DNA of 63,993 nucleotides, filler included, from Fonticula-like sp. SCN 57-25 (Eukaryota): assembly GCA_001724245.1 (NCBI GenBank). It is 7 parts of 7 records of this genome, joined end to end, with 100 filler letters (N's around TTAATTAATTAA, not from the genome) between each part and the next. Parts side by side here need not be neighbours in the genome. Positions count along the whole stretch, not along the records: positions 25,152 to 41,323 come from MEDX01000309.1; 6 more parts are not named here. One strand, 5' to 3'. The notes below the pieces were generated by a model, which did no database searches, was not told the DNA's origin, and worked only from the letters and a program-made list of their open reading frames with translations. The position numbers and the translations under genes were made by a program. Below are positions 1-63,993 of this stretch, one piece after another; the stretch's first letter is position 1, and each line of letters opens with the position of its first letter.

Positions 1-1075
1 TTAAACAAGAGAGCGAAGGAGGCCGACGTACGTCCACAGGATGTACGCCGAGTCAAAGCCGTCGCCCAGCTCGCGGGCGTTGCGGATGGCCGCGAGGATG
101 AGGAACAGGATGAGGTGGATACGCTCCGTCGCGTCTATCGGCCAGAAAGGGAAAGAAAGCGGCGCTCAGTAAGCACAAAAAATGCGCCCTTTCATGTCCG
201 CACCCGCGCAGCTCATCTGGAAGAGGTGGTCGGTGGAAAACTTTTTGAAAACGTTTGACTTTAACTCGACAAATTGGTTCGATACGAGCAGGACGAGCAG
301 GCCCGAGTTGTACGTGTTGACGACGACGTTAAGTGTGATCATCTGCAGGAAGAGGAGTCCGGAGTGCAGATCTGGAAGGGAGGTGAGCAATACGAAATCG
401 GATCTGCAGCGGCGCACATATGTAAAAAATGGTGCCAAAAAGAATTGCGACGCCGCGGCCGAGCGAAAACTCTGCCGGGAACTCGGCGACGGAAAATAGC
501 GTCCCGAGCATGTCCTGCCCAAAGGGCGCCATGAGGCGGTCGAGCACTTCGAGCACGTTGAAAATGACGTACAACTTGAGGCTGTTCTGCGCGCGGATCC
601 AGTGGTACGCCTGCGAGCCGTCCAAAAAGTACGCAGCGGCAAGCGAAATAAGAAGAATGCCGCGCAGAATGTCGGTACGCAGACCCTGCCGCCGCGCATG
701 ATCGGGGCGCTCGGTCAACATCGCCCACAGAGCGGCAAAGAATCGGAAGGGCACGACGGTGAACACGCCAATAAAAGTGTCCACGCAGACAAGCTCGGAA
801 AAGAGAAGAAATCGCTCAAGCAAAAGAGGAATGCTCAGCATGTGAAGCACGCGCTCATACTTTACCTTGGACGCGCCGCCGCTCGCAGAGGACGACTCGT
901 GATTCACGAGCTGCCCGGCGAGGAAGCGGCTGAGCGTTAGGCGAGGAGCATCGCGATCAGTCGAAACGGTCAGACGGGAAGCCGCCTCGGAAAGACGGCT
1001 GGACGACGTTTTCCTACCAGAGCACAGCGTCAGACCGCATGGACAGCCGGCACGCCCCAAGCGCGCGCACCGCAT
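1..1075 (-). CDS. TAPT1: TAPT1/EMP65 family (DUF747) ER membrane protein, multi-exon, 3' truncated
   Basis: Motifs YHWIRAQNSLKLYVIFNVLEVLDRL, QMITLNVVVNTYNSGLLVLLVSNQFVELKSNVFKKF and FQMSCA|DATER; canonical GT-AG introns. Confidence 0.9.
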
Positions 1076-1196
1076 CTCGCGCCCGTCTCGTCACCGCACC
1101 GACCACGAAGTGTCGTGTCACTAAATATCACGTGATCGTTTCCTTTTGTGGGTGTTGTTTTGCTCGGTCGCTGAAGTGGACTGCCGCCGCGAAGAG

Positions 1197-2958
1197 ATGG
1201 CCATGATCGCGGACGTGGAGATCCGCGGGACACGCCAGCGCGACAATGTGACAGTGCGCATTGATGATTGGGGTCTATTGACCTGTGTCGTGTAAAAGAT
1301 ATTGACTACGCTCGTGATAGCTCTTTGACATTTACATTGACGGCAAGCTGCATGCGTGCACGCGGTACAGCGACTTTGTCTACTTTAACGATGAGGTACC
1401 TCTTTCCCCTTCCCGCGTCTCTTTGCTCACTGCCCCCCAACAGGCGCGCGTTGATCTTGACATGTACGGGATCCCCCCGCCGCCGCCCAAGCACGCCAAC
1501 TTTGTCCTGTCTGGCCTCAAGGTTGGCTCTCTGTCTGCGGATCAGCTCGAGCAGCGCCGCGCGGGTCTCGATGCCTTTCTCAAGCGGAGTGCGCCCTCTT
1601 TTCTTTGCGCTAGTATTGCTCACTTTTTTGGCCCTGCCAGTCTTTGAGATCCCGCAGCTGGTGGAGAGCCCGGTTGTGAAGCGCTTCTTCCAGGAGGAAC
1701 GCCACAAGTACCTGCAGAGCGTGTCGCGCAAGGTGTCGCAGGAGGTGCACTATGCGACGGACGAGATGGTTACCGTGCCGATGAGCACGAGCGACCAGTA
1801 CAATCGCGTCTTCATGGCGGCGGCGCACACTATCGGCGTCCCCAAAAAGTTCCTCCACAACTTTGCCCTCTTCCTGGATCGCGACGGCGTCGGTGCGCGC
1901 CCTTGGAAAAATAGCTTTTCTTGCTCAATATCTGGCCACAGAGACGCGTCTGCTTTCCAACTGCTACCCGTACCTGGAGGTGCGCGGGCTGTCGACTGGC
2001 GAGGAGGAGGCGGACGGCCCCGTCAAGCCGCTCGGCAAGATCGTCTTTAGAAAGGTGCGCGTTGCCAGCGGTGGATGGCATGTTGACACGTTGGCGCGCA
2101 GTGGGTGTTTAACCCGTCCGACTACACGGAGCTGTTCCTGGACAACAACACGGCGCGCCTGCTGATGCACGAGACCGAGCTCGACATTGCGCGCCGCGCG
2201 CTCACGCCGACTGCAGCCGAGAAGCGCGAGCTGCACGACCTCGAGGACCGCAAGGACTACAAGGCCGTGCGCGATCCTCCTGTGACTGACATGTCTGACA
2301 CGGTTTCCACCGCAGTACTGCAACAAGGCGCGGCGCCTGGCAAACTTTGAGTCGTACACTTTCCAACCAAGCAAGTGCTCGTTCCCGGCGACCAACACGC
2401 CGTCGGTGATGCGCGTCAGCCTCAGCGGCATCACCATCACGCCGAGCGGCAACAACAACCAGACAGCGACCGCCTTTGAGTGGGACCGCGTCCGCAGGTA
2501 CAAATTCGCAGAGCCCGAAAAGACGTTTTCGTTCGAGTACGCCTTTGACAAGGACACACTCAGGTGGATCGAGCTCAGGGGCGAGCAGGTGCGCCGTGCG
2601 GGTAATTGGCATATCTGTTGGCTCACAAAATGTATGTTGCGTCACATAGTTCATGACGATGAATATGGTCGTGCAGGGCTACCTCTCCGAGCTGACGCGC
2701 CGTGTCGAGGAATTTACGCGCAAGTACAACGCGGACAAGACGGCCGCCGAAGAGAAAAAGGCCGCCGAGATCAAAAAGGCCGCAAACGGAAAGGCCGGTG
2801 ACGACACGGAGCCCGCGTCGCCCGTCGAGGCCGCCGAGCAAGCGCAGGCCGAACCTGCCAAGCCCGCCACGGTGGTGCGCCCAGTGGCAAACATGGTCGG
2901 GCCCCGCGCTCCGTCAAAGGTGGCCGCGCGGCCCGCCGCGGTGGACGCCGCCCTCTAG
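1197..2958 (+). CDS. PX + FERM-like sorting nexin (SNX17/SNX27/SNX31 family, no PDZ seen), multi-exon
   Basis: Spliced PX motifs RYSDF...PPPK...LEQRRAGLDAFL, then FERM-like segment ending AFEWDRVRRY...FSFEYAFDKDTLRWI. Confidence 0.75.
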
Positions 2959-3312
2959 AGTCAGCCTCTCCTTTCTATTTCAACGCTCTATCGAATTGCT
3001 TTGTGTCTTTGTTTTTTTACCCCGGCCACACTCGGCGCCCGTCAATATGTACTGTACGACATCCGCGCGTGAATCATCATCAGCGAGCGGCTCTCCAAGC
3101 TATTGTGTAACTCTGTAGGCGCTACGCAAGGACTTTTCAAACTGATTTGGAAAATAATATATAACCCAGTCGCTTCATTGCACCCGAAAGTATTACACTT
3201 CAGAGAGCAACTCGAGCTCCCAAACGAAAGCAACAGCACCTCCTTTTCAAACCGAAAAGAATGAAAGAGAAATGCATCACTCCCTTGGTCCACGCCAGAG
3301 TTTGCTGCCCCT

Positions 3313-4255
3313 TTAGAAAATACGGACCGGGCGGCCCATGGTGCTCTTGACGAAGAGCGAGCGGACGTTCTGCCAGTTCTTCTTCAGGAGGGAGACGAGG
3401 AAGTTGACCGAAAGAGCAATGTTCTGCACAAGCTGCTCCTCAGTGAGCTCGACGTTGCCGACGGCAACACCGAGGCAGAGAACCTTCTTGAGCTGGAACT
3501 TGACGGTGGCCTTGATCTCCTCCGACTTGGCGGTGAGCGAGTCCGAGTGCGACACCGGGGTGGGGAACTTGCCGGCCTTGTTAAGACCGGGGCCAAGGAT
3601 ACGGGGAATCTGCTTGATGAGCGACTCCGAGGCGAGGAACGCATCGTACTTCTTGGCTGCATTACAACGTCAGTCAGCATGAAAGGAGAACGGCCAGCAG
3701 AACGCACCAAGCTTCTTGATGAGCTTCTTGTTCTTGTTGAGCTTCTTGAGGTCATCAGCAGTCATGCTCTCGAGACCAGCCTCCTTGGCCTGATCGACGT
3801 GAGCGGCATCGGCAAGGACGCAGATGCTCATGCGCGGGCGGGGAACGGTCGGGAGACGCATGGTACCGCTGAAACGCTTGTCCTTGGCGGTATCATAGTT
3901 CTTGAGGCCGACCTGGAGCTCAACAGTCTCAACGAAGTTGCGCTTGTTCTCCTTGGAATCGGCAAGGATCTTGCGGACCGAGTCGGTCAGGAGCTCACGG
4001 GAGATCTTGCTGAAACGCAAAAAGCGGAATGTGAGATGTCAAGGTCATTCAGACATGGCTAGCAATGAGCAAGAGGGCTCGAAAACAACACGGATGCCGG
4101 CTGTGGCGTGGATGTCTGGCAGATGGCGCTAGGCATCCCGTGGATGCGCGCGGCCATCCGCGGATCATCCCATCCACGCCAGCTTAACCATCGGACAAAG
4201 AGACAGCATCCCGCCCACCTACAGAGCATATAGCCTGACTCTCGGCGTACCTCAT
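3313..4255 (-). CDS. RPL10A: 60S ribosomal protein L10a (uL1); exons 4255-4251, 4009-3708, 3656-3313
   Basis: MSKIS...[17 protein letters not shown]...[15 protein letters not shown]...[12 protein letters not shown]. Confidence 0.97.
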
Positions 4256-4566
4256 GGTTCTGAACGACGCTTACAACCGCTGGCGACGGCTGTGTAGGGG
4301 CGCGGCGTGGTAAAAGGGACTGAGCTTGAGCGATGCACGCACCCTCTTGAGGCACCTGTGCACAAGTTGTGACAGGTGGATATTGATTGAACATGACGCA
4401 ATATGGGATGATTGCAACAGGGTCACTATGGACAATATTACGGACATTGGCGTGCAATGCACGGACGCTGAGAACCAGAAAATGCACCCAACTGACTATG
4501 GGCATCCAGGCTCTGCCTAAAAAGTGGGACAAACAATTTGGTTTCAAATTACATTGTACAACGCGT

Positions 4567-5918
<1,352 letters not shown>

Positions 5919-6150
5919 CGTTCCGGTTCGGACTTGCCGTAGGATGCGAGGGTCGGGTCAGGCGAGAGAGGCCGAACGATGTTGAATCGCGAGGTGTCAA
6001 GTTTGATTCTAGAAATCGTCTCATGATCATGATTTCAACATCATGGGGTAATATTGAAATTGTGAGACGATTTTTGTGAACTTGATCGGTGGCTGCTGCT
6101 TTGGACACACTCTCTCACTACCTCACGTACCCGGTGCCGCATCGTCGAGA

Positions 6151-7002
6151 ATGGTACGCTTCTGCTTTGACTGTTGAGTTTGTGGATGGAGGGGAGGATC
6201 CCGGTGCCATTGATGCTGCGCATGGAGGAGGGGATATGCCCGGTTGATGGCGCCGAGTGGATGGAGGAGTGCGCGGATGGTGGGATGCATCCATCCATCC
6301 TCAGCTGGAAGAGCGCCCAGCCGCGTTCGCTGTGGTGGTAATCCATCCGCGCACTCCTCCTGTGGCATCCGCTCAATTTGCGTTTACTTTGGGAGTCTGT
6401 TCATTATTCTTGAGTTCTCTCTGTCTCGAGGTGTTTTATGGCTCCAGTGACTGACGTGATGTCGATCGTTGTGCAGGTCTACAGTCTCTTCGTCGAGGTT
6501 GGCCGTGTTGCTTTTATCAACTACGGCCCCGACGCCGGCAAGCTCGTTGTCATTGTCGATGTCGTTGACCAGAACCGCGTACGTGCTAATCTAATCCGAT
6601 TTTGAATGCGATTGCTCAACGCTATGTATCGCTAGGCCCTCATCGATGGCCCCACCTCGGGTGTGACGCGCCAGGCTATCAACCTGCGCCGTCTTTCGCT
6701 CACCAAGCTTAAGGTCGCAATTCCCCCGTCCGCTCGCCCCGGCACTGTTGCCAAGGCTGCCGCCAAGGCCGAGATTGAGAAGAAGTGGAACGAGACTGCT
6801 TACGCCAAGAAGCTCGCCACGCGCACGAAGCGCGCCTCGCTCTCGGACTTTGACCGCTTCAAGGTTATGGTCCTCCGCAAGCAGGTGCGCTCTTTTTTTA
6901 TTGCTCTTCAATTTCGCTGATCCATCTGTTGATTAGCGCCGTTTCGCCCTCGGCAAGGCCTACACTGCCGAGAAGAAGACTGCTATTAAGGCCGCCAAGT
7001 AA
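6151..7002 (+). CDS. RPL14: 60S ribosomal protein L14 (eL14), 4 exons
   Basis: [41 protein letters not shown]...[10 protein letters not shown]. Confidence 0.96.
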
Positions 7003-7119
7003 GCTGTACATCGATGAAGAACGTGTTTGATCATCTAAATTTTGCACTACGCGGGTAGGGAGGGGTTGAGTTTTGGGGAAAAGTTGTTCATTCTACAGTG
7101 CATCGGCGTATAAGAGCAG

Positions 7120-8265
7120 CTATGTTTGCTTGCCTGGCAGATAGTAAATGAGGAGGCCGCCGTCGCTTGCACTGGCCTCGTTTCCTACAGGCTGCTGCGG
7201 GAGCTGCTGTTGGCCTCCAACGTACACGTATAGCACAATTGCACGCTTCTGAAATATACCTGCGAGTGGGGTTAGACACGTTCGCTTTCAATCAACGCCG
7301 TACAGCAAATGACGTGCAAGGGCTGCACCTGAGAGCTATGCAGAAACTTTGCAAATTGCTTCATGTCGATGCGCACACGGTGAAACTCGAGCAACTCTGC
7401 CCCTGTCCGTTCTGTCGCTGCGGCTGGCTCGCGGTCGACTGGGCATACGTCGTGAGTATGGACACTAGCAAGTACCAACCCCCCGTACCAAACTCGGGGT
7501 GCTTGAGGTTTGTAAAGTATGTCTGCACCTCGGCAACATCGCTTTCCACCTGGAAGCGCAGCTCACCCGAATTGTTGGCTGACACGGTCAAGTAAGAGCC
7601 CAGGGCGCGCAGGCGCTCTATGACTGGCCGCAGCTCGCTAAACGGCGGCATTAGGATGCTCACATCCGGAGTTGGTAATGGCGGCTCTGTGAGCTTCTCC
7701 AAGTCGGCACGCGAAAGAACCTCCACATGAATTTCTTGGATTACACCAAACGTTTGCCCCGTCCGCGCCTACGTAAACTCGTCAAAATGGGCCAAAACAA
7801 AAAGAAAAGTTTTCGAACCTGGCTGACTTGCAAGTAAAACGCCAGGCAGGGCTGGCCATTCGGCTTTGTCAGCCGCAGCTGAATCTCGGCGGCGGTCTGG
7901 GCCGACTTTAGCGCGCGCATGAGATCATCCATGTCGAGGGACAGGCCGATTTGGTTGTTGGCCTGGCTCTCAATCCTCATATTCTCAAATAGCATTTGCT
8001 TTACGACGTGAGAAAACTTTAGACAGAAATGGAATAAGCAGCGCACCATGCTCAGCTGGCACCACACCTGCGTCCCATCGAGCGAGTCGATGTGTACAAA
8101 CTGGAGCTTGTCGGGCGAAAGCGTCAACACGCAACGCCGACTATTCTTCTCCAGCGCTTGTACGGTCCCTATTAAAGGAATATGTTAGATACTTTTCGAG
8201 AGCACAGTAAAGAGCGACACACTCAAAAGGAGTGTTGCATTGTTGAGAGTCGCCTTGAAGAGCAT
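7120..8265 (-). CDS. HUS1: Checkpoint clamp 9-1-1 subunit HUS1/Mec3, multi-exon
   Basis: MLFKATL...CVLTLSPDKLQF...TQVWCQL...LMRALKSAQTA...EPPLPTPDVSILMP...VSANNSGEL...IYYLPG. Confidence 0.88.
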
Positions 8266-8319
8266 CGCGGCGCCACTTTGATTTTCCCGCCAAATCCACT
8301 GAAATCCAACCTCACGTGC

Positions 8320-8419
8320 NNNNNNNNNNNNNNNNNNNNNNNNNNNNNNNNNNNNNNNNNNNNTTAATTAATTAANNNNNNNNNNNNNNNNNNNNNNNNN
8401 NNNNNNNNNNNNNNNNNNN
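8320..8419. other. Artificial contig spacer (N44-TTAATTAATTAA-N44); same spacers at 16716-16815, 25052-25151, 41324-41423, 49589-49688, 57846-57945
   Basis: Identical 100-nt units carrying a six-frame stop linker. Confidence 0.99.
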
Positions 8420-9270
8420 CGGCCACCTTGCTCCCCGCCGCCCTGCGGTTGCGCCAAAAGGCCGCAATGGCCACCAGCTGCACGAGGCCAATGAGGACGC
8501 CGACGCTGTTGGGCACGTACAGGAACGGATCGTTCTTGCCGATCCCGTAGATGGTCCACGTGCCGCCGTTGAGCACGGAAAAGACGGCGATCGGGGGGGA
8601 AAAGCAGGACGCGTCACGTGAACGGATCACGTGATACTATGGTTTGGTTAGTTTGAGTGGGATGATGCGCGGGATGCGTACGAGGAGGAGGACGGGCGAT
8701 GCGTAAAAGATGAACAGGACAGTGTTGCATGTAAAGCCGAGCACGAGCGCGATCGTGTGCGCGTCCGTGAGCGCAAAAGCGCAAATTCCGCCAATAATGA
8801 TAATGAGAAAAGTCCCGGCCACGAGCACAATCTTCATCAGGAGGCGTTGCTGCATGGCATCGTCAGCATGAAACAGGACCCACGTGGACGACGTACCCTT
8901 TGCGAGGCGAGCTCCAGGCACGCGAGGCAGTAAAAGAGAACGCACGTCGTGTTGAACGCGTTCGGGCCAAACACGAGGACGTCGTCGATGGCCACGCCGT
9001 AGAGGCACCAGGCGACAGAGTTGAGGAAGAGGAACGTATTGGGGTAGACATTGAAGCTGCCGAGATCGCGCTGCTTGACGGCGCGAAGGATTTCGGGCCT
9101 GAAACAGAGTCATTAAGCAGCAAATACACTCGAAAAAATATAGGAAAGGGAAAGAAAAAGGAGAGCGAGGCATACATGGGCGCGAGGGTCATGCTGATGG
9201 CCAGAATATTACCGAGGATCGGGATCACCAGGGACATCCACACATTCTCCTCTTCGCCAGAGTCAGACAT
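8420..9270 (-). CDS. SWEET/MtN3-saliva sugar transporter, 3' end at the gap
   Basis: GNILAISMTLAP...IFYASP...WTIYGIGKNDPFLYVPNSVGVLIGLVQL. Confidence 0.9.
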
Positions 9271-10268
9271 GGTAGACTAATAAACACTTTCCAACAAACA
9301 AAACTATTCAATAACAATGCAGTGGCTTGACTGGCGTCTGTGTACGGCAGGCAAGTCCACGCGGCGATGATCCTGGGCCGAAGCGCGGGAAACCGGTTCT
9401 GATGCGTCAAAACGTCAAATCAGGCAGAAATCAGAAGAATCAGACAAATCAGAAGCGCGTCCCTCGCTTGCTGACATCGACCCTGGAGGCCAATCGCCCT
9501 GATGTTCGAGTGTACTGGACGGTCAATGGAGCTCTAGACCTCGCCGACTTTTTCCAGACCGACACCTGGGCGCACGTCCGCAGAACCATTCGCGAAGGCT
9601 TCGATGCGCCAAAGCCTGGCATTGCCCGCATCCATGTACGCCGCGCTTTCCCGCGCATTCTTTGACTGCATTGTTGCTGACATTTTCGGTGCGCCCCATG
9701 CACATTTTGATGACCGCAGCTTTTTCTGAGAGGCAGCGAGGTTAATATTGAGGATGCCGTTGAGCCTGGTGCTCGTTTGACGGTCAGGATTGACCCGGCG
9801 CCTGTTTCGGTTTCTGGTGAGCGTACAGGATCGCGAGCATCAAAGGTCGAGCAAGCGGGAAGCGCATCTGATCTATTTTTCGATATGATCGGCGTCCTCT
9901 TCAATCTTGACGTCAATTGGGACGCTCGCTGGCGAGGACGTAGTGCTGCCTCTACAGCTGATTGCGACGGGCACAAGGGCAATGATCTTTCGCCGACATC
10001 TCAGAGTCGCCACTCCACAAGGGACACTTCAGGGATATCAGCCAGCTCCTCAACACTGGCAAGGCCATCCTCTGTAGAACTGCCATCTCTTCCTGGGCAA
10101 AAAGCCAAGTTTCATTAGTATTATCATGTATGAACCTATGAAACCTTTCAATTTTCCTCACAAAAGGACAGTGTGCCCTGACAATTCGAAATCAGAAGAA
10201 TCAGAGACAATCAGATGAATCAGATCATTGTTGACGTGTCGTAACGGGCGACCCCGCGCTGACCGGCG

Positions 10269-11064
10269 ATGGGCGCGTTCTGCTCGTGCCTCTTGGAGGG
10301 GCGGGATCGCCTCGAGCTCAAGCTCACTCGCCAGGTGGATCCCGTCAAGATGAGTAGGAAAACCAAGGGTACGTTTGCTGTTTGCTGTGGTGCATTTTCT
10401 GATTTCCCGCAGGCCCCGGTGTCATGCTGAGTGCCGATGGTCTCCTGGTGAGCGGGAATGGCGTCGCACTGAGTGCCGCGCCAATCGTGCAGGACCGCGT
10501 CATATTTGAGGCCAAGATCGTCAAGATGGGTGTGTGCTAGCTTTGATCGTGCCGCATCATTAACCGCGGTCGGTAGGCCCATTCTGCATCGGCGTCACCA
10601 GCGAGGACCAGGTGGATCGCAGCATGCCTCTGTGGAACCAGCCGCACACGTGGGCGCTCTGCGCCAACGAGCAGTCTGTTTCTTACGGTGGGAACGAGGC
10701 CGTCCCGCTTTCGGAGAACGTCCAGTTCAACATCGGCGATGTCATCGTGCGTGCCCGTGCGATTGCCTTTTTGTATGCTGACCTAACGCGATTTCCAGAC
10801 ATGCGCGTATGATCAGGAGAGCATCCGCTTCTTCATCAACGGACTGGCGCTGCAGTTTGTGCCGCCGCTTTCCGCCACAAAGCTGCGCGGGCTCAACCAG
10901 GCGGCCGTCAGCGGTACGCACTTTTTTCGGCAAACTGCAAACTGACGATCCTCCTAGTCGGCTCGCCATGCCAGCTCGAGATGATCTTTAGCAACGACGA
11001 CATCTCGTACCCGCTGCACCAGCAGGGCTACAGCGGCATTCTCTACGAGCGCACGATGATGTAG
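10269..11064 (+). CDS. SPRYD7: SPRY domain protein, SPRYD7/CLLD6-like, multi-exon
   Basis: Spliced product MGAFCSCL...VSGNGVALSAAPIVQDRVIFEAKI...GDVI|TCAYDQ...GYSGILYERTMM resembles the SPRYD7 layout; N-terminal Gly2 plus Cys acylation signal. Confidence 0.7.
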
Positions 11065-11203
11065 CGCGACCACTGAGCAGCGCGGCGAGCGGCCGCCCTG
11101 CAGATCAACTTTTCTTTGTGTGTTGTTTCTGTTTATCCCCATATTTGTTGTGTCTTTGTTGTATCGTAACGCAGGTTATTATTTCCCACACTGTGTTTGA
11201 AAT

Positions 11204-11244
11204 AGGAAATATTGAGAATTATTGAGAATTATTGAGAAATATTC
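11204..11244. repeat. Short tandem repeat, about 3 copies of TATTGAGAAT
   Basis: gaaatattgagaattattgagaattattgagaaatattc. Confidence 0.7.
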
Positions 11245-11437
11245 AGTTCTGGACTTCGCTAAGTATCATGTTCATAACCATGGCCATACTGCATTCATCG
11301 ATGGCAAACTGCGTACAAACAAAACAAGACTCAAAGAGCAGAACCCGCCCACACATAAATGTCACACAAAGCGCAAACTGAAACGAAACTGAATACAAAA
11401 AGGGGCGGAAATAAATAGTCACCACAAACATCCCCTC

Positions 11438-13510
11438 TCAGATCTGCCAAATCTTGACCGTCTCATCGAGCGATCCCGACACGAGCATGTCGCCGAAAAA
11501 CTTTAGCGCCTTGACGCCCTTCTGGTGCCGCGCCAGCCGCCGCTCCTCGCCCGACCTCACATTGTACAGCATCACGTCCACGTCGGCCGTCGCGCACGCC
11601 AGCCGCGCGTCGTCAAACTGCACGTCAAGCACCGCCGACGACGTCGAGATCGTCTGCGAGCACTCGCCCGTCCGAAGATCCCAAATCTGCATTCGGGCAA
11701 AATTAGTCCACGTGGTCATTAGTCACGTGATCATATCGCACCTTGACCGTGTTGTCGCCGCCGCCCGACACGATCGCCGTCTCGGTAAAGTGGAGGCAAT
11801 TTGCGGTCACCTGATTGGTCCGAATCGTCCTATGGCACGTCCCCGTCCGCACTAAAAAGGATGTAAGTACACCACAAAAGGCAATAATTACCAGAAAAGG
11901 AAGATGCGTACTGTCCCACATGCGAACTGTCCCGTCAGCGGACGCGCTCGACAGCGCATACTTCCAAAACTGGACATCGGTCACGTGACTCTGATGCCCC
12001 GACATGTGCAGCGTCATCTGGCCCGTCTGCTGGTCCCACCCGCGCAGCGTCCTATCAACCGACCCAGACACCTAATGACCACATGTTAGTCAATGCAAAC
12101 TGGAATGCAAACTGGGTTGCAAACCCAAACCCAATTTGCGTACAAGGTAGTTTTCGTCGATGGCGACGGCGCTGACGCCCGCCGTGTGGCCCGTGAGGGT
12201 GTGCACGGGCTTGCCGCTGACGAGGTCCCAGAGGATAACGGTCGCGTCGCCGCTGCCGCTCGCAACAAAGCGGCTCGTCGGGTGAAGCGACACTGAACGG
12301 ACCCAACCTGTGAAACGGAGAAGAAAAAGAGTCAGTTATTATGAATGGATAACTAAAAATGAGTACCTTGGTGTCCCTTGAGCACTTGTGTGCACTCGCG
12401 GCTCGTCAGGTCCCACACGCGAACTGTTTTGTCGACACTGCCAGTCACAAGTGTACCATACGGAAAGTCAAAGTCGACCGAATTTACACCGCCATTATGG
12501 CCATAAAGTGTCTAAAAAAGTGGTCAGCTTGGACAACATATTAAAGGCGAAGCGTACCTTGACGCAGTGGTCAGAGACGCGCTGGCGCTGAAGAGAAGAG
12601 CCGCCGACACTGTCGCCGCCCTCGCAGGAGGAAGGGGCGACGTCGTCGTTGCCCTTGATGCTGCGAATGCGCTTTTCAAAGCCGGCGCTTTCGTGGCTCA
12701 TGACGGCGATTTTGCTGTCAAGGTACGCAACTGGAAAAGAAGCAAATGAGAAGTATGTTCGAGACGATGTGATCCAGAATGAAGGCAACACAAAAAGAGC
12801 ACCAAAAAAGCACCAAATAAAACAACACTCTCTTCAAAAAGCACTCAAACAGCAAAAACAGCTTCGTGCGTACTGTGCTCCTTTAGCTCGCCTTCCCTCG
12901 AGTTGAGTTTCCCGAGATGGTACTCGATCTCGGCCTTTCTCCGATCGAGCTCGGCCATCTGCCGCTCAATCTCGCGCAAATCACTGCTCGCCTCTGCCTT
13001 TTTAAAGAAAACCGTCTCCTGCTCGCGAACCGTCCACTCGCGATCCGTGAGCACCTCATTCAAAAGACGCGTCACACTCTCAATGGCGACTGCGGCAATC
13101 GTCAGGATCAGAACCTGGGCACGAGGAGAAACACTGGGGATCCCCAACACACAACAGAATAAAAACAATAAAAAAGAGCAACGAACCTGTGTGGTTGACG
13201 ATGCGCGCGCGACGCGGTGTGAGCACGCCGGGCGGCTGATTGCCGGCCGGCATCCCCTTCTCGCCCTTGCGAACCATGCGATTCTCATGCGCATTCTCAT
13301 TGCTGCCGCCAACGGCCGAGTGACCGCGACGATGCATCTCCGACTCCTTCCTGTGCACCTACTTTCGCCTAGCTTCCTCTGCAACCTAAACAAGCGACGC
13401 AGACAGCGGCGATCCCCCTTTGGCCAGCGCAGACCAGACGCGTTGTTTGAAACACGGCAAGTTTTGAAAATCAGCGAAAAAATAACCGCCAAAACGGTCG
13501 ATGTGAACAT
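11438..13510 (-). CDS. Coiled-coil + WD40 protein, Mdv1/Caf4-like mitochondrial fission adaptor; start uncertain
   Basis: Coiled coil DLREIERQMAELDRRKAEIEYHL followed by WD40 repeats including DFDFPYGTLVTGSVDKTVRVWDL and SSASADGTVRMWD. Confidence 0.7.
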
Positions 13511-13564
13511 GCCTGTGGCAGGGCTGTGATCAGGTTGTGACAGTGCTGTAGCCGACCGACCGAG

Positions 13565-13952
13565 ATGGTGCGGCTGGGCAGAGGAAAGGGGGACGGCGGG
13601 CCGCGATGGCGCGTTACTGACGCTCTGTGGGTGTGCTTGTAGGCGCTGGAGGACCGCCTGGTGGGGCTTTTGATGCTAGCTGTGAGCACGACGGTTTTCC
13701 TCTACTATAGCGTGTGGGTGCTTGTCCTGGTGCGTCGCTCGGTTTGCCGCGCTGATCTGGTGGGCTAACGCGAATGAACCGTGATCCCTGCAGCCCTTTG
13801 TCGATCAGAACCAGGCGATTCACCGCTTCTTCCTGCCGTCCGAGTACGCCATCATCATCCCGAGCGTTCTGTTGGTCGTCGGGTTGACGTGCGTCGGCGC
13901 GTTCCTCGCGTTCGTCATGATCAAGTCGCAGAGAAAGGCAAAGACGGCCTAG
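13565..13952 (+). CDS. DPM2: Dolichol-phosphate mannosyltransferase subunit 2, 3 exons
   Basis: M|ALEDRLVGLLMLAVSTTVFLYYSVWVLVL|PFVD...FFLPSEYAIIIP...KKxx-like basic tail. Confidence 0.92.
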
Positions 13953-14227
13953 TTCAGCCACCTTCAAGTTACAGCAGCGGACAGTACTCGTCCCGGCACC
14001 TATTTAATTGTACTATTACGAATAAGAAAGTTGATATGAATGCATCTTTTTTGCCTTATGATTCACTCTAATGATCCATTACGGCGCTCAAGTGTGCTTC
14101 AAGCATTCAATACATAAAGGCCTTTCGAATGCAGCTTCAAATATGGCTTTCATGTAATAAGCGGTCAAGTTTTGGGTTTTTGGGTATATATTGAGGTTGG
14201 CGAAGACAAAGCCATGCCGACCATCGC

Positions 14228-14958
14228 TTAACGGTAGCGGTGGAAGACGGTGGCGTTGCGGCGCTTGTACGAGGCCTTGCGGGAGCCACCAATGGTCTGG
14301 TGGAAGCCGTGGCCCTTGCCGAGACCGCGCGAGCTCTTGCCGGCGCCGGTGAGACCGCGGAGCTCGCGGTGCTTCATGACGTTGCTGCAGATCCAGTTGA
14401 TGCGGGGATCGCGGCGGATGGCCTTGTGGCTGGGGTCGACGAGGATGACCTCATAGAACTTGTAGAGGGCATCCTGGTTGATCCAGTACGAGTTGAGCAC
14501 GCGGAGGTTACCGCAGACGCGGCCAGCGCGCTGCTCAGCGAGAGCGCGGTGGTTGCGGCGGGGCTTCAGCTGGTTAACACCATGGGTCTTGGGCTTGCCA
14601 TAGGTCTGACCCTTGATGACGGGGCGCTTGCGGCCACCGCGGCGGACACGCACGCGGTAGACAACAAAGCCCTGCTTGGCCTAGAAAAGAAAAGAGAGAA
14701 TGCGGTAAGATTACGGCGATTACGAAAGCGATCGGGACAAACCTTGTAGCCGAGGCGGCGAGCCTTGTCGGGGCGGCTCGGGCGCGAGGCGCGGTGCACA
14801 GCCGAAAGCTGGCGCAGCTCCCAGCAGCGCACGCGCAGAATGAAGCGCAGCACATCAGACTGCTTCTTCTTGTAGAGCTCCTCAAGATACTTGTAGGCTA
14901 ACGGGGGACATGAGTACACGCGTCATCCAAAAGTCTCGAGAAGTAACGTACCGCCCAT
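14228..14958 (-). CDS. RPL15: 60S ribosomal protein L15 (eL15), with 5'UTR intron 14961-15213
   Basis: [18 protein letters not shown]...[11 protein letters not shown]...LRVLNSYWI...HRELRGLT. Confidence 0.97.
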
Positions 14959-15397
14959 TTCTGTGAAAAGAAGAACGCAAAAAGGCAAGCGGCAAAGCGG
15001 ATGCAAGGAAACGCGCGTGGGTTAGCGACCGGATGCTAGACCACAAGGGATGGGAGGATGGATGGGATCGTGGCACGGATGGCACGGGGCAATCCGTGCA
15101 GCACTCTCGACCAAAAAAACACAAAAACAAGGGATCCAACTCAACGGCACATCCATCCACGCCTAGGATGCACCGACGCCCCGTTCCCCGCCCTCAGAAC
15201 CGCCGCAACGTACCTTCAACAACCTCCGCCTCGAGATGGGATGTGACTAAAAGAGGTCGAGCACCGTGCGGATGCGCGAACCCAAATCACAGTATGCAAA
15301 CTCGATTGTAGTTTGCATACTCATCTCTGATTGGTCGCTTACAAACCGTCAGCGTTTGTCGTTTCCCGCCGTTTCCTGCCGCAGAGATCCTGGCGCC

Positions 15398-16715
15398 ATG
15401 GGCCTCCTCCTTGACTCGCCGTCGATCGTCCTCTGGATCCGGCTTCTCGTCGTCACCTTTTTCCTCATTTTTCTTCACATTGTGCGCTTTTTCATTCGCG
15501 TAATCGCCGTTCTCCTCCCCTTTTCCGGGTGGCTCGATGGCCGGTCGCGCGCGGCCGCCGCCTACCTCTCCCAGTTCCTGCGCAGCACATCCGACCCACG
15601 CCCCATCGAGAGCACGCTCGACTCTGCCGGCCTCATTGCACATTACGGCTACCCCGTCGAGGAGCACGCCGTCCGCACGCCCGACGGCTATGTTCTAGGC
15701 GTCCAGCGCATCCCGCGCGGCCGCCGCGACACTCACGATCCCGCCGTCCGCCGCCCATCCGTGCTTCTTCTCCACGGCCTGATGATGAGCTCTGAAGTGT
15801 GGCTCCTCAACAAAGAGTCTTCTCTCCCCTTTTTGCTTGCCGATGCCGGCTACGATGTGTGGCTCGGCAATGTTCGCGGCAACAAGCACTCTCTGAAACA
15901 CGCCACCCTTTCTCCCAATAGCGAGGCCTTTTGGAACTATTCCCTCGACGAGCTCGCCCGCCACGACCTCCCCGCCATGGTCGACTATGCTCTCCTCCAC
16001 TCTGGCAACACCCAAATCGGCTACATTGGCTTTAGCAACGGCACCGCCACCATGTTTGCCGCCCTTTCCCACCGCCTTCTCGCCGACAAAATCCGCTACT
16101 TTGTCGCGCTCTCCCCCGCCGTCACGCTTCGCGGCATCACGAGCAGCGGCGCCAACGCCCTTATCGAAGCCGGCCTCGACTTTGTCTACCTTTTATTCGG
16201 CACAAAACAAATGCTGCCAATCGCGACATTCTACACGAGCACGCTCAGCACGAGCCTGCTCATCCGCATCATGGACCTCGCCCTGCTGCACATTTTCAGC
16301 TGGACGACAAGCGAGATTGACCACGCGGACAAAAAGACACTTTACTATCATTTTTACTCGTATACGTCTGTAAAGTCCATCGTTCATTGGTTCCAAATTA
16401 TGCGCGCGGGTCGTTTCCAAATGTACGACGACGCGCAGAGCGCACATGGACGGCCGCCGCGCTACGACATTTCGCATATTGACATGCCAATTGCGCTGTT
16501 TCATGGCGGAAAAGACACTCTTATTGACGCCAATTTGCTTATTGAAAGCCTCAATTCGGTACGCACGTGCTTCTTTATATAACTTTATTAACACGTGACA
16601 CTAGGCAAATGTACAAGAGCACTGCGAGCCAGACTATGAGCACGTCGACTTTTTGTGGGCGAAAAACGTCTCAAGGGATGTTTTCCCGCGCGTTCTTGAG
16701 ACGGTTGCTGCGTTT
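15398..16715 (+). CDS. AB-hydrolase acid lipase / sterol esterase (TGL1/YEH/LIPA-like), runs to the gap
   Basis: EEHAVRTPDGYVL, LLHGL, LADAGYDVWLGNVRGN, GFSNG nucleophile elbow, YEHVDFLW. Confidence 0.92.
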
Positions 16716-16815
16716 NNNNNNNNNNNNNNNNNNNNNNNNNNNNNNNNNNNNNNNNNNNNTTAATTAATTAANNNNNNNNNNNNNNNNNNNNNNNNNNNNN
16801 NNNNNNNNNNNNNNN

Positions 16816-17329
16816 CCAAGTTCAATTGTTGCAATTGAGTTTGCCTTCGTAAAACAGGACGAGCGAAATCCTTCATTTTTAGACCCATTCCTTGGCAATG
16901 GAGAGAGAGTAACGAAGTACTCACAAGCTCGTTTATCCTTTTGCACGTGAAACGAATTTTCTTGAACAACTCCTTTGCACCAAAAAACTGGAACACTCTT
17001 TGAAACATCCATTGAAATATTTCATCAGGGATATACAGTGGTTCTACAATACGACTGTTCAATAATTTGACAATTCCTTTTGAGAGAACTAGAGTTGATT
17101 TCTCAGTGCAAACAGGGCAGCAAAAGTCGAGTGTTTTCTTCTCGTCTTGACTTTTTTCGTTTCCTCCCTTTTTTTTGTGCCCAGTCTTCAATAGAGAGAT
17201 GTCAACGGGGTTTCGAAGGATCGCAAAGGAGAGCTGCAAATGGGCACAATTGGAGCAGATGGGATGCTTGCATTGCAAGACCACTTGTCCAATACATCCC
17301 TTTTGGCATATCTGGCAGATGTTTCCCAT
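16816..17329 (-). CDS. RING finger + F-box-like protein, probably with LRRs, truncated
   Basis: CQIC...CKHPICSNC...CPVC; IPDEIF...VFQF...TCKR; LQQLNL. Confidence 0.6.
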
Positions 17330-17893
17330 TTGTTTTCCTTGTCCTCAAATCAGAACGATTCACAGGAACAAAAGCTACTATCCGTTTAAAAGATCTTGAA
17401 CGGTAAACAGCAGGATTGGAGTTGGAACAGGATTTGAATTGCCCGTCTTGCAAAGATAATAGGGTTCCGATTGTTGACATGTTGCAGTAACTGGAAAATT
17501 ACAAAAAATAATCGTTGGTTATTTTTTTTTTCAAACAACGAGTTTAAGACTGTAAGTTAAGGTTGGTGCTGGATGATTCCATCAAAAAAAGAAACAATAT
17601 CATGAAGTGCCCCCGGGTTTCATTGTTGTTAACCTGATTGCTGGCTGGCACAACAAGGACTCACGACATAGTAGGACAGGAATTAATTGGACAGAGTTGA
17701 GAACCGACAGAACAATTACACCACAGTAAATATCTAATTGAAGGACCATCATTTGCAATGGAAAACTAGAAACAAAAAACCTCCAACAACTTTCCAGTTG
17801 AATCCCTTACAATCCAATGGACCGGTTGTTCGGGGAGTGTAAGCGAAAGCAACCAGTCCACACAATTTTTGAGTTCCTTTGGGCATTCGACAA

Positions 17894-19602
17894 ATGCGTG
17901 TTGGAAGGACCGTGTACCAGGAGGGAAGTAGAAGTGCGGCAGAAAATCGCTGTCTGTACATTTTTATCGTCGCCTTCTCTGCAATCATCATATTGCTTTG
18001 GCTGAACTCTGAAATTGAAAAACGCAACAGGTGCGTTTGAACACAAATGAAACGCACAAATGTTCACAATCATCACATCATCACTTCACATCATCATTGT
18101 CATCACTTTACATCATTGTCATCACCATCATTGTAATCGTCATCATTGTCATCATCACCACTTCACCACCACTTCACCATCACTGCCACAAACAGACTTG
18201 CAGCGTATAGAGAAATCGCGCCCAATGTGATTTCCGTGTCCAGCGATCGCGCCGATCAGCAGTACAATGATCTCTCCTCGCAGATCGTGCACATCTCCAG
18301 CACAAACGTGAGGCCATTGGAGAGTTCGCTCATGGATCATGATTTCGGTCTCTCCTTTCCATCTGCACTCGGTGTGCGTCGAGTCGTAGAGTATTGCCAG
18401 TGGCAGCAACACAGGTGTGTGTGTGTGTGGTGTTGTTGTTGTTGTTTTACACTCATTCTCACACATTATCATGCATCACGCATCTCTTTTTTTTTTAACC
18501 ATTTCACGCACCACTCTCTTTTTTTCTTCCCATTTTACACATTATCACGAACATCACACACCGTCACATTATCACATCACATCTCATCACATTATCACAT
18601 CACATCTTGTCACACCATCCCACCTTCACACCCCTTCACACCCTTCCTTCTGAATTTCTTTGTTCACTTTCTCTTGTTGTGCATAGCTCCACTGAGACTG
18701 TCACACGCGATGATGACTCTCAGTACACGAGGACCACCTTCTACTATGTGAAATCGTGGCACCCGCACACAATCGCATCGCTGCTCTTCGACCAGGCGCT
18801 CACCCACCACAACCCACTTCGCGATCCGTTCCCAGCGACAACCTTCGTCTCGCGCGGTGCGACTGCGGGGGACTACGAGTTCGACACAGCGCTGGTCGCC
18901 AATCTCCTCGAGCACTCGCACTGGCGGGTCGCCCAGTTCCCCACTAACCCACTCTTTGTCATTCGCGGTGCTCCTGCGCAATCACTCGATTTCAGGTATA
19001 TTGGCCAGGGATACTTTTATGCACCCTATAGGGCAGATGTTGTGACCACTGCATTCACCATGCTGGGACAGTTACTCGAGGGCACACTACTCGACTTCCA
19101 GATTGGAGATCTCTTCTCTCAATGCACCGCTGGTGACATTCGTGTGCGATTTGAAGTCGCTGCACCAACTGTTGCATCAGTGGTTGCAAGAGTTGCACCA
19201 CCAGAGAGACAACTCTCTTCTTCAACATCAGCATCTTCATCATCAACATCATCCTCTTCATCAACCTCTAGTGGTACTGTGAAATTGGAGAGCTTCAAGA
19301 CAGCGGGTACTGGGTATACAGTGGGATTGGCTATGCCTGCAGTGATGACCGCACAGCAAATGTTCGAGTACTCACTTGCAGATCAACACTGGCGTACAGT
19401 CGCTTGGCGCCTTGCGCTCCTCGTATCCTTCTGTCTACTGTACCATCGCAGTGACCAGTGGCTCTTCAAGGCACTTGGTACTAGTGCACTCACTCTCGGA
19501 ATCTCCTGGTGCGTAATGTGGTCACTGTCGCTAAACTCTCTCCTACTGGTTGCAGTTGGACTGGCCATTCATGTGGTCATCTCGCAGCGAGAGGGAAAGT
19601 GA
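17894..19602 (+). CDS. TMEM43: TMEM43/LUMA (DUF1625) family protein; introns 18031-18195 and about 18416-18686
   Basis: N-terminal TM helix, DHDFG...VRRVVEYCQWQ, YVKSW...FDQALTHHNP, AGDIRVRF, C-terminal TM helices. Confidence 0.78.
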
Positions 19603-19874
19603 GATGATGCAGTAAAAACTCTTACTACTGACTGTACACAGTGTGACATGGGCAATTTCACACCGAGTGTTTGAATAACTCGTTTAATGAAGAGTACTAC
19701 TGCTATTACTACAACCTTTATTTCACTGAAAGAAGCAAGAAGTAAGAATTGGTTGAAAACAGAAATCTTTGTGGAAAACAAGGAAAATTCTATTTTACTT
19801 TGAGGAAGATATTCGTGCACAACCTCTGTATTTGAGTAACTCGTCCATCGAGTAACTTCAGGGTTGCATTTTGC

Positions 19875-21429
19875 TCACAAGTAGATGTGTCCAATTGGTG
19901 AGGGGGTACTAGGGATATTGGGCAAATTGAATGTTACCTTTTTCATCCTCTTCGGTATCTTGAACTTTCCCTTCTTAGTTTCACGTAAGCTCGAAGAACC
20001 AGGGAAATAGTGCCCATTACCTTCATAGTTTTTTTCAAGTTCTTGTAGAGGAGACTCCACAAGAGAACTTTTCTCAGATACATCACTAAGAAAGGTTTCT
20101 GAAGTTGATATATTGATCGGAACCAATTTGTTCTTGCTGGGATGCACTTGGTGATACTTGATGAATGCGAAATAAACTGATGCAAATTCTTTTACACCTG
20201 AAATCGTGGATAAGTCCATCCCTTTCAAAATACTCTTGGAGCCACTTAAATTTTTGCAACTGGCATCGTATTGCTCAATATAATGCTTTGTAATAGTCTT
20301 TCCATTGTTTGAAGGGTCATTGAATGTTAATGGTTTGAATTTTGCAGTCATTGTCACAAAAAGAGCACGGTGTCCTCTAACAGCGCACCCAAATTCTGGT
20401 AGAATACATCCTTCTTCAAAAAAAGAAGATTGTTTTCTAATACGCAGTATTGTCAAGAGTTTTGTAAGATCTTTGTGTCTCGCCAAATTCTCAAATGTTT
20501 CGTAGTCTTTTGGAGTTCCTTCGATTTCCAATGTACCACATCTTAAGCCATGAGCGTCTGGAAATTGTCGGAGGTGTGGCCCAAACTTTAGCCCAAGTTC
20601 TTGCTCCGAAGATCTACGGTGAAATAGAAACAATTACAGAATGAAAAAGGTTCAACTAACTGAAGCAAAAGCCGTTCTCCAAGGATATTCTCATAAATCG
20701 TCATTAACAAGCTTCCTATTAACAATTGCAGGCGATCTTCTCTCAACACGTTCAGTTCATCAAACCCCACTACATTATCTTTCCTCAATTGCGATTCTTC
20801 CCCCATCTCTTCATCCAACTCTTTTTCTCTGGCACTACGCAAGGCATCAGCATATTCTCTCAATTTTTCACTTGTCTTTTTAACCTCGCAACCCAACAGT
20901 TCAATTGTATCCATATCAACATTAAATTCAGTGCAGAACTTTTGTTGAGATTCTTCGTTATTTTTGTTCAACAATTCCATCATAGATTCATAATATCCAT
21001 GAGCTTCTGGAGGAAGAATTTGCTTGGAACTTTTAACCTTTACAGCCCTCAAATTGATTTTCAACTTTTTCAGTTTGGTTGTATCCACACCACCAGTCAC
21101 AAAGACATTGTCAATTTCAGCTTGATAGGAAGTTCGTAATTGGTCTTCCAGCTTTGAAAACTCTGAACCACTGAGCTGTGTTTAAAAAAATAATTGATTA
21201 ACAAAATAATACTATTCGAATAACCAATTCCACTAACCAGTTGTTTCACATCGTCCCAGTTTTCAGAGTGATCAGACTTTGCTGTTATTGCTGATATATT
21301 AGTACTAGCATCAATATCATGCCACAATATTGGTTCTTTCTTGTTTTTCATCATGCAGGTTATGTTTCTGTACACTGTATTCTTTTTGGGCGCCAACTCA
21401 CTCAACCCTATTGTTCGATATGAACTCAA
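19875..21429 (-). CDS. Hypothetical protein; three ORF pieces joined by two GTTAGT...AG introns; start uncertain
   Basis: Removing GTTAGT...CACAG and GTTAGT...CGTAG joins the three ORFs in frame. Confidence 0.55.
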
Positions 21430-21573
21430 ATTTGATTACAGAAAAAACCCACAAATCTCTTTGAAAAACATGCATCTCTGTGGTTGTCCAACTATTGTTT
21501 ACAGTTCATTAAGAGACTAAAATTATCATTCCACACCAGTTGACCCAACAAAAAACAAAATACCCTCTCTCGC

Positions 21574-22647
21574 ATGACGTACACGCAGATTAACCAGGGG
21601 AACGACATACAGTACGGTAAATTCCACACTGGGAGTGAAACGACAGTGGACATCCCCCGCTCATCATTTCTCTCTGATCACCATGTGTCGCGATTGTGCG
21701 TCGCGAGCATAACGTGCACGTTTGTCGGTCTCCTCAAAAACGGACTGCTGGTGCCCGCACTGTACAACCTCCTGAAGCAGAATCTGCTTCTCCAGGGCTC
21801 CCTCTCCTACACGCTCATCGCATCCACCGCATTTCTGCTGCCCATAAAGCTGATCGCCGCGATCCTCACAATGGGCGTGTTTGCGTGCTGGAAGCGCGGA
21901 ATCCTCAGCGCCCAGATGCGCAGCGCATCGGTGCTCCTGGCGGTCGCGCTGTGCGGCGTGATGGTTGCCGAGGGTGTGCTCATGCTCGAACCGCTGTTCA
22001 ACATTTCGCAGCGCATCACGGCGCATCCGGATGCGCACCATCAGCCACCGCAGTTCGCGTCGCTCGTTCTGATCGTCTGCATTCTCGCAGAGGTGATTGT
22101 TGGGATCGCGGCGGCTGTCCCGCTGTGTCTGGTGATTGCAAAGATTGTGCATGTGGATCAGAAGCAACTGGAATATCGCTCTCGTGCTGGGAGAATGGCT
22201 GATACCCTCAAGCTCTCGAGTTTTTCGCTGGCAATGGCTGCACTCCTTGTGATTTGCGAGATTGTTACTCTATTCGCCTTCCACGACATGTTTCGCACAT
22301 GTCTGATGCGAGATGACTGGAAACAGTGGTTGAGCACCCTTAATCTGGCAGTATTTGTTCCACTGGATCTGGTAACCCTATTTGGCTTTGCACTACTGTT
22401 TTTGGGCTCACTGGTGGTCTCTCTGGGTGAGAAACTGGATCGGTTGAAGGGGTTTACCACACTTTCGTCTGTCTTTGCAGCAACAGTTGGTGTCCGTCTA
22501 TTGTTACAATGCTCTGCAGTGCTGGTTGTACTGAACGATGACATTTGCGGTGCAGTGCTTGATTTCAAGAGAGCAGCTCTCATTCAAGGAGCATTTGTAA
22601 TTGCTGCACTTGCCACTGAATTGGTCAACAGGTTTAGTCTTTCCTAA
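21574..22647 (+). CDS. Intronless multi-pass membrane protein of unknown family
   Basis: 357-aa ORF with about 8 hydrophobic segments. Confidence 0.6.
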   Translation: MTYTQINQGNDIQYGKFHTGSETTVDIPRSSFLSDHHVSRLCVASITCTFVGLLKNGLLVPALYNLLKQNLLLQGSLSYTLIASTAFLLPIKLIAAILTMGVFACWKRGILSAQMRSASVLLAVALCGVMVAEGVLMLEPLFNISQRITAHPDAHHQPPQFASLVLIVCILAEVIVGIAAAVPLCLVIAKIVHVDQKQLEYRSRAGRMADTLKLSSFSLAMAALLVICEIVTLFAFHDMFRTCLMRDDWKQWLSTLNLAVFVPLDLVTLFGFALLFLGSLVVSLGEKLDRLKGFTTLSSVFAATVGVRLLLQCSAVLVVLNDDICGAVLDFKRAALIQGAFVIAALATELVNRFSLS

Positions 22648-23118
22648 TCCAAGAGAGAGATGATAAGCTGGGGGGATGAAAAAGTCCTTCTGCACGTGAA
22701 TTAAAGTGAATTGGCCCACCTGGATTAATTGTTTCAGGTTTATTGCTGCAGATCTCTCTCTTAATTGTGTGACCGAGGGATGTTGAAACTGTGCTCCATC
22801 ATTCCAGCCATACTGGTTGTTCCACTACATCCAGCACAAACAATTAACACAACTAGACTAGATTCAATTCTTCAAATATCATGAAAATCTTGCACTACGG
22901 TGACAAAGGAGAGGAGTTTGAATGGTCTTTGTTTTGAAAATATCGTAGTAGTGATTTTATTGCACGTGATTGCATGATTGCATTTCCAATATAAACTGCC
23001 CTCCAAATTACCAATACAGTACTAGTCAGAGTCGTAGTTATGGTCAAAGCAGTCACCAAGATCGCCCCCATTAAGCAATAAATTTTCAAATGATACGCCA
23101 ACTGTTAGTACAACCATC

Positions 23119-25051
23119 TTAATTGTTTCCTTGGATAATCCACTCGAGAGACTCGCAAATTTCCGCAAACGATGGCCGTTGCATTGGTGCGTTACTCCAA
23201 CTCGTTTGCAGCAAGTCAATAAGCTTACTCTCCTGTAAAGAAAAGTTTCTATTGGAAGGAATTACTGGTTTGTAAGTGCCCACATCTGAAATCACTGAAA
23301 GATTATCATATGGTTGGTTTGTCTCGAAAAATATCAGATAACCCAAGATAGCAAACGAAAAGACGTCACATTTTGGTGTCGGGAAATCACCACGTAATAA
23401 TTCAGGCGCCATAAATATGTTGTCCATTTCGTTTTCCTGTCTTTCAACCACTGTAAACTGTTTGACCCCAAACACTTTCACCTTTGGAATATCCTGCTGA
23501 TCGAATAGGATATGCCGCGGAAGTAAATCGTTGGGAATGGTCACATTGTGCTCATGCAAGTAGGACATGCACTTGGCAATCCCGAGTAGAATCCGAATCT
23601 TGTTTCCAAATGTTCCAAGATCCTTCTTCTCAATCTTAGAGGTAAGTGTTCCAGACTCAACAAATTCACTCACGAGCGCAATTCGTGGTGGTTGAATAAT
23701 GGCTCCAAATACTGAGACTAAGTGTGGATGTCGTAACATGGCGTGTGTGCGTATTGCTTGTTTGAAAGTTTGAATGTCATTCTTGGATTTGAACAAGTTT
23801 GCTCTAAAAAATTTGACTGCAACTGGCTCCTTCTCTCGCAATATGGCTTTGAGAATAACTCCAGTCGAACTCGGGCCAATCTGTGCAAAGCATGACAAGT
23901 TATTCATAGTTAACTCAAAGATAACTGAATCAGGTAAAAGTTGCACATTATCAGCTGTCTGCTGTGTATCATGCTGGTTGAAAATTAAGGAGAGAACCCT
24001 TTCATCCATCCTCTTTTGAGTTCGTGTCACTGATCTTGTCTCCTCGTGCTTTATGTGAAGCGATATGAGCAGAGAGATGAGCCATGTCACCAGAGCATGA
24101 CCAATGGAAAGCAATATGCAAATAACTGCGAAACGATCATTAATTTGTTTACCATACCAGTAATATAAGGTACTCAAACTGATTGCAACAAGTGTGTTTA
24201 AAATAGTTGCAAAGGCCAACACTGTAGTTCTCACAATATTGGAAACACTAATATCATTATAAGCCCTTGCATAGTATACACTCTCACAAATGATAACCAA
24301 TGTCACAGCGATAAACATCACACATTGCAAGGTGCATGATATCAGCAGAGCACTGACCCACCCCTCCACAAACTTATAGGACCGGTAGCGTTCAAGAATG
24401 AGTCCAACAGAAATGCCCATTAAAAGAGTAGTAATTGTAGATACCAATGTGAATAGCTGGTAGATTATCCGCGCTTGCCAGTACTTCCTTTTAAATGGGA
24501 GCATTGTTAGCATGAGTATCAATGCTCCAATTGTAAAGCAAATATAGCACACATTGCAAAGGATTGCTGCATTACTGAACAAATTGTTGCTAAAATCCTT
24601 GGATGGGGTGAAGAGATCACGAATATCTCCCCAGAGCACAATGTTACCCTGCTTTGAGTCAATGGCAGCACAAGTGAAATTATAGATACTCATTGCACTT
24701 AAGAGGGGTAAATCTGCAGTCCTGAGAATTACTGACTCGGAACGATTTCGTGTCAAAACGTTCCATGTGTTGATTCCCATGGATAGAGGTTCCTGTTCCT
24801 GCATCAGATAGGAGAACATGTTTCCAGCAAATACACGATCAAACTGAAGTGGAAATGAAGTAATAGCTCTCGCTTTTTCGAACAAGTTGTTACCCAAATA
24901 GCGACCGAGGCAGTTCCAGTCGTTCATACCAAAGCCATATACCAGCCCTTGTGTGGATAATAGAAGTACATGGTACATTCCAACTGACATATCAACAACT
25001 GTAATGGTCAATGGAAGCAAAAGGGGCTCTGGAATGTTCAACACAACTGGG
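23119..25051 (-). CDS. RCC1-repeat + multi-TM + TKL-type pseudokinase, 5' truncated
   Basis: VGMYHVLLLSTQGLVYGFGMNDWNCLG (RCC1); about 5 TM helices; VAVK, LRHPHLV, FMAPE, KCDVFSF, RPSF. Confidence 0.8.
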
Positions 25052-25151
25052 NNNNNNNNNNNNNNNNNNNNNNNNNNNNNNNNNNNNNNNNNNNNTTAAT
25101 TAATTAANNNNNNNNNNNNNNNNNNNNNNNNNNNNNNNNNNNNNNNNNNNN

Positions 25152-26365
25152 TCCGAGACCTCCCACAAGAGGCCATCGGCGCCCACGTTGGATAGCCGCC
25201 CTGTATCAATGAGGTTGGCAAGCACCCATCCCTTGCACGCCTTGAGCAGCGCCGCGTCGCCAAAGAGCGCGGCCAAGTACGACACGGGTACGATATTGCG
25301 CTGCGACAGCGACGAGATCAAGATCGCAGACGTCGACTTGAACGTGGCCTGGTTACCGAGAAGATGCGACAGGGCGTAGAGCTCCTGCAGCTCGTCCAGA
25401 TCGTCCTCCGACATCACCGCGGTGTTGGTGGGGCGCGGGGGCTCCAGCGCAGCCAGGCGAGGGCTGGGCGCCCCGGACGGCGGAACAGAGTTTGACGGCG
25501 TCGACGCAGGCGTGCTCGACTGCGGGGCGCCTGCGGGGCGGTCAGCAAAAGCGGCGCAATAAAAGGCGTAATGGCGTACCAAAACTGTCAGCCAAAATAG
25601 AAAGAGAAGTCGGCTCTTCGGAGCGAGACGCGCTTTCGAGAATGGTCACAAGCGCAGAGGCGGCCGCCGCACGCGGCAGCTCGAGCTGGATCGCCTTGGC
25701 CTTGCTAAAAGGCGCGAGCGCGGGGATCGCCGCCAGCAACGAGCGATCGAGCCGCAGGACAAAGCGGATAGAGCGAACGAGCAGCGACTCGACGGACGGC
25801 TCGCCGGGCTTGCTCGACATTGTGCGATCGGCATCGCGTGAAAGGCGATCCTGGTAGAAACTCTGCACATTAACCTGGATTTGGTCACTGGATTTGGATG
25901 TTGGCTGCAATAAAACATTCGGTTAATGAGCCTGCATTCCAATAAAAGCAACAAACGCACAGCAAACGAGGCGGGCGACGCAAGGTTACCGGACACGGTG
26001 TGTGCGGCGCCGCTCATCTCGGAGACATCAATATAAAACTGGGGCTGGCCGAGCGTGTTCAAGTCGGATTCGCTCAAAAACGATTCTCCCCCGACGAGGC
26101 GCGTCGGCGGCTGCTTCTCTATCCTCGGACCGGCCGGGGCGGCGAGCGGCGGCACGCTCAGGTCGAGCTCTAGCGGGACCTCGGTGCCGTCCTCGAGCAC
26201 CTCGACGCGCGGTGCGAACGCTTTGCTGAGAAGAACATCCTCATCGGGAAGCTGCAGCGTCGTGTAGGAGCAGAGCGCGCGCGGGACACCCGAGCAGCTC
26301 TCGTGCGTTTCTGGGTTATCCCACGGATGCGTCGTGCGGCCTGCACCGGCCTCCACCGACATCAT
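25152..26365 (-). CDS. Probable BTB/BACK-like domain protein, multi-exon, 3' truncated
   Basis: ELYALSHLLG...LSQRNIVPVSYLAALFGDAALLKACKGWVLANL resembles BACK helices. Confidence 0.45.
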
Positions 26366-26686
26366 CGCGGGCGACCTTGCTCTTTCTGGCTGCAACCACA
26401 AAAAGCAGGGTGGCCAATGACGATCCGAATGCGGTCGAGTGTTTTTTCATTATAAATCGCATGCGATTTATGAAAATCAGAAAAATCAGAAAAAACAAAG
26501 AAAAATCAGTTGCACAGCCAGCGGCCAGGAGGCCAAACAAGTTCGACGAGTCCGCGACCTCGCTGCTCCTGTTTGCGCATCGTTTTCTTTCGCTCCGCCA
26601 TCAATTGCACAAGATCGTATTGTGTGGCGTCTATAGTGGTGTTTTCCAAAGAAGCGTTTTAGTATCTTTTTTGGCTTTCTGCGATA

Positions 26687-27352
26687 ATGTTTGCTGCTGC
26701 GGTGCGTCGCTCGGCGACCGTGACGGGCGCGCTCCGATCGATGACGCCACAGAGGAGGATGGCCACCCATACTAACGTACGGATACATGTTTATGTATTT
26801 CAATGTACTCATACTATTTCTAGCCACAGGAGCCTGAGCGTGGGCTTACATTTACGACTTTTCTTGGCGCCTCCCTCACGATGATTGGAGGTATGGTGGC
26901 GGGTGCCGTGATCGCCAACCGCGGCGCCGAGTTTCTCGATAAGGGGCTTGGGCTCTACCACCATGTAGACGAGGACGAGGAGGAGGAGGTCGACGATGAC
27001 GACGACGATAACGACGCCAAGGAGAGCGACACGAGCAAGGCCTCGACTGAATCCGATGCCGAGGATGTTGCTGCGCCTCAAGCGGCTCCTTCTATCTTTG
27101 GCGTTGGCTCGACCGACGCCGTTCGCGTGCTTTCTGCCGGTACAAACCTCCTTCCTGTTATCTCGGTTCGCTCACGACTATTATCTAGGCGAGCGAGTGA
27201 AGTGGTACATCGAGTCGCAGCAGAAGCAGCTCGAGCTACTCCAGGCGGTGGACCTGTCGGCGGCGCCCCAGTGGGAGAAGGATTTGCTGATGCGCACGAC
27301 GTCGACACTCCACACAAACCTCAAGTCAATCAAAAAGCATGTCCAAAATTAA
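26687..27352 (+). CDS. EMRE/SMDT1-like mitochondrial calcium uniporter regulator with C-terminal extension; exons 26687-26776, 26824-27139, 27189-27352
   Basis: Mitochondrial presequence MFAAAVRRSAT..., PQEP, single TM with GMVAGAVIA, amphipathic NRGAEFLD, acidic tract DEDEEEEVDDDDDD. Confidence 0.65.
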
Positions 27353-27689
27353 TGTCAAGGCCCCCAATTGGTATGGTCGGCGCGGGGAATCCTGCTGCGC
27401 TCGACCATTCTTTTCTTTTATCTTGAAGGTATCTTTTTGTTTCTGCCCCTGCTAATGCGCTGGTAATGCGCGGGTTGCATGTATCGCAAACCACATCCAC
27501 CCATTGTATCCAATCGCACCCAATTCGAATTTGAACCCATAATACACCCCAAATAGTCGCAAATGGGCGGCGCGCGTCTTCGTGGAGCTTCTTTCGCTCT
27601 ACCCACTCCCAGTTAAGGTAGCCAAAGGCAACTGCTTTCCGTGAGCCACTCGTAGTCGGCGCCTCGAAGTGAGTGAGCCTTGGCGGGGC

Positions 27690-27762
27690 AGACCAATCGG
27701 CGTGGGGAAATGACCAATCAAAATACGAATAGGGTCAACAAATCAGCGCTCCTGATTGGACC
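27690..27762. promoter_or_regulatory. Three CCAAT boxes upstream of the acyl-CoA synthetase
   Basis: GACCAATCG, GACCAATCA and reverse CTGATTGG within about 70 bp, 100-170 bp upstream of the ATG. Confidence 0.5.
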
Positions 27763-27863
27763 GGCAAATTGTCATAAAAGGAAACAGTCAAAAGAAAAGA
27801 AAAAAATCGGTTCCCCTCGCGATTCACTCGTTCTCTTTTCTTTCGGTAGTCAAGGGACAGGAA

Positions 27864-30090
27864 ATGGGTACGTGAGGAGATGGGGCCCCGAACGATTTCG
27901 TTCGGCGGCAGCGCCGGTTAATTGGGGGCCGCCGCTAACATTTGCGTGGTTTCTTTTTTGTTTTCTTTTTGCTTTTAGCGGCCCTTAAGCAGTACACTGT
28001 TGAGGTCAACGTGCCGGAGAAGGCTGGCGAGGGCAAGCCCCGCCGTAACATCCTCCTGGGCCAGGGCGAGCCCACCGTCTACTATGATCCCAAGATCACG
28101 ACCCTTTGGGAGAACTTTGAGAAGGGTTGCGCTGCCTCCGGTGCGCCGATTGGTCATCGTGCGTGCGTTGACTCACCGATTTACTTGTTTTCTTTTTTGA
28201 TCAGGCGACCAGCCGTGCTACGGTCGCCGCACTGTTACCAACGGCGTCGCCGGCGACTTCCAGTGGATGACCTACAACGAGGTCCGCACCACTGCCGTCC
28301 ACATCGGGTATGCAATTCTCTAGCCGGTTTGACGTGATTTGTAATCGTGATTTGCTAGTGCTGCCCTGGTCAAGATCGGCACCCCCGCCAAGGCCAACGT
28401 TGGTCTCTACTCGATCAACCGCACTGAGTGGGTCCTCGGTGAGCTCGCTTGCTATGCCTACAGCTTTGTCACCGTGCCCCTCTACGATACCCTCGGCGAT
28501 GAGGCCATCGAGCACATTGTTGTCCAGACCGAGCAGTCCGTCATCTTCCTGACGTCCGACAAGCTCAAGAACCTCATCAACCTCAAGGCCAAGCTCCCCT
28601 CGCTCAAGACGCTCATTATCATGGACAACTCGACCGACTCGGTGACCAAGGCCAAGGATGCCGGCTATGAGGCGTACACGTTCGAGGACTTCACCAAGCT
28701 CGGCGCCAGCAACGCGACCCCCGTCACCCCGGTCTCGTCGGATGACCTCGCTACCATCTGCTACACCAGCGGCACCACCGGTCTGCCCAAGGGTGTCATG
28801 CTCTCGCACCGCAACTTTGTTGCCGACTTCCAGTCGCTCAACTGGCTCGCCGACCGCGGCGATGGCCTCCAGATCACCCGCGACGATGTCCACATCTCGT
28901 ACCTCCCTCTTGCCCACGTCTTTGAGCGCATCGTCCACGCCTACCTCATGGGCCTCGGTTCCCGCATTGGTTTCTACCAGGGCGATACCCTCAAGCTCCT
29001 CGATGACGTCGCCGCTCTCCGCCCGACCATCTTTGTCAGCGTGCCCCGTCTCCTCAACCGCGTGTACGACAAGATCCTCGGCGCCATCGCCGCCGACGGA
29101 GGCATCAAGAAGTTCCTCTTTGACCGCGCCTATGCGTCCAAGCTGAGCTACCTCCGCCAGGGCCACTTCACCCACTGGTTCTGGGACCGCCTCATCTTCT
29201 CCAAGGTCCGTGCCCGCCTCGGCGGGCAGGTGCGCGTCATCCTCACTGGCTCGGCCCCCATCGGTGCCGATGTCATGGACTTCCTCCGCATCGCCTTCAG
29301 CTGCCACGTCTTTGAGGGCTACGGCCAGACCGAGTCGTGCGCCGGCTCGTGCCTTACCGGCCGCGCCGATCTCGAGTCGGGCACCGTCGGTGTGCCGCTC
29401 CCGGTCAACGACGTCAAGCTCGTCGACGTTCCCGAGATGAACTACACCAGCGCGGACAAGCCGTTCCCCCGCGGTGAGATCTGCTTCAAGGGTGCCAACA
29501 TTACCCCTGGCTACTACAAGGACGAGAAGAAGACCAAGGAGGACATTGACGCCGACGGCTGGCTGCACTCGGGCGACATTGGTCTCTGGGACGCCCAGGG
29601 CCGCCTCCGCATCATTGACCGCAAGAAGAACATCTTCAAGCTCGCCCAGGGTGAGTACATTGCCCCCGAGAAGATTGAGAACATCTACCAGAAGTCCAAG
29701 TGGGTCGCCCAGGCCTTTGTGCACGGCGAGTCCCTCAAGGCTTTCCTTGTCGGTGTCTTTGTCCCCGATGCCGAGACCATCCTCCCCTGGTGCAAGGAGC
29801 AGGGCATCCAGGGCACCACCCTCGCCGAGGTCATCAAGGACGAGCGTGTCAACAAGCTCATCCTCGCCGACGCCATCAAGACCGGCAAGGAGTGCGGCCT
29901 CAAGGGCTTTGAGCAGATCAAGCGCGTCCACCTCACCGCCGAGGCCTTCTCGGTCGAGAACGACCTCCTGACCCCCACCTTCAAGCTCAAGCGCCCGGTC
30001 TCCAAGCGCTTCTTTGAGAAGGAGCTCACCACCATGATGGACGATGTCGACGCCGAGGAGGCTGCCAAGAAGGCTAGCGCGTCCGCCTAA
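27864..30090 (+). CDS. Long-chain fatty acyl-CoA synthetase (ACSL/LACS)
   Basis: YTSGTTGLPKGV, SYLPLAH, EGYGQTE, DGWLHSGDIG, IIDRKKNIFKLAQGEYIAPE. Confidence 0.96.
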
Positions 30091-30313
30091 GCGCGCCCTA
30101 TTGAGTCGCTCTTGTTTGGTCTCGTTTCCCTCTTTGCTTGGTTGACCTTGTGTTTCGTTGAGAGTTTTTCTGTAGTCGTTCCATATCCGCCAATACAGCC
30201 CCGTATTTCAGTAATAATCGTTTCAGAGACTGGGATCGATAAGCACACGATACATCATTATCAAAGTGAATGAAAGTTTATTATTGTACACAGCAAAGCA
30301 CGAAAAGGCAAAA

Positions 30314-31432
30314 CTAAAAGACGAGCCGCTTGATGGCGGGCCGGTCTGACGCCTCCTCCTGCGCCTTCCTCTTGAGCGCCGCGGTCTCGGCCGGCGTGGC
30401 CGGCAGCCGCAGCTCGGACGGCTTGGTCGGCATGGGCGAGTTTGTAAAGTACGGGTGGCGCAGAGCGCCCTCGGCGGACACGCGCTGCATCGGGTTGAGC
30501 CGCAGCATGGCGTCGAGGAGGGCGAGCGCGTCGGGGGCGGCGGCAGTGAAGAGCGTCGAGAGCGGCGGCTTGGGCTGCGCGCCAAAGGCGACGTAGCCAG
30601 GCAGTGATTTGACGTCCGGCCACTCGTCCTCGGAAGGTGTCCCGCGCGCCCTGAATATTGTGTCGAGCTGGTCAAAGTCGCTGTCCTTGCCCGCCAGGTA
30701 CGGCGTGCGGAGCATGAGCTCGCCAAAGATGCACCCGACGGACCAAATGTCAACGGCAGGGCCGTACGACCGCGCGCCAAAGAGGAGTTCGGGCGCGCGG
30801 TAGAAGCGCGTCACTACTTCTGGCGTGAGCTGACGCCCGGGCTCGGGAAGGAAGCGCGCGAGGCCAAAATCGGCCACCTTGAGCACGCCGCGGCTGTCGA
30901 TCAGCAAATTGTTGGGCTTCAAGTCCTGATGGGCAAAAAACATGAGCGAAAGAAAGCACAAAAAAAGAGACGAACGCGGTGAAGAAGAAAATGCGCGTGG
31001 CAGTGGTGAACGCCGCGGAGCGTCATGAGCATCCAGCTCTTGACATCCTCGGTGCGCAGCGAGATGGACATGTCCTTGATGACCTTTTCGAGATCCGTCA
31101 CGAGAAACTCGAGGACGAGCCGAACGCTCCCGCGGTGAATAAATACGTCAAGCAGCTGAAGGACGTTGGGGTGGCACAGTTCGCGCATGGACGCAATCTC
31201 GCGGAGCGCAGAGAGATTGACGCCGCACGCCGTATTGCCGACGCTGATCTTTTTAATGGCCACCTCCTTGCCGCTCTCCCTAAATAAACGTTAGTTTGGC
31301 GCCGCGACAAAACTCACCGTACTTGTCAATTGCAAGCCGAACGGTGGCATATGCACCCTGCCCTAACCGCGCGCGCTTCTCGTAGCGCGCGAGCGCCACC
31401 GCCGACGATGGCGGGATCCCCGACGCCTCCAT
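30314..31432 (-). CDS. CDK7: CDK-activating kinase CDK7/Kin28
   Basis: LGQGAYATV, GVNLSALREI, HR|DLKPNNLL, DFGLAR, VVTRFYRAPELLFGA. Confidence 0.92.
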
Positions 31433-31488
31433 TACGGCCACGTGATCGAGATGCGAGTGCACAGTCAGCAGAACGCCAGTCGGGTGCC

Positions 31489-31728
31489 ATGGCGCGGTTG
31501 TCGGGTCTGCAGCTGCAGGTGCTTGCGCTGTACCGCTCGTTCATGCGGCTGGCCAAGACCAAGCCGCAGCAGGACCGCAGCGACTTTGTTGCGCTGGTAC
31601 GGAGCGAGTTCCGCGAGCGAAGCGGATTGCCGAGGACGGACCGCCACGCCATCGAGTACTTTTTGAGGCGCGGGCGGCGTCAGCTAGAGACGCTGTCAGC
31701 GCCAAACGTGCGTGCCGTGCGCAGGTAG
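31489..31728 (+). CDS. SDHAF1: LYR-motif succinate dehydrogenase assembly factor 1
   Basis: [16 protein letters not shown]...RSEFR...[14 protein letters not shown]. Confidence 0.9.
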
Positions 31729-31798
31729 AGACGTCTTATTAGAATTATAGTGCATTGATAGTGACTGACTGTATATTTCAAATGTATAATGTGATTTC

Positions 31799-33121
31799 CT
31801 ACTTGCGAACGGCGGATCCGACCGCCTCCGAGATCGACTTGAACCCGTTCTCGCGAAGGATGGCTGCGACAAGGGGAACTTGGGTCAGCACAGGAAAGGA
31901 GAAGCCCAAAGGAGAAAAACGCACCCGCGAGCTCGTCCTTGATGCGAGGAACGAGAGCCGGGCCCTCATAGGCGAGCGCGCTGTAGAGCTGAACAAGGCT
32001 TGCGCCATGCGTGATCTTTTCATAGGCATCGCGCCCTGACGAGATACCGCCGGCACCAATAATTGGAATCGCTAAAAGACGACGTGAGCCAACGTCAGTA
32101 TAAAGCCAATCAAATATAAAGCGAGTGCACGCACCGCCCTTTGTGAGCTTGTACATGTCCTCGACCATTTTCGTCGACATTTCCTTGAGCGGCGCGCCGC
32201 TCAGACCTCCTACCTCGCCCTTGTGCACCGACTGAAGGGTCTCTGGCCGCGCAACTAGCACCATTGCTGTAAGACACAGAGAGGGTAAACCGCGGATAGC
32301 GTACTCGTTGTGTTGCTGACGATGAGACCGCTGAGCTTGCGCGCGAGGGCGACGCTGGCAATGTCGCGCTTGTCCTCGTCGTTGAGGTCGGGCGCAATCT
32401 TGAGGAGGAGCGGCACGTCGGTCTTGCGGACGCTCTGGAGGTGCGCGACGAGCGCGTCGAGCTCGTCACGGCTCTGCAGCGCGCGGAGGCCGGGCGTGTT
32501 GGGCGACGACACGTTGATCACGACATAGTCGGCGAACTCGGCGAGCTCGATGAGGCCGCGCTCATAGTCGGCCTTGGCGTCGGTCTGCGTCTTGTTCTTT
32601 CCGAGGTTGACGCCGACGAGGCCGGCCGGGCGGCCCTCGCGCGCGTCCCACTTGGCGAGGCGCACCTTGACGGGCTCGATGCCGTCGCTGTTGAAGCCGT
32701 AGCGGTTAATGACGGCGTTGTCCTCGGACAGGCGGAACATGCGCGGCTTGGGGTTGCCAGGCTGGGGGAGAGGCGTCACACTGCCAATCTCCACAAAGCC
32801 AAAGCCCATCTGCAGGAGGTTGTCCATCGCCTCGGCCTGCTTGTCGAAGCCGGCGGCCAGACCGACAGGGTTGCTAAACTCGCGCCCGAATACGGTCGTC
32901 TTGAGGATTTCGTCGTCGGGGCGGCGGTCGCGCGGGGCGAGGTTGTGCGCTGCGAGCCAGATCGCAAGGTGGTGCGACGACTCGGGGTCCAGCATGCGGA
33001 TGGCCGGCATCACCACGCTGCCGAGGATGGGCGAGCGCGCATCGGTGAGCGCGTAGCCGCCAAACGCAACAACGGCGCCACCAACAAGTCCAACGGTCGC
33101 AGCAATGCTGCCCGGGCTCAT
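31799..33121 (-). CDS. DHODH: Dihydroorotate dehydrogenase class 2 (quinone, mitochondrial)
   Basis: [44 protein letters not shown]. Confidence 0.96.
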
Positions 33122-33203
33122 GGAGCGGCGGTGGCGGTGGAAGTGTCGGTTTGCAGGACAGTTTGCAGGTCAGTTTGCGTTCCAGTTTGCATCAACAAGC
33201 GCA

Positions 33204-34337
33204 ATGACCGAAGTCGCCGTCGGAGTGATTGGCCCTGGGCTCGTCGGCAGTGCTGTTCTGCAGCAGCTTGCTGCGCAGCGTGTACGTATGTTGCCATATG
33301 TACTGTTTACCTAATTCTTGGTTCAGGATGTGATTAGGACCCGCCGCGGTGCCACATTCAACGTTCTCGCGGTCGCGTCGTCCAAGCGGATGCTGCTGAC
33401 ACAGACCCACATTGTGGAGGCTGACTGGGCCGCCGTACTCAACAGCGACCGCGGAGCCCCTCTCGATTTGGCTGCGTTTGCGAATTTCCTGCTGGCAGCC
33501 GCCGGGCCTCGTCGCGCTGTCATTGTGGACTGCTCCGCGTCCGAGTCGCTGCCCCTCGAGTATGCGGGTTGGATCGCTCGCGGGATCCACATCGTGACGC
33601 CCAACAAGAAGGGCTTTTCTTCCGACCTCGCGCTGTACCAGAGCCTGACGACTCGCGGCCCTGCGCTTTGTCTCTTTGAGGCGACCGTCGGCGCGGGCCT
33701 TCCCGTCCTTGCGACGCTGACGGACATGATGGACAGCGGCGATCGCGTCGAGGAGGTCGAGGGGATCCTGTCGGGCACCCTCTCCTTCATCTTTAATACC
33801 TTCTCGACGCCCGCCGGCCCCTCTGCGCTGCGCTTCTCCGACATTGTCAAGGACGCTCGCGCGCGCGGCTTCACCGAGCCCGACCCGCGCGACGACCTCA
33901 ATGGGATGGACTTTGCCCGCAAGGTCGTCATCCTGGCGCGCATCGCCGGCTTTGCGTCCGACCTGTCCACGACGCAGGTTCAGAATCTGGTCCCGCCGGC
34001 GCTCCAGTCGGTCACCGGGACGGACGCCTTCCTCGCGCGCCTTGACGAGATGGACGCCGAGTTTGACCGGCTGAACCGCGAGGCGTTCGCGGCGGGGCAG
34101 GTGCTCAGGTACGTCGGCCGGATCGACGGCAACGGCGCCGGCTCGGTCGGGCTGCAGCGGTACGCATTCGCGCACCCGTTTGCGGGGCTTAGCGGCAGCG
34201 ACAACATTGTTTCGCTGCGCACGGAGCGGTACTCGAACCCGCTCATCATCCGCGGGGCGGGGGCCGGGGCGCAGGTCACGGCGATGGGCGTGCTCGGCAA
34301 CATGCTGCGCATCGCAGACGCGTGCTCAATGATGTAG
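33204..34337 (+). CDS. HOM6: Monofunctional homoserine dehydrogenase (HOM6-like)
   Basis: GPGLVG, TPNKK, EATVGAGLP, GILSGTLSFIFN, EPDPRDDLNG, GAGAG. Confidence 0.93.
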
Positions 34338-34675
34338 ACAACTAAAAAAGAATAATAGTGCAGTATATGTTTATTCAGATGAACATCATCACAAAAGGCC
34401 ATCGATGACGAGTATGAGGGGCCCAATGTCCAACCTGGCATGGCAGCCGAGCAAAAGAGGAGCAAGAAAAAAGGGCAGACAAAAAAGGTGCATGCGGATA
34501 ACGCCGCCCTCTCGCAATAACACAAGAGTAGGCGGTGCTCAAACCATCCATAGACGGATCCGGTCACATGCGTCTATGAAGAATTGCGCCAAAAAAGGGC
34601 GAATATGAAAACGAAAAAATGGATCACTCAAAACATAATGACATCGCAATAGGGTATACGTGTTAACGTATGTGG

Positions 34676-35685
34676 TTAAGCGCCGGGCACCGAGGCGCGC
34701 ACGACGTGCTGAATCTGCTGCTGCTGCTGCTGCTTGGCGTTCTCGCTGGACTCGAGGAAAAAGTCGCCAAAGTAGGTGATGCAGCGGTCGAGGACGGTGG
34801 TGCCGATGGCGAGACGCGCAGCGCGCGGCACAGCGCCGGCCCAGAGAGCCTTGACGCCGCGGGTGGAGATGAGGTTGCGGACCTGCGCAGTCATCGACAC
34901 GCGCGCCTGTCCCTCCTTGGACTCTTGCGCGAGCGTCTTGATCGTGTCAAACGGCTGCGTGAGCAGACCACCGGTGATGCCGGCCGTGATGCCAGAGATA
35001 ACATACAGCTAAGCACACGCATGCGCGTCAGTAAAGCGTTACCAAAGAAAAAGAGGAAAACAAAAGTTAAATGTGTCGAAAAACGTACCAGGTGCTGGTT
35101 GCTATCCGGGAAGGCCTCACGCATGTAGCTAAAGTAGATCGGGTTGATGCCAAAGAGGGTCGCGCCATAACCGGCCTCGCGGATGGTCGTCGCGGAGAGG
35201 CCCGTGAACGAGCGGCGGATGGAGCCGGTGTTGGCGAGGAGGGAACGCAGGCTGAGGCCGTTGTTCTGCATCTGCGTCTTGAACCACTCGCTCATGCACG
35301 AGACGGGCGTCGCGATGACGCCGGCGACGGCACCAGCCGACATGAGCTGGCCGCGCGTCGTCACGTCAAAGCCGTACGAGGTGGCAAAGTTCTTGTAGGT
35401 CTCGTTACCGATCTTGAGGGACGAAATGTACACGGCGCGGAAGACGACCATGGGCGCCATGCCAGAGTACCAGTGGCCGAGGCCCATGGCGGCGAACTGG
35501 CGGAAGCCGACGCGGTTCGCAGACTGGAGGCCGGTCTTGTACGTGTCGATCGGCTGGCAGAGAAGGATCTCGGTCCAGCCAGACAGGGTACCGACCATGA
35601 TCTGCTGAGGAAGGGTCAGGCACGGGCGCTGATACACCGTCTCAATGACCGTCTCACAGGGGACGGAACTGTCGGAAGCGCTCAT
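34676..35685 (-). CDS. Mitochondrial carrier (SLC25) family protein
   Basis: PIDTYKT, EWFKTQMQ and PFDTIKT signature repeats; one intron. Confidence 0.88.
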
Positions 35686-36060
35686 GGTTGGGGTGATCTC
35701 GGTAGATTAGAGAACCGAAACGGAAAGAAAGAAAGCCGGAGCGGGCTGGATGGAGACAACGCGGAAGCGTGTGGGATCAGGTACGCCAATCAAGCGCGAG
35801 AGATTGACCGCGACGGACCGCGCACGCGGCTCTCGCGAGGAGCAAGGTTGACGAACAAAAAGCTGGCACGCAACGTGATGAGTTTGCACCGCATCATTCG
35901 ACGAATTGGGGTGGGTACCCCCGTTACGTCCGATCACAGAGGGAGAATGGATGGGGGACAGGCAAGAGTCCCCCCAGAAATCACGTGAGTGTCACTCCTG
36001 CGCTAACGGACGCTGACGTACGCGAAACCGACCGTCGGTTGAGGAGCGCCGCAGCGAGGG

Positions 36061-39000
36061 ATGCCGGTGCCGGACGGGTTCTTCCTGGTACGAGCGGGGT
36101 CTTTTGTTTCTACTCTGGTGCTAATGTGTGGAGTCTAGAATGAGGATGACATTCCCTTTGAGGAGGAGCTGTTGAGGAATCCGACCACGCTGCGCGGATG
36201 GCTCAGGTATCTGCAGCACAAGACGGGCACCGACGAGCCGATCCGTTATCAGATCTTTGAGCGCGCCGTCAAGGGTGCGCGTTGCAGGGTATTTGCGCTT
36301 GTTTTTCTTACTCTTTTTGTTAGAATTGCCGGGAAGCTATAAACTATGGAAGCAGTACCTTGATGAACGCCGTGCGGTTGCCGCGCATCTGCCCGTGTCG
36401 CACCGCTTTTACGAGCAGACGAACCAGGCGTACGAGCGCGCGCTCGTCCTTCTCAACAAGGTGCGCTTTTTTATATGCTTTTTTATTGTCTGCTCACGAT
36501 TATTTGATAGATGCCGCGCATCTGGCTCGACTATTGTGATTTTCTTGTTCAGCAGCGCCTTTTGACGCGGGCGCGCCTTGCGTATGATGAAGCGCTTCGT
36601 GCGCTGCCGATCACGCAGCACGATCGCGTATGGGAGCCCTACCTCAAGTTTGTTCATTCAATGTGCCCCGTCGAGACGGCCGTGCGCGTACATCGTCGCT
36701 TCCTTAAGCTTCACCCTGATCGCGCCGAAGATTACATTGACTTTTTGGTCGAGTCGGAGCGCTTTGACGAAGCGGCGCTCCGCCTTGCGGGCCTCATCAA
36801 CGACGCCACCTTCCAGTCGCGGAACGGCAAGACGCAGCACCAGATGTGGGTTGAGCTTACCGACATGTGCTCGCGCCACGCGCGCCATGTGCGCAGCATC
36901 AAGGTGGACCCCATCATCCGCTCTGGCATTGTGCGTTTCTCTGACAACCTTGGTCACCTCTGGACGTCCCTCGCGTCGTACTACACGCGCCTCGGCCAGT
37001 TTGACAAGGCGCGCGACGTGTACGAGGAGGCGATCACCTCTGTCCATTCCGCGCGCGACTTTAGCCAGATCTTTGACGCGTACGCCGAGTTTGAGGAGAC
37101 GATTGCGACGAGCCAGATGGACGCTGTGGCGCGCAACGCCCCCGGCGCCGAGGCGCAGCTTTCGCGCATGATGGCGCGCATCGAGAGCATCCTCGACCGC
37201 CGCCCATTCCTCATGAACGAGGTGCTGCTGCGGCAAAACCCGAACAATGTCCACGAGTGGCTCAAGCGCGCGCGACTCTTTGCGACGATGCCGCGCTCGG
37301 ACCCGGCCAAGGTCGCCGCCGTCTTTAACCAGGCCCTTGAGGCCGTCAACCCCAAGGAGGCCACCGGCCACTACAGCCACCTCTGGATCTCGTACGCGCT
37401 CTACTACGAGAACGGGTGCACAATGCCCGAGAAGCAGCAGCTTGACGAGGCGTCGGGCGTCGCGTCCGCGCCCATCGACGACGGATTCGCGTCGGGGTCA
37501 AAGCGCAAGCGCGACGACGACGACCACGACGGCAAGGGCAAGCCGTCGCAGCCGGACCTGCAGAGGGCGCGCGCCGTGTTTGAGCGCGCGGTAAAGGCGC
37601 CTTTCCGGCGCGTCGAGGAGCTCGCAGGCGTGTGGTGCGCGTACGGCGAGATGGAGCTGCGTCAGGGGTGCGAAATAACGCATTATTATGGAAATTTTGC
37701 TAATTATGCTTGCAGGCAACCGAAGCGCGCGCTGACGCTGATGGCCCGCGCGACGACGCCCGTGAAGCGCAATGTCAATTTCTACGACGAGGTATGCCTC
37801 TTTTGTGGTGTTTTCTGGCTTTTGAGCATATCCTAAAACCATTTTTGATGTGTTTCCAGGGTGAGACTGTGCAGGCGCGCGTGTACAAGTCGACGCGCCT
37901 TTGGTCTTTCTACGCCGACTTGGAAGAGTCGCACGGGACGGTCGAGTCGACCAAGGCCGTGTACGACCGCATCCTCGAGCTCAAGATTGCCACGCCGCAG
38001 ATCATCATCAACTATGCGCTGTTCCTCGAGGACAACAAGTACTTTGAGGAGGCGTTCAAGGTGTACGAGCGCGGCGTCGAGCTCTTCAAGTACCCGATCG
38101 CTTTCGAGATCTGGAACACGTACATTTCAAAGTTCATCAAGCGCTACGTACGACAATTATTCCGATTTTGTTACCGTGCTGACAGGTGCGCTAGGGTGGG
38201 AGCAAGCTGGAGCGCACGCGCGACATGTTTGAGCAGGCGCTCACGGACTGCCCGAGCAATCTCTGCAAGCCGCTGCTGCTCATGTACGCCAACCTCGAAG
38301 AGTCGTATGGCCTCGCTCGCCACGCCATGAAGATTTACGAGCGCGCCACGTCGGCCGTCGAGGAGAAGGACCGCTTCCAGGTGCGTTTTGCCCGCATTTT
38401 TACCCGCGTTTTTCTCACTTTTTTGTGCAGATGTATCAGCTGTACATTCAAAAGGCCGCTCAGACCTTTGGCATCACTGCGACGCGCCCCATCTACGAGC
38501 GCGCCATCGAGTCGCTGCCGCCCAAGGGCGCGCGCACCATGTGCCTGCGCTTTGCCGAGCTGGAGCGCAAGCTTGGCGAGCTCGACCGCGCGCGCGCCAT
38601 CTACTCGCACGGCTCGCAGTTTTGCGACCCGCGCGTCGACGACGAGTTCTGGCAGGTGTGGCGCGACTTTGAGGTCGACCACGGCAACGAGGACACGTTC
38701 CGCGAGATGGCGCGCATCAAGCGCAGTGTGCAGGCGCACTACAACTCGCAGGTCAACATCACGACGGCGCACCTGATCGCCGCCAAGTCGGCCGCGCCGG
38801 CGGTCGCCGATGGCCAGGCGATCCACCACATGGCCGTGCTCGAGGCGGCTGCCACGCCGAGCCGCGCCGCAGTGCCGTTCGTGCCGTCGTCCGAGAGCAA
38901 GGGGAAGGCCGCCGTCAACCTCGAGGAGATCGAGCTCGGGGACGACGACGACGAGGACATGGATAGCGCAGAGGGCGAGGAGAGCGGCGAGGAGGAGGAG

Positions 39001-39105
39001 GATGAGGACGAGGAGGGCAAGCCGCCGAGGGCGCCCGACGTCCGCGTCGAGCAGAAGAGCGTGCCAGAGGCAGTCTTTGGTGGGCTGCGCGCGTCGAAAG
39101 AGTGA
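36061..39105 (+). CDS. SYF1: Pre-mRNA splicing factor SYF1/XAB2 (HAT repeats)
   Basis: LPGSYKLW, MPRIWLDY, LRALPITQHDRVW, LLRQNPNNVHEW, HGNEDTFREM. Confidence 0.96.
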
Positions 39106-39297
39106 TGCAGTTTTTTTGCTTGAGCAGTGTGCAGGAGGGAGTTTCATTGTATTTAACCAAAATGAATAATTCTATTCTACAACATGATATCAATTTGCAC
39201 CGCTCGGGCTCATGCAAGGAGCGATGCGAATCCATCCAAAGCGACATAATATTAAACCAACTTCTCGAGTATCCTTCCATATAAATATGCACAAATT

Positions 39298-41152
39298 TTA
39301 AGCTGACTTTGCGGGCGCTGCAGCCCCTGGCCAGTGCCCCCCGCACAGCGAATGCAAGTAAGTGATTGCCGCGCCGACGGCGGCATCGATGGACGCCATG
39401 TCGGCCATAAAGTTGAGGTGCTTGACGTCTCTCCCGTACTGCTCAAACTTTTCAAACGTCTTTGCGTCCTTTTCAAACGCCCAGATCTTGCGCTGCACGC
39501 AGAGCCCCGGCTCGCCGCGGCAGCCGGAGGTGATGCTGTCGATCAGCGCCGCCACCTCGGGCCCCTTTGCGATGCCGGGCACGGTGCCGCCCAGCGCAAA
39601 CTGGTAGTGGACGTCCATGCTGTCGGCGAGCTGCAAAAAGTCATTGTTGAAGAAGACGGGAACCATTTCTATCTGTATCGCATTGTCAGCAAATCAAAAA
39701 TGCGTCTTTTAATCACGAACCACTGCCGCGCCGCGCTGCGAAAAGAGCATGTTGATGAGCTGCGACGAGTGCGATGAAAGGAGGAGCCCCGTCTCGGCAA
39801 ACAGCCTCACCTGCTGCTCGGACGTTGTCCCGTCGTTGATGGTGATGGCAGTGACGTTGCGCAGCCCGTGGCGAGTCGATAGCCCAGCGAGGATTTCCGC
39901 CTCGTTAAGTGTGCGCCGCGCGCGCCCCTCTGTGCGGAAAAGAAGCGTGACGGCCGGCGGCGGGCACGTCTGCGGCTTAATTCCCAGCGCATCATACGCG
40001 CGCGTGCGAAAGACGTTTGCCTCGTTGCGCTCCGAGGCGACCTTGGCGGTCACCGACGTCGTGCTAACGTGAGCAAAGCAGCGCGCGGGCATCGGGTGCT
40101 CGAGGTCCGACTGGAACAGCGGCGCGGCGGGCGCGGACGGCAGACCGGCCACGGCATTGTCGTAGATAAAGGCCTCGTGATCCGACATGGGCGCGTCGCT
40201 TTTTTGCAGGATGAGGCGGCTGATCGGCGGCCTATAAAGTGGTGATTAGTTAAATATATAAACATTTAACTGCCCCGCGATGACGCACAGGTTGTATGTC
40301 TCGTAGCGCAGCGTGAGCGAGTGGAAAAAGACGAGCGACTCGGACCAGTGGCCGATCTGGTGGCCGCCGACGTACTTGTCAATGAGCCACGTATGGCCGC
40401 TCTCCTCGGGGCCGTACGCCTTTGCTAGCGCGGCGGGGTCCATGCGGATGACCTTGGGGACGGTCGACTTGGTGAAGCAGAGGCAAATGTCGTGGCGGCC
40501 GGCGTGGCCGCCCGAGCACGAGGCCAGCATCTTGTTCGCCTCGGTGAACGCGGCGTCAGAGACGACGGGCAGAAAGACTGTTTTGCTGTTAAGGCAAATG
40601 TGCCGCAGAGAGCAGATGCGGAACTTGCGCGGGTCCTCAAAGTAAAAGTCGGCTGGAATGCGTATAAGACAACGGGATTAAAGAGACGCCACGCGTACCT
40701 TCAAAGTCGCCCTCTGCCTTGGCAACGACGCCCTTGCGCGGCACTACCGTAAAGGGCCGCTTGGGAAGCAGAGGAGGCGTCCCGTGGACAGTTGGCTTGA
40801 CGCTGATCAGCTCGCGGTTCTTTTGCGATGGGGGGCTTGTAAGGCCGGTGGTCGGGTCCGCGTCGGGGACGATGTCGTCGCTAACCTGGGTACCCAGGAC
40901 GGCCGCGATCGCAGCCGCGACCGCGTCGGCAGGCGCTGTTGCCAGCCGCTCTGTCAACGTCTCCTGAGAAAGAACCGCGCCTGTCGCACCCAACTGTGTT
41001 CCGACGATCCCGCCATTATTCGGCGCACCCGAGGAATACGCAGGCTCAGGCATGTCGCCGCCGCGCGTGATCGACATGACGCGCCGCGCGGCATAGTGGC
41101 CCACCGCCACGGCCACAAAGACCAGCACAAGGACGCGCAGGGCACGGGTCAT
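39298..41152 (-). CDS. Type II membrane glycosyltransferase, GT61/DUF563-like
   Basis: N-terminal signal anchor; RRTLNEAEI...EQQVRLFAETGLLLSSHSSQLINMLFSQRGAAV. Confidence 0.6.
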
Positions 41153-41423
41153 GTTGCGAATAACCACGACCGACATCGGCGGACAGGGCGCTTTAGCCGA
41201 CGGCCTGTGCGTCAATGTGTCAGGAGCAGGAGAGGCGAGCCAGGGAGCCAATTGCGAGGCGCGTAAATTCAATCCGGAATTAATCCCGATCGGATCGAGT
41301 GTGCGCTGTCCTTATTCCCCGGGNNNNNNNNNNNNNNNNNNNNNNNNNNNNNNNNNNNNNNNNNNNNTTAATTAATTAANNNNNNNNNNNNNNNNNNNNN
41401 NNNNNNNNNNNNNNNNNNNNNNN

Positions 41424-41731
41424 CCGAACTTCTCACCAATCAACTTTTCCTTGTATTCTAGAAACAAATTGTGATGGTACATTATCCACGGGCTATATTC
41501 ATGAGCGACATTACATAAACGACAATACGGAATTGCAAAATACAGGTTGTTACTTTCTGAATTAAGCTTATAATACTTCAATTGTGCGCTTGATAATGGA
41601 ACTGTTAAAGTAATATAATCATCATCACTAGGATTAACTCGAATAACAACAGACTTCTTCGTATTATACGATTTAATCATTTGTTTAAGATCCTTCAAAT
41701 CAACCTTCATAGACACAACATGAGACACCAT
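41424..41731 (-). CDS. AT-rich intronless hypothetical ORF, truncated; possibly of viral or mobile origin
   Basis: Over 100 codons, strongly A/T-biased, AT-rich leader, unlike host genes. Confidence 0.45.
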
Positions 41732-41842
41732 TTTATCTTCTTTTAATACGAATATAAAAATATTTTAAATAGAAAAAAATATAAATATCATCGTAATAGT
41801 GATTATTACATAATTAGGTAATAAAGAACGGTATTTATCAAT

Positions 41843-41922
41843 TACAAATACTTGTCTGTGTAGTAATCTACAATTGTTTATACAAATACTTGTCTGTGTA
41901 GTAATCTACAATTGTTTATACA
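41843..41922. repeat. Exact 38-bp tandem duplication
   Basis: TACAAATACTTGTCTGTGTAGTAATCTACAATTGTTTA at 41843-41880 and 41881-41918. Confidence 0.95.
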
Positions 41923-42237
41923 CACACAAGACAGTCTTACAGTACAACCTTACAATCTCACTAAATAAATAAAATAACCGGGACAGTCTTACAGTCTTGT
42001 CAGTCTAACAACCCAGTCTAACCCAGTCTAACACATACCCTAGGGACACCCTCACCCATCCTATCACCCTAGAGACCCTCATAAACCTCTCTAAACCTCT
42101 CTCCTTACACAACCAGGGGGAACACAACCCCCCTAAAACACCAACGACTAGATATACCACAACATACTACTACTATCTCTACTATCTATACTATCTCTAC
42201 TACATAATATAAAACACAATACAATATAGAGAGAAAG

Positions 42238-42483
42238 AACACTCTATACTCATATATACTACCCTACCTATACAACTTTCATTCCTATTTCCCCATTATA
42301 CTACCCTTACTCACTCTCTTTAAATCCCTATATCCCCATACCAATCACAATAAAATCCCTATCAATCTATATCACTCCCTACCCCTCTCTCTCCCTATCT
42401 ATTACTATCAATCCCTATCTATCCCTCTCTCTCATTATTAATATAAAAATAAAAAATACTATCCCACTCTCTCCTTACTTTCC
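42238..42483. repeat. 246-nt G-free low-complexity tract
   Basis: No G on the + strand between 42237 and 42484. Confidence 0.9.
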
Positions 42484-43004
42484 GCTAGAATTACAACTAT
42501 ATATGTTGAGTGGAAAAGTATATAAGCCGTTGTACTAGTTCAATATATTGTCTTTCCCCTCTTTGCTTTACACTCACTGCGAGTACCGGCGAACGCACGC
42601 TAAGAGAGAGCACAACAGTGTGGTGAAGTGATGGGGAAAGACAAGAGTACATTTTTCAAACGCAGATATGTGATGTATTCGCCGATCATGTGCTATTGTG
42701 CATATGCATTTCTCATGGCTACTGTCAATCATTTTACAGCTCATATCCTACACAAAGTGTAGTCGGGCAAAGCTAAAACTCGGAAACGCGACTGGTGGTA
42801 CTGTTATTAATAGAGTCTTTTACAGAGCTCCACCATTCGCAGTGTGGAATTTTGCCAAGCATACGGGCGAGCCAGGTCGCTTTGATTTGGCGGAAACCCG
42901 AAATGCCGACTGTTCTAAGCTCGAATATCCTCGTTCCATGAACGCGCCTCCGGCACGATAACGCCGAGAATTACAAGGTTCCGCAACAGAGGTAGAAAAT
43001 TCGT

Positions 43005-43895
43005 TTACATGGCACCCAAGCATCTCTTGTAGTTATCAAATGTTGAAACGGTAAAAGCAATACCGAGCTTCGCGTCCAACACCGACTGAACTAACTGAGC
43101 GAGTCGACGTGAAAAGGGAGCAAGAACCGAGCCGGAAAGATATGACAACTCATTTAACTCAAGATCAAGCACAAATCCGGCCGCATCAAACGCATCGGCA
43201 AAGATAGCTGGGTCTCGTTTGCTAGCATACCGCTCGCAGCAGTGGTACATATACGTAAGAAGTGCTTCATGAAGCTCTGCCGCCAAAGGATTATACGGAT
43301 CACGCCGCACATGAGGGGAGATGTCTGCTCTGCCTTGAAGCAAAGTAGGGAAAAGTCCCGGATTGGACTGTGCTGCTTCCGACGCAAGATCGAGCACTCT
43401 CATGACCACAACGTTGTCAATTTCAGTGTTGATAGCCTCTGCAAGCTGCTCCTCTTTATCCACCCCGCCAATACGAAGAGCCCAGAGCATGCCGTGTAGT
43501 AAAAAGGCCTGCACCTTGACACAGTTTTCCTTGGTGCACAGAGCGGTCGAAAGCCCCTTGCTGCACGAGAGCCAATCGACAATCGGCGGATCGCACGTAC
43601 CGTCCCGGTAACGGGCATGGATTTCTCCTTCTCGCAGCGTATAGTCTTTGCCAGGAATCGCTCCACCGCAAAAGCGGTGCACTACAGTATCTTGCTGGCA
43701 CATTGGCACGGAATCTGCTGCTGTCATTGAACTGCGATTCATCCCATCGATGGCGACGAACTCCAGATCAGGCAATGCGAGTCTTCTTCTTTTCGCAATG
43801 GCGACGTCGCAATCAGGTGACGCCGCCAACGATTCCCGCAAGCGCTGCGGCTGCCGCGTTTCCGTCTCGTCCAGCGGCATCGAGCAGGTCAGCAT
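43005..43895 (-). CDS. Hypothetical protein
   Basis: About 296-aa ORF, no recognised motif. Confidence 0.45.
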   Translation of the reverse strand: MLTCSMPLDETETRQPQRLRESLAASPDCDVAIAKRRRLALPDLEFVAIDGMNRSSMTAADSVPMCQQDTVVHRFCGGAIPGKDYTLREGEIHARYRDGTCDPPIVDWLSCSKGLSTALCTKENCVKVQAFLLHGMLWALRIGGVDKEEQLAEAINTEIDNVVVMRVLDLASEAAQSNPGLFPTLLQGRADISPHVRRDPYNPLAAELHEALLTYMYHCCERYASKRDPAIFADAFDAAGFVLDLELNELSYLSGSVLAPFSRRLAQLVQSVLDAKLGIAFTVSTFDNYKRCLGAM

Positions 43896-45136
43896 CAAGT
43901 CAGCATAGGTAGTTTCGTCTCACACTGAATCGATGATGTATCCATTTATATGGGATTCTATGTTTTGAACACCAGTGTTTGAGACGAAACCTGGGACTTG
44001 CCGCTGAGTGATCGGGCCGCTCCAGGGGGTTGTCTGGCATGCGGAGGCCTGTCCTGGTGATAATTGAAGAGGTTTATTAGCTATGCAGCGTATAATATAA
44101 CCACGGAAACTGCAGCTTTGCTTTCGGCTGATGAGGCGTTTGACAGATCTTCCTCTGTACCTGATGGTGGCGGCTGATGTCTGTCGGCGGGCAGCTTGCC
44201 GGGATTTTTCAGCGATGTCACGATCGGCGTCCGCGCCGCGTGCGGCGCACCGGTCGTCGGCTCTACCCGCAATGGTTGTCTAGCATACTTTTTTTGCTTC
44301 TGGTGTTGCCAGTTTTTTTTTGGATTCTGATTGTTTGCCGACGCCCCCATGCGTTGGCCATCCTCTACGAGCCGGCCAGTCGAGATTCTCAACGAACCCT
44401 TTCTATGTCCGCGCCTCCCTGTATTGTTCAGGAGTGCGTTCGTAGCCGTTTTGGTCTTGTTATGGTTGACGGCGGACCTTGCAGGCATCTACCCATGTAA
44501 GATGGGCGCGTAGCTTGTGGTCGTTGTTTCATCGATGAATGGGGTCGCCATATTCTGTCGTGCGCAGCAGAGCTCGCTGAAACCCCGACATTGTTTTTGC
44601 TAATTCCACTTGCTAAGCACTTTGCCGCTTGAAGGAATAACATTTTTGCCTGTTGAAAGTGCCGTCATGACGTGTCTTCACAAGCGCGGCAGCGCCGCCC
44701 GACGCCCGCGCCATGATCATCATCTTCCGCAGTTTTCAGCAGATGCCATGGCGCGGTTAACATCTGGTGTCTTCGTGCCAAAAAGTGAGACCACCATTCA
44801 GGCAGACCATGTCTTGGCGTACACGTTTGTTGCTTGCCGCAGGTGGGCTGTTCAATCCACGTCTGTGGATGATCGAATCAATCTGATGCTTCACCGCTCC
44901 ATATTATGTTGAGCTGGTAGTTGCGCGCGTCGTTGTATTGTAGTGCAGCTCGTCTTTTTGTTTACATGTTTGTGCACAATGAAAATCAATGTAATATATA
45001 TTTGTAAATAACACTATTCGCGACCTCGACCAAGCAAAAATATTGCACTAGATGGAAACAGAGAGAAAGAAGCGATACACATGCAACCCAAAAGCAGGTG
45101 CGGCCGGCTTTCCCCACCTAAAATAAACTCAGTAAA

Positions 45137-48100
45137 CTACTGCGCGAGTTCCAAAAGGCGGGCGTTCAGGACGGCAGCCGACGGGCGGCTCGCCGAGTCC
45201 ATCGAAAGGCACTCTTCGATCATGGATGCGACCGCCATGGAAACGTTGTCGCCGCCGTCCGAGATTACCTGAAGCCCCTTGCCAGCAGCGACAGCGTCGC
45301 AGACCGCGCTGTCCGGCGTCGATCCCCACGGCGCGTTGCCCGACAAAATTTCATACATGACGACACCGAGCGAGTACATGTCGGACGCCATGTCGGCATC
45401 AATCAAAGGCGCTTCCGTGCTGCCATCCGCCTGACGCGCGAGCACCTCGGGCGCGGCATAGCGAACGTTAAAGTTGGACTCGCGCACATACATCGAAGTC
45501 CTAGAGCCACCGCGTTAGCTACAAATAATATTATAAATATGGGTGGGCGTACTCGCTCCGCGCCTGCGAAAAGTGGCCGAGCTGGCAGACAGGCGTCGAA
45601 TCCGGTGTCACGTTCAGGTAAATGTTGGCCGACTGAATGTTGCGATGAGCCACGCCGAGCGTGTGGACGGCATTGACGGCCTGTGCAACTTCGCAGCAAA
45701 TACGAAGAATGTCATCGATGGGCATCGGGCGCGGGGCCTCGCTGAGGAAGCGCTGCAGGTCCCTGTTGTACTCGCGGACAATGATTGTGCGCGGCTCGTC
45801 GGTGTAGCCAATCAGGCCCATAATGTTGGGGTGGAACGACAGCGACCACAGGATAGACACCTCAAAGTGGAACAGCTCATTGTTCTCCTGCGTAGAGAGC
45901 TCGGCGCGGTCAAAGTAGTCAATGACAAAGACCGAGCGGCTGCCGGCGCGCTGCTCGAGGCGGTCGTCAATAACGGCCGCGTGGTACATGACAGCGGTCG
46001 TCGAGGTCTATCAAATCATCAGTACACAGAGATCATAATAGCGCAGAAACGCACATCCACGCGCTCGCCGGGCTGAATTGACGTCGAGTAGTCGGTCAAA
46101 AGGAAGCCAGGAAGCGCAATCTCGGCGACCGTGTTCACAACAGTCTTGTCGGCAAACGAAAGATGAGTCGTGCTCTCGGCATGGCGCATGCTGCCGCGAG
46201 AGCGCGCGAGCGTCTGGCGATATGTGCTCAGTGCCATCTATAAAATGCATCAGCAAACTGAAAACACAAAAATGCAATTCGGCGCACCAGGCCGTCGGCG
46301 CCGCCAAACTGCTCTAGCTTGTCGTTCGTGCGCCTCTGGCGGCGACGGGTAACGACGACAATGACGACAATAATGATAATGAGAACAACGACCGCAGACG
46401 CGCTCGCGGCGGCAATGATTGTGCCGTTTGTTCCAAGGCTCGGGTCTTGCACGACGTTGTCGGTCGTCGCGAGCGTGGTGAGAACAAGGCGGGTGCCGAC
46501 CTGCTCCTCGCCGTTCGCGTCACCTGCCAAGATAAGCACCTCGTATGGGCGGCCGGGCTCAAGTCCTTCAATCACCGCGACAGTGCTGTCGGCTGTGGGC
46601 ACTCACGACGTTAGTCAAACACAAAAAAGTCCGTCCGATCGTACTGTTGTTGACGCGCGAGTGAAGCGTGAAATCATCGGTGACGGCGCGCTGCGGGACA
46701 ACCTCGCGGTAATACACCATGTAGTATGTCGCGTGCGGCGAGGCGGTCCAGCTCAGCGACAGCGAGTCGGTCGACGGCTCATCGACGCGCAGGCCAGACG
46801 CAGCTGCACAGTAATGTCAGTAAAGAAAACGGAAACATAAAATGCGCGTACGTGTAATGTAGGTTTGAACAGTGATCACGGCGCCTCCCTCAGTGTTGTA
46901 GCCATTCTCATCGCCAGATGTGACGCGGAATTGGTAGACAGTCCTCGGGAAAAGGTTCTTAATCTCAATCGTCTGCGCGGTAAAGTCGATGGCAGCTAAG
47001 CACACTGGTGAGCATCATGGCATAATAAATAGCATGGGAGAGCGCGCACTGTGGAGGTTGGCCACGACAAAGGCGCTGGTGCCGAGCGCGACCTCGGCGA
47101 GGAAAGTCACGTTGCCGGTCGAGTTCAGGACGTTCCACGCAAGCACAACAGATGTCGACGTCTTGCTCGTCCACGTCAGGTTGGCAATGTTGTCGTTGCT
47201 CTCCACGGGGATCAGTTCGCACACGTTCGAAAAGCCCTCCTCCCACGTTCCATCAAAGTTGCACTGGCGCGACGGCGGTCCGGCGGCCGAGTCCTGGTAA
47301 CCGTGCGGGCAGCGGCCAATGCTCACCTCGCCCGGCTCGGCAGCAGGGAAGAAGGTGTTGCCAATGCTCTCGGTCGGGCAGTCGTCGTACTTGATCTTGC
47401 ACGGGTCCACAACAGTCGCGTTCCAAACACCGGAAATCAGGCACTGGCGCGAAGGGAAGCCAGTCATGCCTTCGCGGCATGTGCCCGACGCGACGCTGCC
47501 GGCAATCGTCTCGTTCCACGTCGCGTCGCTAAAGGTGTTTTCGGGGCAGTAAAGCGCTACGCAATAATGTCAGCGTCACAATATAAATCATACGCGCTCG
47601 TACGCGTGCACGTGTTGGAGATGGCGCCCCACTGGCCGCTCGAATCGCACTCGCGCGAGGGCGAGCCAGAATAGCCAGCGTTGCAGGTTCCAGCCACGGT
47701 CGGCGAGAGCGACGTCGAGAGCGGCCACTGCGCGTTGCCGTCCTCAATGGCGGGGCACGAAAGACCTGCGCAGACAATGAGCAACAGCAAAACCAAAGCG
47801 AATTTGACGTACGAATGCAGCCGTTGGCAACGGGGCCCCACTGGCCATCCAGCGAGCATTCACGAGACGGGCCGCCAGCGTATCCAGTATGGCAGACGCC
47901 AGCCGCCGCGCTACCAGCCGACGTCTCGGGCCATTCCGCGTTCTCAAACGTAGCAGACGAGCACAGCAGCGCTATCAACCGACGTGAGTAAACATCACCA
48001 AAATCTATCAAACTGCATACCGGTGCAAGATCCAGCGACAGCGGACCAGCTACCGTCCGTGCGACAGTCGCGCACAAGCGAGCCAGTCATGCCAATCGGG

Positions 48101-49588
48101 CAGGCGCCCTCCACCTCGTTCGAGCCGGCAACCGTCTCCGGCCACGTGCCATCAGTACCTTCGTCCACAGCGGGACACATGGTACGAATGCAGTGGTTCG
48201 AGGTGGCCGAGTAGATGCCGTCGGCCGTGCAGTTGCGGAGCGGAGCGCCCTGCCAGCCTTCAATGCAAGTGCCGCGAACGCCAGTCGTCATCGAATCGGA
48301 CTGCGGCCAGTTGGCATTGTCCGACACAACAGCATTGCAGCGGAGGCGAGTGCACGTGCCGATGGCGGCTTCCCACGAGCCGCTCGCGCTGCACTTGCGC
48401 GTCGGCTGGGTCGAGAATCCAAAGCCCTCGACGCAAGATCCCGACGCGGTCGAGCCAGGGTCCGTCGAAGGCCACACAACGCTGTCAATGGTCTCGGCCG
48501 GGCACGCATATTCTAAAAAAATAATAACCGTGTTAATTGCCGCCACAAACACATCAGATGCGCACGTTCGCAGACGCCGGAAATCGGCTGCCAGACACCA
48601 TCGGACGAGCAAGAGCGCGACACTGTGCCGTAAAAGCCTTCCTTGCACGTTCCAGACACAGTCACACCGCCGAGCGTCGCCGGCCAATCGGCATCGCCCT
48701 CCGAACGCGCGGTGCACTGCTTCTGCGTACACGGATTTGAAACCGTCTCCCATTGGCCTGTGATAGAGCAAGCGCGGGTCGGCGAGCCCTCGTAGCCGGC
48801 AAAGCACGTGCCGGTAGAAACCTGGCCGGCCTGCGTCGACGGCCACGACGACTGCTGGCCATCGTTTGAGATGGCCGCGCACACAATGGCGTTGCAGAGC
48901 GGCGAAGGTGTCGACCACTCGCCAGTGAGCGAGCAGCTGCGCGACGTCGTGCCAGTGTACCCGGCAACGCACGTGCCCGTCGCGGTGTAGCCGGCCTGAA
49001 TCGTCTCGGGCCACTCGGCAAAGTGCGGCTGGTACGACGGCAGGTCCTTGGTGCAGTAGATCGGCTCGCACGGGTTCGTGATCACATTGTCCCACTGGCC
49101 GTTCTGCTTGCACAGACGCGTGGGCGTGCCGCTCGACTTGTACCCAGGCACGCACGTGCCATTAACGACCGTGTTCACCTCGTCGGGCGACCGCCAGTTG
49201 GCGTGGTAGTCGTTGGTCAGCGCGTCGCAAGGGTTGGTCGAGCATGGGTTCAGCACATCAGACCACGTTCCATTGTAGAAGCAGTCGCGGCGCGGGGAAC
49301 CAGACGTGTTGGGATAGCACTCGCCAGCAACCGACGTCTCGCCAGCATACGCCATCGGCCAGATAGCGAGAGCGCTCGACTCATTACGCGCGGGGCACTT
49401 AAGCTCTACAGGGCATCGTCAGATAACACAAAGACAAATGTGCCAGATGCGCACGAATGCAAACGCCGGAAGCTAAGCCCCAGTTGCCAACAATATCGCA
49501 CGAGCGCGTCGGCGCGCCCTCCCATCCAGGGTCGCACTTGCCGACCACATCAGCAGATCCGGCAGCCACGGGGGCCCACGAAGCATGC
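45137..49588 (-). CDS. Single-pass receptor pseudokinase: at least 13 Cys-rich repeats + 2 FN3 + TM + kinase fold; 5' truncated
   Basis: Repeats C-x-WPxT-x-GxCxxGYxGxPxRxCxxxGxW-x-C; FN3 motifs LFPRTVYQFRV and LEPGRPYEV; TM followed by RRRQRR; HPNI, HRNIQSANI, YAAPE, SDMYSLG. Confidence 0.85.
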
Positions 49589-49688
49589 NNNNNNNNNNNN
49601 NNNNNNNNNNNNNNNNNNNNNNNNNNNNNNNNTTAATTAATTAANNNNNNNNNNNNNNNNNNNNNNNNNNNNNNNNNNNNNNNNNNNN

Positions 49689-50928
49689 TGGTCGCGCCTG
49701 TTCCGCAAGGCGCGCAGCTGGGGCCGCAACACGGACGCCGGGTACCGCCAGCGCGTCCACTTTGAGCAGCACATTGACGCCGCCTCGTACCATGCGACGT
49801 ACGCGCGGCTTAAGCAGAAGCACTTGCACTGGGTCGCAAAGTGGCCCGAGGTCACTGACCCGGCCAAGTTTGTCTTTGAAGACCTGCACATTGCCTCCTA
49901 CCTCATTACATACTGGCAGGCATACTATGGTGAAAACGACGACAATAAAGATAATACAAAGGAAAAGAGGCCGACGTTTGTTGACCTTGGCTGCGGCAAC
50001 GGCTTTCTCGTGTACGTGCTGGCGCAGGAGGGCTTTCGCGGGTACGGCGTGGACGTTGCCCAAAGGCGCATTTGGGAATCGCTCGAGGGGGCGGACTTGC
50101 GAGTCGGTACGAAAGCCACTTTTTGCCCTTTTTTGCTCACCTTTTTGACTATTTTTTCTTTTATTTTCTTCTTCTTTATGTTTGTCGTGCCAATAGAGGC
50201 GATTCACCCGCCGACGGCGCGCTTCGAGGTCGACTGGGTCATTGGGAACCACGCGGACGAGCTCGTGCCGTGGATCCCGGTCATGGTCGCGCGGTCGCCG
50301 CCAAACGTAAAGTACGCATATTGCAAACTGCAAACTGGTTTATTGTGACAAACTGCAAACTGGTTTATTGTGACAAACTGCAAACTGGACACATTTTTTG
50401 TATGTGGCAAACTGAAAACTGTGTCCTATTGTGTGTACTCTTGTGTGCCATCCCCATTTTGTGTGGCAAACTGCAAACTGCCCAATTGTGCATATCCTCA
50501 ACTGACCCAATTGTGCGTACAGTTTCGTTGTCGTCCCCTGCTGCATGCACGACTTTGGCGCCAAGTTCCAGGGCCGCGACATCTCCAAAGGCCGCTTTTA
50601 CGAGTACGTTGCGTACATTCGGAGCATTGCCGAGCGTCTAGGCTTTGAAATAAAGCAGGAAAACCTACGCATTCCTTCGACCAAAAACATTGCGCTCATT
50701 GGACACCGCGGCACCCAGCGTACGCCAATGTGTGAATGTGCGCAAACTGCAAACTGACGCTGAGCAGTGCCGAGCGAAGAGTTGGAGTCGCGCGTGGCGG
50801 CGCTGCTGAGCGCGTCGGGTTACACCGAGTTTAACGTGCGGCTGCCCGACAGGGTGCTGCAGGAGAACCACCTCAAGCGCAAGAAGAGGAACGAGCACAA
50901 GAAGGAGGCGAGGGCGCTCAGCATATAG
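49689..50928 (+). CDS. TRM44: tRNA (uracil-O2')-methyltransferase TRM44, 5' truncated
   Basis: WPEVTDPAKFVFED, FVDLGCGNG, IGNHADELVPWIP, PCC, LRIPSTKN. Confidence 0.92.
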
Positions 50929-51123
50929 AGGCCACGTGTACGATAGACCATATTAGAGTGTAGTTGTACATACCATGTCCCAAATGGACAATGTATTATG
51001 GCATATGATCTTATGATGTCCGTTGAAATGAGGAATGCATTAAAATAGTATAATCATCAAAAATGGTTGATAAGGATGGCACAACATATCTACACTCCCA
51101 TATACACTCATCATCATCTTCCC

Positions 51124-53619
51124 CTATACGAATATCTTACTCTTTATCCCGACCCACTCTGCCGCCTGGTTGACAAACTGCTGCAACAACAGCTTTGTTG
51201 GCAGCTTGACATCCGTGTCACGTGCCAGCTTGAGCAGCGGAAGTGACACTGCAAAGATGTCGAGGTCCGGGTCGAGCTGGCGGCCAAGTCCCTCGAGCAC
51301 AATGATGCCCATGACGAGCGAGGAGAACTGGCTGTCGAGGAGCACGTGATGTGTGCGAACAAGGTCCATGACACGTGATAGAATAGCGCCAATATTGACA
51401 CTCGACAACTAAAGAAGGGTTAGATATGGTGCAAAGTGAAGATGGATCACAAGAGGAGTAAACCAAAGACTATGACAATAATAACAGTGACTATTACTGA
51501 ATACTAGCTACTGATTACTGACCAATCACTGATTACCATGAATCACCACTAACCACCATAAAGTACCATAAAAGCACCCTATGGACCCTATCATCACCAC
51601 TGACCATTGACAACTAACTACCAATATCTGATATCTGATTCCCACTGATTCCCACTGATTCCCTTTCCTCTCTTCCCCTTTAACTTACCTTGAATGTTGA
51701 CTCTCTGACTCTGTTGACAATGTCCGTCATCTCCCTCTCAAACTCCTCGCCATTCAGCACCGTACTCGGGTCGTCACTCCTCTCAACCATCAACTTGGCG
51801 GCACGTGACCCATCGCCATCCGCCACGGCAGAGAACAAGTCAAGAAAGTTCTGTCGGTCACGTGATGATAGTGATACGACGATGCCTGCGTCGAGGATGC
51901 CGACGCGGAAGCGGGGGGCGAGGATGTCGGTGAGGGGGGTGGGGAGAATAAGCATGTTGCCGGGGTGAAGATCGCCGTGCTAAAGAGAGTTTGTAAAGGA
52001 AAAGAAGAGGAAAATATGAATGGAATTCATGATGATATTGAGATAGGAAGCAAAAAATTGTGTACTTTACCCATACAAACCCATACAATATCACATGTAT
52101 GATCATACACTATTACAACACGTAAAACATCATGCACTACTACTACACATAAAACCCAATGAAATACCACATATATGACCATAAAACCCTATGAATTCCC
52201 ATATATATAGCCAATTTCCCTTTCGTTTCCTCTTATCTTCGTACCACAAAGTTATCGACAAGGACCATCTTTAGGAAATTCATGACACCCGCCTTGCCAA
52301 TCGTGCGCCCCATAACAGTTGGCACGAGCCCAGCACTCTCCTTTTGGACAAAACTAGACACTGGAACGCCCTCAAGAAACGTCTCAACAAGTACGTCACG
52401 TGATACAAGTGGTCTCACGGGGCGCGGAAAGTCGACATTAGGCACATCGGCAAAGTTGACTGCAAACCTGGAAAATGAAATTCAAATTGCAATAGATTGC
52501 AATGCAGTTTGCGTTAGTATGTGGTTAAAATAGATGATGCAAACTGCAAACTGCGCACCTGTCGAGGTTGTCTGCTTCGATGCGGAGGTCGAGCTGGTCG
52601 CGCATGGTCTTGCTAAAGACGCTGACGGCGGTGGGGGCGCGCAGCCAGGGGAAGACCATGTGGAGCATGGAGGCGCCAAGGCGCATCACTTGGATATCAA
52701 GCTGAGGGAAAGAAGGGAAAGAGAAAGGAAGGAAGAAAGAGTTAGTAATGTAACATGTGATCACGTGGTGGTTTGAAATGGTTTAACTGATATAGAGCAT
52801 GTACTGCTCAGAGTGCATGTGACATGGAGTTCCCTGCGTCATAAGACAACACGAACCATATGAAAAGATATGATACACATATCATGTGACACAATACACT
52901 TGCCTTACTATCACATGACACAACACACAATGCCCTTTTGCCTCAGTTAACCCTCCGTTATCGCCCACGATCACCATCCACGATCACCACCCACGATCAC
53001 AGCCCATGGATCATCACCCACCCACTTTAACTTCCACTTGCGGCCCCTGACGTACGTTAATGGTGCTCTCGACGTTCGGATGAATGACCTTGACCGCCAC
53101 CGGCTCTTCCGTCCCCCTGAGCGTGGCGCGATGCACCTGCGCGATGCACCCTGATCCGATCGCGAACGTCTCGAACCGCTCAAAGATGTCCTCCATCCTG
53201 CACCCGAACGCCTGCTCGATCAGTCGCCGCGTGTGCGCCATCCCGTGCTGCGTCACGCCGGCGTGCAGGCCAGACAGAGATCGCACGCACTCGGGCGGGA
53301 AGATGTCGGGGCGCGTGCTCGCCCACTGCCCAAGCTTGACAAAGGTCGGGCCGGCGGATTCGAGCGTGCCGCGAACGATCCGCCAGTACGGGCCGGACGG
53401 ACACACGGGGAACAGCGCAACAAGGGGAAAGAAGAGGGCGAGCAGCGAGCAGCCGCGGAGAAGGACGCGCGCATGGCACAACGATACCGCCGGTAGAGGG
53501 GGGGATGTCGACGCAGATGCGGGAACAAGGCACGACCAATGGCGCCTTTTAGAGGAAGAAAGAGAGGGAATAGAAGGTGACTCTAAAAGAGGCGGCGAAG
53601 AAGGCGCAACGGACGACAT
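51124..53619 (-). CDS. ABC1/UbiB atypical kinase (ADCK2/Cqd1-like), multi-exon
   Basis: AGPTFVKLGQWASTRPDIFP, GSGCIAQVH, VAVKVIHP, QLDLRIEA, HGDLHPGN, LDAG, LEGLGRQLDP. Confidence 0.9.
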
Positions 53620-53783
53620 GGTGGAGCGAGATCAGGCTGTTAAAGCGCCGATGCTGCTCGTCATGCGCCGAGGGTGGTGATGCCGCAGCAGCAGAAACGT
53701 GTCCAGAATGTTCACGTCGGGTTCACGTGATGACGTATGATGACTCGTCATCCAGTCACGTGTGTATCTGGTCACGTGACAAG

Positions 53784-55620
53784 ATGGACGGGGATGCTGC
53801 GGCGTATCGCGAGGCGCAGCTGCTGTCTGTGACGGGGCTGTCGGGCGGCTCGGTCATCGAGATCCAGCACGTTGCCATGACGGCCATTGTACGCTACTTT
53901 GCATTTAGCTTAACTTGATTGACTGAATATGGTCCAGGTCTCGCACATTGCCGTGCGTTGCGCGGGGCTGCTCATTGGGGATGCCGCACCCATTGTGCGC
54001 GTCGCCGTCGAGTACGTCCTCATCGTGGTGCCGATCCTCATTGCGTTTACGTTCACCGAGTGGACTGCGGCACTGCAGGTGGTTCTGCTGGGCGCGTCGC
54101 TCGCCATGTTTATGATCGCGCGGCCCGCCGTGACAGTGTTCAGCCAGCCGGCCAAGGGCCAGACGACCACCGCTTGGCACCGCCAGACGCTCATCACGCT
54201 AAACTCTAACAGGAAGCGTACGCAGCAGCAATAATTATGTGATATTTTAGCGTTTATGTGTTGTATTGGTATGATGTGGTGTATTTGTCGCGCGTGATCA
54301 GACAGATCATGATGGAATTTGCTGTCATTTCTTTCATTTCCCTCCATTTCCCCCCTTCCCCTTCTCACTCCCTTCCTCCTTTTCAGCCTTCCTGACGGCT
54401 TACCGCTCCCTGATGATGCTCTCCACGTGCGCGGCCATTCTCGCCGTCGACTTTTCCATCTTTCCCCGCCGCTTCGCCAAGACCGAGACCTTTGGCACCT
54501 CCCTCATGGACGCCGGCGTCGGCTCCTTTGTCCTCTCCAACAGCCTCACCCTCGCCCCTCTCCTCCTGCAAACTGAATCACGTGACAAACCACGTGACGC
54601 GTCACGTGCTCGTCGTGCTGTTTCTTTGCTGCTGCCGACGGTGCCGCTCGTGCTTCTTGGCCTCGGCCGCCTTGTCAGCGTGACCCTGTCTGACTACCAG
54701 CACCACGAGGGCGAGTATGGCGTTCATTGGAACTTTTTCTTTACTTTGGCGGCGATGCCGGCGGTGGCGGCGGCGGTCGTGGCGGGCGGGGGCAAGAAGG
54801 TGGCCATGGTGGCGGCGGGTGTCGCATTAGGTGCATTGGTGGAAAAGAATGATGGGGTAATATGGGAGTTGTATTGGTAATGGTAGTGGTAAAGTGTATT
54901 GGAAATGGTAATGGTACTGATAATGGTAATGATATTGTAATTATGTAATACTGTTATGTCTGCTATCTGATATATGATATATGATATATGATGTTTGATA
55001 TTTGCCTGATACTAATTATACTCTTTCCAATAGTGTACCAGCTTGTTCTTTCGTATGCCGGCCTTGGCGACTATCTTTTGTTTGTCCCCCGCGACCCATC
55101 TTCCCTCTTTTCCCTTAATAAGGAAGGCATCGTAAGTGTCATTGGCTTTGCCTGCATCTACATGTTTGGCGCGCGCGTCGGCGCCGCCCTCCTCGGCCAG
55201 CGGCGCACCTTTGGCCAATGGCGTCGCCTCGCGGGCAATCTCGGCATTGTTAGCGCGGCATGCTGGGCCACGTGGTTTGTGGTGACAGTTGTGATTGGCT
55301 GGGACACGTCGCGGCGGTTGGCCAACCTGCCGTACGTGCTCTTTGTGATTGGCTACAATCTGCCAATCATTGCTGGGCTGCTGGCGGTCGATCTGGCCGT
55401 TGGGTTCCCGCCGCAGCCAATCCTATATGATACTATTAATAGGAACCAATTGGTGCTGTTCCTGCTGGCCAATGTGATGACGGGGGCGGTCAATATGAGC
55501 ATGCGCACGCTGTGGGCGGGGGGGGCGGTTGGCTTTGCTGTCCTATGTACGTACATGGGGGTCCTATGTGCGGTGGCGTACGCACTGCACGCGAGGAATA
55601 TTACACTAAAGTTTTGGTGA
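53784..55620 (+). CDS. GWT1: GPI inositol acyltransferase GWT1/PIG-W
   Basis: AILAVDFSIFPRRFAKTETFGTSLMDAGVG, EYGVHWNFFFTL, NKEGI, SRRLANLPY. Confidence 0.95.
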
Positions 55621-55913
55621 TGACGTGTGCTGATGACGTGTACCAAGTGGACAATATAATACTAATGATCTTTTTTGCTGTACGGAAATATGCCATATGG
55701 TGACAGTCATAGATGTGACCACAGTATGGTCGAACACACACTTGCAATACTATGAGAATGAGCAGAAAACTGTAAGCATACTGTGCCATATACCCATACT
55801 ACCCATATAACCCATACTATCCATATAACCCCATAAAACCCAATGATAAATGTCTTAAGAATGTATTAAAAGGCGATTATGATAGCAACAAGATACGACT
55901 CTGCCCCCAACTC

Positions 55914-57461
55914 TTACTCCTCGTCGTCCCCAAAGAACTCGAACGGCTCCGGCATGGGCGCCTCCTTCTCAGCCGCGACGGGGGCGGCGGCGGGCGGCTG
56001 AAGTGCGCGGATCGGGATGAGCGACTCGGGCTTGTCGGGCGTCGTGTCACGGACAACAACAATGCCGGAAAGCTCAGTCTGTGAAAGGGGAAAGGGAAGG
56101 GTTAGTGGGATTGCATCAAGTGATTACGTCAGCAAAGATGACACTTGGTACATGAGATATCATGGTCACACATACACGATACTGTGATACATGATACCAT
56201 GATACACCATGATATTCCATGATAATACTAAAATAAACCATGATATACCATGATACACATAAACATACTCATACTCATATTCATACACATACTCATATTC
56301 ATATTCATATTCATACTCATACACATACACATACACATACACACACTCAAACGCATACTACAACATACAAATACTACCCATTCCCTCTTTCCTTTCGCTC
56401 TTTCCCTTCCCTCTTTCCCTTCTCTCTTTCCCTTCACTCTTCAAACATACCTTCAAGATGGGCGCGTATCTGGACCCAGCCGCCAGCGCAATATACTTTT
56501 GCTGCTGCGGAATGACACGTGCCGGGTTCTCCAGCATCTCGCTCTGCGGCTCCTTTTCCTTTTTCTTTCCCTCTGCCACGCCATCAGTCTGTGGCTTGTC
56601 GCTCTTTTCCTTTTCCTTTTCAGTCTTGTCCTTATCTGCCTTTTCAGCACTTTCGTCGACTTCCATGGCGTTGACGTCGGCGAGGCTTGTGCTGCTGAGG
56701 CTGCCAGAGGCGCCCAGGCTGCCGCGGCGCTTGCCTTCCTTGGCCTTGATGGCGCGCTGCTTGGCCTTGGCGGTCGTGGAAAGAACAGCAGTGGCGACCT
56801 TGTAGAAAAAGGAAAGAGGATGTCAGTAAACAGGCATCAAAGTAGTGTATCAGGTATCATATCATATTATATAATGTTCCATCAAGTATGTCAACACGAT
56901 ACAGAGACAAAGTAAGATATTGTGCACATATACATACCACTATACCATACTATACTATTCATACACACACATACACATACACATACACAGACATACACAT
57001 ACATTAACATACTTTACGATACACACCATATCCCACTTCCCCTTCTTCCCACTCCCCCCTTCAACCCTTCACGTACCTTTTCGATCTTTTCGCTTGTTGG
57101 TGGCGGCGTCATTGGCGGGTACGCAAACGCTGACGGCCTCACCCTGCTGACAAACTCTGTGATGGGCACCTGCAGGTCCTGGTTGACAAGGATGGTGGCC
57201 GTGGGCACAAAGGCGAGCGACAGCATGTTGAGCAGCGGGTACCAGTACCAGTACTGCGTAAAGCACACAAGGCCGACAATGACGGAGAGGCGCGCATTGC
57301 CAGAGGGAGTCGTCAGGCGAATAGTCACATTACGGCCGCCTGTAACGAAGGAAAGTATGAGAAAAGTAAACATAAGAGAGAGAGAAAGAGACAGGGTATA
57401 TGGTCACATCATGATCACATACACATACATGATAAAAACATACTATAACAACACTCATCAT

Positions 57462-57492
<31 letters not shown>

Positions 57493-57789
57493 CTCATGTC
57501 CATATTCATGAATGCTCATGAGTGTTCATGATGTTCATGTTCACTCTTTATTTTCTTCTCTTTCCGTACCTGCATCGATGATTGCCTGCCCGATGATTGC
57601 ACCAAACTTTGCCATTGTGTCCTCGTGCTTGTCGGCGATGACGCGCTCGTACATCTTGCGCACCTTTGCTGACCGCGGCGACATGGCCTCGTTGTGCTGG
57701 ATGAGCACCATGCCCATCGCAATGAGGGCGCCTTGGCGGACAAAGTCAACGGGGTCGCTCGAAAGGGGCTCAAGGAGATCAAGGGCGTC
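55914..57789 (-). CDS. RPN2: 26S proteasome regulatory subunit RPN2/PSMD1, C-terminal part
   Basis: DPVDFVRQGA, AKFGA, DA|GGRNVTI, FTQYWYWYPL, LENPARV, PEPFEF. Confidence 0.95.
56240..56350. repeat. Intronic CATA/CACATA microsatellite-like tract (similar at 56960-57005 and 57460-57495)
   Basis: Runs of catact/catatt/cacata. Confidence 0.8.
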
Positions 57790-57945
57790 CTGGAAAGAAG
57801 GGAAAAGACGGGTTAGTAGGGGGTAAAGTAGGGAAGAAGGAAGGANNNNNNNNNNNNNNNNNNNNNNNNNNNNNNNNNNNNNNNNNNNNTTAATTAATTA
57901 ANNNNNNNNNNNNNNNNNNNNNNNNNNNNNNNNNNNNNNNNNNNN

Positions 57946-60900
57946 GTACGGCGAGGCCGACAGGCTTGTGCGCGTGTGGTACCACGCCGAGAAAGAGTTT
58001 CTCGCGGCGTCGGGCCAAAAGATGCCGCTCCAGTTTGAGTACCTTCAGCATCCGCGGGCGGTGACCAGCATCGAGTGGCGCAAGACGCCAAACTCAAAGA
58101 GGGCGTTCAACAAACACATTCTACTGACGACATGCGCCGACGGTATTGCGCGGCTGTGGTCCGAAACGGGCTTTAGCGAGACGCTCCGGTTCTTTATGTG
58201 CGCCATCATCGACCCATCATCGGTGCGCAGTCGGGAAAGGAGGAAAGGGAATTTTAAAGGGAACTGGCAAAGTTTTTTTTTTGCTTTTTGATAATTATTC
58301 TTGGCATTTTACCCCACTTTTACCCTTTTTTGATGCACTACTAACATAACATAGATCGGCACTTTCCAGATGCGCCTGGACTGCGGCCCCCTTTCATGGA
58401 TCGACGCCGAGGAGCTCAAGTACGCGCTCGACGTGAACGGCCTCGCAGAGGGGGAGGCGCAGCACGCCGAGGCCCCCAAGCAGCACCACCACGGGCAGCA
58501 CCGCCAGGCGGGCGTCGAAGCTCACGCCTTCATGCCGGCCTCGAGCATCGTCCCGACCAATTATGAGGTGCAGCCGCACAACAACCTTGTCGCGAACGCG
58601 TCGCACCACTTTCAGTCGCGTCTTCCGGGCATCCTCAATGACACGCCCGACCTTCTCATGCAGATTGCCAATGACGGCTCGCTCATCGTGTGGGGCGTGC
58701 AGTACCTCAGCGAGGAGCCGAGGAGGACGCCGCGCGTTGTGCTCGTTATGAGGAACCCGCAGGCGGTGTCGCCGTATGACTCGAGGGACCTCTGGGGCGA
58801 GCTGGTCGTCTTTACTTCAAGGCGCACAGAGCGTACGCCAGACATGAGGGAATTTGTGTTAGTGGCACTTTTCCTTTTTTATGTGCTTTTTGTGATACAT
58901 TGAATGTTTGGCTCTTTTTGTGTCGTATTTCTACCCTTTCTTTTTCGTTGTACTCACGCATTGATTTAGCCGGAGGCGCTCTCGTGCCGCCCGAGCTGAC
59001 CGTCGTCTGCCAGAACAGGAGCGGCACGCTGCACATGTTTGGCCTCTCGCTCCAAGAAACATTCTCGTCCGTGCGCGACTCTTCAAAGCTCAGCACGCGC
59101 GCAGTCATCAGCGGCCATCGGTGCGCATTGCATTTTCATTTTCTTGCCACTGACACTGTTTCAGCGCACCGGTCACATGTACCGCCGTCCACCCGACGCA
59201 GCCCGTATTTGCGACAACGACACGTGTCCCGCACGAGATCATCTTTTGGCGGCCGCGTTCCAAGCGCGTACGTTTATTTGCCGATACATTTTTTTTGTTT
59301 CTGACACCGCTCTCTAATTGGCAGAGCTTCCGCTTTATCGGCCCCGTTGTCATGGAGACGCTTTTGCTGCGCTCGTGCGGGGATACCGCCGTGGACCGCA
59401 TGTGCTGGATCTCGACGGACGACGACGGTGCGCCTCTATTGTATGCCTTTTCATTCGCTGACGCGTTGCTTGATAGAGTCCCGTATGCTGCTTGCGACGC
59501 TCGATGAAGAGGAGCTTGTGCTGCACCGTTTCGACGTTGCAGAGCGTGAGCTTGACCGCGTCGCCGAGCTCGAGCGCACCTTTGACAGCTTTGTTCAGCT
59601 CATGTCGTACACTGAGACTCGCGGGTCGGCCCCTGCCACGTTCCTCCTTGGCGTGACGTCGTCCGGAGTGACGCTGTGGCACATTGACACACAGGCCGTC
59701 TGCTCGGGGACGGACGAGTCGTCGGCGCCGCACATTTCGCGCTTTGGTTCGATCTCCTTTGAGCTTGCTGGTGGCGCGCGTGTGCTGCTCGCGGGCCCGC
59801 TTGACGTGCACCCGGAGCACCGCGGCTCGCACCGCCCGCTCGCGCTGTACACCGTGACGGACGACGGCATGCTGAGCATCTGGCGCTTCGAGTCGCCGCT
59901 GGACCCGGCTGCGCCGGCGCGCGGCCTCAAGGGAACCCTCTCGAACGGGCTAGTGCGCCTTGCATCTACGCGCGTGTACGACCCTGCTGCTGCCGCCGCC
60001 ACCGCCTCGGATGCACAGACTTCTGACGGTCCGTTGCCGCCGCTGAGCGTCTCTGCGGCTTCGTTTGGCCGTCTTGCCGTGGCCAACGCGCTGACCGGCT
60101 CGCTGACCGTGTTTGAGTACATGAGCGCGGGCGGGTCGTCGCTTAACCCCGAGGGCGTCATTGACGTGCGCAAGCTGTTTGACGCGAGCGGCGATGCGCC
60201 GACGATGTCTTCGTCTGCGTCGACGCTGTCGCTGTCGTCAAAGTCGACGGATGCGTTGGCGACGTCCGGCCGCCCGCGCGCGTCGACGTTCCTTCCCGCG
60301 GGTGTCGGCGCGGGCAACAGCCTTGCGTGGCGGCCCGAGACGCTGTCGATGGCGTGGTACGAGACGGTGGACGCGCGCAGCACACTCGCCGTCACCGTCG
60401 GGACACGCTGCGCCATTGTCGCGCCCGCCGAGGGCCGCTGGCGCGTGCTCGCGCGCCTCGTACCGCCGCTCACCGGCGGGCCGTTCTCGTCGAGCTTCTT
60501 TTCGGGCGGCGACGGAACGCTCGTTCTCACGGGTGGATGCGTCACGACGGTGTCAAAGTGGGACTGGAGGCCGGTCGGAGCGGACCCGGCGGCGCCAAAG
60601 ACGCTGCCGGACCTCGCTTCGCACGCGCAGGTGCCGCTGCGCGACTATAGCCCAGAGTTCCTCAGCGAGCTGCTCCTGCTCGGCAAGTTTGAGCTCGTGA
60701 GCGACATTTTCAAGCGCGTGCACGCGTGGGCGCAGGCCGCGTCGTCCTCGTCGTCGGCCGATGCTTCGCAGGCGACGCTGCAGCCGCTCCCTCTTGATGA
60801 GATTATCGCGGCCCTTAAGAATGCGGGCGACAATGCCGTGCCGGCCAATGCAGCGGCGGCGGCGACCGCTGCGGCGCAAGAGTCGTACAATGAGCTGTTT

Positions 60901-63900
60901 GCGACCAACGACAGTGCGGCCTTTGGGGGCGAGTCGAGCGAGACGGCATACCTAGGAGAGCTGCCTGAGTTGCTCCAGACGGTGTCGGTGCCTGGGCTCA
61001 GCAAGCAGGCGCAGATGGCGCTTCTCGGCATCATTGATACAGTCAGCCAGGTGGAGAAGCAGCGTCGCGGTACGAATTTTGCTTTTGTAGTCGTTTGTTG
61101 TCTTGTGATTGTTTCGTTGTAGGTTGGTTTTTGTGCTTGTTCACTACCTTCATGTTCCTTTATCTTTGTGCCCTTTCGCTCGCGTTGCTGACGTCCCTCT
61201 TAGCTCTTGATGCCAATGGCGTTCGCTTCCTGCTGGCCGTCCGTGCTTTCCAATTTGAGCGTCGCTCGATGGGCGCCCGCGCGAGTCTGACCGCGCGCCT
61301 CTCCTTCCGCGACGTCTGTTGGGCGATGCAGTCGCACTCGCAGGACATTCTCCTCGACGCGTCCCTCGGCAGCGACACCTCATCGCTCACGTGGCAGCAG
61401 TTCTCGGCCGTCGGCGCACCCTTTTGGATTACCAACCAGGAGACGCTCAAAAAGTACGCCGAAATCATCGCAAAGAACCTCTACACGGCCAAGGAGGACC
61501 GCGACCCGTTTGGCTGCACGCTCCTCTACCTTGCTCTTCGCAAGAAAAAGGCACGAAAACCGCGCATTTACCGCTTTCTGCCTAACTAACCGCCTAATTT
61601 CTACAGATGTTGGTTGGTCTGTGGCGCCTTGCGACGACGCATCCCGAGCAGGCCAAGATGGTCGGCTTTTTGAGCAACGACTTTGAGATCCCGCGCTGGC
61701 GCGAGGCGGCGCTCAAGAACGCGTACGCGCTCCTGTCAAAGCAGCGCTACGAGCAGGCCGCCGCCTTCTTTATTCTCGGCGAGTCGCCGCGCAATGCCGT
61801 TCAGGTTCTGCGCAAAAACATGCGCGACATTCCTCTTGCGCTTCTTGTTGCGCGCATCTTTGAAGGCGACAGTGGCCCGAGCGTGCAGGAGCTCCTTCTT
61901 GAGCACGTTGTCCCGCAGGCGATTGTCAGCGGCGACCGCTGGGAGGCGTCCGCTGCCTACTGGCTCGCCGGCAAGCGCGATAAGGCGCTGCTCAGTATTG
62001 TCGTGCGCGACGCCGAGTCGCTCGTGACGGACGCGCATCTCGAGAGCGCGCGCGAGGCCGACGTGTTTATCGGCGAGGGCGGCAAGGCGCAGGCGGCGAC
62101 GCGCTCCTTCACGCGCAGGCCGTTTGACTCTGCAATGCTGCTCTACTATCGCCACCTCGTGTCACTGCCGTCCGCCGCCATCGACCGCGCGGCAAAGGCC
62201 GACACGCGCGAGGATGATGCGCGCGCGCTCTGCATCCGCTGCGCTGTCAGCTACGACCAGATGGGCGCGCCGGTGCTCGCACTTTACCATCTCAACATGG
62301 CCGACGACGGCGCCCATGCCGAAGTCGAGGAAGCGGATGCTGCTGCACCTGCGGCGGCGCCCGCGCAGGCGAGCAACGCCGACAGCGACAGCGACGACGA
62401 CATGCCGCTCGTCACGTCCATGCGCGCGCTCATGGGCGGCCCGCCGCGCTCGTCCGCCGCGCCCGCCGCAAAGTCCATGATCGACACTGGCACATTCAAC
62501 TTTGACGACTGGGGCGCTGCGCCGACGGCTGCCAAGCCCGCCGCGGCTGTTTCGTCCATTTTTGACGCGTCGTCGGGCGACTCTAAGCAGAGCTCGGCCG
62601 CCGACGCCGCCAAAGACCGCACCAAGGCGGCGGCTGCCAAGGCCGGCGCCGAGTGCGCTCGCGAAATGGTCCCTCTGCTTCGCCTTCAGTTTGCGTCGCA
62701 CTTGCTGCTGCCCATCTCGTCGCTGATTTGCCGCTACCAACACACCGGCGAGGCCTACAAGGAGCTCACTTATGTAACCGAGACGCTTGTCCCCTCTGTT
62801 GACAGCGCCGACATGCGCGCGAGCCTGGAGCGGTACTGCGAGCAGTCCGAGGACACGCACGCGTACTGCACGCTCGTCCGCGAGTCTGACACGATGACGC
62901 AGGAGGACATTCAGCAGCGCCTTATGAACTTTTTGTCGCAGCGCTGCAATCAGATGACTGCCTTTGGCTTCCGTGCCGTGTACGACGCGTCGGACCGGCT
63001 GTACGCGCGCCGCCTGCTGCTCAACCTGCTTGCCGCGTGCTACGACCACCGCGAGCAGATCCTCGGCCACGTGCAGGCGCAGCCAGAGAGCGAGTGGGCC
63101 TTCCTCGAGATGATCCAATCGCTCGTCGTCGGCCGCGTGCTCGCCGCGCTCGTGCTCCGCGAGCGGCCGGCGCTCGTCGCGTGGCTCAAGGGAAGCAAGA
63201 CGGCGCTCATGTTCCACCCAAAGCAGGGCAGGAAAGAGGCGCTCACGGTGCTGCGGAACCTCTCGGCAGACGAGAAAATCGAGCAGGAAGAGTTCCCAGA
63301 GGGGTCGGACGACGAAGAAGACTACAGCGACGACGAGGAGGGAACCAGGGAGAGCCGCGCTCAGGGTACGATAAGTAAGTTATGTATGTTTTGTTGCTGA
63401 ATGTGATGTGCGCAGCCAAGAAAAAGAGCGAGGCGGTCGCGTGGGCGTTCATTTCGCTCGCTGCGCTTCGGTACTTGTTTGTGCGCCTCGAGGCGTCGCT
63501 CGCAGAGATGGAAAAGCGCGTCGAGATTGGAAGTAACCTCAGCATCACGGACGGCATTATTTACTCGATTGCGAGGTTTATTGCGCGGCAGGAAAGGATT
63601 GTCCAGTCGCACGTCGACGAGGCAAAGCAGCCTTTTGATGGTACGCAAAGAAGTAAAGAGGAGGAAAAGAAGCAGAAAATATGATTTTTTGTGGCATTTG
63701 CTGGTTTTTTGGTGCATTTTTTTGGTGAATTTCATTCATTTTCATACTTTCTATCTCTCTTTTACTTACCCAAATATCACCCATTTTTCAGTGTCAAAGG
63801 TCTTCAAGCACTCTTCGTCGCTCAACTCACTCTGGCGCGTCCTCCGCGACCTGTACGAAACCGAAAACATTTTCGACCGCTTTGTCCGCCAGCAGCAGGT

Positions 63901-63993
63901 CCGCCCGCCCGAGCCCGAGACGACGTCGACCGTGTGCCGCTCCAACGTGCTCGTGCAGGCGTTCTGCATCAACAAGACAGAGCCAGACTATAT
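57946..63993 (+). CDS. RAVE subunit RAV1 / rabconnectin-3alpha (DMXL)-like protein, internal fragment
   Basis: YLQHPRAVTSIEWR, LLTTCADGIARLW, LDANGVRFLL, WAMQSHSQD, FLSNDFEIPRWREAALKNAYALLSKQRYEQAAAFF. Confidence 0.9.

Follow-up and report, generated by a model that had tools for sequence, protein, structure and literature searches.

Positions 26687-27352 on the plus strand of the window (63,993 nucleotides, the whole stretch of DNA analysed here) hold a three-exon gene, from an uncultured single-celled eukaryote, with a predicted product of 189 amino acids. The window is ordinary eukaryotic nuclear DNA from a metagenome assembly, and its genes are spliced. Besides the gene under study, it carries genes for RPL10a, RPL5, RPL15, Hus1, TMEM43, an acyl-CoA-synthetase-like enzyme, kinases, a LYR protein, DHODH, homoserine dehydrogenase, a mitochondrial carrier, SYF1, GWT1, RAVE and an HRM/sushi receptor. 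The three cytosolic ribosomal proteins RPL10a, RPL5 and RPL15 are encoded within 12 kb (3316-5415 and 14231-14922, minus strand), each with short introns. When RPL5 was searched against the PDB, entries that we take to be animal scored 350-363 bits and those that we take to be fungal 277-309 bits, a comparison that does not place the organism.

Several other features of the surrounding DNA were recorded. The GC content between 16000 and 24000 is 0.42-0.45, compared to 0.53-0.61 elsewhere in the window, and this part holds the TMEM43-like gene and several ORFs without a Pfam match. A 668-aa open frame, also without a Pfam match, lies at 28204-30207 on the minus strand, antisense to an AMP-binding enzyme gene (28351-30087, plus strand; 1.1e-78); this frame is most likely a GC-driven shadow ORF. 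At 45534-49418 (minus strand), HRM, sushi and ephrin-receptor-type cysteine-rich modules adjoin a tyrosine-kinase-like fragment. The GWT1 intron at 54830-55000 (plus strand) is about 180 nt, unusually long for the window, and shows GGTAAT/GGTAGT-type repeats followed by GATATAT repeats.

Gene model and strain variation

The gene is made up of the following exons and introns.

26687-26776 (+): exon 1, 30 codons
26777-26823 (+): intron 1, 47 nt, GTACGG...CTAG, GC 0.30; its removal brings exon 1 and exon 2 into frame
26824-27139 (+): exon 2, the frame resuming at 26824
27140-27188 (+): intron 2, 49 nt, GTACAA...CTAG, GC 0.45, with GCTCACGA 14 nt upstream of the acceptor
27189-27352 (+): exon 3, a 53-aa tail and the stop codon at 27350-27352

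The ATG at 26687 is the earliest in-frame ATG past a stop, and the joined coding sequence of 570 nt gives the 189 residues and a stop codon. An earlier sequence-only reading of this DNA had quoted peptides joined across two canonical introns. The peptides and the introns, both GT-AG, are found in place, and joining the exons gives the 189-aa product. The same reading described the gene as split over three ORFs, and it is indeed spread over three stop-to-stop frames at 26663-26884, 26824-27426 and 26969-27352. The introns are AT-richer than the exons, the latter having GC contents of 0.55-0.64, and GC3 of the coding sequence is 0.71.

The introns of RPL15, RPL10a and SYF1 in the window, used for comparison, are about 45-60 nt long and end in AG, two of them in CTAG. 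GT-purine-C-G donors were seen at three of the five readable junctions of other window genes; two further stretches showed no clear intron. Intron 2 (27140-27188) and a SYF1 intron (36462-36510) both have a CTCACGA box, placed 12-14 nt upstream of the acceptor. This box may be the branch-site consensus of the organism.

Metagenome contigs from other strains were compared with the window. Over its 49 nt, intron 2 varies between strains by 4 substitutions and a 1-nt deletion; the 190 nt upstream of the ATG have 9 substitutions, and 5 changes, 3 of them synonymous, were counted in the 570 coding nucleotides. The two exon-1 variants, at 26734 and 26773, are both synonymous; the linker has a non-synonymous D>G change at 27029, and exon 3 has one synonymous variant and one K>Q change at the start of the tail. 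A variant row at 26990 was left out of the count, its source being unrelated acidic-repeat contigs. The DNA of the acidic tract (26968-27016), which consists of GAC/GAG/GAT repeats, draws unrelated contigs by the dozen across the four metagenome runs compared, with a summed depth reaching 630, and because of this repeat the share of words is inflated for runs without the gene.

Two gene-caller proteins from strain contigs, P0004 and P0005, have an exon-2 peptide identical to that of the window. They differ from each other exactly in the intron-2 read-through, and P0004 keeps the exon-3 peptide unchanged. The 1-nt strain indel thus breaks the read-through frame after exon 2 and leaves the exon-3 peptide as it is, which counts against translation of an unspliced read-through. 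The three-exon model is predicted from the splice signals, the composition of the introns and the strain variants, among them this 1-nt indel in intron 2. Of 15 sequencing runs listed for this DNA, none that contains it is on record as RNA. Intron 1 is placed by its own signals and composition, the sole contig that covers it being identical there.

Protein architecture and relatives

From the N-terminus, the predicted product runs from an Arg-rich presequence-like segment through PQEP, an uncharged helix, the motif A-x-x-L-D, an acidic tract and a linker to a helical hairpin.

26687-26776 (+): presequence-like N-terminal segment, 30 aa with 5 Arg, no Asp/Glu and 13 Ser/Thr/Ala
26824-26835 (+): proline pair PQEP, 4-7 residues before the helix, at the position of PKP in animal EMRE
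26848-26919 (+): predicted transmembrane segment, 24 residues without a charged residue, with the best Kyte-Doolittle windows
26920-26964 (+): conserved juxtamembrane segment, in which A35, L38, D39, L42, G43 and H46 are invariant
26968-27012 (+): acidic tract, 13 Asp/Glu in 15 residues, beginning 16 residues past the helix
27013-27139 (+): low-complexity linker of about 43 residues, predicted disordered (AF2 pLDDT 43-69, no secondary structure)

The composition of the exon-1 segment fits a putative mitochondrial presequence. Its amphipathic moment is no higher than that of shuffled sequences, 780 of 1000 shuffles reaching the same value. AF2 predicts one long helix over residues 6-42.

Relatives of the protein are few. 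An exhaustive HMMER search over 1.84 billion representative proteins returned, apart from two fragments belonging to the window itself, a single protein, P0006 (E=4.4e-4, 41% identity). Three more proteins came from a word-index search that used P0004 aligned with P0006: P0008, which closely resembles P0006; the more distant P0009; and P0007. Counting P0006, P0008 and P0009, the non-self relatives number three in searches of 1.84 and 5.8 billion proteins. The BLASTP match between the candidate and P0009 (E=3e-7) covers nothing but the helix and juxtamembrane segment, with the acidic tract outside it, and the kinship of the candidate and its relatives is for this reason independent of the acidic run. 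The three relatives come from other organisms, are 34-45% identical to the candidate, and have the same helix, the same invariant G, G, A, A, A, L, D, L, G and H, and the same acidic run. They are known only as gene-caller fragments running into introns and were compared over the core. Further searches gave no additions: a word-index search with alignment A2 (30-111 aa) listed 23 candidates, none at E<=10, and metagenome locus scans with A1 and P0006 gave 608 and 598 pattern matches, respectively, none of which was confirmed.

In the four-sequence core alignment, M20, G23, G27, A28, A31, A35, L38, D39, L42, G43 and H46 (exon-2 numbering) are invariant, together with aspartates. The small-residue stripe G23-xxx-G27-xxx-A31-xxx-A35 is thus found in all four sequences. 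The 11 non-acidic invariant positions (20-46) fall on one face of the helix, and only 4 of 10000 random position sets were as concentrated. The acidic tract is present in all three relatives; in the candidate it is internal rather than C-terminal.

Beyond the acidic tract, the linker and a helical hairpin of 53 residues stand as an extra C-terminal domain. The exon-3 tail is predicted by single-sequence AF2 as a helix-loop-helix (helices 2-18 and 27-52) with a mean pLDDT of 94 and a pTM of 0.68, and its sequence is identical in P0004 and P0007. A Foldseek search of the tail model against the PDB gave 111 matches at E<=10. All were generic helical hairpins, and no match reached E<=0.001. The predicted complex of two tail copies scored 0.02 against a mark of 0.32, a result that is uninformative either way.

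P0007 itself (263 aa, from a contig of 2170 nt) matches the window over 26995-27352, that is, the acidic tract, linker, intron-2 read-through and tail. Its N-terminal part is unrelated, Thr/Ser-rich and acidic, and stands where the helix would be. Two explanations fit this protein: a chimera that arose in assembly at the GAC/GAG repeat, or a paralogue with the tail alone in common.

Comparison with EMRE

EMRE is the single-helix subunit that turns on the mitochondrial calcium channel. In the sequence-only reading, the gene was put forward as a candidate for a divergent EMRE extended at its C-terminus. The architecture described above shares several features with animal EMRE (SMDT1): a small core, an N-terminal targeting-like segment, one helix with G-xxx-G-xxx-S/A spacing, A-x-x-L-[DE] just past the membrane, and an acidic run that follows the helix after about 15 residues. 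In contrast, PQEP takes the place of the PKP anchor motif, which is absent from the candidate, at the corresponding distance before the helix. The PKP of human EMRE is placed at residues 58-60 in PMC7764451. Binding by human EMRE needs this motif. The acidic tract also differs, being a mixture of Glu and Asp in an internal position, followed by the 43-aa linker and the 53-aa hairpin, both absent from animal EMREs.

A closer likeness in overall form is offered by the chytrid EMREs of Allomyces macrogynus (EMRE1/2), Spizellomyces punctatus and Catenaria anguillulae, reported by Pittis et al. 2020 (PMC7423614). According to the account given there, these proteins are, like the candidate, very divergent from animal EMRE and keep GXXXA/S/G and an acidic tail. 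They also have an extra domain C-terminal to that tail, which is described in the same source as needed by their own MCU and absent in Holozoa; here the likeness is one of layout. The long architecture has thus already been described. The earlier claim of an extra domain of unknown role holds as to the presence of the domain; as a kind the domain is not new, since chytrid EMREs with an extra C-terminal domain are in print (PMC7423614). In the literature found, EMRE in Holomycota is reported only by Pittis et al., and no report links SMDT1 with protists.

To compare the family with solved structures, a profile was made of the candidate and its three relatives (A4; four sequences, two of them nearly identical) and searched against 177,635 distinct PDB sequences. 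The EMRE of Tribolium (6xqn, chain E) ranks first with E=0.0028 and 20.9 bits, and the next match has E=1.3, so that this animal EMRE is the sole match of the profile with an E-value below 1. No subunit of other solved mitochondrial complexes is among the PDB matches of this profile. We regard the match as borderline-significant. The two are aligned in register, pairing G/G, G/G, A/A, A/S, A/A, L/L and D/E before the acidic run. G23, G27, A28 and A31 of the candidate are thus matched with G, G, A and S of Tribolium EMRE, and A-x-x-L-D with A-x-x-L-E. These seven conserved positions of the helix and juxtamembrane segment lie outside the acidic run.

Single sequences gave less. P0008 alone matched 6xqn_E at rank 2 with E=0.12, in an alignment that includes F-G at the start of the helix, and the candidate alone matched Tribolium EMRE at rank 3 with a non-significant E-value of 2.3. 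P0009 alone matched no EMRE in the PDB. With its acidic tract removed, the candidate matched no EMRE in the PDB at E<=10, the only match being an unrelated one at E=4; since the EMRE match is lost without the tract, part of the signal is composition. Human EMRE was unmatched in all six PDB searches with the candidate, its relatives and their profiles.

The Pfam model of the family (PF10161, DDDD; gathering score 27 bits) gave a similar picture. The candidate, searched as the whole exon 2 or as a 63-aa core, has no PF10161 match at E<=10, and a profile hit of its own, which the sequence-only reading had looked to, is thus missing. For P0009, PF10161 is the best Pfam match (E=0.041, 14.1 bits, model positions 45-76 of 76), and P0008 matches it with E=0.37 and 11 bits; both scores are far under the 27-bit cut-off, and both matches fall at the C-terminal end of the model. 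P0006 has no PF10161 match. Pfam matches to UBE2O SH3-A, osteopontin, DUF2457 and the like reflect the composition of the acidic tract and were discarded as meaningless. In the ESM Atlas, the three clusters nearest to residues 1-60 of P0008 all belong to PF10161 (0.84, 0.80 and 0.80), which we use as leads only, as a third of shuffled proteins reach scores under 0.9 in calibration. The candidate core gave no usable match there.

Taken at the level of the family, this evidence points to EMRE and to nothing else. We consider it probable, from the sequence comparisons, that the product is an EMRE-type subunit of the mitochondrial calcium uniporter, divergent in sequence and of the long form known from chytrid fungi. 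This degree of confidence is based on three methods, each of which leads to EMRE rather than any other family, and on the record of the Pfam model itself: at its gathering threshold, a first pass found one of the four accepted chytrid EMREs, as recounted in PMC7423614, so that three of the four were also missed. Of the earlier proposal, the gene model and the EMRE-like architecture stand. The evidence for EMRE comes from the family, and the candidate by itself gives no PF10161 match and no significant match to EMRE in the PDB.

The main competitor, which we hold to be unlikely, is a small membrane protein of restricted lineage that has no relation to EMRE and resembles it as would any short protein in which an acidic run comes after one glycine-rich helix. 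Such a product could be another mitochondrial inner-membrane or organellar protein with the hairpin as its working part. Every EMRE match is weak and none exceeds a curated threshold, and the loss of the candidate's match with the acidic tract, the failure to match human EMRE, the missing PKP and the Atlas scores within reach of shuffled proteins all weigh in the same direction. So do the tiny size of the family and the tail, the best-folded part of the product, which has no counterpart in animal EMRE. Against this competitor, three independent methods, the HMMER profile against the PDB, the Pfam model and the language-model features, each rank EMRE at or near the top and no other single-pass acidic protein. 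The alignment is also in register at seven positions outside the acidic run, and an EMRE with a C-terminal extension is a form already described, as reported in PMC7423614.

That the three-exon model is wrong or the locus non-functional, so that the product is limited to the exon-2 ORF read from an internal ATG, comes from an unspliced read-through or does not exist, is very improbable: the model was predicted from DNA alone, with intron 1 placed by signals and composition, and the gene callers gave only read-through ORFs from an internal Met (P0004 and P0005), but that Met sits in the middle of the hydrophobic helix, both GT-AG introns resemble other window introns in length and donor, the strain indel breaks the read-through but leaves the exon-3 peptide unaltered, 3 of the 5 coding changes are synonymous, GC3 is 0.71, and the tail folds at a pLDDT of 94 from a single sequence.

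Proposed role and meaning

For an EMRE of this long form, we infer localisation, topology, binding partners and the role of the tail from the solved animal complex and the chytrid experiments. The Arg-rich N-terminus would direct import into mitochondria, and the single helix would halt in the inner membrane, leaving the N-terminus on the matrix side and the C-terminus facing the intermembrane space. The face of small residues (G-xxx-G-xxx-A-xxx-A, then L-D) may pack on transmembrane helix 1 of an animal-type MCU and keep the pore openable. The EMRE helix is described in PMC7764451 as the part that controls MCU, its contact with TM1 controlling opening in human MCU. Outside the membrane, the acidic tract would hold the basic patch of MICU1, and the flexible linker could let the hairpin tail make a second contact in the intermembrane space, with MCU or MICU1, one that the cognate MCU would need. 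Of the window's 203 ORFs of at least 110 aa, 148 were scanned, and neither MCU nor MICU was among them.

A further-reaching reading, which we rate as doubtful, is that the candidate and its three relatives form a branch of EMRE that has so far gone unsampled, in free-living protists that belong neither to the animals nor to the three chytrids known to have EMRE and possibly lie outside fungi. The hairpin would then be an ancestral second docking module of the opisthokont or an older EMRE, later lost in animals. If this were true, the origin of the EMRE-dependent uniporter would move, and the tail would provide a small, well-folding handle for structures of non-animal MCU-EMRE-MICU1 complexes.

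The value of the present observation is limited in that the long architecture is already in print and no MCU partner was seen among the ORFs scanned. Apart from animals and their unicellular relatives, three chytrid species alone are reported to have EMRE. From a larger set of EMREs outside animals, one could learn where the helix, juxtamembrane segment and extension are under real constraint. Such a set would also shed light on why chytrid MCU, as opposed to human MCU, needs the extension, and would date the MCU-EMRE-MICU1 core.
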